A stretch of 64,000 nucleotides of DNA from Octopus vulgaris (taxonomy: Eukaryota): positions 32,984,001-33,048,000 of the forward strand of contig OX597829.1 in assembly GCA_951406725.2 (NCBI GenBank), written 5' to 3'. Within the stretch, counting starts at the first letter, position 1; each line of letters starts with the position of its first letter. Under the pieces are notes generated by a model. It was not told the DNA's origin and searched no databases. It saw only the letters and a list, made by a program, of their open reading frames with translations. Shown here in pieces: positions 1-64,000 of the stretch. The position numbers and the translations under genes are program-made.

Positions 1-88
1 CTGCCTTTCCCATATCGGACTTGTCAGTCATGAGCGTACATGCACGCAACGTGGACTGCCTTCCTGATCTTTGTTCACGAAGCCGAGC
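1..88 (+). mobile_element. 3' end of a BovB-like RTE LINE (same family as 54.8-58.7 kb), lacking its (ATG)n tail
   Basis: ctgcctttcccatatcggacttgtcag...cttcctgatctttgttcacgaagccgag aligns to ~58634-58720. Confidence 0.85.
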
Positions 89-1248
89 CGAAAATTTAAC
101 CTTTTTAGGCTACTTTCAAGCCTTCACCATAACTTGATTTATCTTTCCTATCTCTCTCTCTACAAAATTTAACCGTAGGCTGCCTCAAGCCGTAATCCCA
201 TCTTTTCCCATCTTTCAGCCATTGGCGGTCTTCTTTTCCTCCTCTTCTTCTTCTTATGCTAAAACTTGAAAACCGCCATTACCATTACGATTCTGCAATT
301 TAAATTCCCAGTTCAACTTACTTTCTTCTTCAATTTCAACTCCCGCTCGATGACCGCAGCAAGTTCTTAAAAATTTATCTTACTATTTTTTTTATTCGTT
401 GTTACTACGTTTATTCATACACTGTTACGAAAATTTAACCTTTTTAGGCTACTTTCAAGCCTTCGCCATAACTTGATTTATCTTTCCTATCTCTCTCTCT
501 ACAAAATTTAACCGTAGGCTGCCTCAAGCCGTAATCCCATCTTTTCCCATCTTTCAGCCATTGGCGGTCTTCTTTTTCCTCCTCTTCTTCTTCTTATGCT
601 AAAACTTGAAAACCGCCATTACCATTACGATTCTGCAATTTAAATTCCCAGTTCAACTTACTTTCTTCTTCAATTTCAACTCCCGCTCGATGACCGCAGC
701 AAGTTCTTAAAAATTTATCTTACTATTTTTTTTATTCGTTGTTACTACGTTTATTCATACACTGTTACGAAAATTTAACCTTTTTAGGCTACTTTCAAGC
801 CTTCGCCATAACTTGATTTATCTTTCCTATCTCTCTCTCTACAAAATTTAACCGTAGGCTGCCTCAAGCCGTAATCCCATCTTTTCCCATCTTTCAGCCA
901 TTGGCGGTCTTCTTTTTCCTCCTCTTCTTCTTCTTATGCTAAAACTTGAAAACCGCCATTACCATTACGATTCTGCAATTTAAATTCCCAGTTCAACTTA
1001 CTTTCTTCTTCAATTTCAACTCCCGCTCGATGACCGCAGCAAGTTCTTAAAAATTTATCTTACTATTTTTTTTATTCGTTGTTACTACGTTTATTCATAC
1101 ACTGTTACGAAAATTTAACCTTTTTAGGCTACTTTCAAGCCTTCGCCATAACTTGATTTATCTTTCCTATCTCTCTCTCTACAAAATTTAACCGTAGGCT
1201 GCCTCAAGCCGTAATCCCATCTTTTCCCATCTTTCAGCCATTGGCGGT
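89..1248 (+). repeat. Tandem array of 339-340 bp monomers (3 full + ~140 bp partial)
   Basis: Unit starts cgaaaatttaacctttttaggc at 89, 428, 768 and 1108. Copies are nearly identical (about 2 differences in unit 1). Confidence 0.95.
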
Positions 1249-1260
1249 GCGCCCGCCCCC

Positions 1261-1383
1261 CACCCCCACCACCAATACCGTTGAACACTGTTCTCACCCC
1301 CACCACCAATACCGTTGAACACTGTTCTCACCCCCACCACCAATACCGTTGAACACTGTTCTCACCCCCCCACCACCAATACC
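1261..1383 (+). repeat. 34-bp minisatellite x3.5
   Basis: cacccccaccaccaataccgttgaacactgttct at 1261, 1295 and 1329, plus a partial copy. Confidence 0.9.
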
Positions 1384-1944
1384 AGTATACCCCGTTCTCT
1401 CCATCTACACCGGATACGCCTTACTCCCTCCTCCTCCCCCCACTACCCCTTCTCCTCATATGCTTAAGACAAGCTGCTAGCGCCATAGCTCATCAACTGC
1501 CCACCGATCTTACGCTTCCTCCTGACACTGCCTCAATCCGACCATCCCCTTTTAGTACCCTCCCGCCTCGTAATATCCTACGTTTTTATTTCTTAGGAAC
1601 CTACACCAACCCTTCCTGCCATCGTTCCTCCTTACCCCAACCTTCCCCACTGGTTGCTCCCCTATATTACCCGCCTCAACTGGACCCCCCCTCCCCAACT
1701 CAACTCTAGAATATCTGTATTTCTTTCCTCTACCTAATTACGTTACTCAGTGACGATAACAAATGTCCACTGCTAACACCAGCTCCTGCCCACGGCGTGG
1801 TCAGGTTGGAAGAGAGATCAAAAGAAAAATACCACGAAAACTATCACCACCACTACAACCCTCCTCTTCTCAGGCGCCGAATCCCCCCTGTCCCCCCACA
1901 TCTCCTTCCCAGTTTTCAGAGTTGGCACTATCAATGTTGGTACA

Positions 1945-4900
1945 TTGACAGGCAAGTCTAGTGAGATTGTAGAGATGCTAGAGAGAAGACAGGTTGATGT
2001 ATGCTGCATACAAGAGGTAAGATGGAGAGATGCTTCGGCTAGGGTCCTCACGGGCAAGGCACTTAGATACAACCTCTACTGGCAAGGTAACGCGGAAGGT
2101 GTAGGGGGTGTAGGCATTCTCCTTGCGGAGGAATGGGTGGATAAGGTCATAGAGGTTGTCAGGGTTTGTGATAGAGTGCTTAAGCTCAGGTTGGTCCTAC
2201 AGAGTGGCACAGCTATGATTATCTCAGCCTATGCCCCACAAGCGGGACTACCAAATGATCAGAAGGACAACTTTTATGATACCCTTCTGCAGGCTACTTC
2301 AAAGACTAGTAACAAGGACCTCATCTTTGTAGGTGGAGATTTTAACGGGCATGTTGGGCGGGAATCGGGTATCTTCACTGGGGTACATGGTGGCTATGGT
2401 ATTGGCACCAGAAATGATGAGGGAACTAGACTACTGGAATTCTGTGATGCATGTAACCTTTCAATCTGCAACACTAACTTCAAGAAGCCAGTCTGCCACC
2501 TTATAACTTATCAGTCAGGAGACTCCGCTAGCCAAATAGACTTCATCCTCACCAGACAACGGGATGCAGGGTTGCTCTTGAATACAAAGACCCTCCCGGG
2601 TGAAGAATGTATCCCTCAGCATAGACTAATCATCAGTGACTTTAAGCTTGAGGCCAGAAGGACTCCAAGAAACAAACCAATCCAGAAAAGAAGGATTTGG
2701 AGGCTAAAGAACCCTTCGCATGGTCAGAAATTTAGGGACATACTCATCAAGAAATTTGATGAGAGGGAAGAGGAGCTTCAGACGTCAGACATAGAAGGTA
2801 GCTGGGAATTCCTACGGGACAGCTTGTTGAGTGCCACAGACCAAGTTTGTGGATGGTGCAAAGTCCCTTCCAGACCTAGAATTACGTGGTGGTGGAATAG
2901 TGCAGTAGATAAAGCCATCTGTGAAAAGAGACGGGCCTGGAAAGCCTGGAAGGATGGGGGCAGCAGGGAACTGTACCAGATAGCCAAAAGGGAGGCTGGG
3001 CGGCAGGTATACATTGCCAAAGATGTAGCAGAAAAGAAGAAGTTTGCCAATGTCCAGCGTCGCGAGGATCAAAGAGCTGAAGTATTTCGGATTGCCAGAC
3101 AGTGTGTCAGAGAAAATAGCGATGTTATAGGAGAGAAATGTGTCCGCATGGATGATGGGGCACTTGCTTTTACTACTAGTGAAAAGAAAGAGGCTTGGAG
3201 AAGCCATTATGAAAGACTGCTAAATGAGGAGAATGAATGGGAGGAGGAGAGCCTGCCAAATGTTGACCCAGTAGAGGGACCAGCTACCCGAATAGACAGC
3301 TCCCTTGTAGATAAGGCAATTAAGGATATGAAACCAGGCAAAGCCCCTGGCCTATCAGGAATCACTGCTGAGATGCTTAAAACAGCTGGCTATGTGGGCC
3401 ATGCCATAGTCACCCGCATTGTAAACCAGGTAGTTCACAATGGAGCCATACCCAATGACTGGTGCAGCAGTACCATAGTCAACTGCTACAAGGGTAAGGG
3501 TGATGCTCTAGATAGAAATAACTACAGAGGTATCAAACTGTTGGACCAGGTGATGAAGGTCTCAGAGAAGGTCATAACCAATCTCATTAGGGAGAGAATT
3601 TGTTTAGATGAAATGCAGTTCGGTTTTGTACAAGGTAGAAGCACCACTGATGCTATATTCCTGGTCCGACAACTGCAGGAGAAGTACCTAGCTAAAGATA
3701 AACCCCTCTACATAGCTTTTGTAGACTTGGAGAAAGCCTTTGACAGGGTTCCCCGTTCCCTTATCTGGTGGTCGATGCGGAAACTGGAGATTGAAGAATG
3801 GCTAATAAGGGCTGTACAGGCTCTATACAGAGAGGCTGTTAGCAAGGTTAGGATTGGCAACGAATATAGTGAAGAATTCCGAGTAGAAGTAGGTGTGCAC
3901 CAGGGCTCAGCCCTCAGTCCCCTTTTGTTCATCATAGTCCTTCAAGCAATAACAGAGGAATTCAAAACGGGATGCCCCTGGGAGCTCCTCTATGCCGATG
4001 ACCTAGCTCTCATAGCAGAATCACTACCGGAACTAGAAGAGAAATTTCGGGTATGGAAGCAAGGGTTGGAATCAAAGGGCCTTAGAATAAATGTAGCAAA
4101 GACCAAAGTATTAGTAAGCAGCAAGAGGTACTCAACACACATCCCCTCGGGTAGGTGGCCCTGCTCAACCTGTAGGAAAGGTACAGGTAGAAACTCCATA
4201 AGATGCACCCAATGTAAGTTATGGACACATAAGAGGTGCAGCAACATTAAAGGGAAATTAACAGATAAGATAGCTTTCATGTGCGGCAGATGCACAGGGA
4301 CAATAGACACAACAGACACTCAGAAAACAGATTCCATCACACTCCAGGGAGAGAAACTAGAAGTAGTTGATAGTTTCCGCTACCTGGGAGACCAAGTTAG
4401 TAGCGGAGGTGGATGCACAGAGAGTATCACCACTAGAATACGAATAGCCTGGGCAAAGTTCAGAAAGCTCCTACCCCTACTGGCAACAAAAGGCCTCTCC
4501 CTCAGAGCAAAAGGTAGATTGTATGATGCATGTGTACGAACTGCCATGCTTCACGGTAATGAAACATGGGCTGTGACTGCAGAAGACATGCGTAGACTGA
4601 AAGAAATGAAGCTAGCATGATCCGCTGGATGTGTAGTGTCAGTGTGCACGCAAAACAGAGTGTAAGTATCCTGAGAGAAATGCTGGATATAAGAAGCATC
4701 AGATGTGGTGTGCAAGAGCGACGCTTGCGATGGTATGGTCATGTGCTGCGGATGGATGAAGAGAGATGTGTGAAGAAGTGCCACTCCCAAACAGTTGAAG
4801 GTATCAGGGGGAGAGGTAGACCCAGGAAGACATGGGATGAGGTGGTCAAGCATGACCTCAGAGCATTGGGCCTCACTGAGGCAATGGCGAAGGACCGAGA

Positions 4901-5081
4901 TCTCTGGAGATATGCTGTGACTACAAAGACCCGGGCTGCTTTCTGCAGCAATTCCACATACCCCCTACCCATTCTAAGTACCCCGGATCCCCAAAGTACC
5001 CCGGATCCCCAAAGTACCCTGGATCCCCAAAATACCCCGATCCCCAAAGTACCCCGGACCTCGTTGCCCCCGTGCCGCTGA
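1945..5081 (+). CDS. RTE ORF: APE endonuclease + reverse transcriptase with PHD-type insert; one frameshift near 4598
   Basis: Motifs CIQEVRW, GDFNGHVG, QIDFIL, QFGF, FVDLEKAFD, GVHQGS, LYADD, FRYLG. The frame is open from 1777 (FRVGTINVGTL) with no in-frame ATG there. The C-terminus continues in 4617..5081 (RLRWYGHV, RGRGRPRKTW), and the 46.6 kb paralog shows the missing base. Confidence 0.9.
4976..5058 (+). repeat. 18-bp tandem repeat x4.5 at the RTE 3' end
   Basis: aagtaccccggatcccca repeated. Confidence 0.9.
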
Positions 5082-5650
5082 CACGTTAAAATGCTCGAAC
5101 CGATCGTGACGATGCCGGACCCTCCGGCCCCTGTGCAGGTGGCACGTAAAAAGCACCCAATCCACTCACGGAGTGGTTGGCGTTAGGAAGGGCATCCAGC
5201 CGTAGAAACTCTGCCAGATTCAGACTGGAGCCTGGAGCGGCCCCTGGCTTCCCAGACCCGGTCAAACCGTCCAACCCGTGCTAGCGCGGAAAGCGGACGT
5301 TAAACGATGATGATGATGATGATGATATATATATAAGAATTTCTAAACTCATAGTTATTTCGATTTTGAAAGGATGGACTTGGTGCAAACATAACTGTAT
5401 CTATTATTATTATTATTATTCCTTCCGACGCCGATGGACGTGTCTGAAAAGGCTCCGTGAATTTGGTACCAATTTCATTGGAAATCTACTGATAAGTTTT
5501 GATATTTTTTAATATTTTTGTAGCCAAACCGACCGGCTTCTTGCGGAGCTCGTCGGTTGGGCGAAATTTTGCCCCATTCGGGGTGAAATTACGTTTTGAA
5601 ACTTTGAACATTTGACATTTTAAACTTTTTGAATATTACAAAAAAAAAAC

Positions 5651-7460
5651 ATGGCTATGAAGCGAACAGTTGGCTGTTCCTTCCTTCAAGATACATTCCC
5701 TCCGCAAACACACACAACTCGTCCAAAACACCAACTTCACGCCTTAAAAGGCAACAAAGATCCTCCTTCCGAACCGGAGAGCACGCGCTCCGTTCAAAAG
5801 GAGAATGCAAGCCAGGACGTCGCGTTCGATGTAATTCTCGATTTTCCCCCTCTGCCTTCACCCAATGCTTTGGTACGGAAGGAGGAGGAAGAAAAAACAA
5901 TTACAAAAATCATTACAAACATTGACACGGAGAAAAAGAAAAAACTTCCAACAATTTTGCTTCTGCTGCAAAGCAAATTTCGGAGGAAGTTAAGATAACT
6001 CTAGAAGATGTGAAAAGAGCGAAGGAGTTGTTGAGGAAGGATGGCAATGGCATCTTCCTCAATACTCCACAAGAGGTGATTGAAAGCACCAACAAGAAAA
6101 CAATAATATACAAAGTTTTCGACAGAAAACTAAAAAGAATGACAAATGCCACACCCCAACAGTTGGAGATAGCTCTAAAGCCCATTTGGGCCCAAAAGAG
6201 CTACGTAACCAAGGGGAAGCGTTTTGGAACCGTGGAGGTTCGCTTCCCAACAGAGGAGCTTGCAAGGGCGAACGCCATTTCGCCCTTGCAAACTGAGAAT
6301 TTGTTACTAGTTCCGACCCACCTCGGGCGAAGAGTAACAAAAATAAAAATCGACCTCGCCCCCCTGAGCTAGATATGTCATGGCTGGTGGCAGCTGTCCT
6401 CTATGATATAGAGGACACTACCACCATTCTAGATGTCAGGAGAGTGAGGGCGAAAAACTGGTTGGGGATGGGAGTGCTGCTTCTTGCGCAAATTCAGCAA
6501 GAGAATATCAGTAAAGTCCCTGATTTCGTAAGTTTGCCGGACGGCACCAGGCTAAACGTTGCTGTGGAGGGGCGAAAGCCAAAATGTTTCCTCTGCAGCA
6601 GCGAAAGCCACTTAAAGAGGGACTGTCCCATTCACAAAAAGAGGATGGAGGCTTTCAGCAAGAGGCAGCAGCAACAACAACAACAACACAAGCAACAACA
6701 ACAACAGAAACATCAAAAACAGCAAGAAACACCAAAGGCTGCCACACCACCAACACCAACACCAGCACCAAGACGAACAACACCATCTCCAACAACAACA
6801 ACCACCAAACCAACACCGACACCAGTACCTCGAAGGTCGACAGCAGCAACATCAACAGCAACAGGAGCAGCGGCACCACCGATACCGGCGGAACCAAAAA
6901 CCTTTCGTCCTGCTACTGAAGCAGACCCCTCAACCATTCCTTTGCCAGATGAAGAGTCGGATTGTGCGAGCTCTGATTCCAACAAAGGAGAATGGAGTAT
7001 AGTGCCTCCAAAGAAGAAAAGGAGGAAGAAACAAAAAGATTTACAGGGGAAGCACGAACAAATAGTGCTTCCCAACATCAACAACAACAACAACACACAC
7101 TCACAACAACAAACAACAACAACAACACTTTCGACACCACTACTGCCACTGCCACACACACAAACACACACAGACACAATTACATCAATAAACACAAAGA
7201 ACCAAAAACTAGTGGAGTACTTAAAAGACAAAACTAGTACAAATATAACCGATTTCATCATACCAACACAAAACACACCACCAGCACACATTCTCACAAT
7301 AAAAATAAATGCAAAAACATATGATGAAATCAAACACATATTCCCTAACGATGTGGGATCGCTAGGGAAAAGTTTCTCGAAGAAACTTTATAAAAACATT
7401 GTGGAAGCACCCGTGCAAAAGCACAAGGGAGCCACCCCCACCACCAACAACAGTAAGTAG
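5651..7460 (+). pseudogene. Tx1 ORF1 (gag-like, CCHC knuckle), two frameshifts
   Basis: Pieces 5651-5998, 6010-6372 and 6375-7460; CFLCSSESHLKRDC knuckle; Q/T/P-rich linker; basic PPKKKRRKK patch. Confidence 0.8.
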
Positions 7461-7497
7461 AGCCTTTTTTCTCCTTTTTTTTCCCCTACTTTGAGAC

Positions 7498-10400
7498 ATG
7501 GCAAATCTTAGAATCGGTTGCTTGAATGTGAGAGGCCTCGGGTCACCTTGGAAACAGGGTCACCTGTTAAACGACCTGAGGTTTCATGATGTGGATGTAG
7601 CAGCCATCAGTGAAACCAGGCTCTCCGACCTGCAGGAACTCGCAGCCCTTTTCGGTGGATACGAGATATTTCTATCTCCGTGTCGGCCGGGAGCGGGCGG
7701 TGGTGGTACTGCGGTGTTGTTTCGGAAGGGCCTGGACCTGAAAATAAGGACAGTCTTCTTTGATCCGGAAGTTAAGTTGGTGGTCCTCGACGTCGACGGT
7801 AGTGACGGCGGTGCTTTCAGACTGCTGGCTGCCTACGCTCCGACAGGAGTAGGGCAGTCGGATTATTTCAAACGTCTGGAAGTTTTCCTGGGAACGTCAC
7901 GCACTCTAGTGCTAGTTGGGGATTGGAACGCTGTCTTAGACGAACGTTTCGATCGGGTGGGCAGGGGAGCGTCTGATAGGAGAGGGGCAGGGTGCAAGAG
8001 CCTCGCAAACCTACTCGGCCGCTTTCAGCTGTCCGACAGGTTTCGACTAGACAACCCGAATGTGCCAATGTGGACTTGGACAAACCGCATCGGGTCGTCT
8101 AGATCGTACTTAGATAGAGTGTTTTGTAGGCCAGCGGATAAGGACAGCGTAGGGTGTCCACAATTCCACCTAGTCGAATATACAGACCACAAATTAGTGA
8201 TCTGTACGGTCGACTTAGATAGGCTACATAGACAGGGACCCAACTACTGGAAGCTGAACGCGTCGTTAACGGCGTGCAAAGCTTACAGAGACCGGATTAG
8301 TTTACTAGTTAAGCGGGCGCTCACGGGGGCAATCATCAACAACAACTGGTGGTTTGCCCTCAAGAGAGCAATTAGAGTAGAGTCGATTAGGTATAGTAAG
8401 ACTCTAGCTATTGAACGTAGGAAGAGAGAGCAGGATTTAGTTAAGAAACTAGACGAGGCGCTTGACACTGGCATCGCGACCGACGTGTTGGCGGCAAGGT
8501 TGGCCCTCGACCAACACTTCGACGCCAAACACGAAGGCTGCGTTGTCAGAGCTAAGGCACGTTCGCTAAGCGGGGAGGGGACTAGAGCCGCTCGATGGGC
8601 CCGCGTGGTGGAGGCAAAGCGAGGCAACAGAGCAACCATTCGGTCTTTGGTGGACCAGAACGGGCGCGAGGTTACCGAACCGAAGCAGATGTGTACGGTG
8701 CTTCAGCGGCACTTTGCTCAACTGTTTGGGATGAGCGGTGGAACGGACACCAACGGTACAGACTTCGGTGTGTACCTGGACGGCCTACCGCAACTCTCGG
8801 ACAGCGAGGCAGAGTGCTGCGAAGGACCGATATCTGCCTGGGAAGTACAGGAAGCGATGAAGAGTTGCACGAGAGGTAGATCGCCGGGTTTGGATGGTCT
8901 GCCATACGAGCTTTACTTTTCAATGCCAGACTTGTTTGCGGACCTGTTGGCAAACGTCTACTGCAACTGGCAGCAAAACGGGAGAATTCCTGCTTTTGTC
9001 TGTCGAGGGGTGGTGGCTTTGCTAAAGAAGGACCCAAACAAGGGGGACGTTATAGGGAATTTCCGGCCCATCACTCTGCTCAATGCAGAGTTGAAGATTT
9101 TGGCCAAGGTGCTAGCCAAGAGATTGGCGCTTGTCGTGGACAAGCTGGTTGGCAAGACGCAGACATGCGCCGTGCCGACCAGGTCGATACACAACAACCT
9201 CCATCTCATGCGCTACATCATAGAGAGGGTGGGTAACGACACTGGCGCGGGTGGGGCTTTGATCAACTTGGATCAGAGTAAAGCCTTCGATAGGGTCGAC
9301 CATCGGTACCTGGCAGCTGTCCTCAGGGCAGCCGGCTTCGGTCCAGTCTTCCGCGGGTAGATCGCTGCTTTATACAGCAACATCTGCTCGGTGATACGGG
9401 TGAACGGTCACCTTTCGGAACCGTTCGACATCTCGCGTTCGGTCCGCCAAGGATGCCCTCTCTCCTCCCTCTTGTACATTTTGACTCTCGAGCCATTACT
9501 GCGCGAGTTGGAGGCTTTGAGGGGTATCCCGCGCGATCTAGGAGGAGGAAACAGCGTGTCTGCTTATGCCAACGACGTCACCGTGGTGGTGTCGAGCCAC
9601 AGGCACATTGGCGAAACGCTAAACCAGTACGAAGCGGTGACAGGGGCAAAGATTAACGCGGAAAAGTCTGTGGGCTTGCAACTGGGCACCTGGAGAGGCA
9701 AGCCCATGCCGTCCAACAGCGTCGTAGGGCGCTGGACAGACGGACCCGTTAAACTGCTCGGGGTCTGGTTCGGTCCGGACCTCCAGGTGGATAAGAACTG
9801 GGAAGAGGTGACGAGCAGGGTGGCACGTCTCACCCAGAAATGGGCCGAGAGGAAGCTGTCCCTCAAAGGTCGAGCGGAGGTGGCGAATGCGTACATCGCA
9901 TCCGTCATCTATTACCGCTTGACCGTCGTCCCTTGTCCCGACCGCTGGTTGGCCAAGCTGGTACGCCTGCTCTTCGACTTTTGTGGAAGGGTCAGGTGCC
10001 ACTGGTCAGGCGATCCATCTGCTGTCAACGACCGCTGAACGGAGGCCTTGGAATGCCGTGGTTGCTGTTGCGCAGACATGCGCTCAGGCTGCGGCATCTC
10101 AAGCGCTTCCTAGACGGTGAACAGGTGTGGTCGTCTTTTGTCAGACGCAATTGTCCGCAGCTCGTCTCTTTGACGGAGCTGCAGACCTGGATCAAACGTA
10201 GACCGAGAAAGGGCGCTTGGCACCTCGAGTGCTGTCAAGCTCTCTCCGCCCTCCGCCAGGCGGGCAATGCGATCAGTTACAGCTCCACTCTAGCGTTCTA
10301 TAGAGGGTTAGTGGAGGAAAAATGCGACGACGTTCTCGGGGAAACTCTAGGCGTTGAAGATGACGAACTGTGCGGTCTGTTCGGGAGGACTTTCGGGCCG

Positions 10401-10922
10401 GGGCCGATGGATAATTTCCAGAGGTCTCTCGCCTGGCAGTGCTACCGAGGGGCTCTGCCTGTTCGAGATAAACTCTACCGGCACGGAAGTGCCGTCAGCC
10501 GGGCCTGCCCGAGGTGTTGCCAGGACGACGAAACCGTCCTGCACGCACTCGTTCAGTGCCCGAGTATTGCTGAAATATGGGTTTATGTCGAACAGCTTCT
10601 GTCACGTGTAGGACGGATCCGACTATCGGCCGAATCCATAGTGAAGATTGCCCCTCCGACCTCCTTTGACAAGGAGGGCGAGGCCGTTTTCTTGTGCCTA
10701 GTGGCTGTGGCGAAAGAGGTCGTGTGGTGGACTCGTTTGAAAGGGCTAAAGACAGACACTTTCCTCTTTGGTCAAGGCCTCATCAACTTTTTCAAGTTTC
10801 ACTTGAAAAGGAAGATGAGGTTAGAGAGGAAAGTGCTGTCCGATAGCAAGTTTTATGAAAGGTGGGTGAATTGTGCGAGACTGGCCTGTATAAATGGACC
10901 AGTTCTCAGGTTTCGCCTGTGA
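7498..10922 (+). pseudogene. Tx1 ORF2: APE endonuclease + RT + C-terminal zinc finger
   Basis: LNVRGL, ISET, GDWN, SYLDRVF, TDH, SPGLDGL, FRPITLLN, DQSKAFDRV, RQGCPLS, YAND (degenerate YADD), CPRC-x8-H-x4-C. Stop at 9358 and frameshift near 9980. Confidence 0.9.
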
Positions 10923-11282
10923 TTTCAAAAAAAGGTAATGTAAAAGGAGAAAAAAAAGGGGACTCTCTACACCCCCTTTTTTTGACCAGGCTCCCGTTGG
11001 CTTTTGTAGGGTTTTTTATTATTTTTCATCTCCCTATGTGTTAGTTTTTTAAAACTATTAGCCAAATATGTATAATAACTGTGCTTATTAATATTAATAT
11101 ATACACTGATATATATTTTGTTTTATTTTGTTTTGTTTACCTTGCATTATTGTACCAATGAGTATTATATAAGTGTAGCATTATGAAGTATATGCATAAG
11201 TTTTTATATTTTACATTTTTATATTTTTATATTTATATGTATATGGAAAAATAATTTTTTTCACAATTATAACAAATTTAAT

Positions 11283-11392
11283 TCTCTGAAGAGGCCGTGG
11301 GGCATCCTTGTTAATGCCTCATTTATACCTGCCTTTATGGCTTATAGGTTAAATGAGGTATGACTGCCCTCGCTGCCGAAACAGCTGTCAGA
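11283..11392 (+). ncRNA. Type I hammerhead ribozyme (Penelope pLTR type) with long stem II
   Basis: tct-CTGAAGA-ggc...gcc-GAAA-CAGCTG-TC-aga. Stem II is extended by atgcctcattta/taaatgaggtat; stem III is palindromic. Confidence 0.8.
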
Positions 11393-11577
11393 TATGATTT
11401 AATTACATATTATATTTGAAATTTTATACTTATATCTCTTTGTCTATTTACATTTACTGTATATTTTGTATAATGCCTTTACTGATATGTAATGGTGTAA
11501 TAAAGTAATGTTTGGGTATCATCTGATAGTTGATGTTTTATTGATTTAAGTATGTTTCTCCATTTTCTAATTTTGTA

Positions 11578-11609
<32 letters not shown>

Positions 11610-11611
<2 letters not shown>

Positions 11612-11662
11612 GACGGGCTTCTTTCAGTTTCCGTCTACGAAATCCACTCACAAGGCTTTGGT
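11610..11662 (-). mobile_element. Fragment of tRNA-derived SINE (family of 53476)
   Basis: The reverse complement accaaagccttgtgagtggattt...aagaagcccgtca matches 53576-53619. Confidence 0.65.
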
Positions 11663-12775
11663 AGAAATATTTAATGTACAATTCTCTCTGTATATAAAAA
11701 AATATAATTGGAAACAGTATTTGGATGACTGCTTTATATTCTGGACCAAAAACCAAGAAGACTTAGGAATCTTTCACTCACTTTTAAATAAATTACATAC
11801 CTCAATAAAATTCATCATGGAACAACACACAAAGGAATTACCATTTTTAGACATACTTCTAATTAAAGCAAATAACACCATAAAAACAGATCTCATCTAC
11901 AAACCTACAGACTCACACCAAAATTTGAACTTTCATTCCTCCCATCCCTCGCATACCAAAAGATACATACCCTTTAATATGGCAAAACAAATCTGCACTA
12001 TAGTAATAGATGTAGAATTAAGGGATAAAAGATTACAGGAATTTTAAATATTTCTAAAAAAACAAAAATATCCCACTAGTTTAATTGACACAGCAACCAC
12101 CAAAGCAAAAAAAACATCCCAACTACAGACCTCAGAGGAAAACAAACATACAGAAATAAAAATGAACTCATAAACATTCCTTTTGTCATCACCCACAACC
12201 CAAGAAATCACAACATCATCAATACTGCAAAAAGATACCTCCCAATTCTTCAACAATCATCAAGGTTAAACAAATTAATAACAGATTCAAAATTAATTTA
12301 TAGCAGACATCAAGCACCCAACCTAAAAAAAGCTCTTAACCCAAGCAAGATTTACAGCTACAGAAACAACAAAGAAAATTCTCAAATGTGGTGACCCTCA
12401 CTGTGAAACATGCGATTACATTGAAGAAGGAGAACAAACTACTTTCAAAGACAACACCTTTAAAATAGATGGAAATATGAATTGCAAATCCAGGAACCTA
12501 ATCTACTGTGACATATGTCCCGAATAAAAAGAATACTACATCAGTGAAATGGGCATTACACTATATGAGAGAGTAAGGGTACATCAACAACAAATCCAAG
12601 ACCCTTCCGTTAGAAACACAACTTGCAGTAAACACTCCGAAAAATGTAGGAAAAAATTCAAAATATTCCCTTTCTTCAAACTATGGACAGAAAATTAACA
12701 TTTTTATAAGACCAAGGAAGAAAGCTTTATTCAAAAATATCAACCAAAACTGAGCAAAACATAATACCAACAAGT
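11663..12775 (+). pseudogene. Penelope-like element RT C-terminus + GIY-YIG endonuclease remnant
   Basis: WKQYLDDCFIFW, LPFLDI, YKPTDSH, HPSHTK; CxxxxCxxC linker; NLIYC...YYISE (degenerate GIY-YIG) near 12495-12555. Confidence 0.85.
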
Positions 12776-12789
12776 GCCTGAATACTAAA

Positions 12790-13186
12790 AACTACATATG
12801 GGTATACACTCTTTTATGTACTGTATATATGTGGGTATGTATGTATAGCTGTATACATGTATCTGTGTGTGTGTGCATGCACGTATGTGTTTGTGTATGT
12901 ATATAAATATATGTAGAAATATGTTTGTAAGGGTGTACACCCTCTTATTTATGCGTGTACATTGTATGCATGCATGCATGTGTATATGAGTGTGCCGTTT
13001 TATGCATATATATGTATATGCATGTGTTTATGTGTGTATGTATGCACACATGTACATATGAATAGGTTAGTACAGTTACATAGATGTGTATGCACACGTG
13101 TTTCTTGAGATATGTCTATACATGTATACATTTATGTATATGTGTATATTTATGTATATGAGTGTGTGTTTGTGCATGTGTGTATG
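12790..13186. repeat. Degenerate (TA/TG)n microsatellite
   Basis: Mixed tatg/tgtg runs. Confidence 0.8.
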
Positions 13187-14790
13187 CTTCTCGGCCATGC
13201 TTTTGTTTATTTTGGTGTCGGAGAATTGATTACATTAATATTGAGTGGAGGTGGTGAGTTCGAATGATTTATTGGAAGTGTTTGCGGTGTTGAGGAATTT
13301 TTCTTCTTCACAAAATGCAAACCCAAACATACGCAGGAGCGGCAAGCAAGGAATTAACTACAAACGAAATACAGAAAATGATATTTTAAAGAATTACTTC
13401 GACAGCTTAAAAAGAGAAGGTGACTGTGTAAGGATTACACCACCTGAAGAAGAAGCTAAAGAAGCTGAAAAACGTATAATAACATACCGAACATGGAAGG
13501 TAGATTCAAAGAAAATAGAATTGGCAGAAATTGCAGAGATTGAATGTTGTCTGCAGAAACTTGAAGGAGAACCTACCTTCTATAACAGAGGTAGAAAATA
13601 TGCAACAGTGGTCGTCCATTTTAAAAGCAAAGAAGATGCGAAGAAGAACGCGATGCAAATATTAAAAACAGAAAAATGGATTTTATTGCTTAGTTATCGT
13701 GGGAAAAGAGCAGTTAGAATACGAATTAGTAAAATTTCACCAGAACTAAAAATGGAAAGAATATTAGCAGCAGTTGTTTTTAACTGCAAAGAAAATGTAG
13801 AAATTTTAAATGTTAAAAAATCCAAAGATGTACAGTGGTGGGGTTATGCAGTGCAGGTTTTGATTCATATAACCATACCTGATCTGTATAAAATCCCAGA
13901 GGAGTTAGTTTTCCGACGAGACTCGACTGAGAGTCATGGTGGAGGGGAGACCACCAGTGTGCTACAAGTGTAAACTCAGAGGACACATGAAAGATGCATG
14001 TCCGACTAGAACATTGAACAATAAGACAGATATAGTGCAAACGGAAAAGGTAGAATGTGTAAACACAGAAATTGTAGAAAGTGAAGAAGAGTTGGAGAAA
14101 GAAAAGGAAAAAACAGATGGAAAAGAAGATAGAAAAAGAGCGAGGGTGGAATCACCACCTAAAGCTCAAGAAAAGAAAAAAAAGAAAAATAAGACTATAG
14201 AGGAAAAGGATGATAGTATGAACGAAGATAAGAGAATAAAAGAGATAGAGAAAGAACCGGAACATTTATCGATAGACCAAAAATGGAAAAGAAAAGTGTC
14301 AGAGAAGTTAAAAGCATGTAAAGAAAGAAGAAGACCAGTAGGAAATAATCTCAAGGTAGTAATTTTATACATGAAAGATAAAGAAATAGAAAAAAGACTG
14401 GCAGGTAAGAAAGGTTTAATAAGAGTTAGGCTAAACCCAGAAATATTTGATGATCAAGTAAAGTCGGCGATAATAGAAAAAGAGACATTTTTAAAATTGA
14501 AAAGTGTTTTTTCAACTGTTTGTATAATGCAATATATTCGATACGACAGTTTGCCTGCAATAATAGAGCAAGAAGATATATTAGATTACATTACAGATGA
14601 ACGCCCAGTATAACAGAACGGTATTTTAAATGATTTTACGAGTTTTGGGGAGCTCGTAAACATTCCATATAATTCATTATACATATTTCATTTCATGGAC
14701 ACTGCTCATTTTATTTTATTCTATGTACCCCACGTCCTGTTTTTGTGTCGCCCCCTCTATTTTTCGGGCTACCGTGCCTATAATAAAGAT
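13186..14790 (+). mobile_element. ORF1-only (HAL1-like) non-autonomous Tx1/L1 derivative
   Basis: ORF 13245-14613 (one frameshift near 13910) is collinear with the Tx1 ORF1 and has a CYKCKLRGHMKDAC knuckle. A ~170 bp 3' UTR ends in aataaagat. No ORF2; flanked by TA/TG repeats. Confidence 0.75.
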
Positions 14791-14896
14791 AGTATATATG
14801 TGTATATGTGTGTATGTATATGTGTATATATATGCACATGCATGTCTATATGTATATGTATGTGTGTGTGTGTGTATATATATATGTATATATATA

Positions 14897-15419
14897 TATA
14901 CATAGAAGTAGATATATGGCACAACGAAGTACCGATATTTACTGGAAATAGCGAACGTAATAATACGACGCTAATGTATAGCTTCACCGCGTATGTACTA
15001 GCAAAAATGCGTGAGTGCAACAAACTCGAAAAAATTGTCTTACCTCCAGGGAGAACATCTGAAAGATGAAATACCCAGAAAAGGATAATGTGGGACCGGA
15101 GCCGGTTTCAGATTTTTCAAGATATGCCTGCACACATATACTTGATCTATCTTCATCAGCCAAACATATACCACAACAACATTTCAGGCATATCTTGAAA
15201 AATCTGAAACCGGCTCCGGTCCCACATTATCCTTTTCTAGGTATTTCATCTTTCAGATGTTCTCCCTGGAGGTAAGACAATTTTTTTCGAGTTTGTTGCA
15301 CTCACGCATTTTTGCTAGTACATACGCGGTGAAGCTATACATTAGCGTCGTATTATTACGTTCGCTATTTCCAGTAAATATCGGTACTTCGTTGTGCCAT
15401 ATATGTACTTCTATGTATA
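14897..15419. repeat. Long foldback: ~234-bp arms (14897-15130 / 15185-15419), 54-bp spacer
   Basis: Arms are near-perfect reverse complements (about 3 differences). Confidence 0.95.
15091..15162 (-). ncRNA. Type I hammerhead ribozyme spanning the foldback spacer and left arm
   Basis: Minus strand: tgg-CTGATGA-agat..tcaagtatatg..catatcttga..atct-GAAA-ccggctccgg-TC-cca. Confidence 0.8.
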
Positions 15420-15474
15420 ATTTTCCCTCACGGGCTATTCTTTACTGGAAAGCAATACTCTCATATTGCAATAC

Positions 15475-15519
<45 letters not shown>

Positions 15520-16300
15520 TGTTAACTAAATCTTTAAACTTAATACATAGGACTTAGTGTTTACAATATATTTATCTCGTTAAAAACATGGTGTAGATAA
15601 AACTAGAATAAATAGATAGAAATATTTATTTTATCTATGAAAAATATATTTTAATTAAATAAATATATGTATCGTAACTTATAATTATCAAATAACAATA
15701 TAGAAATCAATATTTTTACAATAAAAATCAAACAAAATTCAATTCAAAATTCAACAATATTGTTTTAAAAAGAAATTCATAACTTATCAAAGAAAATCTA
15801 ACTGAATTTTAAACATAAAAACATAGGCCTTAGCGTTTATAAGAAATTTAACTCGTGAAGACGTTGCATAAATAAAAAAAATAGAATAAATGCATATAAG
15901 TATGTATTATATTAATGAAAATGACGAAAAGATATTTAAGCTTCTAGAATCAGAGAATAAGAGAACAAAAAACAAAACTATAAATTATCATTTACTGGAA
16001 GATTTAAAGTCCAAATAATTAATATAAAATACATAAAATATACATAATATAGTTAAATTAATTTATATTATATAATTAATATTCATTAATTTATATATTC
16101 ATTTATTTATTTAATAAACATCCAAGTTTAAACATATTCAAATAATGTAATATACAACATATATTATCATGCGAATTTATACACTAATACTACAATAAAT
16201 TATATCTACAACAAATTAGTAACATAAAATAGGGTTTTATATATACGGAAAAATTAGCTAAACTTATATAAGTAATGTAATTTATGCTTGCATTTATATA

Positions 16301-16692
16301 TCTTTATATATAAAAGTGAGGTTGTGTGCTGTCTGTCTCCTACGATTTAGATTCCTTACTCCCACATTTTGCGGTGCAGTTTAACCAAAACCGGGTATCT
16401 TATAGTCGTGATTCATATCGAGCCCTTCTGGGTATTAGCGCGCGTCTACGATGAGTCTACGATTTAAAAAAAAATTTACTATCAATTTTTCCCATCTTTA
16501 ATACATTTTTGTCATATATAAGGGAAGTAACTCTCTAAAAATTTATTATTAAATCTCAGAACGTAAAAAGCTACAGCAACACCCCCCTTTGTGGTTAGCC
16601 ATATTGAGATGGCTATTATACTTTACATCTCTAAAAATGCTTATATAGTTATTTCCCTTACAAACCCGAGCAACGCCGGGCGATACTGCTAG
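16301..16692 (+). mobile_element. Non-autonomous Helitron
   Basis: A|TC 5' end (tctttatatataaaag), subterminal hairpin cccg-agcaacgc-cggg, CTAG|T 3' end. Confidence 0.8.
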
Positions 16693-17084
16693 TATATATA
16701 TAAATTTAAATGTAAAGTATGAACGAGAGCAACTAGCGTCCACTTGATGTAGGAATGACATCGTCAGTTTTTAAGTTACAATTTTATAACAGGTGAAAAT
16801 AAAAAGACAGAAAAAAAACAGAAAAAAAGGAAAGAAAAAGAGAGAAAGAAGAACATTTAATCAAACAGCTTTGTATAAATTTGATGATATTCTCCTATTG
16901 TCTTATTCATTCCTCCAGGGTGTGATGTTAATAACCTGCAAACATATTTCTCCTCATACATTGAGAAGTGCAAGCGAAACAGATTCAGAATATTTTTTGA
17001 GAATATGCACTTTCAAGTCTTCAAAATTGCAGCCGCTTGAAACCAAATGTTCAGCAAGTTCTGTCAAACTACTGTTATTGTGCC

Positions 17085-17265
17085 TGAAGATGGCTGTATA
17101 ATCCCCAGTGGAAGAAGAGGCAGTCACCAAAACTGTAGAGACATCGGAAGGACCCTACACTATGATGAATCACCTGTCCAATGTGACATACCGGATCTGA
17201 GGAGGCAAGAGGTCCCATCCTAAGTTTGCACATGTGAACTATCTGTGGGAATACTATAAGCCATG
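17085..17265 (+). pseudogene. Gypsy integrase C-terminal (GPY) remnant
   Basis: Translates with shifts to WLYNPQWKKRQSPKL...EGPYTMMNHLSNVTYRI...HVNYLW. Confidence 0.6.
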
Positions 17266-17759
17266 CTAATTCCACTGGAGGTTGGAAGCATCTGTTGATG
17301 AAGGTACGGGGGAGGACCAAGGAGAAGAAACACAAGAGTAAGACAATCACTGTGAAGAGGAAGTGAACCATGAAGAGGATCAAGGGATGCCAGAGGAAAT
17401 GGATCCATGTAGGAACAACATCCTCAGAGGTGGCAAAGGAGAAAAACCCATAAATTCAAGGATTATTTCCTGTGTAGTGACGTCATTTTCCAGTGTGCGC
17501 ACACACAACGTCATTCTTCAGTGTGCGTGTGCGGAACGTCATTCTTCAGTGTGCGTGTGCGGGGCTGGAACCTTCTGGAAAGGCCTAAGGAAGTTCCCTC
17601 ATGCACATGTGCTAGAGACTGGGGAAGAAAATTCTATCGTGTTCCTTGTTAGCGTCGTTGACTTGAGACACGGCTATTGAAGAGAAAGGACGTGTTAAAC
17701 TAAAGAAAGGAAATTGGTTGCACCCAAACAGTGTAAAGAATCAACCAGTTCCATTACAG

Positions 17760-17771
17760 TGGTGACCCCGA
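17760..17771 (+). promoter_or_regulatory. Primer-binding site, tRNA-Trp type
   Basis: tggtgaccccga immediately after the LTR end. Confidence 0.75.
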
Positions 17772-18560
17772 GTTCTGGTCATAGACCATAGAATACTCAA
17801 CTAAGATCTAGTTTCTACCGAGTCTGAACCAATCAACCACCATCTCCGCCGCAGTCATCATCATCTTTGCTTCAATTTTATCGTTGTTTTGTCATAGACA
17901 CAGAGCGTAGCCAAACATATTATGAAGACGCTATTGTAAACCAACGACAGACATAACGTCATAACCAACATCGTCTCCATCTACAAAAATTCAAGTGTAC
18001 ACAAGATACAGATTCTACTCATGCTGTAGTGTGAAAATCTCACCACGGAAGAACAGTTGCAGTATATATATCTGGAAGAATATCTATATCAAGAGAAAAA
18101 TATTCAGAACAAGTGACTCAACTAATCTCAGCTCTGAGACTCAAATCTTGTATAGAACTCATTATCGTGTACTACATGAACTGGTAAAATAACTCCATTT
18201 AAACACAAAATGTTGAGATTTCTCTCATGCTCTGTTGTGTTTGCATAAACCTTATTTCTGTACATCTGATGCACGGAAAAAAAAAAAAAAAATAAAAATT
18301 TTTTGTTTCAAACGCGACAAAGGTTGGTAAAATAAAAAAAAAAAGAATTTTTTATTCTCTGTGCATACAGTACAAAAAGAAAAAGAAAAAACATTTTTTT
18401 TTGGTAAAATTTACACGTAAAAAAAACTTATTGGTTCAATTGCTGGTCTTCTTTTAATTTCTATTTATTTCTGTTCCTTTTTCCATTTGCGTCAGTTCAA
18501 TTTTTCGTCGTCATTTCCCTTTCCTTTGACAGTCATCTATTTAAATTTAAAAAGAACAAA

Positions 18561-19271
18561 ATGTCTTTGGCATCATTACCCATTTTCACAGGTGATGCTA
18601 CACTTTGGTTTGCACAACTAGAGGCATATTTTTGTGCACATAATGTTTCTTCTGAGCAGCAGTTGCAAATTCTTTATAGTTGTATGCCTCCTCAACTTGC
18701 AACTACTACCAGAGATCTTATTACAGATCCTTGCCCAAACGCCACTTATGCGTCTGTTAAATTAGAAGTAGAAAAAAGAAACACTAGAAGCGAGGAAAGT
18801 CGCTTCAATGAATTGATGGTGGATGAAGAGTTGGGAGATAGGACTCCTTCTGAATTTTTGCGACGTTTAAGAGAGTTGAGCGGAAAAGCTGCTGACGCTC
18901 CTCTGCTTCGGAAAATTTCTTTTTCAAGGTTGCCCGCCTATATACAAACTGTTTTGGCAACCGCTTTAGAGTCCAATACCGTGGACCAGATAGCAACCAT
19001 GGCAGACAAAATGGTTGAATTTGCCGTGCGACCATCTTCATGTGCTGCTTGTGTCTGCTCGGAAACTTCTGCAGCCTCAATTGAGAGACTTTCTAAACAA
19101 ATAGAAAGTCTCACCAAAAGGATGAACGCGATGGCAAGCGATTTTCAAGATCGCGTAGTCGTAGCCGTTCTTTATCTTGTTCCACACAGTCAAAGTCTGG
19201 ACTGTGTTGGTATCACTCCAAATTTGGGGAGAAAGCACATACAGCCATGCACCTATAAAGATTTAAACTAG
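18561..19271 (+). CDS. Gypsy gag (3' end frameshifted)
   Basis: LPIF..DATLWFAQLEAYF and LGDRTPSEFLRRLREL are typical of CsRn1-type gag. Confidence 0.8.
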   Translation: MSLASLPIFTGDATLWFAQLEAYFCAHNVSSEQQLQILYSCMPPQLATTTRDLITDPCPNATYASVKLEVEKRNTRSEESRFNELMVDEELGDRTPSEFLRRLRELSGKAADAPLLRKISFSRLPAYIQTVLATALESNTVDQIATMADKMVEFAVRPSSCAACVCSETSAASIERLSKQIESLTKRMNAMASDFQDRVVVAVLYLVPHSQSLDCVGITPNLGRKHIQPCTYKDLN

Positions 19272-19319
19272 CTTTGGAGGAGTTGAGCACGTCAACTTTC
19301 TCCACATCGTTCGCTAGTT

Positions 19320-20010
19320 ATCGTGCATTTTTTGTTAAAGATCTAGTGTCGAAGAAATACTTCATGGTAGACACTGGTTCTTGTTGCAGCATTTGGCCTC
19401 TGCATCTCACAATCGACAGGCCAAAATGATCTACTGTTACTTTGCACGCTATTGACTTGTCACCAATAGCCACATTCGGGCAGATTTCTTTACACCTCGA
19501 CATAAATCTTTGTCAAGATTTTCAGTGGGTTTTTGTCATTGCTGATATTCCGTATCCTGTTTTAGGTGCAAATTTTCTAAATAATTTTGATCTATTGGTA
19601 GATGTCAGGCGTCGGAGGCTAGTTGACAGTTCAACTACACTCTCCACGCCGACCAGAGAATCTACCGATTCAGCTCTTAGCCCGACATTTTTTGTTGCTA
19701 TATCTGGAGATGTTTTTCATTCTCTTTTGGCTTCTTTTCCAGAGCTACTTGATATTACCATTAAAATGGCAAAACCCGTACACTCGACACTCCATTCTAT
19801 TACAACGACTGGGCCGCCTGTTTTTTCGTGCCCACGGCGTCTTGCACCTGACCGTCTTAAAACAGCTAGGGCTGAGTTTGAGCATATGCTCCAGCTTGGT
19901 CTGATACACCCATCCACCAGTCCATGGGCATCACCCCTTCATTTAGTTCGAAAAGGGGATACAGATTTTCGCCCGGTGGGAGATTATCAGCGTCTAAATT
20001 CTATGACACG
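19320..20010 (+). pseudogene. Gypsy pol: aspartic protease + RT N-terminus
   Basis: FMVDTGS, VLGANFL, SPWASPLHLVRK, RPVGDYQRLN. Stop near 19430; truncated. Confidence 0.85.
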
Positions 20011-20924
20011 GCAGGAATGATCTCGTTTGAGATTACAGCCATCTTTGGTCGAGTTGTTCCTGTTGTGTCCACTGAATTGATTGGTTGACATGTGGCGCAA
20101 TTTGTCTCTACTTATTTCGCGCCACTGTCCAAAGCCAACCAATCACAGCCTTTGGTTAAGGTCCCTTTTCCTAGGCTCTGTTGAACCACCTTTCTTGTAT
20201 ATAAAGGATTGTTCTCAGTATACTTGGTCTTTTGACTCTAGACCTTCTAAGGTCTGGTCACTGACCAATGAGCTACTCAACATGTTTCAGTTCCAGCGAC
20301 ATACGATTGCTCCTGCTACAACCAGCGACGACGCTAACATACACCAGCACCCCTTCTATCTCCACCGCCGTCATCACCATCATTGTACCAACTTTAAGTC
20401 GTCTCTACCATCGTCCACTTTAGATATGTAAACACCAACTTCACAGACCCACACTGTTAGAGTGAATCCCTTCACTAAGTAAAACAGTCCATCTGAAGAA
20501 TTCTATATCAGGAGAACCAGCTCGGCGATTGAGACCACAACCGCGGCTCGACAATATTCGCCCAACCGGTCTCCGCCTGAGACACATCTTGATATGGAAC
20601 TCTTACACATCGTGTACCTTATGAACTGTAAACCAATTTCCATCATTAACTCTATGCTCTGTACTTTCTGTGTCACACGCATTCACCCTCATTTGTATCT
20701 GTCACACACACGAACACACAGACACAAACACTTGTTGCAAGCACACATACACAACACTTGCTAGCACTCATAACCCTCTAACCTTAACACAAACAGTAAA
20801 TAAAATCTTATCTTCTCTCAAACAGTGGAATGGCTTGTCGTCATTCATCTATATTCTGTTGGCACTGCATTGTATAAATTGTATTTATGGCTTATTTTAT
20901 TTCGTTAGGGATGCGGCCGTGTGA
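20004..20924 (+). mobile_element. Probable solo LTR
   Basis: Termini tgacacggc / gccgtgtga (one mismatch), tatataaa near 20198, aataaa near 20799. No clear TSD. Confidence 0.5.
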
Positions 20925-21325
20925 CTTACCTATGTCGCCAACCTCCACAGACTGTCGTATTTCCTACACCTGTATGATTAATGTATTTAGGCTTAAGGAC
21001 TGAATATTCATAGATGTATACTTCTGTTGGGTTGACAAAGGTCTAAGGAGGGAGTAGAATTACAAAAGAATATAAAGTCAATCATTTGGAGCAAATATTC
21101 TAAAAATATAATTTTAAATGGTACTACTCGAAATTGAAATTCTGTCCTTTAGTTCAACAAAAGAAAACAAATAATGAATCCATAATTCATTCTATTGAGA
21201 AATAGCATTCATTGATCATGTGATTATTTTAAAGCATACTGCACAGTTTGTGTTTTTACTGTGAGGTGAATGATTCAAATTGATGAGGGAACGTATGGTG
21301 TCAGTTGATGATGTGAATGGTTACT

Positions 21326-21480
21326 GTGAAGTCAGACAAGGAACTACAGTTGGTGGGAAGTCAGGCGACAAGTTGATGTGAAGTTGGGTGATGAGGAACT
21401 ACAGTCAGTGAGAAGTCAGGCAACAAGGAACAACAGTTGGTTTGAAGTCAGGTGACAAGGAACTACAGTCATGTGAAATC
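21326..21480 (+). repeat. Degenerate ~32-bp minisatellite
   Basis: gaagtcagg(c/t)gacaaggaactacagt repeated 4-5 times. Confidence 0.7.
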
Positions 21481-24399
21481 AAAATCAATTCATTGACAGA
21501 ATTCACTGTGATGTATCATGATATGATGAAAAAAAATATTTTAACAAAAAGTACAATGAGAGTGCTTCTTTCATGGCTCAAGCTCAGTACAATAAGCTAA
21601 TGGTTTCACTGTTTAGAGAACAGATAGTACATATGAATGGTACCTAGTGAACTGAATCAGCATGATTTTAACAAAGACAGGTATCAACCATATACCTTCT
21701 GGTCCATAATTGGACATTATATAGTTTGAAGAAGTAAAAAAAAAAATTCATTGCAATAATGATTTTTCAACTCAAAATATTTTTATGAAAGGATATAGTG
21801 ATAAAATTGATCACAGTATACGCTAGTATTTACTGACACTTAAAAAAAATAAATGGCAAAGTCAACTCAGATAAGATTTGAGATTTGAATACAAAATATA
21901 GAAATAAATACTAATTTCTTACACATATACCAGATCTCCAATTTGGGAAGTGTGTGTGGATTAGGTTTTCTACTTCAGTACATAACTGGTACTTATATCA
22001 GTCCAAGAAGTATAAAAAGCAAAGTTAACTAGTGCAAAATTTAATACTGAAGGACATTTCTATACTCTACTTCTTGTGTTACTTTCAATATCTTTCCATT
22101 AACTATGCCACAGCATAGTGCAATAGGTCTATACTTTGAATAGCTTTTATAGCTTTCTACACAATTTTACTCTCATTATCAAAAGAAAAAAAAAGGTTTA
22201 TGAAAGGACAATTAATGCATCTAAAAAGTATACAAATTTGCCAAAAATATGCATTTCTTCATTTAAGAGTCCACTAACATATTTTGCATTTATATTTTAC
22301 TAATTAATACTTGTTAAAACAACAACACTTACCTCCATGCATTAAAAAAAAAGTTGCAAATTATGATCAAGTTATCATCAAGCATTTAACTTCAGTTGTT
22401 TGGCCCAGATCAGTCTTGCCCTAGTGGACATAGTACTATCCCATGTGTTGTAAAACAGATACAAATATTTTCTTACAGGACTTGAACTTACAACATAGAG
22501 GAAAGTGAAACAGAGTGCATTTATTCAAGTTCACTGACACCAGTTTTATCGCACCATTTCCACATATCTGTTCAATTATCTTTATTTTAATACCATCCAT
22601 TTTCCATTGCCATATGCATCTCCATTTGTTTGTTTCTCAACTTTTAGAGTTTTATTTTATGGGGAGCTGTTTTCTCTTTACTGTCACTGTTATTTTTGGA
22701 ACCTACAATTATGTTACATATGAAATAATATCTTCTGATACAACAAACAAGGCAACATATTCCAAGAATTCTCAAATCATTGTAACAAATGTATTTCTGC
22801 AGATACACAGGTTATATGTCCCAAACAATGCATCTCCATTATCACTTTCTCTAGTGACATGCCTCTGAATCTGGAGCTACCACATTCTACATCTTATTAA
22901 ACAATATCAAGTTTAGTCACTTTTCTGGAATATCCAAACGACTTTCATACTTGTTGGTTTTGCTTTATTGTTAGATATCTGTAAGATATCTCATCTACCA
23001 TGACAATATGGTCAACCAACATAAGCTATCAACCCAGCTGGGTCCTCAGTGAAGAGAATGCAGAGTCTAACTCGAAATATTGAGCAACATGGCCAAATAG
23101 TCTGAGCTGGTGCTCCCAAATCGAGCAAGTGTAATCAGTGTTGCTAAATTCCAAATCAGTCATCATTTTCCTATCATTTATTCTAATATTGTATAATCAA
23201 GGACTAGATTATCCTGTGTATCATCCTTTTGTAATATAGTAGCTTTTGCTGCTATCTTTAACAAATCAAATGACAACATATCAGCTCCTTTGAATGTATG
23301 AATGTAATCCAAGTCAACTCTGAACCAGAAAGTCTATGACCTAGAGTAGATTCCCACCAATAACAACTCTTATGTTTTATTCACAATTAGTATATCTAGA
23401 CTGTCCTTTCTAGGATGGTATGGTAGGTTTTTATAGAAATTTGGTTGCTATTTCTGGCAAGCATTGCATCTGTTACTTTTGAGAAAACTGAAGTTCAAAG
23501 GAGTTCCATCTGCAACCAACTCAGCTTATTTATCAAACAAATTATGCAATGTGTTATTTTGTTTTAAGATGGTAGAATGTAATTTGAGGAAGATTTGGTT
23601 GATGTTTCTAGACGGTTCAGTGACTATATAAAATTTCCTTCTATTGTAGATTCTCTTGCTGCTGCCACTTTTGTTGTTGTTGCTGCTTCTACTGTTACTG
23701 ATGCTATTACTGCCTCCATCCTTATTATTGTTCTTGTCACTGTTATCAAAACTTCAATGCATCATTCAGTCTTATTTAATGTTGAATTCATTTTCCAATA
23801 AAAAAAAAAAGTAGATTTCTAGACAATAAAAAAAAGTAGATTTACAGAGGATCTACATAAAAAAAATATGCATTAACAACAATTAGTTTCATAGAATAAT
23901 TCACAGCTATAAAGGCATAAATACAATAGTAACAAGAGCATTCAGAGAGTGCAAACCTTCACCAAGGAAACACCAACATCCTCTCAACAATTAGCTGGAG
24001 ATGATTTTTTTAAATGAGAATATCTGAAATAAACTTGACTGCTCTCAAATGAGAATAAAAAAAAATAAACCCAACCAATATGAGTGAATATGTATGCAAG
24101 TATGTATTCAACATACACATGCACGCACACATACATACACATGTAAATCTAAAGATGCTGTATTCAGTGCGCCATAGTGATAAGAATTTCTTCTTGTGAA
24201 CCAATGAAAGTGCTTCTAAATGATTATTTGAACCACAAGAAACAGTAGTCAAAATTACCCTCAAATTACAATCTCACTATCCAATGGCGAAGACACATTT
24301 GACAATGTAGCCTTCAATTCATTCTCTGTAAGGGAAAAAGGAGATGGTCACGCTCAATGTTTCCAACAATAATTTCTTTTACTGGCAAAGAGCACAAGT

Positions 24400-24680
24400 G
24401 TTGCTAGTTCCAGTATTATTACTGTTGCTTTGATCCATCAGACCTATATTTAAGGCATATTGTCTCTCTGTATAGCCCAGTGCAAGATCTGAACTAACCA
24501 TGAATTCCTGTCTTCCTGAACTTGAAGTAGATTTTTTATCTGTAGAGAAACCACTTGAAAGTTATAAATACAGCAATAAGACCTTTTGTTCTGCCAAGCA
24601 TATTTGTAGCTGAGGTTTTATCACACCCCATAACTCAGTTATATTATCCACTGCATCCATAATCTTGAATTCTTGTCAAA
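24400..24680 (-). pseudogene. Possible pogo/Tigger transposase C-terminal remnant
   Basis: The minus strand reads IMDAVDNITELWGVIKP, resembling the post-DDE helix. Heavily decayed. Confidence 0.3.
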
Positions 24681-26013
24681 AGTTTAACCCTATGTTTATC
24701 CTTACCATCAACTGCTTTTGTGAATTACTTCGAAATTCTTCTCAAATAATATTTTGAAGTTAACACCTTAAACCTTTAACTATTACATCTTTATTAACTA
24801 AACCCTTTCTCTCCACCAAAAAGAGACCTAGACATTAAAAATTAATATTATATAAGAACAGTAGACAGAATATGAAACAATTCAATTTCTTAACTACAGT
24901 TTCTGAGCTTAAAACCTCATTGTTTTTTTTTGTTTTGTTTTGTTTTTTTACATTTCATTATCTTAATACAATTCACATCTGCAACCTGCTACACATTTGT
25001 TACATCAAGTGAACCACTGTGTGGTCACTTACCCTGATAGAAATATCACACACATCTCTTGTCAAATCACACCTAATGTTTAGTGAGAAAGAGAAACCAA
25101 GAGAGACATACATACAAGCAAAGAATTGGTAGAGTCATTAGAGTGTTGGCCAAGTCACTTGACCTCTATCATTGCTTCAGTTGCGATATGCTATGGACAA
25201 TTCTCAGAAAAGTTGGTTGTTCCAATGAATTTACAAATATCATCACATCTTTACTTGATGATATTGTTGGTATTGGTGAAGCAATACTTGAACCCACTTC
25301 CACTTCCAGTCAGTGGTGATATAACTGCTCTTACTCTATTTGCCTTATATTTCACTGCAGTTTTCAATCCCTTTCAAAGACACACAACTAGTAAATTATT
25401 TGAACTAAAACAACTTAATCTTAAAGCATACACTTTTGCATTCTTAATAAGAGATTTTCACAAAAGAGCATGCTTTATTTTATATCAGATCAGTGGTTTT
25501 CATTTAGTTGTTCTCAATATTTTTAACTCTCTCCAATATTTTTTGGATTCAGTCTCAATTTTTATTATTTTTTCTAACTTTATTTTAAGGTTTTCTAGTG
25601 ACCACAACTTGCTTTTTGAAGACAGTATGTGGTTAATAAGCTTGATGTTTTAGAAAGCTAATTTCCATAACATCCTTTTTTGTTGAATGCTTTCTGGAAT
25701 CCACCATATTTTTCATGCAGATGATTTTTCTTCAGAGTCTTTGAAGTAACAGCTTTATACTGGGTCAATAGGATTTTTTCCTCCTTCAGTTTCTCTTTTA
25801 TTTCTTCTTTCTTCAGATTTTCCCTTCTCTGTATTTCTAATTTTTTTCTCCCTCTCTCACACACACACATACACAAACAAACACTAAAAACAAAACTACA
25901 CTCAAAGCAAGCACAAACACATTCATTTCTTTCTTGCCCATCTCCCTTAACTATGTATAGACAATATACACTGGAACATTAATTATTAATATTGCACATT
26001 TAAAAAATCATAC

Positions 26014-26043
26014 CTTTTGTAAATTATATAGTTTCAAATACCA
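26014..26043 (-). CDS. Candidate 30-bp microexon (WYLKLYNLQK), unidentified host gene
   Basis: Acceptor ttttctaccttcag, donor AAG|gtatga, phase 0-0. Confidence 0.45.
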
Positions 26044-26304
26044 CTGAAGGTAGAAAATAATTTCTTTCATTATTTCATATTTTAATTTGTTTATAATTGA
26101 AAAATATTCAGGCATTATATGTTCGATGAATCAGACTTGATTTTTAAGAAAAATTTGTCTGATATTCCTAACAAGTCAACTAACCACTTGGAGGTGTCCC
26201 TTGTTGGTTTATCTGTTCTGATTCTTTAAGTGTTGACCATAAACAAGCCATAACTTTATGTTTGATAGAATTATGATGATCAGCCAAATACCAAAATGAC
26301 TCAC

Positions 26305-26345
26305 CAAAATGAGTACTTCTGTCTTTGAAGAAAGAAATCTTAAAT
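26305..26345 (-). CDS. Candidate 41-bp exon (xLRFLSSKTEVLIL), in frame with 26014-26043
   Basis: Acceptor poly-T-ccag, donor TTG|gtgagt; 261-bp GT-AG intron. Confidence 0.45.
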
Positions 26346-27906
26346 CTGGAAAAAAAAAGTTAAAAAGTAAAATGTGTTAAAACCGAAACAACTATGTCGT
26401 TGGAGAGCCATTTTAATCATCCAAAAACACAGAAAAGCTGATAAATTCACTTTAAATTGATTTTATGTGGTGTCAAATTTTTGTCATGCAACTGCAATCT
26501 AACAGTGTTCAACTGCCAGTTGTATGTGTTTCAGCAACCAGATCACAATGGTAAGTTAGAAATTTCAATATTTCATGCAAAGTAAATAAAACAATTTTTT
26601 GTTTTTAAATAGTTAAAATGGTTCATCTAGGATTGCAAAACATAAAATTCTTAACATTAAAAAAAATTTATCAGTAGATAATTTAACATTCCAATATAAT
26701 TCTAAATGAAAGTAATATGAAAAAACATAGTTTACTTTCCATGTGGATGAGTAGTAAAAGCATTTACCAAAGATTTTACTAGAATAAAGCAATTAGTTTT
26801 TAGAATAAGAATTGTGATATGAAATCAAGCTTTCAAATTGCTATTAATGAAATAAATCAAGTATGTTCCTTTCTAGTTTCCTTCCCTTTTGATTTTACTC
26901 TAAACCTCCTTTTTTTCTTATACCATTTCCTTCTTCTCCATCTTCTTTGTCTCCTACCCCTCTCCTCCGACTTCTTTTGCCTCTTTTTTCCCTCTCCATG
27001 TTATCATAATTATCTTTTAGTTTCATTCATCTCTTTAACCTTTTTCCATTATTGTTGTCATGTTCAGTCCTGTGTATAAATCTTTATCCATGGGTTTGTT
27101 ATACTAATTATCATGTATACAAATATAAAAAAAATAGCTGAAAAACTCAAAAATATATACTCTAAAATCTTTTATACAAAATATTTGTAGCAATGTGAGA
27201 CTTTCATTTTTTTCCTTGCTCCCTTCCATCCTTTTCACGTTATATATGTTTATACATGTAATACATGTTATATATGTTCACAAGGAATGCTGGGGATCAA
27301 ATAGTCTGGTAGAGAAAAGCCAGAGAGAGATAAGTGGTAGCAAAGTGGAAGGGCATGAACTCAAGATACAGGGGGGGATCAGAATATAAATGGTAGGGTA
27401 TTGCCAAGGTGCATGAATAGGAAGTAGAGACTTCACATGAATACAAAGAGTGTGAGGTGGGGTATGCAATGACTGGTAAAACCTGGGCATATAGAGGAGA
27501 TGGGGGATAACAGGATAGCAATGATACAGTGAGCAGGGCAGTGAGGACAAGATTGGAGAGCAAGAGATAAGCATAAGCATAGTGCATGAAAAGAGGAAAT
27601 GTGAGGAAGAAGAGAAATGATGTAGTTTGTTAAGGTAGGGTGTCAGCAGAAATAAAACAGTATTTAGAACTATAAGAATTCCTTCTTCAAGGGCTTGGTA
27701 TGTTAGCTGCAGGATATGTTAGCATGGTTCAACAGTAAAACAGGAACAATTTTTGTGGAGAATGTATCTGAATTGTAAGAATGGTAGTAGTGATGCTGAT
27801 GGTGCTCATTAGTAGTGAGGGAGAGAGATGGGGGAAAGCAAATGTTATATTGGCAAACAAGTTAGTAAATGAAGTGCAAAAGATGGTGATAGTGGTGGTA
27901 GTTTAA

Positions 27907-28106
27907 CCTTTTAGCATTCACATTATTCTGTCAAAAATAATTGTTTTGAATTAATCATGCATTGTCTTGTAGCCTTAAGATTCTGATGAGGTAACTTAAT
28001 TTTTAGAATGATATTGTAGGGTTGGTGTGAGGCCAGATCTGACCAGTTTGAACATAAAATGGATAGAATATTTTGACCAGATATAACCAGTTTAAATACC
28101 AAATGG
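27907..28106. mobile_element. piggyBac-type MITE
   Basis: TTAA|cc...gg|TTAA ends with short imperfect TIRs. Confidence 0.55.
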
Positions 28107-28439
28107 TTAATGGTCATAATAGTGATGGTATTCTTAAAAAGAAAAGATATAAAAGAGAATAAAATATAATGTTGGTTGTAATGCCAGTTGTAATAGTAGC
28201 TGATAAAACTTGGGGTAGAAACATTGAAGTTGAAAAAAGGCTTCATGTTACAGAATTTCACATTGAAGCAAGATTTTCAGAAATATGTTTCCATAGCACA
28301 GTGCATGGCCGTACCTTTCTAAGTAAGACAGTCTTTAAAACATAGATTTAAATGACAAATCAAGTATTGTTTCTCAAAAATGTATTTCCAAAGATAGAAA
28401 TCTGGAATGGAGCCATCCAGAAGTAGGTAGGGGGGAGGG

Positions 28440-28600
28440 GTTGTGTGGATTCAACATAGCCAAATGGTTAAGTTCACTTCTCAACCATGTGATCCTGGGT
28501 CTGGTCCCACTGTGTGACATCCTGGGCAAATATCATTTTGTAGCCTCACACTGACTCAGATCTTGTGAGTGAAATTGGCTAGACTCTATAGAAGCCTGTC
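28440..28600 (+). mobile_element. Degenerate tRNA-derived SINE (family of 53476)
   Basis: gtcccactgtgtgacatcctgggcaa...cttgtgagtgaaattgg core. Confidence 0.5.
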
Positions 28601-28754
28601 AAGTGGATTTTACCTATAGTTCATGAAGAACACCCTCATTACATGTGTTACACTGAATCTTCAAGAATTATGCTAAGGAATACTCAACTACCACCTAGAT
28701 AACTACCTACATACATTCATACATATACACACATTCATATTTATATATATATAT

Positions 28755-29159
28755 TAAATTAATAATAAGAATAGAGAATTATATATCCAGTTTTATTTTA
28801 CTATCAATCATGTCTTTCCATTTCTACACCTACACTGAAAAATTTTACTTCTTGGTGTACATTTTAGTGTTAATTGCCGCTTCTTCAAGGTGCTTTTAAC
28901 AGTGTTTCGGATCTCATCTGAGCTAAGTATTAGTCCAACTCCCAAAAATTTGAACTAGTATTTAGTTAAGATAAGATCTGAAATGATGTAAATAGCACCC
29001 TGAAGAAGTAACAATTAACACTAAAATGCACACCAAGAAGTAAAATTTTGCTGTACACACGAAAATGCAGCAGAAACATATGTAGGTACAGAAATGGAAA
29101 GATGTGATTCACAGGAGAATAAAACTGGATATAAATCTTTATTCCCCTTATTAATTTAT
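28755..29159. repeat. Degenerate foldback (arms ~28755-28894 / 28994-29159) containing a hammerhead motif
   Basis: aaaattttacttcttggtgtacattttagtgttaattg pairs with caattaacactaaaatgcacaccaagaagtaaaatttt. Confidence 0.85.
28997..29087 (+). ncRNA. Hammerhead-like motif (weak stem II)
   Basis: acc-CTGAAGA-ag...gca-GAAA-CATATG-TA-ggt. Confidence 0.6.
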
Positions 29160-29479
29160 CATTTCTTCTCTACTGACAGCATGCAGTCTCTGTAGAAACA
29201 TATTTATCAATGTGAAGATATACTGTGGATAGTAAAATAAACTGGAGTTTTACTACACTCACAGAGGTTAACCAGCATTATTGACTAATAAACTCTAATA
29301 CAGTACCCACTAGGATTGTATATCCCTACCAACCTAATTTGGAAACTTACCTATATATAATGATGACGCTGATAGTTGGCCCTACAAATTTGATTATGAC
29401 CTAATAACAGCAAAAATAGTGAACTAAATAAACATTGGAGCTACATCAACAGGAAAGGTTGGTAGCACTCCTAATGTCA

Positions 29480-30100
29480 TTATTGATGTTTCTCAATGTG
29501 TTTGCTTGCTAGACTGATTTTGGATTTGGCTGGGTTAAGCAGGCGACATTTGGCAAAGTTCAGTTTATGATCTTTGACAGTCATGAAGACATTTCTTTTA
29601 ACTAAGATCGCTACCCTGTCAGCTATATGGTTGGTTAATTGTTTGGCTTCACTGTTGATGTTGTAGTATGTGTGTGGGGGGAAGCACATCTATAATTCTG
29701 TGTAATGATGTTTTCTAGCAGCCTATTGTAATTAAGGGTGTTTATCCTATACAGGATTTTAGTCTTATTTGAGAAGATTAAGGACCTATCCGAGTTTTTT
29801 AGCAGTCTAATGTCAGCACAAAGTTTATGTTGGAAGGAGAAAGAGGACTTACAGAATTTTAGCTTGCAAATGATGCCCAGTAGAGCCACTTTGAAGGGCT
29901 TGAGGTCCTTGATCTTGGGTGGGTAGTTCCTAGATTTGATCCCATAGGTATTGCTCTCCAGGGATGGTGTGGCTAGGTCATGGTAGAAAGCTTTCCATCC
30001 CATTTGCCTTATTACATCCATCATTTTTTCTAGCAGCATCTAAGCAGCTCATTAGATGGTGTAGTACTTCTTAGTGAACTAGCCAAGGTCAAAACGTTCC
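29480..30100 (-). pseudogene. Penelope-like element (Naiad/Chlamys-type) RT N-terminal remnant
   Basis: FMTVKDHKLNF..CRLLNPAKS, IRQMGWKAFY, YGIKS, LIFSNKT..YRI. Confidence 0.7.
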
Positions 30101-30863
30101 ATATTTTTGAAAGACCAAGTGGTTTCTGTAAATATGTATAAGCACGGCCTGCTTATCAGCTATTTAACACAAATCACATGGTCTTTGTAAAATACTCTGT
30201 ATATATGCACACATGCATCTGTGTGTGTGTGTGTGTGTGTGTGTGTGCATGTATGTATATATAAATATTTGAATTTGTAAATAAACAGGCCAACAACATC
30301 CAATGTCTCTGGCTCGCCAATATTTTATTTGAAATCTTCTGTGTTTGTTTACACACCTTATTTACCAAAATTTATTTTAAATAAGATATTTTTGTATAAG
30401 CACCAACTTAATAAACTATTTTCAGTGAAAAAAGAAGTTCAGTGATTCAAAATTCAAGGGAGCAAAGTTCAAAAGTAAGGATTAAGCAGAAGGATTAACA
30501 CAACTAAGATGAAACTTTTACGTATTCTCCCTACCTGCTAGAAATAGCAGCCAAATTTTCTTTAAACTACACTGAAGTGGCAAAAAAAGCAAAATAGAGG
30601 AAACTTACAAAAGAATGAGAGGATCCACATTTTATTTTACATCCTTGTATCATTCTATAATTTCACTTCCAATTTAATATTCAGTTTTTTGTTTTTTTTC
30701 AGTTCATTTTAATTTATATAATTTGTGCACATAACACAACTTTTTTTTATTTATGTTTATTCTAGGATCACTACCCACAAATCAAATTAAATGAACAGCT
30801 TTTTTAAAAACATATGTGTATGTGTGAACATATATTTTAAGTATATATATATATATATATATA

Positions 30864-32046
30864 CTAGCTGAAGGTGACCCGCTCTATGCGCGGGTAAGAG
30901 TGTGGTTGTTACTTTCTGTTGCTTCCTTTCAGCACGTAAAAAGCACCATCCGAACGTGGCCGATTGCAGCGCCGCCTTGAATGGCTTCTGTGCCGGTGGC
31001 ACGTAAAAAGCACCAACCGACTGTGGCCGCTGCCAGCCCCCCTGGCACCTGTGCCGGTGGCACGAAAAAAGCACTCACTACACTCACAAAGTGGTTGGCG
31101 TTAGGAAGGGCATCCACCTGTAGAAACACTGCCAGATCAGACTGGAGCCTGGTGCAGCCTCCTGGCTTCCCAGACCCCGGTCAAACTGTCCAACCCGTGC
31201 TAGCACGGAAAATGGACGTTAAACGATGATGATGATGATGATGATGATTCTCCCTCTTTGTTTCTCTCTCACTTTCCCCACTCTCTTACTCTTCCTTTCT
31301 CTCGGACTCTCCCTCGCTTTCTCTTACTCTCTATCTTTATGTATCTCTCTCCCATTTATAAACAACAAAAGCTCTTGAGTAAGTTGAGAAATAAAATATT
31401 TAGAAAGATCAATCATAAATATCAGGCAGTAACAACGGAAAGGTCTGCTTCAAGGCAGACAGCAAAACACTAACATTTAAAAGGGACAGACGAACTTGCA
31501 AGCTGAATAAAAATAATAAAATATTGGAAACCAAAGTTTGAAGGGATAGAATCTGAGGGTAGTAGAGTCAGCATGGCTGGCATTTCTTAATGACGGACAG
31601 CAACGTTTTGACAGTTTAACGGCTGGCGTAAAATTTTGAACTTGATGTAAAAGAAAATCCCTAAACACCAAGTTTTGAAGTGATTCTTTTTCATGACAGT
31701 AGACTCACCATGGCAAGCATTCAAAACTTCTTCATCATGGACGGTAACACATTGACGATTAAAAGGCTAGCGCAAATTTCTTAGCTTGATGTAACAGAGA
31801 ATTCCTAAACACCCGCTCCTTTAAATTTTAATCCCCTTCCAGCCCCATTTAGACCCCTTTTCACATTTTGGTTAATATAACCCTATTTCATTCGGGTCTA
31901 CTGGGGCCACATTTTATAAGATGAGGAATTTTGTCCTAGAGGTCACGCCTTTCATTTGAGGAAAAAAAATAGTTGTCATGCAAACTTGCCAGCACTTTTA
32001 ACATAGGTCTGCATATTTTCAGCTCAACCGACCACATAATGCACAC

Positions 32047-32101
<55 letters not shown>

Positions 32102-32871
32102 GTGTGTGTGTGTTGGAGTCTCTCTCATACGTGAGCGTTGACGCTGAATTCGACTGGTAAGCAGGTAACCTTGTCTTTGTTGAAATAGTTGTGAGCTGCT
32201 GGAGTTATTTCTCTGACGGGTAATAGGAATTTCCATATCCTCCGAGGAAACGAACTGTTGACCCAGACAATTATAATTAATTTTAATTAAAGCATCAATT
32301 TAAGAAAAAATAATAAAGTAGTAAAAAATGAAAATTTAGCACGAAAAATTTGCAGGGTTCTAAATAAATGTTAAAATGTAATAGATACGAAAAACCTACG
32401 TTATCACCAGAACACGAACGCTCGTTGGTGTGTTCTGTTTGTATTTGCTCCATCGGCGCGTTGACAGGAAGACAATAGAATGCGATGGCGAGATTCATAA
32501 TATTTGTTGTCATGATTGTGTGGTGTTAGTGGTGGTGATGATAATTCTCTGTATGAATGCAAACAGATACATAAAAGAACGCCGTTTGACGAAGTGAAAG
32601 TGATGGGAAGGTAGGAAATAGAGTGAGTGAAAAAGTGCTGGGAAGAGAGGAAATAGCAAGAGTGAGTTGAGGAAGACAGATACATTAAAGAATGGGAGTG
32701 GACTTGTCAAAGTGGGTTTTTGGCCCTAGCAACGACACCTTTTAAGATAGGGATTTCTAACATAGTCCACGGGCATCGTCACCTCATTTTACATGTCCCT
32801 GTAAATTTTGGAGTCAATCTGACGGGATGTAGTGGCCTTGAAAGCGATCCAAGCGGTCCAAACGCATTTCC

Positions 32872-32880
<9 letters not shown>
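30864..32880 (-). mobile_element. Non-autonomous Helitron with nested insertions
   Basis: CTAG end at 30864 with an acccgc...gcgggt hairpin; the opposite end catttccgttttatatata resembles the other Helitron 5' ends. Confidence 0.5.
30932..31248 (+). mobile_element. Severely 5'-truncated RTE (3' UTR only)
   Basis: Same terminal block as 5140-5326, with a (GAT)8 tail. Confidence 0.85.
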
Positions 32881-32908
<28 letters not shown>

Positions 32909-33399
32909 CGAGAGAAAGAGAGAGACTTGGCTCTGGATGTGTCTAGGGTGTGACTAAACTGCAACCAGCTGTGGAACCCTGGAACCCTGGTACAGGAGTT
33001 CCAGGCTTTTGAGGAGTGTAGAACTACCTCTTAACCACTATTGTTCCCAGGTATACTCTGACCCGGAATAATAGCACCCATTTGAGTCCCAGGTATGGGT
33101 TAACTAGCATGTCAACTAAGCCCTTTCTTATCTTCCTTCTTTTGTCAAATCTAGAACAGCATCTGGAAGCTGCTCTGATCACACACCCTCTGCATCTGTG
33201 GCATTCAGCAGCATGTGTGTTTTGTTCTGTTATTAGCAACAACAGGACAAAGCCAAGTGGGCTGGCAGTAAAGTAACTTTTTACAGTTTAATTTTTAAAC
33301 GTCACTTTCTAAGGCTGGGATGCAAATTATTTTTTAATTAGGGGATGTAAATTTTGATTTTGTGCTCCCCACAGAAAAAAAAAATTAAAGGTTGCAAGT

Positions 33400-34900
33400 G
33401 CAGTAATGTCATGACAAGGAAAGGGCTATGGTTTTTGGATTGGAAGCCTCAGAGCCAGACGAAGGAAAGATCTGATCATCCGATGGTCTGTGCAACATTC
33501 AGCACCCCTCATACCATAGCATGAGTGATCAAGACATCTTTATAATCCCTTTGTTGAACAATCACATAATCAAGAAAGTACCAGGATTTGGATCGAGGAT
33601 GCATCTAGAATTTGTAGATTGTTGGAAGCTGCAATACTGTGTTGTAATGACCAGTTTATATTGGGAACAGAGGATTAAAAGATTAAGGTCATTGGTGTTC
33701 ATTCTGCTAACACTATGATGACTAATAACTCCAGGCCAGATGAGATAACTTTCACCAAACCTGGCATTGAAATCACTAAGTAATATGATCAGAATGGGTA
33801 TCTTTCAGATGACGTTGTCCAGAGTAATGTAGAACCTATCCTTGGCTTCTTCAGCAGGGTACAAAGTGAGCACATAGGCACAGATGACAATGGCACATTG
33901 GCCTTTGGAGAGAGCAAGCTGCAGCATGATGAGAAATTCAACAAGAAGTTCTGCCATCTTATTTGCAATGGATATCTTCACAGTGAAAGCCATTCCATGA
34001 GTCCTATCGTTGCCATCAGGGACAGCCTTCAAATAGAATGCATATCTGTTTCTTTATTGCCCACAAGGGGCTAAATATAGAGGGGACAAACAAGGACAGA
34101 CAAACGGATTAAGTCGATTACATCGACCCCAGTGCGTAACTGGTACTTAATTTATCGACCCTGAAAGGACGGAAGGCAAAGTTGACCTCGCCGCAATTTG
34201 AACTCAGAACGCAACGACAGATGCAATACCGCTAAGCATTTCGCCCAGTGTGCTAACGTTTCTGCCAGCTCGCCGCCTTTGAATGCATATCCCTTTCCCT
34301 GTTCAGTGAGAGAGCCTGCTGAGAAGCACACTAAGGGCCACTATGTCCATGTCATAGAATTCCAGCTCAGATGCAACCAGAGCAGTCCTTCAATGAGGTT
34401 GATCTGAGGTAGGAAGATCAAGTAAAGTTCTGACATTCCAGGAAGCAACTGGTAGTTTGCTGACAGGGCAGAAGCTTTGCATGAGCAACCTTTTCTAAGA
34501 TGTTCCTCGGATTGAGGTAAACAGAACCTTCCCTAAATAGGGCTGCCTAGACACTTGGACAGGATCCCAGGTGCAAACTTCTGTGACCATCATACTTATG
34601 CTGCCATCGTGCAAGCTTCCAGCATCATCCATACTTGGCTCCATCAGCTGCTCATCGCTGATGGGCCTGGGAATGGGAGAAAAAAGGGAGGAAAATATAG
34701 GAAGGATGCTGAGATAGATTGAAGTCTGCTCACAGATTTGTTTCTAGTGATGAGAAGGGCATGCAGTTCTTCACAGCACAACTTGACTTATCCACATCTG
34801 GTTCAGTGGCAAGACAGAGATCCAGAATGACTGGGGTCATAGACAAGCTGCAGTGAGCTGCAGCATCCACATTATGTAATGGGGCATCTTTCAAAGATTT
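33400..34900 (-). mobile_element. Degraded BovB-like RTE 5' part (endonuclease), interrupted by a SINE
   Basis: HGMAFTVK, ICAYVLTL..EEAKDRFY. Boundaries approximate. Confidence 0.6.
34047..34280 (-). mobile_element. tRNA-derived SINE (Nin/Deu-like core), full length
   Basis: ggcggcgagctggcag head, gagttcaaat B-box, cctttcagggtcgataaattaagtaccag core, gccccttgtgggcaataaaga tail; TSD gaatgcatatc. Confidence 0.9.
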
Positions 34901-35845
34901 CTTTGCTGCACATAAATTTAGATATCGACTAACACATTGGTTCTCAAAGTGACAAATACCAGGCCCACAAAAAATATGTCAATTAAAGTTTGGAAACATC
35001 TCGACTTTATTAATGAGAAAACATCTATATAACCTTTCATTCTTCACTAAGTTTTGAAAAGTTGGAAACCATTTAAATTTTTTTAAACATGACTCTTTGT
35101 CTGCATCCTTTCAAATTTTCACAACCCTTATGGTAACCTGGCTTACCTTATGAAAAACATGGTACCAATGGATATTTGTCTGGTACTGGAGACTTTATAT
35201 TTGTTGTTCTCAGTATTCTCAATGGATGCCATGAAGTTTTATATAAGACAAACAAGACATAAGTGTAACCCTCGAGAACAGATTTGTGGACACAGAGGGG
35301 AAACAGGGAACCAGGCACAGCAGCAAAGCTGAGTATAATGGGATCGTTGTGTGTTTGTGTGAATTGGGTACAGAATTGAGGACAGAATAACCAATTTTTT
35401 CCTTGTGTAATCTACAGAGAGAGCTCTTTGGTTGAATTATCAGCATAAATAAATGATTTTATATTTTGTTCCTAGTTTTATGAAATAAATTCCAAACTGC
35501 ATTGCTGTGACTTTCCGAGCAGGGGCCTCAGTTGCCTTAAAAATGTGAGGGGGACAAACCAACATTTGTTGATTCTTAAAAGGAGCGTGTATTGCTGATT
35601 GTGCCTTTCCCGAACCCTATCACATAAGTAAAATTTTACGCTAATTAAATTTTATATATTCAAATGAATTCATACCAAATAAACAAAAAATAAAACGTTT
35701 GAATAAAAAAAAATAAAGTAAATTTACTGCCTTTTAGAACTTTCCCAATGTATTATATCTTGCATCATTGCCGACAATAAATAATTTGGCAACTTCACAA
35801 CTAATCTATTTCAAAACACCTCTATGAACGTAGCATATAAGAATA

Positions 35846-36082
35846 TGTTTCTTTATTACCCACAAGGGGCTAAACATAGAGGGGACAAACAAGGACAGAC
35901 AAATGGATTAAGTCGATTACATCGACCCCAGTGCGTAACTGGTACTTAATTTATCGACCCCAAAAGGATGAAAGCAAAGTCGACCTCGGCGGAATTTGAA
36001 CTCAGAACGTAACGGCAGACGAAATACGGCTACGCAACGCATTTCGCCCGGCGTGCTAACGTTTCTGCCAGCTCGCCGCCTT
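35846..36082 (-). mobile_element. SINE, same family as 34047
   Basis: Full length; 19-bp TSD aacgtagcatataagaata. Confidence 0.9.
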
Positions 36083-36101
36083 AACGTAGCATATAAGAAT
36101 A

Positions 36102-36486
36102 CTAGCAGTATCGCCCGGCGTTGCTCAGGTTTGTAAGGGAAATAACTATAAAGCATTTTTAGAGAGTTATAGCCAAAAAATAGCAAAAAAAATGGAAAAA
36201 AATTATGGTAAATTTTTTTTGAGAGTATAAAAAGGTGGAGTTGCGTCCCCTAGACAGTTTGCGGTTTGTGTTTCTGATTCTCGACCCCATGTCGAATTTA
36301 TCGATTTTTTTCAGAACTGGGGGAACTTTTCAAAATTTTCGCTGCGTTAGTTTTGAATTATGACATTGGGCTATGTGTGTGTCAAGTTTCATCAGAATCG
36401 GTTGAAAGCCGTGGTCATGGTGAGGGTACAAGCAAACAGACATACAGAAACACGCACAGACAAACTGCCGTTTATATATAGAGAGA
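36102..36486 (-). mobile_element. Non-autonomous Helitron (3' end shared with the 16301 copy)
   Basis: Minus strand A|TC...gcaacgccgggcgatactgCTAG|T. Confidence 0.8.
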
Positions 36487-37110
36487 TGATTCAACCTTTG
36501 CTGAGTCATGGTCAACTGCAGTCAAGTTTTGAGCCTCTGCATAGTGCTAAAAGATGTTTCAGTTTCATAAGAACTGAGCAATCGCTCAACATTTGGAAAC
36601 ATGCGACGGACATCTGGTTGCATTTCACCGAATATTTTACGATGATCCTCGAGAGATGGTCCACTATGATGATTTCTATAAAAATGTATTTCATTTCTTA
36701 AAAAAAATTCATTAATCTCTGGATACTGCATGATCACTTCAGCACAAAAATTTCCACTGAGCAAAAAATATTTCTAAATTTTTCATAATCTGCTAAATCT
36801 TGTGGGAAAAAAAACCCTTTCAAATTTGCTATTACAGTATTCACTAGCTGCACTCTGAAATCACACAAAACAGCGCTGATATTGATATTTTAACGCATTT
36901 CCTTCCTGATATCTTTTAGGAACTTTTCGTTCTCTGGGTAACTAACTCTAAAGAAGAAATATCGAGTTATTAAATCATTTTTTCTGTTGTATTGAACAGC
37001 TCCCCTGAAATTTTTCTTCACTGCGTAGATCTTTTAGCTCCCCATGCACCAGTTTGACACTATGCGACATGCCACCTAGGTTGACGGTGGTACTTTGCTT
37101 TCTAATTGGG

Positions 37111-37285
37111 GTCTGCCGCTACGTTCTGAGTTCAAATTCCGCCGAGGTCGACTTTGCCTTTCATCCTTTCGGGGTCGATTAATTAAGTACCAGTTACGCA
37201 CTGGGGTCGATATAATCGACTTAATCCGTTTGTCTGTCCTTGTTTGTCCTCTCTGTGTTTAACCCCTTGTGGGTAATAAAGAATA
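37111..37285 (+). mobile_element. 5'-truncated SINE, same family as 34047
   Basis: 22-bp TSD ggtactttg(c/t)tttctaattggg. Confidence 0.9.
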
Positions 37286-37838
37286 GGTACTTTGTTTTCT
37301 AATTGGGAAAAATTTGGTACGCCCACCGCCCGAAACAAGACCCTTGTTTCCAAGTCAAGTCAAAATACCATATCTTTCTTGTTACATATAACTGTTAGCT
37401 AATAGCCATTATGTCCAACTCCATTTTATAAGAATGTCAGCACCTTATCAAATTTTCAATTTTACTCGCACACCCTCGGTTTTTATTCACACATACACAT
37501 TTTCAAAAAAGAATGGGAAGGAATTCCACTCTTAAAAATGCGAAAATTACGAAATTGAAAAACGTTTTTATAATTTCAATACCCAATTACATGTGTTAAT
37601 TTTCAACTTTCAATTTGTGAACAAAAACCAAAACTATATCGACATTTTTATCTAATAAAATCATATTAACGTTGTGTCTGGTGAGAGTCATTTTCTTTTT
37701 GTGCCTTATAACACTTTTAGGAAAATAAAAAATAAGAAAAAAAAGTGGAAATTTTACCGGTGAGTGTGTTACATAATAAGGCACAAAAAGAAAATGGCTC
37801 TCCCCAGACACGACATAATTATGCTTCAACACATGTAA

Positions 37839-38112
37839 ATGTCGCTAGAAGCTAGGATCACCAAGCATAGATTGGCATATTTCGGTCATATTATGCGGAG
37901 AAAATCCCTGGAGAAGGACATCATGCTCGGAATGGTCAGTGGCAAGAGAGGAAGAGGCCGACCAAGAACCCGCTGGCTTGACACCATCAAGAGTGATACC
38001 GGAATGGCCATGGCCAATCTGAAAGAAGCGGCCCAGGATAGAACTGACTGGAGGACATTGATCCAACGAGTGACAGAAAGTCGACTTCGACTGAGCGGAT
38101 AGAGAGATAGAT
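37839..38112 (+). mobile_element. 5'-truncated RTE 3' fragment
   Basis: LAYFGHIMRRKSLEKDIMLG..KRGRGRPRTRWLD. Confidence 0.8.
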
Positions 38113-38479
38113 TATCTTATAAAAAAAATTCAGGGTTGTGAGTTGAGAAAGTTTATGTAGTGTGGGCAGTATCACAGACATTATTATCACCACGATAATA
38201 AAGGTTAATATCTTCGAAATTTAACTTACCAATATAACTTCTTCTTCTTCCATTCTGCCGGCCTCAGAAACGTTTCTCAAAAGCAAAGCGTTCTTTCTTT
38301 TTTTTTTTTTCATACAACGAACGCGGCAGCGTCTGCATGGTCACGTGGCCTCATTGTCGTTGTCGTCGTCGTCGTCAAGTATCGTGCACGTGCAGCGATT
38401 TGATGACAGTTCAACGGAAATTCTCCCGATTGATCGTGAGCTCTCCAGCCGCCTCGCCACTTTTGTCCAATCATCTTTT

Positions 38480-38718
38480 TTTTTTTTTTTTTTATTGCCC
38501 ACAAGGGGCTGAACATAGAGGGGACAAACAAGGACAAACAGATTAAGTCGATTACATCGACTGGTGCGTAACTGGTACTTAATTTATCGACCCCGAAAGG
38601 ATGAAAGGCAAAGTCGACCTCGGCGGAATTTGAACTCAGAACGCAGCAGCGGACGAAATAACACAAAGCATTTCGCCCGGCTTGCTAACGTTTCTGCCAG
38701 CTTGCCGCCTTAAAAAAG
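38480..38718 (-). mobile_element. SINE, same family as 34047
   Basis: Poly-T tail on the + strand; TSD ttgtccaatcatctttt. Confidence 0.9.
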
Positions 38719-38719
38719 C

Positions 38720-38995
38720 TTGTCCAATCATCTTTTGCCATCCATTACGTTCTTTGATCATCTACCCTCCACTCTTCCTTCCATGATAATGTTTTCTAAA
38801 CCTCTGCTTCTTTGAATATGGCCATAATAGATGAGCTTTTGTTATTTCACAATGTTCAGTTGTCATCTTTCACCTACTCGTAACATTCATTTGTCCGATG
38901 TTTCTTGTAAGAGTCTCATAACATTCTCCTATACACCCACATTTCGAACGCATTGACTATGTTCTCTTCAAATTTGTTGAGAGTCCACATTGGAT
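38720..38995 (-). mobile_element. Old RTE fragment
   Basis: WTLNKFEENIVNAFEMWVYRRML. Confidence 0.65.
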
Positions 38996-39149
38996 CTGCG
39001 AGAAATAAAAGTAAAATATTTAATTACAACTTGTGGTACGGCGGTGGGATGGTTAAGCAGCCTTTGTTTCACTATAACCCTTCTGGCTTTAGGAGAAACA
39101 AATGATACCGGTATGGGATTCAATTGGTTAACCTCCAGTTTTTGACCAG

Positions 39150-39725
39150 AGCAAAAAAATTAAAACAAATAGTGTAATAGGTGTAAAACAACATGTAGTA
39201 AACGAATATGCGAAAAAAAAAATGCGCGCTGGCGAACGGGGTGGGGGAGAGAGGACTCGGAAAATTCACACGATCAAACTCACAAGATCCGAAAACTCAA
39301 CGTTAACACCTCGTCACAAAAATTGAGGGAAAAAATAGTGTAATGGGTGTAAAACGAATATGCAAAAAAAAAATGCGTGCTTGCAAACGGGGGCGAGGAG
39401 AGGACTCACAAAATTCACATTGGGAGTGCTCCGAGTCCTCTCACCACTTCCCCGTTCGTCAGTGCAATTTTTTTTTCTTCATATTCGTTTACTACACATT
39501 ATTTTACACCTAGTACAGTATTTTGTTTTTCAATTTTTGTGACGCGGGGTGGGTGGGGTGCAGATTCGGACAATTCACACGATCCAGTAACCCGACTTCG
39601 ACACCCGGCCACCAAAAATGAAAAACAAAAAGTGCAATAGGTGTAAAATAATGTGTACTAAACGAATATGAAAAAAATGCATGCTGGCGAACGGTGGGAG
39701 GGAGGACCAGGAAAATTCACACAAT
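39150..39725. repeat. Cluster of ~110-165 bp related units in direct and inverted orientation
   Basis: ggtgtaaaa..aaacgaatatg..aatgc..gcgaacgg..gagaggac at ~39180, ~39346 and ~39640 (+) and ~39430-39510 (-). Confidence 0.75.
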
Positions 39726-39753
39726 CTGATTTTTTCCCTCAAGAAAATGAATA

Positions 39754-40167
39754 GGATCTTTTCGCTTTGAACGGCAGTTTTTTCTAGCGGTGTCATATGA
39801 AATTGACATTCATAATTATGACCCTAGTATCGATCTATTGCATTTCAATCAGTTTTAAAGTTAGGGTTAGGGGTGGGGGAAGGGTATCTTTTCTCTTCAC
39901 AAATGTAAATAAACCCAATCTGTTTCTTAAACGAGGGACATATTCACACGGCACATAATGTTTTTTACCTCAATAGACGTCACTGATTGGTTGAAATTGC
40001 AGAAATTGAAGAAAAAAACAACAAATATCTTACAAACTATAGAATTTTCTCAATAAAGCCAAGAGAAAAAGATGTTTTATAAACACATTCTACCAGTATA
40101 CGAAGTTTAAAATTTTTTAGTTACCTAGAAATTATGTTAAAAACTGCCGTTCAAACCGAAAAGATCC
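39754..40167. mobile_element. Merlin-type MITE
   Basis: TIRs ggatcttttcgctttgaacggcagtttt / aaaactgccgttcaaaccgaaaagatcc; perfect 8-bp TSD aatgaata; internal ttaggg repeats. Confidence 0.85.
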
Positions 40168-40407
40168 AATGAATATTCTTCCCAACCACACAGTTCTGGG
40201 CTCTGTCCCATTCCATGGCACCTTGGGCAAGTGTCTTCAACTATAGCCTCAGGCCAACCAATGCTTCCTGGAGGCCAAAGGTGGCATTTCAGAGGAAAAA
40301 TTATCTATGCTATAAATGAAGATGAAACCAAAAATTTGCACACAAAATTTTTTCGATTCTGTCTTCTGCATAATGGTATTAACACAAATAATTGCAGCAT
40401 AGATGTT

Positions 40408-40649
40408 TGTAAGCCATTCAAGAACACAAAAGAAAAAAACTGTTAGTTTCACTGCAATATTTAAATCTCATTTCAATCTCAAAATTTTCGTCACTTTGAA
40501 ACTGCATCTTGTTCACTGACAAAACAGACATAGCACAAATTTTTGTCAGGGTTTTGTCGCAGTTTCAAAGAATGAAAATATTTAGACACAAATGAAATTT
40601 AAATGTTTCAGTAAAAGTAACAGTTTTTGTTGTTCTAGAATTGCTTACA
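40408..40649. repeat. Degenerate foldback/MITE
   Basis: tgtaagc..aaaaactgtta..ctttgaaactgc mirrored by gcagtttcaaag..taacagttttt..gcttaca. Confidence 0.65.
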
Positions 40650-41271
40650 AACATTTTACACACTGAAATTTTTTTTTAAATATTCACCCTTACTCTGCCC
40701 CTAATTACAAAACTTTCCCCTGTTTTTCATTTTTTTATATTTGATTCTTTATATGGACAACTGATGTTATTAAAATAAGTTATCTTTAACATTCCTTTAA
40801 ATTGTTACAAGAAAATAACTTACTAATAGAGAATGATGTTATAGAAATAGTAATATATACTCTGTGAGTTGTCCATTTCTTGGGTACAGACAGCAAATCC
40901 TTTTCTTGGGTATAAACATGAGTCCATTTCTTGGGTATAAACAACAAGTCCTCATACATATATATATATATTTCTTTTTTCAGTATTTTTCTCCCATTAA
41001 ACAATGAAGTGTCGTCCATTGGAGGAATATAAGTAATAATAAAACAGAAGCTGTGTGTAAGAAAAGTATGCTATCACAATGGATTACATGAATTATGTTT
41101 TGAAAATAATCTATACATACCTCTGTGTGTGATCCATTTCTTGGATATAGACAGCAAGTCCTCATACACACACAAACACACACACCAGAGTAAGCACATA
41201 AATGCAAAACAAGGTGGTAAAAGTAGTACTTGAATACCAGAAGTAGAATAATATGCTTTATTAAAAAGCAG

Positions 41272-41440
41272 CAAAAGTATCACAAAAACTGTTACTCAGA
41301 GTTTCACATTCCTGTTCGTTGGACAGTTTTGTTTAGAATGAAGCAAGATAAGGTTATATGCAGAATTCTGTGTATAACTTCATCTTGCTGTCCAACAAAC
41401 GGGAACATGAAACTCTGAGTAACAGTTTTTGTGATATTTT
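41272..41440. ncRNA. Palindrome with two divergent minimal hammerhead relics (41289-41326 minus; 41388-41425 plus)
   Basis: ctgt-CCAAC(G/A)A-ac(a/g)ggaa(tg/ca)t-GAAA-ctctgag-TA-acag. Stems are preserved but the CUGA box is mutated. Confidence 0.6.
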
Positions 41441-42439
41441 AAAGGCAGAGTCGGCAGTGACTATTGTCTGTGGAATGGCATCCTTGGTCATCACAGCGTT
41501 AGGAAATGCAATGCCAATGACCAGCCCCTCCTGAGCCTTTATGCTGAGTATGAACTTGTCATCACCAACTTCTTTTGCAGATTTGTATTCTACACATGAG
41601 AATTCATACGACTATGAAAAAACAAAAAAAGTTTTTGTGTCTGATTTAAGGGCTATTTAGGTGTTATTTTTTGTACATCTCACGACCACCTGATACCCTC
41701 CTTGTTTCTTTGTCTCTCTGACATATTGATGTTTTTCAGTATCTTTCTCCCCGTAAACACATTTGACAGTCTATTGCTGGGATTGAAGCCAAAATTTAGG
41801 AATGTCTGTAATTAGAAAAAAACAAACGAAAAATTTTTCATAGTTGTATGAATCCTTGTGTGTTTTAAAAATTGCAAAGAATTAAAAAGTTATGAGGGGT
41901 TATATGTGGTGCTTAAACCAGAATTCTGCAGAGAGCCACTCCAGCAGATTGAGAAGAAGCTATAGAGAATATTTTATGTTGAGTTTTTTGATTTAGTCAA
42001 GTTTCGTTAATTTCATATAATGCCATTTTTCCATGATTCTTTCTCATTTGATCTAGATATTGATTTATATGAGTTTTTTTTTTCAAATGTAATTCTGGAT
42101 AACTGAAGAGTCAAATTTACCTTCTCTTTCCTTATTCATTCTGACCCATCTAAAGTTTTCTTTTATATGCTCAAAGAGAACAGAGGTAATTTTCTGAAAT
42201 AGTGTTCTGAATATGTTGTTATTTTTAATGCATTTAGAGAAGGTTGTTCGTGTAGATGATGTAGTTTTTGTTAGATAATGCACATTTATATAATTTTTTT
42301 TCTCAAAGTCAAAAATGTAGTAAATGTTACTCATTATGACCCTCCACCATTTACTGGAAACAGGAAAAACAAACTTTTGGAATAATATATATTATTACGG
42401 CAACAAAGTCTACCTGCCACACTTCTCAGTCTATCATCA

Positions 42440-43020
42440 CTGCTTTGAGGTCCTGGGTATAGTCAAGGCCAGTGTCTGCAACCAAGTTGTCAATGTGGGA
42501 CAGTTTTCTTCTGCTTATATCACCATGAAGTGAATTCCACAAGACTAATCTGGATGCTCCCAGCTTAGGATGGTACACACAGTGATCAGATAGTCACAGC
42601 CATCTTTGTGCACCCTTCTCACTAACCTTTGGCAAGTCTCGATAAAGGTAATTTATTTGTTATATGTTGCTGCCATTTCACATTTAGAGCCATCTGTTGT
42701 ATCCATTTAGCCTCTTTGGTAATTTCTTTGTCAGTGTCTATATTTCATTATCTCATAATAGCACTGATTCAACAGTTGCAATGAACAGCTTCATTTTGAT
42801 TTGCCTGGTCATGTTTGTGTTTTCCTGACCTTCATGTCTGCTTCCAAACTGCTCACCCAACCACCTAAGTACTTGAAGTCTTCAGCAATATTCAATTTGA
42901 AACCACTCAGAACAAAAAGTTCAGTATCACTTGATTGGTTGAAAGAAATGCATTCCATTTCCTTGATGTTTGTGTGCAGTCATACCTTAGCAACTGATGC
43001 TTCTACCTGCCCATGAGATA
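42440..43020 (-). mobile_element. Degraded LINE RT 3' fragment
   Basis: AEDFKYLGG on the minus strand near 42860-42887. Confidence 0.5.
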
Positions 43021-43199
43021 GGCTATCCCATGCCAGACACCCAAATGCTACATAGAATGATTAAATATCATTCCAATGTCCAACACAGAGCAGCTCATAC
43101 TTATATACATACAAACATTAAAAAAAATATGTATGTATATTAATATACACACACACACATATCCTATATATATAATATATATATATATACACACACACA

Positions 43200-45680
43200 C
43201 AAATTCTAAATGGATCAATGTCAATAAACTTAAGTTACTGTCAATACCCAGTGATTTCATGAGTGAGATAAATAATTTGTCCTGTGATGGAAGTTGGAAT
43301 TCTCTCAAAGAAAGCATCTATGAGGTTTATAGTAACATTCTTGGTTTTGTGTGAAAAAGCATAGGATTGGTTTGATGATAATGATGAAGAAATTGCTCTT
43401 ATCTTAGAGGAAAGACATTCAATATGTTGCTAAATGTTGACTTTTCAATGAACAGGACAGCAGCTATACATTTTAAGGCAGTAAAAGCAACAGTGCGAAG
43501 GAAGCTGAGGATGCAGGAAAATTGGTAGAGTGAAGCATGTGATGAAATCCAAGAAGCCTCAAACACTAACAATTCAAAACATTTTCACTCTCTCTTGAAA
43601 AAAGCTATCGATCCAATATCATCAATATCCCAATATCATCCACTTCGTAGGAAGATTGGCACAGAATTATTCACAAATCCTAAAGATATTGTTGGAAGAT
43701 GGAAGACCATTTTGATGAGTTGCTTAATAGACCCACCACAGTTGATCTCTCTGTTCTCAATAATATACATGAGATACCAACAAAACATCTTTTAGCAGAG
43801 GTTCCAAATCTGGCTAAAATAAAAATGGCTATCAGGAAATTGAGCAATGGAAAGGCCCCTGATATAGATGGATTAGGTACAGAGATCTACAAATATGGTG
43901 GTGAACATCTCTGTGCAATGTTGACATGATTCAGTGGGTTTGGCATAGTGAAGTGGTTCTTCAGGACTGGCATGATGCAATTATGGAGATACTCTATAAA
44001 TAAAAAGGTGGAAAGGATGTCTGCAATAATTTTCATGACATCTGTCTATTAGCTGTTGCTGGAAAGGTCCTTTGTAGGTTAATGCTGGATAGATTGCTTC
44101 TGCACATAGCTGATGAGGTTCTACGAGAATCACAATCTGGGTTTAGAGGTCGTAGGAGTACTATGGATATATTTTCAGCAAGACAGCTACAGGATATGGA
44201 CTTACATCAAGTTTTTATTGATCTGACAAAAGTGTTTGATTCTGTAAATAGTTGCACTTTGGGAAATCCTGAAAAAGCTGAGTTGCTCTGAAAAATTTGC
44301 GTGAATGCTTAGACAATTTCATGGCAAGATGGAAGTGAGAGTTAATGTTGGAGGTACTTTGTCAGATCCAATTTTTGTAGAAAATGGTGTAAAACAAAGT
44401 GATATTCTTGCTCCTACCTTGTTTGCACTGTATTTTACAATAGTCTTTCAAATAGCTTTTGAAGATTGCGCTGAAGGGGTCTATATAAGATATAGGACAT
44501 GGGAAAATCTTTTCAACCTCAAAAGACTTTGGGCCAAAACACAAGTTCTTCATTCTCCTATCATTGAGTTCTTGTAAGTAGATGATTGTAACCTGTTTGT
44601 ACATTCTCAGGAAGATATGCAACACATGATGAATGTAATTTCTGCAGTATGTACAGCATTAAGCCTTACAATTAACTTGAAGAAAACTGTTCTAATGTAC
44701 CAAACTGCCCCCTCTAAACTTTATATGAAACCTTCTATAACTGTATATGGTCAAAAGTTGGAAGTTGTAACTAAATTCATTTATTTAGGAAGTACTTCAA
44801 GCACTGCTGGTCTTGATGATGAAATTTCATATACAATCAGCAAAGCTAGTAGCACCTTTGGTAGGCTTTACAAGCATCTCTGGTCACATCATAGTATATC
44901 TTTCCAAATTAAAGTTAGAGTTCATAGCATGTGTCCCACCATCTTTGCTATACGGAAGTGAGACATGGGTTGTTTATCATTGGTGTTTAAGGCATTTGGA
45001 ACGATATCATCAGTATTGTCTTAGGAAAATTCCTGAGATAAACTGGAAAATGGCCATCAGTGATGTGGAGGTACTTGAGAGAAATGGTAGTAGAAGTGTA
45101 GAATCAATAATGGGGTGAGCATCTGGTAAGAATAAATGATGAAAGACTTCCCAAGTAAATTCTGGATGGTGAGCTGGAAGATGGTAGGAAACCAACATAT
45201 ACATCCAAAATGAGGTTCAAAGACTGCTTCAGAATTGCTCTGGCAGACAGGAGTTTCATATGTTGATAGGGAGAGGGAGACACAAGACCAAAATGGATGG
45301 AGGAAGTAGTTGTTCGAAGTTTGAAAGAGAGACAATGCAACATGAGAAGATTAAGGGAAGGCTTAGAAGGAATGAACCTACGGAAAATGAGGGAGTGTTG
45401 CTTTTTTGTTTGTGTGATTTGTGGGAGAAAATGCTTGATTGTGCAGGCCTGGTCAGTCATCAGAGACTCACAGGAACCAACCTACTGTAAATGGTGATAA
45501 GGCTATTGTTCCCAACAGAACATGTGCAGCCTGTGGAAAGGTGTGCCTTTCTGTTGGAGGATTGAAAAGACATGTCAAAAGAGTTTGTACTGTGGAACCT
45601 GTTTCTTCTGACAGCCAGCACAGCTGTGCATTATGCAATAAAATGGGCTTAAGAGTAATACAAGGGCCTCACATTCTTTT
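43200..45680 (+). mobile_element. Degraded BovB-like RTE with C-terminal C2H2-like fingers
   Basis: ESQSGFRG, FIDLTKVFD, GVKQ, FIYLGS, LLYGSETW, CAACGKVCLSVGGLKRH. Confidence 0.8.
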
Positions 45681-45684
45681 CTTT

Positions 45685-45850
45685 TCTACTCTAGGCACAA
45701 AGCCTGAAACTTTGGAGGAGGGAGCCAGTTGGTTAGATCGGTGCCAGTACACAACTGGTACTTAATTTATTGACCCCCAAAAGGATGAAAGGCAAAGTTG
45801 ACCTCAGCAGAATTTGAACTCAGAACGTAAAGACAGACAAAATACAGCTA
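45685..45850 (-). mobile_element. SINE (Nin/Deu-like core, different tail)
   Basis: ctggtacttaatttattgacccc..gaaaggcaaagttgacctc..gaactcagaac. Confidence 0.75.
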
Positions 45851-45879
45851 TCATTTCTCAAGAGGAAGCAATCATCATA

Positions 45880-45910
<31 letters not shown>

Positions 45911-46118
45911 CGGCTTAACAGCCCTTATCGTTTGTTTTTACTGTGTTATTCTCCTTGTCCTGTCTTTTACTGTTTTTATTTGTATTGCTTTTACTGTCTT
46001 GTTTTGTTTTTACTATCCTGTTCTTGTTACCACTTTTACGCCTCAGCAAAAAATCCCAAATTTTATTTAATTTGCTTTGCGGGAAGGACTGTTTCAATGA
46101 AGTCGTGTCTTGCCCTTA

Positions 46119-46164
46119 CCTTCGAAACATGGAGTAGTTGAAACAGGGACAACTGAAGAAGGGG
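46119..46164 (+). ncRNA. Possible circularly permuted (type II) hammerhead
   Basis: ccttc-GAAA-c..g-TA-g-ttg..caa-CTGAAGA-agggg, with one extra nt at the cleavage site. Confidence 0.4.
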
Positions 46165-46420
46165 AATATTCCTTGTGTTTTATGTCTTGTACTCTGTTCT
46201 TCTGTTGTTTGAAAAAAGTCTGTTTCCATGTTTTTGTTTTTATGTTTTCGTTTCTCATTGTGTTCTACATTTTTTTGGTGTCCTGTACCCATATATGCAT
46301 GTATATATACATATAGATGTAGGTATGTACATATATGTATGTATATATGCATATGTTTTATTTATTATTTTGTATATATATATATGTATGTATATGTATA
46401 TATATATACATATATATACA

Positions 46421-47560
46421 CAGCTTCCGCTACCTAGGTGACCAAGTCAGTAGCGGGGGTGGGTGTGCTGAAAGTGTAACTGCTAGAGTAAGAATAGCCT
46501 GTGCAAAGTTCAGAGAGCTCTTACTCCTGCTAGGGACAAAAGGCCTCTCGCTCAGAGTAAAAGGCAGACTGTATGATGCATGTGTACAAACAGCCATGCT
46601 ACATGGCTGTGACTGCTGAGGATATGCGTAAGCTCACAAGAAATGAAGCCAGTATGCTCCGATGGATGTGTAATGTCAGTGTTCATAATTGACAAAGTGT
46701 AAGTACCTTGAGAGAAAAGTTGGACCTAAAAAGCATCAGTTGTGGTGTGCAAGAGAGACGTTTGCACTGGTATGGGCATGTGGCGAGAATGGATGAAGAT
46801 AGTTGTGTGAAAAAGTGCCACACCCTAGCAGCTGAGGGAACCTGTGGAAGAGGTAGACCCAGGAAGACCTGGGATGAAGTAGTGAAGCACGGCCTTCGAA
46901 CATTAGGCCTCACCAAGGAAATGACTAGAGACCGAGACCTATGGAAGTATGCTGTGCGTGAGAAGACCCGGCAAGACTAGTGAGACCATGACCCATGGAC
47001 TCTACCTGGTATGTAGCCAGTCGACTTATACATACCTTTCCTTCTTGGGACACAAAACTCCACTTGTGAAGACCCGTTGAGGCAAGTGAAAATCAAAATC
47101 AAAATCAAATCAGATATCAGAAAGCAGAACCAAAATCGAAGTCGATCAACATCAATGGAAATTGCAGCTGTGATACCAGTGCCGGTGACAAGTAAGCGAA
47201 CCATCCGATCGTGACCGTTGCCAGCGCCACCCCGACTGGCCTCCGTGCCGGTGGCACGTAAAAAGCACCATCTGATCGTGGTCGTCGCCAGCCTCGCCTG
47301 GCCCCCATGCCGGTGGCACATAAAAAGCACCATCCGTCCATGGCCGTTTGCCAGCTCCGTCTGGCACCTGTGTGGATGGCACATAAAAAGCACCCACTAC
47401 ACTCACGGAGTGGTTAGCGTTAGGAAGGGCATCCAGCCATAGAAACACTGCCAGATCAGACTGAGCCTGATGCAGCCTTCTGGCTTCACGGACCCCAGTT
47501 GAACCGCCCAACCCATGCTAGCATGGAAAGCGGACGCTAAATGATGATGATGATGATGAT
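46421..47560 (+). mobile_element. 5'-truncated RTE related to 89-5326
   Basis: SFRYLGDQVSSGGGC...RGRPRKTWDEVV; shared 3' terminal block; (GAT)n tail. Confidence 0.9.
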
Positions 47561-47680
47561 ATAATTTAAATAATCAGAAAATGGAGAAAACTTTAAATCA
47601 AAAAACAAACAAGTTGGACCACATCTGTAGATTATTTTTTAATACAAAACATGACATAACATTTCTGTGATATAACAATT

Positions 47681-47792
47681 CTTACGGCCGTTTCTGCTTC
47701 CAATGTCAGTTGGTGCCTAGGAAAGAATTACAAAAATAATACTCGTCATTTTCATAGGATATTCGAACTAAGTACATGAAGCTTCATCAGAG
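47681..47792 (-). ncRNA. Type I hammerhead motif with long stem II
   Basis: Minus strand: ct-CTGATGA-agcttc...gaagca-GAAA-CGGCCG-TA-ag. Confidence 0.65.
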
Positions 47793-48085
47793 TGAATACA
47801 AAAGTGCCAAATAAAATAAACAAAGGGAAGAGTAATAGGAAAGAACATGACCTCAAGAAGAAGCCAGGAGACTCAATATATTAAAATCATACCATCTTCC
47901 AGCATAGAGTTTGGAAGTCGATAAGCAAAGGTAATAATTATTTAAAATTATAATTTAGGGTATCTAAGAGATACACCACACTGGAAATAGCAGTCAAACT
48001 TGATGCTAAAACCACATTAAATGTTCATATAGCACCAAGAGAGAAGACAAAGAGACAAAATAAACTAGTAAAAAATTACTGGATA

Positions 48086-48144
48086 ATTCCAGGTCCTGGA
48101 TTTCTGGTTTTGCATAAGAAATGCTTTGCTTTCATCAGTGGAAT
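48086..48144 (-). ncRNA. Degenerate hammerhead motif
   Basis: Minus strand: attcca-CTGATGA-...-GAAA-tccagga-CC-tggaat. 6-bp stem I; U16.1 mutated to C. Confidence 0.5.
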
Positions 48145-48169
48145 ATACTCAGATAGCACATAAATACAA

Positions 48170-48212
<43 letters not shown>

Positions 48213-48499
48213 ACATACGATATACTTACATATACGAACGTATACATACATATATATGCACGTATGCACACGACCAGTTTAAATTGTCCACCTTAAAACT
48301 CCTCGTGAGATATGGTCAGAATAACACCACAGTGAATATAATGACGAAATAAACATATAAATTTATATAAATAAGATCGATATTTAAATACCAATCTTAT
48401 CAGGTGGCAATAAATTTGATGCTGCAATACATTTAATACTAAAAATTATGGAAGTAGTACTACTATTAATAATAATAATATTGACAATAATTATAATAC

Positions 48500-48866
48500 T
48501 AATATGCCAACTTGTTTTTGTACGTCTTGCCTGTGGTGTGTGTCACACCTCAAAGGAAGAAGTGAGTGGCAACTCAGGAGAGAGAAGGGCAGAGAGGAAG
48601 TGAGAGAGAATGATTCTTTAATTTACGAGATAAAGTAATTGGTTGATTGTAATCAAAATTCAGAGTTGCATTGATACACCAAATTGAAAGCAATTTGAGC
48701 AAAATTAAAGCAGATTTTCTGCCCCCAGGGGCCCCATTACTCCTTATGTGAAAAATTTTAAGACTCTCAAACCCTCTCTAGAACATAAGTAATGTATGTT
48801 CCTAGTTTGGAGAAAATCAGTTGCGAACTTCAGAAGTTCTGTGGGTTTACACACACACATCCCCAG

Positions 48867-48923
<57 letters not shown>

Positions 48924-49702
48924 CCGTTCTGTCTGTTTGTGTGTGTGTCTTCTAGGATCTCAGGCATCCGCCATCCAATTGCACTCAAATTTGATATGTA
49001 GATACCAACGGTATTAGGGTGTGTATAAGTCTTGAAAAAATTAATAAAATCGATTCCAGGTGAGAATGCGATCGATAAAGCCGTGGGAATGTGCATTTGT
49101 ACATGCAAGTACATCAGGAATGTGGTTTACAAGGCTGCGCTCCACTAGCTTTTCCATGCCCTTGAACATCCTGTAAAGTAAGTTAGCTTAAAATTAGTTA
49201 CTTAGTTCCCAAGGTTGTTGCTTTTCATCAAAAATCGCCCTGAGTTGATTTCCTACATGTTTTATCGGATAAACTTATTATTGTCCCAGGTACATTCTCA
49301 TAAATTCATCATGCATTTCTATTCTAGATTTACCTCCAGCTAACCCGTTTGCATGCATCGTTTTTGTCTTGCTTTTCTTCCGTCAACCTGTACATAACTG
49401 CACCTTCCATTTTTTGTTATTTTTGTACTGTTTAAAGGTATGTTTCTTTCCTGCCAAGTTTACTATTTAAACCATGTTTGTGTTCTCCCAGTCAACATTA
49501 CTGGTACTTTAAACTCTTCGGTTGCATATTTGTGTGAATAAAATCATTTTTCTTTGGAATAGTAAAAAAGTCTATCTTTATTTCTTCTTTTGCTGGTGTC
49601 TCAAATTTAGGTTAAATCAGTGTTCTCATAGGGGATGTTTTAAGAAAATTTGGTTTAACTGTTTGACAACTCAGCACTGTCCATTGGACGGGGAGCATTT
49701 TG

Positions 49703-49706
<4 letters not shown>
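48500..49706. mobile_element. Two head-to-head non-autonomous Helitron-like remnants around a (TA)n run (48870-48918)
   Basis: acacacatccccagctttatatata and tatataaaatccgttctgtctgtttgtgtg resemble the 5' ends of the other Helitrons. The 3' ends are degenerate. Confidence 0.45.
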
Positions 49707-49758
<52 letters not shown>

Positions 49759-50438
49759 GTTAAAGTATATTGTGTGTGTATGTGTGTGTGTGTGTGTGTG
49801 TGTGTTTTACTGTCAGTGGTTATTAATATTGATAGTAGATTTGAGACAATATGATATATGTTAAATGAATTAACAGAAGGAAAAAAGTAAATCCTTGCAG
49901 ATTACTAGTTACAATTCAGCTTGTTAGAGACAGAATCTATCGTAGTGGTAAGGGAATGTTTGTAATGACAACGCTCGAAGACTTTTGGTAATATTTTTGT
50001 CTGATACAAGTGCTTGAGAGAAAGTAAGGTTGGTGCAAGAGATAGATAGTCAGGCAACGCCTAATGGCAAAAACAAACTGTCTGAAAATATTCAGAGAAG
50101 ATTTGAATTTATACATGTTCGAAAGCTGAAAGTATATCAGGAGAACAAAAGGGGGTGAATGTGTTTATCTGCATTGAACTAAATTTAAAAGAATAGGATT
50201 TATCTAAGCTAAATGGATTACTACATTTATCACCGTAAATTGTCCAGGTATGACTGCTAAGAACAGAAAGAAGCTTACAGAAAAATCTAGACTAAAGTTT
50301 TGATTCCTGGCCAAGTAACAAACCGTTTCATATCTATCTATATATATATATATATAAATTAAATAATGAGGGTAGAAATTGATTTTAATCAACTAAAACC
50401 AGTGGCTTAGCATATGGTGGTCATTCCTCTTGAATTTG

Positions 50439-50502
<64 letters not shown>

Positions 50503-50523
50503 GATTAAATAAAAGGAGATATA

Positions 50524-51772
50524 CAGGGATTGGTCAAAATAATGGAAACACCTTAAAATTTCAAACAAATTTATGTTAATATGAGGTAGGGCCGCCTTTG
50601 GAAGTAATTACACCTTCAATTCTATGAGGTATGGACTTGTACAAAGTTTGAATTGTTTCCAAAGGAATTTTTGTCCATTTTGTTCAGCTAAAATAGTCTC
50701 AGTCTCCAGTTCTTGCAGTGAGGATGTTCTAAAATGCACCATAAATGTTCAATAATATTGAGATCTTGGGACTGTGGTGGTCAGATAAGATGTTCAACTT
50801 CACTTGAATGCTCCTCATGCCATTCAGTAACAACTTTAAATGTGTGAATCATCCTGTGCATTATCATCCTGAAAGATTGCATTACCTAGAAACGGTTCTG
50901 CAACCATAGGATGAATTTGATAAGATAAAATGCTTAGTCTTGACTATTAATTCTGCCATGAAGGGAAACCATCGGATCAGCAGATTTCCAAGATATAGCA
51001 CACACCCACCCACCCCACCCCGATCATCACAGATCCTCCTACATGTTTCACAGTTGGAAGGAGGCAGTCTGGGTCAAATGCTTCTTTTGGCTGACTCCAC
51101 ACATATACTCAGCCAGTGGTCAGAAATAAGGTAAAGGATGACTCGTCTGAGAAAATAACATTCTTCCAATGCTTTAAGGACCAATTCTATAGATTTTTAC
51201 TCCACTCTAAACACTTTGCAACGTTTGTTTTTGAAAGTAGTGGTTTTCTGATTGCAGCCTTCCTGTAAAATCCAACTTTGTGCAGCTCCCAGCAAACAGT
51301 TTTTGTGGAAACTGGGTTCTTGAGTTGGTCTTTAAGCTCTGCAGTAATTTTGGGAGCTGTACTTTTGTGCTCTTTTTAACAATTCATGTAAGAGTCCGAC
51401 AGTCCCTATCTGAAAGTTTTGGTTTTCTTCGAGAGTTTTGTTTCCCTCTTTCTCAAAGGCTGTCATTACTTTCGAGACAGTACTTCTTGATACACCAAAC
51501 ATTTCGGCTGTTTTCATTACGCTAGTGCCTGCCATACGAGCACCAACAATTTGAACTCTTTGAAAGTCCAATAGATCTGTCATTTTAATGAATTTTAATT
51601 GCCTTTCTTTGATAATATCTGGAAAGAAACAGCAATTTTAGCAAAACATATTAAGCAACACTAATAATAAATCAAATGACATAAAAATAAACAAGCTTTT
51701 GGCAGTTTTATAGATATTTCAAAATTATGATGCTATGATGCTAGGTGTTTCCGTTATTTTGTACGACCCCTG
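50524..51772 (-). mobile_element. Tc1-family DNA transposon with decayed transposase
   Basis: ~30-bp TIRs cagggattggtcaaaataatggaaacacct / aggtgtttccgttattttgtacgacccctg; TA on the left; HTH MTDLLDFQRVQIVGARMAG..GVSRSTVS; VIFSDESSF. Confidence 0.9.
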
Positions 51773-51809
51773 AATATATGTGTGTATATGTGTGTGTGTA
51801 TCCTTTTTA

Positions 51810-51851
<42 letters not shown>

Positions 51852-52958
51852 GGATTAAATAAAAGGACAACAAACGGAAAATATGACAGCCCGTCATTGA
51901 CAGTTATGTCGATTAATCTATATTTGTGACTGGTAACATGTGTGTGTGTGTATGTGCGTGCGTGCGTGTTAACTTTGTATCAGCAAGCAGCGATTTTTTC
52001 CTATTTAATCGTGAGCATATTCAGGTATAACTCGGCTCTTCCACATTTGATCTCATAGATGGATAGACTGATACACACATGCACACACACTCTATCTCTT
52101 TATCCTCTTGGAGATTTTGGGTAAAATTATACTAATGTGTCCTTCAAATTTAATTAAATTCTATGTTTTTGTGCAGCTGAAGATTGCTCTACAGTTTAAA
52201 TTGATGTAATGAATGCATTGTTCAATTAAATGGAGTCGCATGAAATGATCGAACTGCATTACCTCTGGATATCCTTGTTGCTTATTTTGATTTTAATCAC
52301 CTTATTTTAAATTGTATGGATAATACTGTACTAAATTATGGTGCCTCATCTTAAGTACCATATTCATATGAATCTAAATTTTTGCTGAACTCGTCTACCA
52401 TACCCAAAGTATATATATATTCCTAAGACCGCGCCTGAGATATTTGATTGCAAAACATTTCTGACTGCTATCCTGCACTGTGGAACAAAGTATTTATTGC
52501 CTTTTCAACATCATATTCAGTAGAGCAGGGTCTCCAGTACAGTTGCTCAGCTTCTTTCTAAACAAAGTAAAACCAGACTGAAAATTATTGAACGTGAGGC
52601 TCTAAGACTGCTTCTTAGTGTTTTTCCGCCTTATGTTGAGAAGTTGATATCCCTGTACAAAGTACATCCGTCGCAGTTAAAAAATGAAAGCAACGTAGTT
52701 ACAGATGAGATGCAAATTTACTCTTCCATACTGCAAAAGCAACAAATAATGGGTTAACTAAGTTAAGATTTATTTGTGAAATACAGTCGTTTTGAATTTT
52801 CAGTAGAAAGAGGTATATGCTATGATGTGGTGTGGTGGGGCAGGATTGAGGCGCTAAGAATGTGACCTGGGAGCCAAGAGAGAAGTCCGAAAAAGTATGG
52901 GAACCACTGATCTAAAGTAAAAATCCAGCAGCGTAGCAACTCAGGTTTTAAGTGTCTA

Positions 52959-53123
52959 GGATCTTTTCCTTAAACTACGTTAAACTTATAAATTACAATT
53001 TTCTCAAAAAAGCCAAGTGAAAATAATGTTTTCTTTTGACACATTCTACCAGTATACAAAGTTTCAAATTGTTTAGTTAACTAGAAATTGTGTTGAATTC
53101 CGTCCATCAAAAGGAAAAGATCC
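52959..53123. mobile_element. Internally deleted Merlin-type MITE
   Basis: ggatcttttcctt / aaggaaaagatcc; TSD agtgtcta / agtgcgta. Confidence 0.75.
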
Positions 53124-53475
53124 AGTGCGTATAACTTTAAAACACTCTGCCAAACAGCCTCAGAGATCTGCGAAATGTAGATGTTGATGTGTTCAAAGAA
53201 CATGTGGTCAAATTTTTGTCTGAGATACCAGATGGTCTCACATCGCAACAGAATACAAAGAAAAGCAGTTCTGTCCAAATCGCTACATCGCCAGAAAGAG
53301 TTCCTAAGAGAGCACCAGAAAGTGAATAGAAAGAAAAACTAATCACGCAAAAGGTTGTGCCCCAGCTTGGCCACAGCCTCTGACTGAAACCAATAGAAGT
53401 AAAAAGAAAATGGTAAAAAAGTAACTAACACTAAACAATGAATAATTGTAACTTGATGAGAAATTATGAAACTAT

Positions 53476-53848
53476 GGGTGTGTGGTAAGAAGCTTGCTTC
53501 CGTACCTCATGATTCCGGGTTCAGTCCCAGTATGTGGCACCTTGGGCATGTGTCTTCTACTATAGCCTCGGATTAACCAAAGCCTTGTAAATGGATTTTG
53601 TAGACTAAGAAACCCGTCATGTGTGTGTGTTAGAGTCAGTGTTTGTCACTTACTACTGTTTGACACCGGTGTTGGTGTGCTTACTTTCCCACTACTTAGC
53701 GCTTTGGCATGAAAAGGCCGTTAAAATAAGTACCAAGCTTTTAAAAAAATGTACTGAGGTCTCATTCATTCGATTAAAAATTCTTCAAGGCGGTGCTCCA
53801 GCATGGCCGCAGTCTAATGACTGAAACAAGTGAAAAGAAAAAGATAAA
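53476..53848 (+). mobile_element. tRNA-derived SINE (second family)
   Basis: tgtggtaagaag A-box, gggttcagtccc B-box, ggcaccttgggc core, ccagcatggccgcag..tgactgaaacaag tail. Confidence 0.75.
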
Positions 53849-54464
53849 ACACGGTTTAACTTTTTGTCTCAGAAAAATAAATAATATTCTTGGTGAAAGA
53901 AGGCTTATAAGATGTAAAAGGAATAAAGTTGGAAAATAAGAATAAATGAAATAAATGGAATATTTATAGATGTTAAAATTTAAGAAAGTATGTTATTGTC
54001 AAGGGAAATAACTCTCATGGTTATCTCCCTTGTGTAATTGCTCGTGTTGGCAAATAATAAAGTAATATGTTGGTTAAGTGTCAGATTCATTAAAACGTTG
54101 AACAAAATACGCAGCAGTTACGCATTTCTTGTCTGGGTTCAAATTTCATCGTAGTCTATTTCACCTTTCATTTTTGGGTGGTTGTAGCCATCTCACATAG
54201 CTACGTTCAAATCTATGGCATTATGACCTCCTGTTGACTTTGTGTCCTCAAGAGAATCTGAACGCTGTCACTTCAGTGCTACTGCTACCATGTAGTCCAG
54301 TACAACCTGTTACGTGGTCGGGTCGTAGGCGAGTAAACTGGCAACCCCACCAGGCTTGCTTGGTGAGGCGGGTGCTTGTTGGACACCCTGCAGGACAAAA
54401 AATAAGGGCCGTCAAAGAGCGGAAGAACTACAGTGTTGTCAACAACCATCCAGCATCTAGCAAC

Positions 54465-54566
54465 GTGTGTGTGGAGGGTTTTGTGCATGTGTGTATATGT
54501 GTGTATGTGTGTGTGTGCATTGTGTGTATTGCATTTGAAACTCTGTGTGTGTGCGCGCACGCGCGC

Positions 54567-54611
<45 letters not shown>

Positions 54612-54641
54612 CGTGTGTGTGAGTGTGTGTGTGTGTGTGTA
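54465..54641. repeat. (TG)n/(GC)n microsatellite
   Basis: Direct reading. Confidence 0.9.
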
Positions 54642-54789
54642 AAATGTACATATTGTATTGTCACTGTTCTCTGTCTCAGCCGAGGCATTGTATCCCAGAA
54701 GAAGCGGAAGAACCATTTAGTCAATGGCTCAAATGGAGTTTTGTGATCATTGGGACCCCAGTTTGGTTAATGACCAAGCAAAGGCATAT

Positions 54790-57700
54790 GAACTAGTCTA
54801 CTCGTCATCGTCTATCAATGGGTGCGACTCCCTGATATCGCTCTGCTGCCTTGTGTATAGACTTTTTAATCAAAGGCTCCGGGTGGGGCCTCCTAAGCTA
54901 ACCCTCTACTCCGGCCTAGGCAACCGGGTAGTATACGCCTACTGAAAACCATGGATCCTTTTTTCTCTTTCACCATGGTTTGGATGGCACGGGCAGGAGA
55001 GTCTCGTCAGCCATGGTTGGCAACCCTCCCTGGAGAGTATAACTCCAACTTCAAACCTACGGCCCGAGGATCTCACTGTCACCATCCCAGCTCGCTAGAC
55101 CATGGCAGATGAACCTCGTGCTTAAAGGGTGGGGCCAGTTTGCGTGCACCGCACTTTACCTTAAAACTCCTTGGCGCAGGCCAAAGGACATGTCCACTTT
55201 CTGTGACCAGCCATTCTAAAAGCCCTGCAGCGATGGGAAAGGAGCGAAAGCGGCAAGTGGAAGATGTTACTGGAAGCCGCAGTCTCAATCCTACATGTAG
55301 GTGGCTCAAGACTTTGGTTGCCTGGTTGTTGACCCGGAGGCGTCCGACACCACTCGGCAGCATCCTGAGCGACCAGGTAGCCCTATTTAGGGAGAGCACT
55401 GCCTGCTCCACATGGAGAGGGGCGGTAGAAAAGGTTCGCCTAAACAAAGCTTGTCTCCTCTATACCGCAGTCAACGAGCATCTTCAGAGCAGTCGAACAA
55501 ACATGGAAACAAAACCGAACAAAAGTAAGCAGGAGTTGAAAGTTGCCGGCTGGAATGTCAGGACCATGCTTGACAAGGCTGCCAGCAGCCGCCCAGAACG
55601 TCGTTCGGCTCTCATAGCCCATGAACTCTCCCGTCTCAACATTGACATAGCAGCTATCAGCGAGGTCCGCTTCGCCGACGAGAGCAGCCTCAAAGAACGC
55701 GGCGCTGGCTACACCCTCTTCTGGTCCGGAAAACCATCATCTAAAAAACGTGTGTCGGGCGTAGGACTCATGGTGAGGAATTCCATCACCTCCAAACTGG
55801 AAACGTTACCCACGGTCCACTAGGACCGCATCATATCCATGCGTTTACCACTGGAGAGCAAACAACATCTCACGCTCTTCGGCTGATCCTGCGGACAAAG
55901 ACAGCTTCTATTCTGATCTGTGCAGATTCTTGAACAACACCCCTGCAAACGACAAGGTCCTGATCCTTAGCGACTTCAACCCAAGAGTTGGGAGGGACTC
56001 TGAGGCTCAGAAAGGAGTCCTTGGAAGACACGGCACTGGTGGTTGTAATGACAACGGGCACCTCCTGCTCGAGTTCTGCACAGAGCACCAACTTGCTATT
56101 ACCAACACAATCTTCCAACAGAAAGACCATCTGAAAACAACTTGGATGCATCCTCAGTCCAAACATTGGCATCTACTTGACTATGTGCTTGTGCGCCAGC
56201 AGGACCTGAAAGACGTTCTACACACAAGAGTGATACCCAGTGCAGAGTTCCACTCCGACCATCGCCTTGTCCGCTACAAGCTCAAACTGCAGTTCAAACC
56301 CAAACCCAAGAAGAAAGGTAACCCCGTAAAGAAACTCAATGTCGACAGCTTGTGCCGGGAGGAAGTGAAAATCAAGTTCCAAGCAAACCTGCAGCAAAGA
56401 CTAGACGAATCCCCCTGCACTGATGACACCACCCCAGACACCTTGTGGGAGAACCTGTAATCAGCCATCCTTAAGACATCTATGAAAGTTCTCGGGAACA
56501 CAAAGAAGAAAAACAAGGACTGGTTCGATTAAAATGACAAGGAGATCCAGGAATTACTAAGGCAGCTCATCAGGCCCACCTCGCACAACCAGCATGTCGT
56601 GTAAAGAAAACTATCTTTCGACGCGCATGCAGCACCCTACAGCGAAAACTCAGAGAAATGCAGAACGAATGGTGGGACCACCTTGCGTGGACAACCCAGC
56701 TGTGCGCTGACCTCGGCGACTATAGAGGCTTCTATGAGGCTCTGAAAGCATGTATGGCCCCCACCCACCTGGTCCAGAGCCCCCTGCGCAGTTCATATGG
56801 ACAGGACCTCCTCACCGATAACACCTCCACCCTCGCTCGCTGGGCCGAGCACTTCCAAAGCCTCTTTAGTGCTAACCGTACCGTACAGGACGCTGCCATC
56901 CATCGCATTCCTCAACTTCCACTCAAAGAGGAGCTCAACGAACCACCCACCCTCGAAGAAATGATTGAAGCCATAGGACAACTCAAGAGTCGCAAAGCAG
57001 CAGGAGTTGACGGCACCCCACCAGAAATCTGTTAGAATGGAGGTCCGACGCTCCATGATTTTCTTGTCTGCTGCTGGGAGCAAAGCAAGCTGCCACAAGA
57101 TCTTCGCGATGCTGTCATCATAAACCTGTACAAGAACAAGGGTGAAAAGTCTGACTACTCCAACTACCGGGGAATCACCCTACTCTCCATCGCCGGCAAA
57201 GTACTTGCCAGGATCAACCATCGCTGAAGAAAACCTCCCCGAGAGCCAGTGTGGCTTCAGAGCCAACAGAGGCACGATGGATATGGTGTTCGTCCTCCGC
57301 CAACTCCAGGAGAAGTGCCGAGAACAAAACAGGGGACTCTATGCTACTTTTGTCGACCTCACAAAAGCATTTGACACAGTGAGCAGGACAGGACTATGGC
57401 TCATCCTGGAACGACTTGGCTGTCCTACCAAGTTTCTACAGATGGTGATCCAGCTGCACGAGAATCAGCGTGGTCAGATCAGACTCAATGGTGACCTGTC
57501 GGAGTCCTTCCCCATCTCCAATGGCGTGAAGCAGGGTTGTGTCCTGGCACTGACTCTCTTCAGCATCTTCTTCAGCATGATGATCAAGCATGCAACTGAA
57601 GATATGGAGGATGAGGATGGGGTGTATGTTAGGTATCGTCTGGATGGCGCCTCCAAGCCCACACCAAGACCCAGGATGGCAGCCTCTTCAATCTACCGCG

Positions 57701-58734
57701 CCTCCAAGCCCATACCAAGACCCAGGAGAGGTTGATCAGAGACCTTCTCTTCACAGACGACGCTGTCCTTGTCGCCCACACAGAGCAAGCTCTGCAGCGC
57801 ATCACGTCCTGCTTTGCAGATGCCACGCGGCTCTTTAGCCTGGAGGTCAGCCTCAAGAAGACAGAGGTACTTCACCAAGAGGAATACCGCCCATCCCACA
57901 TCACTATCTGCGGTACCGAACTGAAATCAACTCAGCAGTTTACATACCTGGGCTGCATCATCTCATTCGATGCAAGGATCGACAAAGAAATTGAAAATAG
58001 ACTCTCTAAGGCAAATAGGTCCTTTGGCAGATTGTACAAACGTGTTTAGCACAATAATAACCTGAAGAACAAAACAAAGATTAGTGTCAATAGGGCCGTG
58101 GTTCTCACCACTCTTCTCTATGGCTCAGAGACCTGGGTCACTTACAACAGTCACATCCGTCTCCTCAAGCGATTCCACCAGCGATGTCTCCACACCATCC
58201 TCAACATACACAGGTGTGACTTCATCACAAACATTGAAGTCTTGGAGCGGGTCGAGGTCCCCAGCATTGAAGCCATGCTACTGAGGTCCCACCTCCGAAG
58301 GGCAGGGAATGTCTCCAGAATGGAGAACCATCGCCTTCCAAAGATTGCCCTGTTTGGCGAACTCTCCACCGGCCACCGTGTGAGAGGAGCTCCGAGGAAG
58401 CGCTACAAAGACTGCCTCAAGAAGTCTCTAACAGCATGTCATATTGACCACCAATGCTGGTCAGACCTGGCTGCGGACCGTGATGTCTGGCGTCACACGA
58501 TCTTCAACGCAGTCAGCGAGTTTGAGGAACAAAGAAGAGATGCGCTTAAAGACAAGAGACGCAGAAGGAAGACGCGAGCCGCCTCTGACACCACATCGCA
58601 TGTTACCTTCGTTCGTGGACACTGCTCACGGACCTGCCTTTCCCGTATCGGACTTGTCAGATATGAGCGTGCATGCACACGACGTGGACAGTGTTCCTGA
58701 TCTTCGTTCGCGAAGCCGAGTCATGATGATGATG
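54790..58734 (+). mobile_element. Full-length but disrupted BovB-like RTE LINE
   Basis: ORF from ATG 55503 (WNVRTM, RSALIAHEL, ESQCGFR, GVKQG, LFTDD, FTYLG) to 58700, with many stops and shifts; (ATG)n tail. The 5' end is approximate. Confidence 0.9.
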
Positions 58735-60039
58735 AATTACCGCTAAACTCCATTTACTATTGTTTATAATTTAGGCACAAGGGCAACAATTTTTAGAAGA
58801 GGAGATTATTCCATTGGTACTTTATTTTACAGATCTCACAAAGATGATAGGTAAATTTGATCTCGGCGGAATTTGAAAGCATTTTATCCGATGTTCTAAC
58901 AAGTCTGCCCGAAACTTCATTTACAATATGCTCTTTTCCAAAATCAAAATTAAAATTAGCAATGCCTCTAAAACATATTAGGCTGCAAAGTATTTTCTTT
59001 GTCCATTTTTATTAATAAAAAAACAGCTATGTTATAACCTTTTTAATATTTTAAATTTGTTTTTATTACTGTATATACTCGAATAATAGTCGATCTCATG
59101 TAAAAGTTGAGCCTCTATTTTTGGCCAAAAAACTAAATTTTCTATAGACCCCGTATAAAAGTCGACCCTACTATTTCACGAATTACAAGACAACATTTGT
59201 GGGTCAAGGTACCGTATTATGCTGTATGTAGAAATAACAGTGGAACTGGAGGATAGTCACTCTGTCCCCTAAACTGACTTTTTCGATTTTTTTTTTTTCA
59301 CCGGGTTCCTATGTTTTCGATGACGGAGATTTCGAATATGCAAAAAACTACGTTTTTAAATTTTTTAATTCCCCTTCCCCATCAATTTTTAATTTCTAAC
59401 TTTTTTTCAGAATTTTTCTTTTAATCAACGTGGGAAAATACGGAGATTAAGAATATGGGGGGAAAAAATCTTAATTTCAAATTTTTTATGAAAAACTCCA
59501 AAACTGATCCACACCTCCATCTCGCTGTCAAAGAGTGAAAATGAACGGCTGTTTATTCCTTTTCCGCATGCGTAGATTTATAGTGAAGCCCTCACCACAA
59601 AATAGCTAAATTTCCGGAGAATTTCTGTACTTGTGGTTGCGCGCTCGCGCAACAATTTCTACAGCTTATCCAAATAACAGAGAAAGACGTACACAAAATA
59701 TATTTTACATACCTGTCGTATACATCGATTTTGTTTCTTTCGCTTTCTGATAGAAGTAATTATTTTGCTGTCATTTCATTGGATTAATCCCAACAAAGTA
59801 CTACAAGTTTAGTCACCGGTTCAGCACCTATGTTTGTGTCCTTTATTCCAAAATGATAAAAATTTTAACATACTTCCAAAATGGGACTTAGTCTATGTGT
59901 ATCCGCGTACGTATATGTACATGTGTGTGTGGTGAGGGGGGTAGGGGTGCGCAAGAAAAGCATTTACGGAAATGTACTCATAAAATAAGTTGTCTTTATA
60001 TGCCACGCTTGCAATTCTCCATATAAACGTGTGTAGTGA

Positions 60040-60400
60040 TACTATAACGGTGCGCGCGCGCGCACCGTCCATTTTCTACTTCGCGCGTGTTGGTGCCTTC
60101 ACCAAGGCACAGAAAGGAAGGGCCCTCTCGCGCATGCGCGAACCACCGGAAGCACGACCCTTTTGCCTACCTGGTGGTTAGCCAAGGTAAGGGGGTCGTA
60201 GAACGTTTGACCGCTGGCAGCAGCAGCGGCGACTTGGGACGGCAGCGATTGAAGGAGACGGTCACGCATATTTTCTCTCCGTTCGAACTTGCTTCTAGCA
60301 GTCCTTACCAAAAGGCCTTTAACCAAAATTGTTGCAGACCAACATCGTCTCCATTGTTCGACGCCATCTTGAACCCGTTCTGTTTTTGCGGCTGAATATT
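60040..60400 (-). promoter_or_regulatory. CpG-rich promoter / first-exon-like segment
   Basis: tcgcgcatgcgcga (NRF1-type) at 60128, ccggaag (ETS) at 60146, aagATGgcg (YY1-type) on the minus strand at 60362-60370, and a gtaag donor at 60304-60308. Confidence 0.5.
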
Positions 60401-61116
60401 GTAAATATTACAATCGATTAACTTTCAGCCTTGCGCGCCCAGAACCAAGGACATCAGATAACACACTTATTGTTACTTATATATTACACTTATATATTAC
60501 GTTTGCGTCTTGTTGTTTCTGACTGGTAGAATTCTGGATTATTAAAGCAACGGCTAGTGAGTGATTGCTTTCTTGTACCCCGAAAGTACAAGACAAGATA
60601 TTCACTCACACGATAAGTTCGTTACACGTGTATCAAATGAAATCAAAATCCTGGTTCTATGACAGATCGATCAAGTTATTAAAGTTTTACCGTTGTTGGT
60701 AACAACATATTCTCTCATTTAATTGAATATTGAAAAAGAGAGAAAATGGAAGGGAAATTAATTTTTGCGGTAACGACTAAACCCCTTGATTCATTAAAAA
60801 GAAATTCAGAGGTGTAACATTGCGCAAGTTCACTTCCATAAAAAATAATTGTTTCTATCAGAATCGTTTACCTTTAAAGCGAAAAACCAAAACCGACGCA
60901 TACGACGGGTATGTAAAATATATTTTGTATACTTTTTTCTCTGTTCATTCGGATAAGCGTGCACCCACAAGCACAAAAATTCTCAGGACATTTAGCTGTT
61001 ATTTTTAGCATATTGAGTTTCGTGGGACGTAAAGCAAGATAGAGATGTATGTGCAAAGCTTGACACACACACGTGTTAATACACTCGCGTATACACATAA
61101 GTAAATATATATAGGA

Positions 61117-61203
61117 TTTTAGGGTTAGGGTTTTAGGGTTAGGGTTAAGGTTTTAGGGTTACGGTTAGGGTTACGGTTGGGGGGTTTGGGTTACGGTTAC
61201 GGG
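61117..61203 (+). repeat. Degenerate (TTAGGG)n tract, inside a probable Merlin-type remnant ending at 61779
   Basis: ttagggttagggttttagggttagg...; aaggaaaagatcc terminus at 61779. Confidence 0.8.
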
Positions 61204-61886
61204 AAGAAGTGAAAAATGAAGAAATTGGAGGGGAGGAGTAAGGAGGGGTCAAAAAATTTCAAAATTCTGATTTTTGGCAATTTTCCGGAATCTTCGTATC
61301 CGAAAAGCTGGGTTTTCGGCAACAAAATTTTTTTTAAAAAACAATAATTTGTGAGAAAATGAGATAGGAGGAAGTCTTTTCGAAAATAGTAGCTGAAAAA
61401 CAGGGAAAAAAATCTAAAAGCAGTAGAAATGCACGAAAGTTTATGGTGGTATCGTGAAGTAAACGTGCTTCAGATACACTCGTTTATTCATACGAACGTA
61501 ATTGAGATGAATATGTCATAAATAACAGTGACAAACGAAATAATCACCGCCGGAAGTTGTTGTTGACAAACAACAGCAGTAACTTTATTCAGCTCAATAG
61601 ACGTCATTGATTGGTTGAAATTAGCCAAACACGACAATTTTAACACTGAATAACTTCGAAAATACAAACTTTTCTCAACAACGCTTTGAGTAAAATATGT
61701 TTTATATGACATATTCTATCAGTTTCCGAAGTTTGAAAAGAATTAATTTATCGACATGCCGATCAAAAGGAAAAGATCCTTTTGGAGTTTTTCATAAAAA
61801 ATTTGAAATGTAAATTTGCCCCCCCCCCCCCCCCGATATTCTTAATCTCCCTATTTTTCCACGTAGACTGAAAAAAAAATTCGAAA

Positions 61887-62003
61887 AAATTTAAAAGTTA
61901 AAAATTAGGGGTGGAGATTTAAATTAAATTTAAAAGTTAAAAATTAGGGGTGGAGATTTAAATTAAATTTAAAAGTTAAAAATTAGGGGTGGAGATTTAA
62001 ATT
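61887..62003 (+). repeat. 39-bp tandem repeat x3 inside the right TIR
   Basis: aaatttaaaagttaaaaattaggggtggagatttaaatt. Confidence 0.9.
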
Positions 62004-62503
62004 TTTTTTTTTTTTTTTTTTTTTGCATATTCGGAATTTCCGTCATCGAAAACATAGGAATACGGTGAAAAAAAAATCGGAAAGGTCAGTTTAGGGGACA
62101 GAGTGACTATCCTCTAGTTCCACTGGAATAACACTTACAAAATTATGTGGCTACCTTATTGTAGCCTGCTCAATGGGAGGAACGCTTCATGCTTATAATG
62201 GCATGTTCGGTGCTTATAGTAAAACACAATCTAATTGCGAGCACTACACATCTGTTAATGGGTGCTACATCATTATTACTAAAATGTATGCACATGATAT
62301 GCTGCAAGCCTGCATATATCGGAAAGACTTCCACCCGTCCCCACCTCCCATTTTCTCCCAAATTTATTTATTTATTTTTGTAATTTTTTTTTTTTTTTGC
62401 CTAAGATCCCCGTTTTCGGATACGGAGGTTCCGGAAAATTGCCAAAAATCGGCATTGTGAAATCCCCCCTTCCCCTTTCTTCAATTTTGACTTTTTCCCC
62501 AAC

Positions 62504-62588
62504 ACCCTAAAACCATAACCCTAATCCTAACACTAACCTTAAAACCCTAATCCTAACCCTAAAACCCTAACCCTAAAACCGTAACCGT
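62504..62588 (-). repeat. Degenerate (CCCTAA)n tract; 62410-62590 is an inverted relative of 61115-61310
   Basis: ccctaaaacc..ccctaaccctaaaacc; ttccggaaaattgccaaaaatc mirrors gatttttggcaattttccggaa. Confidence 0.75.
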
Positions 62589-62976
62589 AAGTACAGAAAT
62601 GTTTGGAAATTTTTGTCCGAATCATGATGTCCGTATTTTTCCGCATATTTAGAAAACAAAAATTCTTTAAAAAAAATTTACAAGCATTTTTGGAAATTTT
62701 TTTCAGAATCATAATCTCCGTGTTTTCCCGCATATTTTGAAGGAAAAAAATTGTGAAAAAAAGTTTAAAATGAAGGAAATGGGGGTGGGGATGATAATTT
62801 AGAAATGTCGATTTTTGCCAATTTTTTTGCAGATTCGTATTCCCCGTAGCCGAAAGGGAAGGTTTATGTATAAAAAAAAAATTTTAAGGGTGGTTTGGGG
62901 GGGGGGAGTGAGGACGGGCGGAAGTCTTGTCCATATATCTTCAAGCACAATTGTGTCATACATTCGTTGTTTACAT

Positions 62977-63265
62977 GGTGAGAAACGTGTTTCACAGACA
63001 GCACTATTGGCGAACACTGGCAAACGCCACTGTCTGAATTCGTACAAAGGCATGTCTTTGATTAGCCTAAAAACATTCAATTAATCGCTATATCAGTGGT
63101 TTCCGTGCGACCTCTGTACTTTCTTCATCTCCAAATACAATAAACATGTGTCATACGCCCATCTGTTTTTGTGGTGAGAAACGTGTTTCACTAACAGCAC
63201 TATCGGCGAACAGCAGCAAACACCACTGCACGAATTCGTAGAGGCATGACTTCGGTAAACCTAAG
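62977..63265 (+). repeat. ~95-bp direct repeat x2
   Basis: ggtgagaaacgtgtttcac..cagcactat.ggcgaaca..ccactg..gaattcgta at ~62978 and ~63173. Confidence 0.75.
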
Positions 63266-64000
63266 TTAATGGCTAGATCAGTGGATCCCAAACGTTCTTT
63301 TTTTTTTTATCACGGAATCCTTCGACATTATTTTTAAAAACGTGGAGCCACTGATAACTTTTTGGGAATCCAAGGGTTTTGCAGAACACACTTTGGGAAT
63401 CCCTGCCCCAGATTAACAGCTTTGCACCATATTATGGACATTTACTGGTAACTGCACATGACATCCTGCAACTTTTTTTTTAAGAGGAAGTGTAAATATT
63501 TATAAGAGCTACGTGGTCTTGTTTATAGGTTTTGTTATTTACTAGGATGTTTGTTTTGATGCATAGAATTGGTAATATTACTATAATTCATTGTGTTTTT
63601 GTTTTTATTCGCTTTGAGATCAGTTGGGTTTCTGCTGCTGATACGGTACTTTGGATTCTAGCTTGAATTTCAGCCCCTCAAAAGTAGCATCTATGTAGTA
63701 GTCGACTCCATAAATTTGACCTTAAAAAGTGGTCTCAAAAATTCGACTTTTACACGAGTATATACGGTGGGCTGGCAATACTAAACAATGTTTTAACGTT
63801 TTACTATTTTAGATGTAGTACGTTTATATATTTGTTATGCAAGATTTTTTATGTGAAGTCGTGTGTTGAAACAGATATTATTATATTTCGGAATGGTCAT
63901 TTTGCCAGTTTAGCCAATAACAGGAGTGTGACGAAAGAACTCTGGCCGAAATAAGATTAAGATTAATGTAAAAAATAAATAACACTGAAGCAAAGTAACA

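Follow-up and report, generated by a model that had tools for sequence, protein, structure and literature searches.

The foldback element described here lies in the window, which is the whole 64,000-nucleotide stretch of Octopus vulgaris DNA that was analysed. It was likely copied into a (TA)n microsatellite from a hammerhead-bearing 432-nt repeat by the RT/GIY-YIG protein of a Penelope-like element (PLE), through paired target-primed reverse transcription. Judged by its DNA, the repeat is a non-LTR retrozyme, having a tandem unit within the 150-450 bp range, a type I hammerhead, no ORF, no LTR structure, a GC content below 50% and strong self-pairing. Its insertions carry the features of EN+ PLE insertions, namely an inverted 5'-truncated copy, a tail at one end only (70 of 71 cases) and a microsatellite target. 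The locus on its own is ordinary for its family.

Anatomy of the foldback and its predicted hammerhead

The insertion is composed of two partial monomers placed head-to-head, and its features are as follows, with monomer positions (M) counted on the reference monomer, L012:1364-1795.

14897..15479, 583 bp, no strand: whole insertion, two partial 432-nt retrozyme monomers, head-to-head
14897..15187, minus-strand sense: A-arm, M81-372, with its 3' end at site A and a full hammerhead
15185..15479, plus-strand sense: T-arm, M138-432, with its 3' end at site T and the hammerhead 3' half only
15185..15187: head-to-head junction of both 5' ends, 3-nt microhomology CAG/CTG
15420..15479, plus strand: tail between sites A and T, 60 nt
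15131..15184, minus strand: 54-nt "spacer", the part of the A-arm without a duplicate (stem I 5' strand, CUGAUGA, stem II 5' strand)
14790..14896: left target flank, (TA)n/(TG)n microsatellite
15480..15517: right target flank, (TA)n
15091..15162, minus strand: predicted type I hammerhead, from core, descriptor and covariation
15162-15160 with 15093-15091, minus strand: stem I, UGG/CCA
15159-15153, minus strand: CUGAUGA
15152-15149 / 15113-15110, minus strand: stem II, AGAU/AUCU, plus a bulged distal helix
15109-15106, minus strand: GAAA
15106-15103 / 15098-15095, minus strand: stem III
15094/15093, minus strand: predicted cut, after the GUC triplet

The inverted arms (14897-15130 and 15185-15419, 234 and 235 nt) are 2 substitutions and 1 indel apart, in agreement with the roughly three differences reported by the initial annotation. 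That annotation had the element end at 15419; the real end is at 15479, 60 nt further, where (TA)n begins. The 3' end of the A-arm adjoins the left (TA)n and that of the T-arm the right one, and no target site duplication could be read inside the flanking (TA)n microsatellite at 15480..15517. Two small hairpins lie in the 60-nt tail, which also supplies the 3' strand of a predicted 11-bp stem around site A. With an arm divergence of 1.3%, the window copy is among the younger copies of the family.

The minus-strand type I hammerhead was located as first proposed, with its core (CUGANGA, GAAA and NUH in type I order), stems, GUC triplet and cut site at 15094/15093, as was the start of the inverted arm inside stem II, which leaves the plus-strand arm with the 3' half only. 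Stem III, which had been drawn as 5 bp with a 2-nt loop, folds instead as 4 bp with a GCUC tetraloop. The hammerhead descriptor matched once on both strands of the 64-kb window, at this site; its strict form gave 0 matches in 25 of 25 shuffled windows and its loose form 0.48 per shuffle. Rfam returned no hammerhead family at E<=1 for the whole window or at E<=10 for 15050-15200, so that the hammerhead call rests on the descriptor and on covariation; the 46-nt stem II region may be behind the lack of an Rfam match. Among 30 chosen variants, 96.4% of hammerhead cells were paired and three pairs were changed on both sides, one in proximal stem II, one in distal stem II and one in stem III, while stem I was invariant. 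The changes separate subfamilies and, the sequences being related, amount to three events on one tree rather than to independent observations. The core-conservation figure (1.1% vs 3.9%) is inflated, as some loci were picked by patterns containing the core. Stem III is a perfect palindrome in three differing sequences, as would be expected if double-hammerhead folding is maintained; in the window copy it is a one-mismatch variant with weaker self-pairing (-16.2 vs -26.5 kcal/mol) and an unchanged monomer fold.

In folding predictions the second arm raises the cost of the hammerhead fold to 57.8 kcal/mol, with every pair probability at zero, as against 7-8 kcal/mol without it. Even without the second arm or in a circle, the hammerhead fold stood 7-9 kcal/mol above the MFE, with a predicted stem I pairing probability under 0.01 in a model that omits tertiary contacts. 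By these models the long hairpin should silence the predicted ribozyme of the window copy. In Xenopus, 8 of 9 tested retrozyme dimers were described as showing no cleavage (10.64898/2026.07.22.740005).

The repeat family and its paired ends

A 22-mer near site A had 433 exact matches in the octopus genome, a looser hammerhead pattern had 339, and the 3' half of the window's hammerhead variant had 52; the reversed control gave 0 for each. Reading the monomer order from other copies yielded a closed tandem monomer of 432-433 nt, made up of the tail, an 83-nt segment that is absent from the window copy, the spacer and the arm. The monomer is 38% GC, its longest stop-free stretches are 124 aa and 63 aa, and tblastn of four PLE proteins against it gave no match. 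Its circular fold was predicted at -121 kcal/mol, compared with -89.6 +/- 5.3 for 60 shuffles (shuffle minimum -103.5). Loci with two same-strand hammerheads one unit apart exist; the arrays are short, up to about two units, and the copies are dispersed. There is also a sister subfamily of about 85% identity, equal in length and with matching ends; intermediates between the two are present. Contigs from four other organisms (X16, X17, X18, X20) cover the monomer across most or all bins, indicating that the family is common to relatives; none of the contigs from the eight runs examined spans the window element.

Parsing of 136 elements gave 86 head-to-head, 0 tail-to-tail, 45 single-arm and 5 more complex arrangements. 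Sense 3' ends were found at two sites 60 nt apart, A (M372) and T (M432). When both ends of a two-arm element were canonical (n=71) they were almost always one of each kind, with 70 A+T, 1 A+A and 0 T+T; the A+T count becomes 69 after merging a twin, L168, which is counted twice in the 136-element set. In the sole A+A case a SINE, with a 14-bp duplication, interrupts the arm. The same pairing was seen in 47 of 47 elements of a structure-blind subset, the first 100 of the 433 matches (one twin counted twice). Loci read by eye contributed 6 new A+T insertions among 30 of the sister subfamily and 9 among a further 20, with no A+A or T+T in either set. Three duplicates of L057 (C31), whose ends are non-canonical, are included in the 136-element counts and were left out of the arm, junction and allele analyses.

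(TA)n adjoins 101/117 A ends and 85/87 T ends (186/204), as opposed to 15/46 free 5' ends. At M368, four bases inside site A, the A of the target stands in place of the G of the RNA in 39 of 108 terminal A ends, and the same replacement occurs in only 2 of 135 internal copies. Target DNA that paired with the RNA and acted as primer would leave just such a trace. Single-arm elements end mostly at A, with 17 at A vs 2 at T in the structure-blind subset and 21 vs 1 (by eye) in the sister subfamily, which suggests that A is primed first, with both selections somewhat favouring A; two of the 45 single-arm elements turn out to carry a short T arm.

The inversion point, which the initial annotation had proposed to compare across copies, proved variable, with 67 distinct junction pairs among 70 A+T insertions. 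Microhomology of at least 2 nt was present at 51/83 junctions (28% expected, P 4e-10) and a short gap or insertion at 17/83; overlaps reached 11-14 nt in five loci (L047, L154, L156, L158, L159), and RNA stems were often used. The special role once given to the stem II junction was not borne out, since only 2 of 166 junction ends, one of them from the window copy, lie in the stem II loop region (2 vs 3.9 expected in the unbiased subset). The whole hammerhead, M109-174, is slightly depleted in junction ends (6 vs 13.0 expected), and no 5'-end pile-up was found at the hammerhead cut (3/166 ends; 2 vs 2.35 expected).

The cDNA arms vary from 22 to 894 nt; 52/225 exceed one unit and 120/225 cross the cut site. 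The T-arm extends beyond site A in 55/70 insertions, and either arm may be the longer; in L153 the two barely overlap (A-arm M262-372, T-arm M372-432). Arms within one insertion differ by 2.5% on average and those of different insertions by 4.6%. At diagnostic sites, 11/207 comparisons between the two arms were discordant (91 expected) and 7/80 between tandem units (36 expected). The figure of 11/207 leaves out five near-end or CpG-like sites, with which it becomes 47/373 vs 158, and L008 was left out of the allele test. The low divergence and the allele agreement indicate that both arms usually come from one variant. In L057 (C31; duplicates L058, L059, L091) the arm haplotypes differ at 5/17 diagnostic sites, reflecting either two templates or later recombination; one RNA molecule is thus not always the template. 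A mild excess of 5' ends was seen at M20-50 (19 vs 8 expected in all arms; 9 vs 4.5, P 0.04, in the unbiased subset), which could be where transcription begins, or where copying stalls close to a complete turn. L075 and L079 start at M49, the A of TCAGTC, a word that we take to be initiator-like.

Penelope-like elements, the proposed route and its rivals

A search of the 2.8-Gb genome with the window's PLE fragment and with Pfam GIY-YIG queries, in which 150 of 209,794 and 150 of 6,136 candidates were scored, yielded two young autonomous families together with several decayed ones. The fragment used as query, at 11610-12770 on the plus strand of the window, is a decayed, 5'-truncated PLE RT/GIY-YIG fragment lying just after a (TA)n run. 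The two families have frames for an RT with a C-terminal GIY-YIG, the whole frame measuring 784 aa (L100-L103, L261-L272) and 781 aa (L235-L240, L273), with an ORF1 of 430-480 aa ahead and many copies with open frames. From a CxxxxCxxC motif ahead of the endonuclease, both appear to be Neptune-like, following the description of that clade in PMC8557442. Both have a U3-A8 minimal hammerhead, a variant described in PMC4209133, two ends 34 nt apart and a (TA)n target. Of 13 head-to-head loci from these autonomous PLEs, 12 had both ends, and 12/12 were A+T. Their tail runs on to the ORF1 start, and the distance from the cut site to the first end site is about 75 nt, compared with about 200 nt in the retrozyme. 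CCAAT, TGACGT and TATA-like motifs were seen by eye in the pLTR of the 781-aa family.

No ORF-bearing partner similar to the monomer was found among the PLE families sampled, and the two that were characterised have 34-nt tails and not 60. The best blastn match of the monomer was at E 0.16 among 30 GIY-YIG loci, and there was none among 17 RT loci; in the part of the PLE families that was sampled, no ORF for RT plus GIY-YIG was linked or homologous to the repeat. To the eye, the 60-nt tail recalls in its first half the shorter, 34-nt one of the 781-aa family (a hairpin, then CTAWTCTT), but this loose resemblance was not significant. The initial annotation had taken the foldback for a retrotransposed pLTR with an inverted partial pLTR. 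Its retrotransposed nature and its inverted, Penelope-type anatomy are upheld, but the repeat is not the pLTR of an ORF-bearing element: it is a closed, ORF-less 432-nt tandem monomer with no detectable similarity to the PLE loci examined. Beside PLE loci, other and unrelated type I hammerhead repeat families were observed (L208, L212, L213, L216, L223, L226), two of which (L213 and L216) resemble inverted or tandem repeats of their own type.

In the route that we favour, a source copy would be transcribed and the hammerhead would likely trim the RNA to a unit-length circle, or else an uncut multimer would be used. A PLE protein, likely a dimer, would bind the structured A-T region and nick both (TA)n strands. 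The 3' end of each target strand would then anneal to a UA-rich site in the RNA and prime cDNA, one at M372 and the other at M432. The two cDNAs would extend over variable lengths, often past a full unit, and their ends would be joined head-to-head via microhomology, the foldback being a by-product of the insertion route. Copying must be able to cross the cut site seamlessly, which leaves as options a circle, an uncut multimer or a precise jump between templates. The first of these has some appeal, as arrays that are shortened in each round need to be regenerated somehow. Less easily accommodated are the T-arms that run beyond site A (55/70 insertions), which need either strand displacement or a second unit or RNA. 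A bolder version, which we consider possible but rather doubtful, is that a circular-RNA parasite without any likeness to its helper recruits the PLE dimer by RNA shape alone, that the two subunits, starting from opposite (TA)n nicks, prime at fixed sites of their own, 60 nt apart and so wider than in any tail described, and that both roll round one 432-nt circle before head-to-head joining. If this shape-recruitment reading were true, the genome itself would prove directly that retrozymes are moved in trans by PLEs, and a single mechanism would account for three PLE features: inverted pLTR, one-sided tail and partial tandems.

It is unlikely that each copy is merely the 5'-truncated stub of some autonomous PLE possessing this pLTR, with no separate retrozyme and the hammerhead as a passenger. 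Such a reading gains from the insertion anatomy, which equals that of PLEs, and from the fact that the PLE diversity of the genome was sampled in part (the 150/209,794 and 150/6,136 candidates scored). However, past site T, 83 nt lead seamlessly to the hammerhead of the next unit, as seen in the 52/225 arms longer than one unit, whereas the tail of the autonomous families leads to the start of ORF1. Moreover, 0 of 68 free 5' flanks run into a common family-specific sequence, the three abutting flank pairs coming down to two short T arms, a SINE in common and a local duplication. The hammerhead itself has a C3-G8 core, a 4-bp helix III and covariation, in place of the U3-A8 minimal form of the local PLEs. 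Self-priming, in which a single cDNA or an antisense RNA bends back on itself to be copied, was proposed for head-to-head junctions in PMC3846280, as for the palindromes of Adineta Penelope elements, and the microhomologous junctions, often on RNA stems and with overlaps of 11-14 nt in five loci, as well as the alleles shared by the arms, are in keeping with it. We nevertheless regard it as distinctly improbable, as the folding back of one cDNA cannot give the second arm the 60-nt tail if the first starts at A; in the window copy it is the tailless arm that reaches further 5', in some insertions the arms overlap slightly or not at all (L153), either arm may be longer, and both outer ends adjoin (TA)n at fixed sites.

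The initial annotation also suggested that the locus is arranged so that a read-through transcript forms either a long dsRNA or the ribozyme, with the half-copy as a substrate for trans-cleavage. The junction does lie within the stem II loop, read-through would give about 235 bp of dsRNA, and a full hammerhead with a partial antisense copy occurs in 6/83 two-arm insertions. Nonetheless, such a purpose is very improbable: the hammerhead region is slightly depleted in junctions, the stem II junction is not conserved elsewhere (67 distinct of 70), and on the minus strand the antisense arm is transcribed ahead of the hammerhead, whose fold then costs 57.8 kcal/mol. The proposed either/or switch is not supported by the comparison of that cost with the 7-8 kcal/mol obtained without the second arm, and the half-copy appears to be a chance truncation and not a designed substrate, being itself paired within the foldback hairpin of -434 kcal/mol. 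In these models, read-through from either side would give a long hairpin, a plausible substrate for editing or small RNAs like any such foldback. A DNA MITE bearing long TIRs, with TA duplicated at its target site, is scarcely credible, for all that the near-perfect 234-bp inverted repeat in a TA context recalls one. Only one end has the 60-nt tail, so that the arms are unequal; the middle differs from copy to copy; there are direct tandem units, and single-arm copies are common. As the initial annotation had held, MITE identity is ruled out, by the variable junctions and the asymmetric ends. Paired target-primed reverse transcription by a PLE protein stays our preferred explanation, and such a route explains a steady source of near-perfect hairpins in the octopus genome, foldbacks of a kind that is prone to mis-annotation as MITEs.

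Relation to known elements and neighbouring sequences

Neither the type of element nor the anatomy of its insertions is new. Animal non-LTR retrozymes have been described as ORF-less tandem monomers of 150-450 bp with a canonical type I hammerhead and a GC content below 50%, and PLEs, which co-exist with them, were proposed as their mobiliser (PMC7229834; 10.64898/2026.07.22.740005). The octopus family is like them in monomer size, hammerhead, GC content, self-pairing and co-existing PLEs. It differs in that animal retrozymes form long arrays, while the octopus copies, known here from DNA, are dispersed and have arms of at most about two units (894 nt). Unlike the known retrozymes, they are mostly head-to-head foldbacks with two fixed ends, a 60-nt tail and (TA)n. 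The word "inverted" is absent from the main text of PMC7229834, and in the available text of 10.64898/2026.07.22.740005 it occurs only in a reference title and "tail" does not occur. For retrozyme movement in animals, that preprint argues from co-occurrence and pLTR homology, and also for satellite-like local amplification. There, as far as its available text goes, retrozymes are tied to pLTRs by homology, whereas here the tie is an insertion signature and homology was not found. A retrozyme that carries the PLE insertion signature at dispersed sites likely shows which enzyme and which route spread such elements in animals.

Insertions of EN+ PLEs were reported to have an adjacent inverted 5'-truncated copy and a 30-40-bp tail at one end, and putative non-autonomous Chlamys elements with pLTRs have also been described (PMC3846280, PMC8557442). 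The octopus retrozyme resembles EN+ PLEs, as characterised in those accounts, in its inverted copy, one-end tail, partial tandems, microsatellite target and hammerhead upstream of the ends, but it has no ORF, a tail of 60 nt rather than 30-40, and a C3-G8 hammerhead with a 4-bp helix III rather than a minimal one. In PMC11167929 the purified Poseidon PAc protein was shown to cut both strands and extend them from two sites within the RNA, by which the tail is defined; the target is AT-rich, uncut RNA is usable as a template, the two RT start sites are adjacent and a dimer is predicted. In the available text of that paper the strands are reported not to differ in start site and the use of one of each per insertion is not addressed, whereas the octopus genomic data show one of each. 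The rule that an insertion pairs one A end with one T end, seen in the retrozyme as well as in the autonomous PLEs, is stricter than any we found in print, and together with a 432-nt natural template it offers a sharp test in the existing in vitro PLE assay (PMC11167929). No description of the family, of its 60-nt tail or of a quantified one-of-each rule in a retrozyme was found in the openly available literature that was covered. The available text of an octopus repeat annotation of 2026 (PMC13282606) mentions neither hammerheads nor retrozymes. Repbase or Dfam might list the family as an unclassified repeat.

Two target nicks, two cDNAs, a microhomology join and an inversion are also features of L1 twin priming, in which the second priming site is variable and the halves are without overlap. 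The octopus retrozyme differs from it in having two fixed sites and, in most insertions (55/70), arms that duplicate sequence.

Several other features of the window were observed. A broken ORF1-like frame at 13245-14790 on the plus strand, with a weak CCHC knuckle match (E 0.005) and AATAAA at about 14782, stops at the microsatellite immediately left of the foldback and is a possible source of plus-strand read-through into it. Within the element, positions 15244-15276 on the plus strand (M197-229) are identical between both subfamilies and resemble a splice acceptor ending in TTTCAG, a 15-nt exon ending in GAG, and a splice donor, GTAAGA. The same segment is also a hairpin, so that its identity across subfamilies may be structural. 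A tandem repeat with a 340-bp period and 95-100% identity occupies positions 89-1256, where the hammerhead descriptor had no match. Two inverted 59-nt copies, at 16644-16702 and 36092-36150, each end in a GC-rich hairpin and CTAG before (TA)n and resemble a Helitron 3' end.
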